From: Naegleria gruberi | Lineage: Eukaryota | Assembly: GCA_000004985.1 (NCBI GenBank) | Contig: GG739318.1 | DNA length: 1,843 bases | Direction: 5' to 3' (one strand) | Shown here: positions 1 to 1,843 of the stretch, piece after piece | Layout of the letters: each line of letters begins with the position of its first letter | How positions within the stretch are numbered: position 1 is the stretch's first letter | Notes under the pieces: generated by a model | The model's input: the letters and a program-made list of their open reading frames with translations, nothing else | The model's database searches: none | Told to the model about the DNA's origin: nothing | Translations under genes and position numbers: made by a program

Positions 1-452
1 ACCATATTCACGAACAGTATCCTTACACTTTTCATGAATATCCTTATCACCAATAAAACCCAAAAAGTTATTAGTACCAAAGTTAATAACCTTGTCCTTC
101 TTTCCTTCAACAGTGAATTCAACATCGGCAACTGAAGTGACGACATATTCATGTTCCTTCATAGCATTAATTGTAGCATCAACATTGCTATCATCAGAGG
201 TTGGAACAAGTGGTACAGGTTCCCAATCTTCAATAATTTCATCTTCTTGTTTCTTGGAAAGTTTTTGTGGTGGCACAGCTGAACGTCTCTTGCTCATCAA
301 ATACCAAACAATTAAAACAATAATTGAAACATCAATCAATGAACGATATGGGTGATTTTGAAACTCTCCAACAAGAATATCGGCAAGTTTGTTAAAGATG
401 TTGACGTATCGAGACAATGATTCCATTGCCGATAATGTTGATGTTGCCTCTT
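1..452 (-). CDS. LCB1: Serine palmitoyltransferase subunit 1 (LCB1/SPTLC1 family), N-terminal 150 codons; partial, C-terminus beyond the window's left edge
   Basis: Reverse-complement translation from ATG at 452..450 reads MSTQEATSTLSAMESLSRYVNIFNKLADILVGEFQNHPYRSLIDVSIIVLIVWYLMSKRRSAVPPQKLSKKQEDEIIEDWEPVPLVPTSDDSNVDATINAMKEHEYVVTSVADVEFTVEGKKDKVINFGTNNFLGFIGDKDIHEKCKDTVREYG. The frame stays open to position 3; positions 1-2 are a partial codon. From memory, 'LSxxQExDxxIEDWEPxPLV' aligns with S. cerevisiae Lcb1 'LSPQEIDALIEDWEPEPLV' and human SPTLC1 'IEEWQPEPLV'. 'INFGTNNFLGF...T..EYG' aligns with 'NLASNNFLQL...TIKNYG' / 'INFASFNFLGLL'. The hydrophobic 'SLIDVSIIVLIVWYLM' matches the N-terminal membrane segment of Lcb1. 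Start context AAAAAAATGTCC (A-rich, A at -3, Ser second codon) is typical for yeast. The coding strand is purine-rich, as expected. Confidence 0.85.
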
Positions 453-600
453 GTGTGGACATTTTTTTCTTCTTGAGAATTTTAATATTAGGCGGATCAC
501 CCGCTAAACCCTTTTCGCAAATGCTGGCTTGACTTTTAACGATTTTTTGTTAATGGATTTTTGCGATGTGAGCGAAATGTAGAATTGCCCAAGCTCGACT
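453..600 (-). promoter_or_regulatory. Probable LCB1 5' leader / core promoter region. It is locally less AT-rich (~40% GC) than its surroundings, ends in an A7 tract abutting the ATG, and has no upstream ATG on the mRNA strand.
   Basis: There is no 'cat' on the plus strand between 453 and 600, so no uATG in the first ~150 nt of the leader. A run of seven T at 453-459 on the plus strand gives AAAAAAA immediately 5' of ATG on the minus strand. The true TSS and promoter boundaries cannot be set from sequence alone. Confidence 0.45.
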
Positions 601-621
601 TGTAAATTTTTTCGAAAGTAT

Positions 622-647
622 TTGAAATTTCACCAAGTCTTGAAATT
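622..647. repeat. 10-bp perfect palindrome TGAAATTTCA (623-632), with TTGAAATT repeated directly at 622-629 and 640-647
   Basis: Seen directly in the sequence. The core GAAnnTTC is a two-unit heat-shock-element-like arrangement. The third unit that a functional HSE needs is absent. Confidence 0.5.
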
Positions 648-764
648 AATAAAGTCAAATATTAAATGTATTGATTGTTGTAATATACTTGTTAGGCCTG
701 TTTGGAAGGGTCAAGAATAACACACGGAACCCTTTTTCCTTGATATCTCAATGATACGTTTCGG

Positions 765-792
765 TTCTTCAATAGCAAGCTGTATTGAAGAA
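765..792. repeat. Perfect 10-bp inverted repeat TTCTTCAATA-(8 nt: GCAAGCTG)-TATTGAAGAA
   Basis: Seen directly in the sequence: the reverse complement of 765-774 equals 783-792. Part of the spacer is also self-complementary (C776:G782, A777:T781). Confidence 0.6.
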
Positions 793-799
793 AAGTCAT

Positions 800-807
800 T
801 ATAAAAG
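800..807 (+). promoter_or_regulatory. Consensus TATA box TATAAAAG on the plus strand. Read on the minus strand it is CTTTTATA, so the orientation is ambiguous.
   Basis: Exact match to the TATAWAWR consensus. It lies ~350 bp from the LCB1 ATG and ~800 bp upstream of the coding-like segment at 1598. The perfect inverted repeat at 765-792 sits immediately upstream of it. Confidence 0.4.
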
Positions 808-1365
808 GACTCAACCTGACAAACCTTCTTTGTTTTTGTATCAAAGCATCTCGTTTCTTACTCACTACATAGTTGCCAGCAATACATTGTCCTGAATTTA
901 AGGGTTCATTCAGATCAAGAAGATCACATAATTGACAAGTATCATAATACGTAATGGATTCTATTGAACTTGTTCTGCAGGTGTTAAAGGATTAGCAAGA
1001 TTTGTTTCCGTAAAGAAGGACCTTCAAATTTTCTGTGAACTGAACTTGTAAAATGCTGTTGATTATACTGCCCTTTAGCATGAATTCTGCCTTTTTGGAG
1101 AAGGACTCATTTTCACTCTTTCAACAACATATGTTCCAATTCAGCAAGATATTAAATCAGCGAATAAGATTTGTGAAGAAATGAAGGATATTTTTGTTTC
1201 AGGAAGAGGAGATCGAATTTCTCCCAATAAAGAACTGGAATCATGGCCATCATATCCTGCAATATTCATTCATATAATACATGCATAGAATCATAGCCAC
1301 AAATTTGAGAGAGTTGCCTTTCAATCTTGATCTAAAATTGGAGATTTTGATTTCATGCCTTGATC

Positions 1366-1388
1366 AGATTCGGATTCAGATTCAGATA
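1366..1388. repeat. Short tandem hexamer repeat (RGATTC), ~3.8 copies: AGATTC GGATTC AGATTC AGATA
   Basis: Seen directly in the sequence. It falls inside the low-confidence ORF 1281..1601, where it would encode QIRIQIQII. Confidence 0.6.
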
Positions 1389-1597
1389 ATAACTAAGCTG
1401 GTACACCAAAGTCTAAAATCAAGATATCATCCAATTATCGCAGTTGACTATTCAACATGGCGATCAAGTAATAGTGTTGAAATTTGTGAGCTTTCCGAGA
1501 GAACTGCTCAGATCTTACATGTTTGCACATCAATTTTGAAACCAATAACAGAGCTTGACGGATCAGAAAAGCAATTATTATTCAAGATTATTATCGA

Positions 1598-1821
1598 ATG
1601 AATGGGCAAAGTATTGAGAGAAATAAGAGCAAGCTTACCAAGTACAAGAATGTTTTTAGAACAATCAAGAGCAAAGCAAAAGCAAATTGGAGGGTGAGAA
1701 TTCAAATGGTGAATCCACTGCAAGTGTAGTTGAAGAGATCCCTAGGAAGAAATCGAAGAAGGGTGATAATGATGTATCAAAGGAGAATGAAAAGAATAAC
1801 AGTACTTCTGATTCTGATTAA
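1598..1821 (+). CDS. Candidate small protein-coding segment, with the reading frame split across two overlapping frames. ATG 1598..TAG 1729 gives a 43-aa Lys-rich peptide. An open frame 1660..TAA 1821 gives NNQEQSKSKLEGENSNGESTASVVEEIPRKKSKKGDNDVSKENEKNNSTSDSD*. It is either a small gene with a short intron or frameshift, or it is non-coding.
   Basis: The plus strand is strongly purine-rich here, a coding-sense signature in yeasts. The frame ending at TAA 1819-1821 uses yeast-preferred codons (GGT, AAG, GAA, TCT, ACT, GTT) and ends in an acidic Ser/Asp tail typical of real C-termini. That frame has no in-frame ATG after its upstream stop (TAG 1657-1659). In-frame joining is possible by a 49-nt intron (GT 1611 ... 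TTTTTAG 1659) from ATG 1602, which would give MGK|NNQEQ... (56 aa). A -1 shift from the ATG-1598 frame would also join them. No homolog recognised. Confidence 0.3.
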
Positions 1822-1843
1822 TTATTGTAAACAATCCTTTCGG

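What the first reader, a model, noticed from the sequence alone, without database searches (positions are those of the whole stretch)
453..1843. About 1.39 kb next to LCB1 with no long ORF on either strand, yet with strong promoter-like signals
Compact yeast genomes rarely leave 1.4 kb without a gene. The interval carries a consensus TATA box, a perfect inverted repeat, polyadenylation-like signals and a coding-like purine-rich tail. It has only fragmented reading frames (≤106 aa, and the longest has poor codon usage). Three explanations are possible: (i) an unusually long divergent promoter, (ii) an unannotated ncRNA or small-ORF transcript, or (iii) an intron-containing or frameshifted gene.
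Basis: partly seen in the sequence, partly recalled or inferred. Interest (0 to 1): 0.5.

Follow-up and report, generated by a model that had tools for sequence, protein, structure and literature searches.

The report
Decayed gene fragments beside Naegleria LCB1
The apparently gene-free 1.4 kb next to LCB1 comes from the amoeba Naegleria gruberi, not a yeast, and its right half holds two broken, fused fragments of genes from a repeated Naegleria-specific family, which is an ordinary genomic relic.

Summary
The window is a complete 1,843-bp Naegleria gruberi scaffold. Its only deposited protein is EFC35363.1, the N-terminus of LCB1/SPT1 (minus strand, 1-462). In detail: no ORF in 453-1843 exceeds 106 aa. 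The "promoter-like signals" do not exceed chance: TATAWAWR occurs once against 0.96 expected, AATAAA 3 times against 4.0, and 20% of shuffles match the 10-nt inverted repeat.

About 640 bp of the interval is dead coding sequence.
- **1179-1365 (minus)** matches the C-terminus of a 272-aa ORF on a Naegleria-like metagenome contig, L001. Nucleotide identity is 78%, and 25 of 40 mismatches fall at third codon positions. The window copy carries one frameshift and one TGA.
- **1364-1821 (plus)** matches the C-terminal part of N. gruberi NAEGRDRAFT_54818, with 111 of 127 aligned residues identical. It carries four frame changes, two premature stops and two internal deletions (about 59 aa and 7 aa).

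On L001 the two genes lie about 2.2 kb apart and divergent. In the window they are fused, so I infer an internal deletion. At least four other N. gruberi loci encode family members, mostly as fragments.

Positions 463-1178 remain unassigned and presumably include the LCB1 promoter. Rfam, RNA folding, Pfam and PDB searches found nothing there.

This is ordinary pseudogene or repeat debris, possibly a transposon relic.

The parts
1..462 (-). N-terminal 154 codons of LCB1 / serine palmitoyltransferase subunit 1. The start codon is at 460-462 and the ORF runs off the left end of the scaffold.
   Evidence: 100% identical to N. gruberi EFC35363.1, a partial protein of 145 aa. PDB phmmer: yeast SPT1 E=5.2e-10, Arabidopsis LCB1 E=8.5e-10, human SPTLC1 E=4.9e-06.
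463..1178 (.). Unassigned spacer. It is presumably the LCB1 5' flank and promoter, plus sequence of unknown origin.
   Evidence: No similarity to L001 by blastn or tblastx. No Pfam hit on its ORFs. No Rfam hit. RNA folding z-scores are +0.57 and -0.16. One minus-strand frame in 692-1180 has only 4 stops in 163 codons, which 3.6% of shuffles match; the region was chosen after the fact, so this is inconclusive.
765..792 (.). Perfect inverted repeat TTCTTCAATA / TATTGAAGAA with an 8-nt loop.
   Evidence: 20% of mononucleotide shuffles of 453-1843 give an arm of 10 nt or more, so it is at chance level.
800..807 (+).
   Evidence: 1 match against 0.96 expected; 112 of 200 shuffles have at least one match.
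1179..1365 (-). Pseudogene fragment A. It corresponds to the last 63 codons (residues 208-270) of a gene like the 272-aa ORF on L001 (2377-3195, minus). It carries a frameshift near 1323 (a 2-nt deletion relative to L001 2510-2511) and an in-frame TGA at 1266-1268, where L001 has GGA (Gly).
   Evidence: blastn: 189 aligned columns, 77.8% identity, E=1.3e-38. DNA alignment. Frameshift-aware alignment: 46 of 62 residues identical. The 40 mismatches split 10/5/25 over codon positions 1/2/3 of the minus-strand ORF, so the minus strand was the coding strand.
1364..1387 (+). (TCAGAT)4 microsatellite at the junction of the two fragments. It encodes the SDSDSDSD of the family's acidic, Ser-rich linker.
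   Evidence: Tandem Repeats Finder, period 6, 4 copies. P0002 has DSDSDSDSD at the matching position.
1364..1416 (+). Pseudogene fragment B, part 1 (frame 2). This is the linker remnant SDSDSDSDNN*AGTPKSK, matching roughly P0002 residues 17-35. TAA at 1394-1396 replaces Gln. It is followed by a frame-changing deletion of about P0002 residues 36-94, the predicted long helix.
   Evidence: tblastn: 14 of 23 residues identical. P0002 residues 1-50 against window 1250-1440 score 58, against 27 +/- 4 for 200 shuffles, none reaching it. P0002 residues 45-95 find no significant match anywhere in 463-1440 (p about 0.1-0.18).
1417..1821 (+). Pseudogene fragment B, part 2. This is the C-terminal domain and Lys/Glu-rich tail of a NAEGRDRAFT_54818-like gene, read in frames 1, 3, 2 and 1 in turn. 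Lesions: a deletion of about 19 nt (7 aa, removing LTHKQRA) with a frameshift near 1474-1483; TGA for Cys at 1599-1601; -1 frameshifts in A-runs near 1611 and near 1682. The stop codon is at 1819-1821.
   Evidence: Protein search: P0002 E=8.1e-30. Frameshift-aware alignment to P0002 residues 95-231: 111 of 127 aligned pairs identical, with the lesions listed. The residues spanning the first two lesions are conserved in paralogues P0003, P0004, P0005 and P0008.

Best explanation
Positions 453-1843 form the 5' flank of the Naegleria gruberi LCB1 gene on a small unplaced scaffold. The right 640 bp (1179-1821) is non-functional debris made of two pseudogene fragments joined head to head.

Fragment A (minus strand, 1179-1365) is the 3' end of a gene like the 272-aa ORF on metagenome contig L001. 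Fragment B (plus strand, 1364-1821) is the linker and C-terminal domain of a gene of the Naegleria-specific NAEGRDRAFT_54818/56850 family.

On L001 the two parent genes sit next to each other and divergent, with about 2.2 kb between the homologous points. I infer that the window derives from such a two-gene unit by one internal deletion. That deletion would have removed both 5' halves and the shared intergenic region. Further decay followed: four frame changes, two stops and two deletions in B, and one frameshift and one stop in A.

The unit is dispersed in several, mostly broken copies in N. gruberi. It therefore behaves like a repeat, possibly a DNA-transposon relic, and this would also explain why the assembly ends 22 bp after fragment B.

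The homologies, the lesions and the coding strand of A are shown. The single-deletion history, the repeat or mobile nature, and the absence of function are inferred. Positions 463-1178 remain unassigned and presumably contain the LCB1 promoter and 5' UTR.
For: - **Origin:** (N. gruberi EFC35363.1; contig length 1843 equals the window length). GC is 34-36%, against 35% for the genome.
- **Fragment B:** (P0002, E=8.1e-30). Searches give 111 of 127 residues identical over P0002 95-231, three frameshifts, a TGA and a 7-aa deletion. The linker match beats all 200 shuffles, and the helix region is absent.
- **Family B:** searches show N. gruberi members on scaffolds of 8, 12.6, 508 and 712 kb. Searches show that the intact 435-aa P0008 matches the L001 N-terminal ORF (E=6e-08) and P0002 (E=4e-27). 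This defines the full-length architecture, of which the window keeps only the C-terminal part.
- **Fragment A:** (78% nucleotide identity over 187 nt, with sharp boundaries at 1180 and 1366). (mismatches 10/5/25 by codon position). (46 of 62 residues identical, one frameshift, one TGA).
- **Same order and orientation of the two genes on L001:**
- **No deposited protein from 1081-1821:** one search returned no hit near 100% identity.
- **No RNA-family or structure signal:**
- **Motifs at chance level:**
Against: - No genomic DNA of the N. gruberi paralogues could be retrieved. Copy number, element ends and the deletion history therefore rest on protein hits and on one metagenome contig.
- The two -1 frameshifts lie in A-runs and could be sequencing errors on a low-coverage scaffold.
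- Transcription was not tested, so a residual RNA or small-ORF product cannot be excluded.
- 716 bp (463-1178) has no assignment.
- The transposon reading lacks a recognisable transposase domain (no Pfam hit) and lacks demonstrable terminal repeats.
Confidence: 0.8

Rival explanations
1. Sequencing or assembly artefact. The scaffold is a low-coverage Sanger leftover, the frameshifts and stops are base-calling errors, and the locus really carries an intact NAEGRDRAFT_54818-like gene.
For: The window is a complete 1.8-kb unplaced scaffold. Two of the frameshifts are single-base losses in A-runs, near 1611 and 1682.
Against: The other lesions are not typical read errors. They are a deletion of about 59 aa covering the conserved helix, a deletion of about 19 nt that removes LTHKQRA, CAA->TAA and TGY->TGA substitutions, a 2-nt deletion and a GGA->TGA change in fragment A, and the absence of the whole N-terminal domain of about 270 aa. 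The retained part is only 87% identical to the nearest paralogue, so this is a distinct, diverged copy. The adjoining LCB1 ORF on the same scaffold is clean over 154 codons.
Confidence: 0.06
2. A functional but unannotated transcript. Candidates are a spliced small-ORF gene (for example the 106-aa ORF at 1281-1601, or MDSIELVLQ joined to the frame-2 ORF at 1081-1285) or a non-coding RNA driven by the TATA box at 800.
For: A TATAAAAG lies at 800-807. GT...AG intron-like pairs can be drawn by eye between 980 and 1078. The 107-codon open stretch is longer than in 96% of shuffles.
Against: No Pfam hit for any ORF. No protein homologue other than through the out-of-frame family B segments. Rfam found nothing significant. 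Folding energies are indistinguishable from shuffles. The TATA and AATAAA motifs are at chance frequency. Between the window and L001, the plus-strand frames over 1180-1366 take their mismatches mostly at codon positions 1 or 2, so those frames are not under coding constraint.
Confidence: 0.07
3. The whole interval is simply an unusually long promoter shared by LCB1 and an unseen gene lying beyond the right end of the scaffold.
For: LCB1 starts at 462 and reads away from the interval. Positions 463-1178 have no other assignment.
Against: Positions 1179-1821 are demonstrably derived from coding sequence of two gene families. Fragment B reads towards the right end and terminates at 1821, so it is a gene 3' end and not a promoter. 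The promoter motifs are not enriched.
Confidence: 0.04

Closest known systems
Naegleria gruberi hypothetical protein family NAEGRDRAFT_54818 / 71001 / 76475 / 56850 (uncharacterised; no Pfam domain)
   Same: Window 1364-1821 encodes the acidic Ser/Asp linker, the C-terminal helical domain and the Lys/Glu-rich tail of this family, out of frame. It is 87% identical to NAEGRDRAFT_54818 over 127 aligned residues. The domain order matches the intact 435-aa member.
   Different: The window copy lacks the N-terminal domain of about 270 aa and the long helix. It has four frame changes and two premature stops, and no start codon in context. It is a pseudogene fragment, not a member able to make the protein.
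Internally deleted, non-autonomous copies of two-gene DNA transposons, such as dSpm/I derivatives of maize En/Spm (CACTA/CMC superfamily). CMC-EnSpm repeats are listed for N. lovaniensis (PMC6125883 Table 3).
   Same: Two adjacent genes recur together at two independent loci, the window and L001. Family B has several dispersed, mostly broken copies. The window copy looks like an internal-deletion derivative that keeps only the two outer gene ends. It also lies on an unplaced scaffold that ends just after the repeat.
   Different: No transposase domain was detected: Pfam gives 0 families at E<=10 for the 272-aa, 219-aa and joined ORFs. No PDB relative was found. No terminal inverted repeats or target-site duplications could be shown. 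There is one CACTA at 863, and the other end would lie off the scaffold. My impression that the L001 ORF resembles Tnp2-type transposases comes from memory and is not a test.
LCB1 / SPTLC1, the serine palmitoyltransferase long-chain base subunit 1 (the neighbouring gene)
   Same: The N-terminal region aligns to yeast, Arabidopsis and human subunit 1 up to the start of the aminotransferase fold, ending ...FGTNNFLGFIGDKDIHEKCKDTVREYG.
   Different: Only 154 codons are on the scaffold. The PLP-fold domain is not in the window. The source is a heterolobosean amoeba, not a yeast.

Membership tests
LCB1/SPT1 (neighbouring gene, 1-462 minus) | Sequence homology of the N-terminal region to characterised SPT subunit 1 | tested here: met
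   phmmer against PDB: 8c82_B E=5.2e-10, 7yjk_A E=8.5e-10, 6m4n_A E=4.9e-06. The alignment covers query residues 35-154.
LCB1/SPT1 (neighbouring gene, 1-462 minus) | Complete class-II aminotransferase (PLP-fold) domain | not testable with these tools
   The ORF runs off the scaffold end after 154 codons. The rest of the gene could not be retrieved.
NAEGRDRAFT_54818-family gene (fragment B) | Significant sequence homology to family members | tested here: met
   E=8.1e-30 to P0002. 111 of 127 residues identical over P0002 95-231.
NAEGRDRAFT_54818-family gene (fragment B) | Uninterrupted reading frame with the full architecture: N-terminal domain, linker, long helix and C-terminal domain | tested here: not met
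   Four frame changes, TAA at 1394-1396 and TGA at 1599-1601. The helix (P0002 residues about 36-94) and the N-terminal domain are absent. It is therefore classed as a pseudogene fragment.
Pseudogene (fragments A and B) | Clear derivation from coding sequence together with disabling lesions that splicing cannot repair | tested here: met
   For A, third-position bias of mismatches (10/5/25), one frameshift and one TGA. For B, the lesions are deletions relative to contiguous conserved residues of the paralogues.
Pseudogene (fragments A and B) | Lesions verified in independent sequence data | not testable with these tools
   No reads or alternative assemblies of N. gruberi were reachable. Exact look-ups failed.
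CACTA / CMC-EnSpm DNA transposon | Tnp2-type (DDE) transposase domain | tested here: not met
   Pfam hmmscan of the L001 272-aa, 219-aa and joined 489-aa ORFs, and of the window minus-strand translation, gave 0 families. PDB phmmer gave 0 hits.
CACTA / CMC-EnSpm DNA transposon | Terminal inverted repeats starting CACTA, with a 3-bp target-site duplication | tested here: inconclusive
   There is a single CACTA at 863 (+) and a TAGTG at 1472 inside fragment B. Any right terminus would lie beyond the scaffold end.
CACTA / CMC-EnSpm DNA transposon | Multiple dispersed copies in the genome | tested here: inconclusive
   Family B is found at four or more other N. gruberi loci and on L001. Gene A was seen only in the window and on L001. 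Scans of metagenome and viral collections found no further loci.
Structured non-coding RNA | Match to an Rfam family, or a thermodynamic stability signal | tested here: not met
   Best Rfam E=0.78 (snoR41, 22 bits against a 40-bit gathering score). No tRNA. Folding z-scores are +0.57 and -0.16 for 463-1180.
   TATAWAWR: 1 against 0.96 expected. AATAAA: 3 against 4.0 expected. Promoter activity itself cannot be tested here.

The most novel reading that the evidence does not exclude
Fragments A and B may be the two outer ends of an internally deleted copy of an undescribed two-gene mobile element of Naegleria. One gene would be a highly diverged, possibly CMC/EnSpm-like transposase, represented by the 219-aa plus 272-aa ORFs on L001. 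The other would be an accessory protein of the NAEGRDRAFT_54818/56850 family. The copy would have inserted a few hundred bp upstream of LCB1. If so, part of 463-1178 (perhaps from the CACTA at 863 rightwards) would be the subterminal region of the element.
Probability: 0.3. Interest if true: 0.3.

Novelty: new member of a known kind. Interest (0 to 1): 0.15.

Why it matters
The result matters mainly as a correction. The interval is neither a mysterious gene desert in a yeast nor a hidden RNA gene. It is unannotated pseudogene or repeat debris on a leftover scaffold of the N. gruberi assembly.

It has modest practical value for annotation:
- It flags an unannotated pseudogene pair.
- It shows that several short N. 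gruberi "predicted proteins" (101, 115 and 242 aa) are fragments of one family of about 435 aa.
- It points to a recurrent two-gene unit that may be an unclassified Naegleria repeat. Most N. gruberi repeats are still unclassified (bioRxiv 10.1101/2025.04.15.648976).

Tried and rejected
- **Retrieving paralogue DNA.** Exact-protein look-ups for P0001, P0002, P0004, P0005 and the 106-aa window ORF found nothing on record. Only P0003 gave a contig, L001.
- **Scans for more loci.** The first alignment, A1, was too divergent to use. Metagenome scans with A3 (family B) and A4 (gene A) found no confirmed relative. A viral-contig scan with the 272-aa ORF found none.
- **Domain and function assignment.** Pfam found nothing significant for the window ORFs, P0002, P0008 or the L001 ORFs, apart from a BTB domain in an unrelated L001 neighbour. 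PDB sequence searches gave no hit for the 272-aa ORF and only E>=0.14 for P0002.
- **Structure of P0002.** The AlphaFold2 model has mean pLDDT 67, high over residues 50-190. It shows a long helix, a beta-hairpin and three helices. Foldseek against PDB gave nothing with E<=0.001. The best matches were prefoldin-like coiled coils at E about 1, and a BEN-domain hit at E=8.3 is not meaningful. The afdb50 library was unavailable.
- **Alternative placement of the missing helix.** A permissive alignment placed P0002 residues 51-94 on window 1256-1416. I rejected it because it is not better than shuffles (p about 0.1-0.18), and because that DNA is homologous to the minus-strand gene A.
- **Further decayed coding sequence in 692-1180 (minus).** The frame has few stops (4 in 163 codons, p about 0.04, region chosen after the fact) but no homologue. 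I left it as inconclusive.
- **Internal repeats.** Only short matches at chance level were found.
- **Literature.** No paper mentions any of the four locus tags. No description of a Naegleria EnSpm element was found beyond a RepeatMasker table.
Full report
**Origin of the window.** The minus-strand ORF 1-462 is 100% identical to a single database protein, "predicted protein, partial [Naegleria gruberi]" (EFC35363.1/XP_002668107.1, 145 aa). The longest contig carrying it is 1,843 bp, exactly the window length. The window is therefore a complete small scaffold of the N. gruberi assembly and not yeast DNA. Its GC content of 34-36% fits the 35% reported for that genome. The genome has 40.9 Mb, 784 scaffolds, 15,711 genes and 5.1% repeats (PMC6125883 Table 1). 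That is about one gene per 2.6 kb, so 1.4 kb without an ORF is not unusual there.

**Checking the observation.** No ORF in 453-1843 exceeds 106 aa. The longest stop-free stretch is 107 codons, against 77 +/- 16 in shuffles, and 4% of shuffles reach it. The "promoter-like signals" exist but do not exceed chance:
- TATAAAAG at 800-807 is one match against 0.96 expected.
- AATAAA occurs 3 times against 4.0 expected.
- The perfect inverted repeat at 765-774/783-792 has 10-nt arms, which 20% of shuffles equal or exceed.

The purine-rich tail is real (65% purine in 1687-1821). It turns out to be the Lys/Glu/Asn-rich C-terminal tail of a decayed gene.

**Fragment B (plus strand, 1364-1821).** I joined the plus-strand reading-frame pieces into one conceptual translation and searched with it. 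It hit one protein, N. gruberi NAEGRDRAFT_54818 (P0002, 242 aa, partial), at E=8.1e-30. A frameshift-aware alignment maps P0002 residues 95-231 onto window 1417-1803 with 111 of 127 aligned pairs identical. The reading passes through frames 1, 3, 2 and 1. The lesions are:
- a deletion of about 19 nt that removes LTHKQRA and shifts the frame, near 1474-1483;
- TGA in place of Cys at 1599-1601;
- single-base losses in A-runs near 1611 and near 1682.

Upstream, 1364-1416 (frame 2) reads SDSDSDSDNN*AGTPKSK and matches the P0002 linker SDSDSDSDNDQAGSQISKS. CAA has become TAA at 1394-1396. This match scores 58, against 27 +/- 4 in 200 shuffles, none of which reach it. P0002 residues about 36-94 have no significant counterpart anywhere in 463-1440 (p about 0.1-0.18). 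These residues form the long, confidently predicted helix of the AlphaFold model and are conserved in the paralogues. Every lesion is a loss relative to contiguous residues that are conserved in paralogues. Splicing therefore cannot restore a reading frame. No deposited protein corresponds to this part of the window.

**The family behind fragment B.** An exhaustive HMMER search and a profile search found few relatives, and all are Naegleria or Naegleria-like:
- NAEGRDRAFT_71001 (101 aa, on a 508-kb scaffold);
- NAEGRDRAFT_76475 (115 aa, on a 12.6-kb scaffold);
- an ENA metagenome ORF (P0003);
- NAEGRDRAFT_56850 (P0008, 435 aa, intact, on a 712-kb scaffold), found through a cluster look-up.

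P0008 aligns with P0002 over the C-terminal 144 residues (E=4e-27). Its N-terminal half aligns with the ORF that precedes P0003 on the metagenome contig (E=6e-08). This gives the full architecture: an N-terminal domain, an acidic Ser-rich linker, a long helix and a C-terminal helical domain. The window retains only the linker and the C-terminal domain. No function could be assigned. There is no Pfam domain and no PDB relative. Foldseek found no match with E<=0.001 for the model.

**Fragment A (minus strand, 1179-1365).** The only relative whose DNA could be fetched is L001, a 5,519-bp ENA metagenome contig. Its family-B ORF is 59/62 identical to N. gruberi P0004. Besides the expected weak match in fragment B, window 1180-1366 matches L001 2387-2575 at 78% nucleotide identity (E=1.3e-38), with sharp boundaries on both sides. 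On L001 this is the C-terminus of a 272-aa minus-strand ORF. Of the 40 mismatches, 10, 5 and 25 fall at codon positions 1, 2 and 3 of that ORF. The minus strand was therefore the coding strand, and most of the divergence happened under purifying selection. The window copy is 46/62 identical at protein level. It has a frameshift near 1323 (a 2-nt deletion) and GGA->TGA at 1266-1268.

**How the pieces fit (inference).** On L001 the 272-aa gene (with a 219-aa ORF just upstream of it on the same strand) and the family-B gene are neighbours in divergent orientation. The points homologous to window 1366 and 1364 lie about 2.2 kb apart on L001. In the window the same two sequences occur in the same order and orientation, but they abut at a (TCAGAT)4 repeat. 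The simplest history is a two-gene unit that lost its centre in one deletion and then decayed further. The centre comprised both 5' gene halves and the shared promoter region. Three things support a repeated unit:
- The pair recurs at two loci.
- Family B has several, mostly fragmentary copies. Even the L001 copy has a frameshift near 4922 and ends at 5202.
- The fragments sit on small unplaced scaffolds.

This would also explain why the scaffold stops 22 bp after fragment B.

**Is it a transposon?** CMC-EnSpm and PiggyBac repeats are reported in N. lovaniensis, and most N. gruberi repeats are unclassified. From memory, the L001 ORF resembles Tnp2-type transposases in its motifs. The test failed, however: Pfam gave no family at E<=10 and PDB gave nothing. 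Terminal repeats cannot be assessed. There is one CACTA at 863, and the other end would lie off the scaffold. I treat the transposon reading as a lead with probability about 0.3.

**The remaining 716 bp (463-1178).** This stretch shows nothing:
- no similarity to L001;
- no Pfam hit;
- no Rfam hit (best E=0.78) and no tRNA;
- no unusual RNA stability (z = +0.57 and -0.16);
- only chance-level repeats.

One minus-strand frame over 692-1180 is poor in stop codons (4 in 163 codons; 3.6% of shuffles do as well; the region was chosen after the fact). It might be more decayed coding sequence, but this is inconclusive. The stretch presumably contains the LCB1 promoter and 5' UTR.

**Verdict.** The interval is the LCB1 5' flank plus two fused, unannotated pseudogene fragments of a Naegleria-specific repeated two-gene unit. 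This is a new instance of a well-known kind of genomic debris, and its interest is low.

Noticed in passing
L001:1237-2391 (+) and L001:2340-2410: A BTB-domain ORF on the metagenome contig ends at 2391, with its Pfam match stopping at profile position 75 of 110. Homology to window 1180 begins at 2387, almost the same point. An intron-like 57-nt stretch (GTAAGT...TTTGTTTCAG) on the plus strand spans that boundary. The BTB gene may be interrupted by the repeat, or it may be spliced there.
   Followed up: partly
L001:3977-5519: The L001 copy of the family-B gene is itself disrupted. A 2-nt frameshift near 4922 splits it into 320-aa and 90-aa ORFs. Homology to the paralogues stops at 5202, inside the C-terminal domain, and AT-rich non-coding sequence follows.
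   Followed up: partly
window 692-1180, minus strand: One reading frame has only 4 stop codons in 163 codons, including a 99-codon open stretch at about 692-990. Shuffles give a six-frame minimum of 7.5 +/- 1.7 stops, and 3.6% do as well. No Pfam hit was found. It could be further decayed coding sequence.
   Followed up: partly
window 863-869: The only CACTA pentamer in the window (CACTACA) lies 316 bp left of fragment A. It would be a candidate CACTA-type transposon terminus, but a single pentamer is expected by chance and no partner end is available.
   Followed up: no
window 1364-1387: A (TCAGAT)4 microsatellite sits exactly at the junction between the two pseudogene fragments. It may be the linker's Ser-Asp repeat, or the site of the recombination that fused them.
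   Followed up: partly
N. gruberi proteins P0004 (NAEGRDRAFT_71001, 101 aa), P0005 (NAEGRDRAFT_76475, 115 aa), P0002 (NAEGRDRAFT_54818, 242 aa): These short annotated 'predicted proteins' are overlapping fragments of one family of about 435 aa, as compared with the intact NAEGRDRAFT_56850. They probably represent broken copies or truncated gene models on different scaffolds.
   Followed up: partly
window 1172-1262, minus strand: A weak Rfam match to the C/D-box snoRNA family snoR41: 22.1 bits against a 40-bit gathering score, E=0.78. It lies inside pseudogene fragment A and I take it as chance.
   Followed up: no
L001:23-517 (+): An ORF with a weak HNH-endonuclease-like match (PF01844, E=0.032, below the curated cut-off) lies at the left end of the metagenome contig. 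Any relation to the repeat unit is unknown.
   Followed up: no
window 1-462 and the left scaffold end: The search with the 154-aa N-terminus returned no other N. gruberi protein. The remainder of LCB1 is therefore probably on another scaffold, or unannotated, and the gene appears to be split by the assembly.
   Followed up: no

What the first reader, a model, noticed from the sequence alone, without database searches (positions are those of the whole stretch)
1598..1821. Coding-like purine-rich segment split between two reading frames, consistent with a small intron-containing or frameshifted gene
The frame ending at TAA 1819-1821 (…EGENSNGESTASVVEEIPRKKSKKGDNDVSKENEKNNSTSDSD*) looks like a genuine hydrophilic C-terminus with good yeast codons, but it lacks a start codon. 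The only ATGs (1598, 1602) lie in the other two frames. Two joining models are in-frame. (a) A 49-nt intron, GTATTG(1611)…TTTTTAG(1659), fuses MGK to NNQEQSK… to give a 56-aa protein. However, the 5' splice site lacks the conserved G5 and I see no CTRAY branch site. (b) A -1 shift in the 1660-1726 overlap fuses the 43-aa Lys-rich frame to the acidic tail (~75 aa). Either would be a small, highly charged protein that ORF-length filters miss. Alternatively it is a decayed pseudogene.
Basis: inference. Interest (0 to 1): 0.55.

Follow-up and report, generated by a model that had tools for sequence, protein, structure and literature searches.

The report
Frameshifted pseudogene tail in Naegleria scaffold
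The coding-like segment is the broken tail of a decayed copy of a multi-copy, Naegleria-specific gene of unknown function; it is not a small intron-containing gene, and it is ordinary.

Summary

- **Source.** The window is not yeast. It is a whole 1843-bp unplaced scaffold of Naegleria gruberi.
- **What 1598-1821 is.** It is the 3' end of an unannotated, degenerate copy of a Naegleria gene family (NAEGRDRAFT_54818, NAEGRDRAFT_71001 and a third N. gruberi protein, P0006; one metagenome relative).
- **Why three frames.** In the paralogs one uninterrupted frame reads ...KIIFECMGKSIERNKSKLTKYKNVFRTIKSKAKAKLEGENSNSES.... In the window this path runs frame 3, then 2, then 1.
- **The lesions.** One A is missing from an A-run at 1608-1610 and another at 1684-1686. 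TGA (1599-1601) stands where the closest paralog has Cys.
- **Repair test.** Three single-base edits restore a 115-codon frame that is 85% identical to NAEGRDRAFT_54818.
- **Intron model.** The proposed 49-nt intron is rejected, because it encodes residues identical to the paralog.
- **Frame-shift model.** It marks damage, not a small gene.
- **Further decay upstream.** There is a seven-codon out-of-frame deletion, a likely deletion of about 64 codons and a tentative TAA. Next to these lies a fragment of a second gene on the minus strand that also carries a stop and a frameshift.

Sequencing error in a low-coverage scaffold remains a minor rival for the two A-run indels. Low interest.

The parts
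1..462 (-). Context: the N-terminal 154 codons of serine palmitoyltransferase subunit 1 (LCB1/SPT1). The frame is intact and runs off the window start. Annotated as N. gruberi EFC35363.1 'predicted protein, partial'.
   Evidence: 100% identity to P0001, whose only contig is 1843 bp; accessions. E = 5.2e-10 to yeast SPT1 (8c82_B), and hits to plant and human LCB1/SPTLC1.
1179..1365 (-). Degenerate fragment of a second gene ('X'), homologous to the C-terminal end of the minus-strand gene at L001 2377-3195. It carries an in-frame stop at 1266-1268 and a frameshift near 1323.
   Evidence: 78% nucleotide identity over 189 bases (E = 1.3e-38); the best tblastx frames are on the minus strand; frameshift-aware alignment.
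1364..1405 (+). Tentative start of the Y-family pseudogene. Frame 2 reads SDSDSDSDNN*AGT against paralog DSDSDSDNDQAGS (P0002 residues 17-30). TAA at 1394-1396 stands where the paralog has Gln. The roughly 64 paralog residues that follow (31-94) have no counterpart.
   Evidence: tblastn E = 3e-4, but the sequence is low-complexity, so this is tentative. Reading.
1417..1473 (+). Y pseudogene, frame 1: NQDIIQLSQLTIQHGDQVI, matching P0002 residues 95-113.
1474..1475 (+). Frame break from frame 1 to frame 3. Seven paralog residues, LTHKQRA, are missing; this motif is conserved as LTHKEIA and LTHKERA in other family members. The deletion is out of frame.
1476..1610 (+). Y pseudogene, frame 3: VEICELSERTAQILHVCTSILKPITELDGSEKQLLFKIIIE*MGK, matching P0002 residues 114-166.
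   Evidence: phmmer E = 5.9e-12, 88% identity over query 65-106.
1599..1601 (+). In-frame TGA where P0002 has Cys (ECMGK); P0004 and P0006 have Ala (DAMGW).
1608..1610 (+). AAA run one base too short. This shifts the frame from 3 to 2. Adding one A restores MGK-S-IERNK as in the paralog.
1613..1681 (+). Y pseudogene, frame 2: IERNKSKLTKYKNVFRTIKSKAK, 23 of 23 identical to P0002 residues 168-190. It contains nearly all of the proposed 'intron' (1611-1659).
1684..1686 (+). AAA run one base too short. This shifts the frame from 2 to 1. Adding one A restores KAKAKLEGEN as in the paralog.
1684..1821 (+). Y pseudogene, frame 1: the Lys/Glu-rich tail KLEGENSNGEST...NEKNNSTSDSD, ending at TAA 1819-1821. 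It matches P0002 residues 192-231 at 30 of 40 residues. In the paralog this region is predicted to be disordered.
   Evidence: pLDDT below 50 for P0002 residues 196-242.

Best explanation
Window 1364-1821 (+) is a non-functional, decayed copy of a multi-copy, Naegleria-restricted gene of unknown function (the NAEGRDRAFT_54818 / NAEGRDRAFT_71001 family, here called Y). The flagged segment, 1598-1821, is its 3' end.

Shown:
- The ancestral single reading frame is now spread over frames 3, 2 and 1.
- The causes are two one-base contractions of A-runs (1608-1610 and 1684-1686) and an in-frame TGA at 1599-1601.
- Upstream, the copy also carries an out-of-frame seven-codon deletion.
- It abuts a fragment of a second gene (X) on the opposite strand that is also broken.

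Tentative (rests on a low-complexity match):
- A deletion of about 64 codons and a TAA at 1394-1396.

Inferred:
- The lesions are real mutations, through slippage in short A-runs and deletions, in a dead duplicate. They are not read errors.
- X and Y travel together as one repeat unit, possibly a DNA transposon, of which this scaffold holds an internally deleted remnant.
- No protein is made from 1598-1821. Its coding-like, purine-rich look is inherited from the Lys/Glu-rich disordered tail of the parent protein.
For: - **Source and family.** Searches identify the N. gruberi scaffold. One search gives E = 4.6e-36 to NAEGRDRAFT_54818. add members P0004, P0005 and P0006, and nothing outside Naegleria-like sequence.
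- **Frame path.** One search gives 1417-1473 in frame 1, 1476-1610 in frame 3, 1613-1681 in frame 2 and 1684-1803 in frame 1, colinear with P0002 residues 95-231.
- **Continuity in paralogs.** Searches show that P0002, P0004 and P0006 each read straight through one or both break points.
- **Repair.**: three single-base edits give a continuous 115-aa frame; it is 85% identical to P0002.
- The LTHKQRA deletion, the stops, and the neighbouring X fragment with its own stop and frameshift are lesions of other kinds.
- **Contrast within the scaffold.** About seven disabling lesions lie in 1179-1821. None lie in the 462 bases of LCB1 on the same scaffold.
- **Annotation.** The one N. gruberi protein that the searches matched at 100% identity on this scaffold is the LCB1 fragment. 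Exact-product look-ups for three ORFs of this region found no called gene.
- **State of the family.** The other family members are themselves short or partial models (101, 115 and 242 aa). The metagenome copy L001 also looks frame-broken. This is typical of a decaying repeat family.
Against: - No read-level data could be inspected. The scaffold is tiny, so it may rest on few reads, and the two key indels are single-base changes in homopolymers near the scaffold end. That is the classic signature of base-calling error.
- The genomic DNA of the paralogs could not be fetched. The 'missing A' is therefore inferred from protein alignment, and Ka/Ks could not be computed.
- The 64-codon deletion and the TAA at 1394-1396 rest on a low-complexity SD-repeat match.
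- The idea that X and Y form one mobile unit rests on a single other locus (L001).
Confidence: 0.8

Rival explanations
1. The gene is intact in the organism. The frame breaks are sequencing or assembly errors in a low-coverage 1.8-kb scaffold.
For: Both shifts inside the flagged interval are losses of one A from short A-runs, and they lie within about 240 bases of the scaffold end. The scaffold is only 1843 bp.
Against: TGA for Cys, the out-of-frame seven-codon deletion at 1474, the tentative 64-codon gap and the broken X fragment at 1179-1365 are not homopolymer miscalls. The LCB1 frame is clean right up to the other scaffold end. Even after the three repairs the copy lacks most of the parent protein.
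Confidence: 0.12
2. A small gene with a 49-nt intron (1611-1659) encodes a 56-aa protein, MGK + NNQEQSK....
For: GT at 1611 and AG at 1658-1659 exist, and the join is in frame.
Against: The 'intron' encodes IERNKSKLTKYKNVFR in frame 2, within a 23-of-23 identical match to the paralog, and this stretch is conserved in P0004 and P0006. The 'exon 1' residues MGK belong to the ancestral frame 3, which continues upstream for 40 or more conserved codons.
Confidence: 0.01
3. The two shifts are decoded by programmed ribosomal frameshifting or transcriptional slippage, so a full-length tail is still made.
For: Both shifts sit in A-runs.
Against: Paralogs have a plain continuous frame at both sites, so the shift is not a conserved feature. 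The runs are only three A long; from established knowledge, transcriptional slippage needs much longer runs. An in-frame TGA sits 7 bases upstream of the first site, and the upstream part of the gene is deleted or shifted.
Confidence: 0.01
4. The region is non-coding DNA that only looks coding by composition.
For: No Pfam domain in any frame. No Rfam or tRNA hit.
Against: Highly significant protein-level homology, colinear over about 135 residues.
Confidence: 0.02

Closest known systems
N. gruberi hypothetical protein NAEGRDRAFT_54818 (XP_002668383.1 / EFC35639.1, partial, 242 aa)
   Same: It is colinear with window 1417-1803. The repaired window peptide is 85% identical. It has the same Lys-rich segment followed by an acidic, disordered tail.
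   Different: The paralog has one open frame. The window copy has two one-base deletions, a TGA, a seven-codon out-of-frame deletion and probably a 64-codon deletion. The tail ends differ (NNSTSDSD* against NNSDAIRIGASGFN).
N. gruberi NAEGRDRAFT_71001 (XP_002673936.1, D2VPV6, 101 aa), N. gruberi predicted protein P0006 (115 aa) and P0005 on metagenome contig L001
   Same: They share the conserved core (IVLTHK..ICEL.EKT.QI.HVCS ... LLFKIIF..MG..I...K.KL.KY..VFRTI) and a Lys-rich tail that turns acidic.
   Different: They are 43-59% identical to NAEGRDRAFT_54818 and belong to a different subfamily. All are short or fragmentary models.
Duplicated (non-processed) pseudogenes and internally deleted remnants of DNA-transposon-like repeat units
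   Same: Nonsense and frameshift lesions, internal deletions, and fragments of two neighbouring genes kept in their original relative orientation (X on the minus strand, Y on the plus strand, as in L001). The copy sits on a small unplaced scaffold where the assembly broke.
   Different: No terminal inverted repeats, target-site duplication or recognised transposase domain were found. Mobility is not shown.

Membership tests
NAEGRDRAFT_54818/71001 protein family (Y) | Significant, colinear sequence similarity to family members | tested here: met
   E = 4.6e-36; E = 5.9e-12 and 7.5e-4.
NAEGRDRAFT_54818/71001 protein family (Y) | A single uninterrupted reading frame, i.e. a functional member | tested here: not met
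   four frame changes and an in-frame TGA; three edits are needed to reopen even the last 115 codons.
   GT at 1611-1612, AG at 1658-1659; the join MGK|NNQ is in frame.
   the interval encodes IERNKSKLTKYKNVFR, identical to P0002 and conserved in P0004 and P0006.
   No RNA-seq access.
Programmed frameshift site | The frame change is conserved in homologs | tested here: not met
   homologs are in one frame at both sites.
TNP2/CACTA-like (CMC) or KDZ DDE transposase, as the identity of neighbouring gene X | Match to a transposase profile (for example Pfam Transposase_21) | tested here: not met
   no Pfam family even at E up to 10; no PDB relative.
TNP2/CACTA-like (CMC) or KDZ DDE transposase, as the identity of neighbouring gene X | Catalytic-core motifs (D..PF block, CxxC, D(2)H) | tested here: inconclusive
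   Read by eye in the L001 X protein (FFDSVSPF..., FCHICLIKG, YDSMHVLYEGV) and in window 1179-1310 (YDSMHVLYE*). The comparison is with motifs recalled from memory, so it is a lead only.
DNA transposon remnant (X-Y unit) | Terminal inverted repeats and target-site duplication | tested here: not met
   only short, imperfect inverted repeats (18-22 nt, 73-85% complementary), none flanking 1152-1821. The 3' end may lie beyond the scaffold.
Serine palmitoyltransferase subunit 1 (context gene, 1-462 minus strand) | Sequence similarity to solved SPT1/LCB1 chains over the N-terminal helix and the start of the aminotransferase fold | tested here: met
   E = 5.2e-10 (8c82_B), 8.5e-10 (7yjk_A) and 4.9e-6 (6m4n_A).

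The most novel reading that the evidence does not exclude
X and Y together are the two genes of an undescribed Naegleria DNA-transposon family: a highly divergent DDE transposase plus a novel accessory protein with a coiled coil, a small helical domain and a disordered tail. The scaffold holds an internally deleted, dead copy inserted upstream of LCB1. The flagged segment would then be the tail of a new kind of transposon accessory protein.
Probability: 0.25. Interest if true: 0.3.

Novelty: new member of a known kind. Interest (0 to 1): 0.1.

Why it matters
It matters little beyond annotation hygiene.
- It shows that this segment should not be called as a small ORF or as an intron-containing gene.
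- It places an unannotated pseudogene, and a second gene fragment, on N. gruberi scaffold EFC35363.1-bearing DNA. Their presence fits with the assembly having broken here, next to the LCB1 5' end, if they are repeats.
- It flags a small lineage-specific family without any domain assignment, possibly transposon-borne, that a Naegleria repeat curator might want to define properly.

Tried and rejected
- **Pfam** on every frame piece, on the repaired peptide and on the paralogs. Only sub-threshold, low-complexity hits came back (DUF2433, E = 0.004-0.018, well below the cut-off).
- **Exhaustive HMMER search** with the 106-aa ORF. It gave one spurious repeat-driven hit (P0003, 12 copies of a short motif), which I discarded.
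- **Metagenome scans** for more copies. Two scans found nothing; one alignment was too divergent to use.
- **Exact-product look-ups.** Look-ups for P0001, P0002, P0004 and P0006 were aimed at paralog DNA. Look-ups for three window ORFs spanning the lesions were aimed at independent sequence support. None are on record.
- **RNA genes.** Rfam and tRNA scans found nothing meaningful.
- **Transposase identity of X.** Pfam and PDB were negative. Literature searches gave no Naegleria element matching it.
- **Weak alignment of 1290-1415.** The frameshift-aware alignment weakly aligned this stretch (frame 3) to the paralog's coiled coil. I rejected it, because most of that stretch (up to 1366) is 78% identical at DNA level to the antisense strand of gene X.
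- **Alternative genetic codes and yeast origin.** I considered both early and dropped them once the source was identified.

Full report
**Observation**

Every coordinate in the finding is correct.
- ATG lies at 1598 (frame 2) and 1602 (frame 3).
- GTATTG starts at 1611 and TTTTTAG ends at 1659.
- Frame 1 is open from 1660 to TAA 1819-1821 and reads NNQEQSKSKLEGENSNGESTASVVEEIPRKKSKKGDNDVSKENEKNNSTSDSD.
- The interval is 67% purine, against 51% for the whole window.

**Where the window comes from**

The minus strand of 1-462 is an intact 154-codon frame. It is 100% identical to N. gruberi EFC35363.1/XP_002668107.1 ('predicted protein, partial'), whose only contig is 1843 bp long. The window is therefore a whole small unplaced scaffold of the Naegleria gruberi assembly, not yeast. 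That frame is the N-terminus of serine palmitoyltransferase subunit 1: E = 5.2e-10 to yeast SPT1 8c82_B, with further hits to plant and human LCB1/SPTLC1.

**What the flagged segment is**

I concatenated the open stretches of all three plus-strand frames and searched them. The search hit one protein, N. gruberi NAEGRDRAFT_54818 (P0002, 242 aa, partial), at E = 4.6e-36. An exhaustive HMMER search with the 106-aa ORF (1281-1598) found the same protein (E = 5.9e-12, 88% identity) and NAEGRDRAFT_71001 (P0004, E = 7.5e-4). It also returned a spurious repeat-driven hit, which I discarded. A profile search added P0006 (N. gruberi, 115 aa) and P0005 (a metagenome contig, L001). None of these has a Pfam domain.

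The paralog reads in one frame...QDIFQLSDLTIQHGDQVIVLTHKQRAEICELSEKTAQILHVCSSILKKPITELDGSEKQLLFKIIFECMGKSIERNKSKLTKYKNVFRTIKSKAKAKLEGENSNSESTVNEFEEIPKKKSKKGDNESKKKNEKNNS....

A frameshift-aware protein-to-DNA alignment places this path on the window as follows.

| Window | Frame | P0002 residues |
|---|---|---|
| 1417-1473 | 1 | 95-113 |
| 1476-1610 | 3 | 114-166 |
| 1613-1681 | 2 | 168-190 (23 of 23 identical) |
| 1684-1803 | 1 | 192-231 (30 of 40 identical) |

Restricted to 1598-1821, this alignment scores 269. Forty shuffles of the same bases gave 45 +/- 7, with a maximum of 62.

**The lesions inside the finding**

- **TGA at 1599-1601.** It stands where P0002 has Cys (ECMGK); P0004 and P0006 have Ala there.
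- **First shift.** The window reads ggc aaa gta ttg. With one more A it reads ggc aaa agt att gag aga aat aag, which is G K S I E R N K, exactly as in the paralog. The A-run at 1608-1610 is therefore one base short.
- **Second shift.** The window reads gca aaa gca aat tgg. With one more A it reads gca aaa gca aaa ttg gag ggt gag aat, which is A K A K L E G E N. The A-run at 1684-1686 is therefore one base short.

Making these three single-base edits gives a continuous 115-codon frame ending at TAA 1819-1821. That frame is 85% identical to P0002. P0004 reads straight through the first site (IIFDAMGWKISKHKNKLSKY). P0006 reads through both sites (...KYRGVFRTIASNLKKKKGAKQNES...). The continuity is therefore a property of the family, not an artefact of one gene model.

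- **Model (a).** The 49-nt 'intron' (1611-1659) encodes, in frame 2, residues identical to the paralog. It is coding-derived sequence, so model (a) is rejected.
- **Model (b).** However, ATG 1598 is not a start. The first four codons of that 43-aa ORF (MNGQ) are out of the ancestral frame, which enters from frame 3 upstream.
- **Overall.** The segment is the tail of a larger, broken gene.

**Decay outside the finding**

- At 1474-1475 the frame changes from 1 to 3, and the conserved LTHKQRA (LTHKEIA and LTHKERA in other members) is missing. This is an out-of-frame deletion, not a homopolymer slip.
- One Lys codon of P0002 (K143) is also absent, in frame.
- Upstream, 1364-1405 (frame 2) reads SDSDSDSDNN*AGT against P0002 DSDSDSDNDQAGS, with TAA at 1394-1396 where the paralog has Gln. 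The next 64 or so paralog residues, a predicted coiled coil, have no counterpart. This part rests on a low-complexity match (E = 3e-4) and is tentative.

**The neighbouring fragment**

Window 1180-1366 is 78% identical at DNA level to L001 2387-2575 (E = 1.3e-38). The protein-level match is on the minus strand, to the C-terminal end of the L001 gene at 2377-3195. The window reads DQGMKSKSPILDQD / ...SQICGYDSMHVLYE*ILQDMMAMIPVLYWEKFDLLFLKQKYPSF, with a stop at 1266-1268 and a frameshift near 1323.

In L001 this gene (X, minus strand) lies head to head with the Y-family gene (plus strand, 3977-5208). The window keeps the same relative orientation, but the tail of X abuts the middle of Y at about 1364-1366. 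A deletion of roughly 2.5 kb from an L001-like X-Y unit would produce this. That step is an inference from a single comparison locus.

The 106-aa ORF at 1281-1601, the longest in this part of the window, is therefore a chimera. It is made of antisense X, then out-of-frame Y, then 41 in-frame Y codons.

**Pseudogene or sequence error?**

I could not inspect reads. Exact-product look-ups for three ORFs spanning the lesions found no independent contig, and paralog DNA was not retrievable.

For sequence error:
- The two A-run indels are the kind of change base-callers make.
- They lie near the end of a very small scaffold.

For a real pseudogene:
- About seven disabling lesions of several kinds (stops, an out-of-frame multi-codon deletion, large deletions) lie in 1179-1821, in two different gene fragments.
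- The LCB1 frame is clean right up to the opposite scaffold end.
- Even a fully 'repaired' tail lacks most of the parent protein.
- The family's other members are short or partial models, and the L001 copy also looks frame-broken. In L001, frame 2 ends ...SNDSNHLQILHF* while frame 1 continues ANSAFLKHYNDL..., against P0002 DDSNILLNNPAFLKHYNEI.

I put roughly 0.8 on real decay and roughly 0.12 on error.

**What the parent family does**

This is unknown. AlphaFold2 of P0002, from a two-sequence alignment with mean pLDDT 58, predicts the following:
- a long helix at 51-94;
- a beta-hairpin at 104-115;
- helices at 117-195, with pLDDT of about 70-83 up to about residue 160;
- a disordered tail at 196-242.

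Gene X has no Pfam or PDB match. By eye, its FFDSVSPF..., FCHICLIKG and YDSMHVLYEGV blocks resemble the D..PF, CxxC and D(2)H blocks of CACTA/TNP2- or KDZ-type DDE transposases. I am recalling those motifs from memory; this is a lead, not a test. Repeats make up about 5.1% of the N. gruberi genome (PMC11589745). Kolobok elements are reported from Naegleria (PMC9587614). I found no description of an element matching X-Y.

**Other checks**

There is no tRNA, and Rfam gives only sub-threshold matches (E = 0.78). The repeats found in the window are short and imperfect.

**Verdict**

The explanation is a frame-disrupted, decayed copy of a lineage-specific multi-copy gene on an unplaced N. gruberi scaffold. 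This is ordinary and of low interest. The only mildly novel angle is that X and Y may define an undescribed Naegleria transposon family.

Noticed in passing
window 1-462 (-): Intact N-terminus (154 codons, running off the scaffold end) of serine palmitoyltransferase subunit 1 (LCB1/SPT1). The deposited model EFC35363.1 stops at residue 145, although the frame stays open to window base 1. The rest of the gene must lie on another scaffold.
   Followed up: partly
window 1179-1365 (-): Degenerate fragment, with a stop at 1266-1268 and a frameshift near 1323, of a second gene. It is 78% identical at DNA level to metagenome contig L001 2387-2575 and contains a YDSMHVLYE motif reminiscent of the D(2)H block of DDE transposases. 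Pfam and PDB searches were negative.
   Followed up: partly
window 1281-1601 (+): The longest ORF in the region (106 aa, ATG start) is a chimera: antisense of the X fragment, then out-of-frame sequence, then 41 genuine Y-family codons. It would mislead ORF-length filters.
   Followed up: yes
L001 3977-5519 (+): The Y-family copy on the ENA metagenome contig (ERZ929261) also looks broken. The 320-aa N-terminal ORF (frame 2) and the 90-aa FLKHYNDL... ORF (frame 1) are separated by a frameshift. After ...HVCSTYFDG* an AT-rich stretch of about 110 nt (an intron or decay) precedes a degenerate ERKLIFGKW* remnant.
   Followed up: partly
L001 1237-2391 (+) and 2-517 (+): Neighbours of the X-Y pair on L001 are a BTB/POZ-domain protein (Pfam E = 2.5e-5) and a protein with a weak HNH-endonuclease-like match (E = 0.03). 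Homology with the window stops at L001 2387, right at the end of X.
   Followed up: no
window 1364-1396 (+) / same bases (-): The (GATTCA/GATTCG)n stretch reads SDSDSDSD on the plus strand, matching the SD-repeat of NAEGRDRAFT_54818, and SESESES on the minus strand. It sits exactly at the junction between the X and Y fragments, so the breakpoint cannot be placed to the base.
   Followed up: partly
window 463-1151: About 690 bases lie between the LCB1 start codon and the end of the X fragment. They have no homology to L001 or to any protein found, and only short ORFs in all six frames. This is presumably the LCB1 promoter and intergenic DNA.
   Followed up: no
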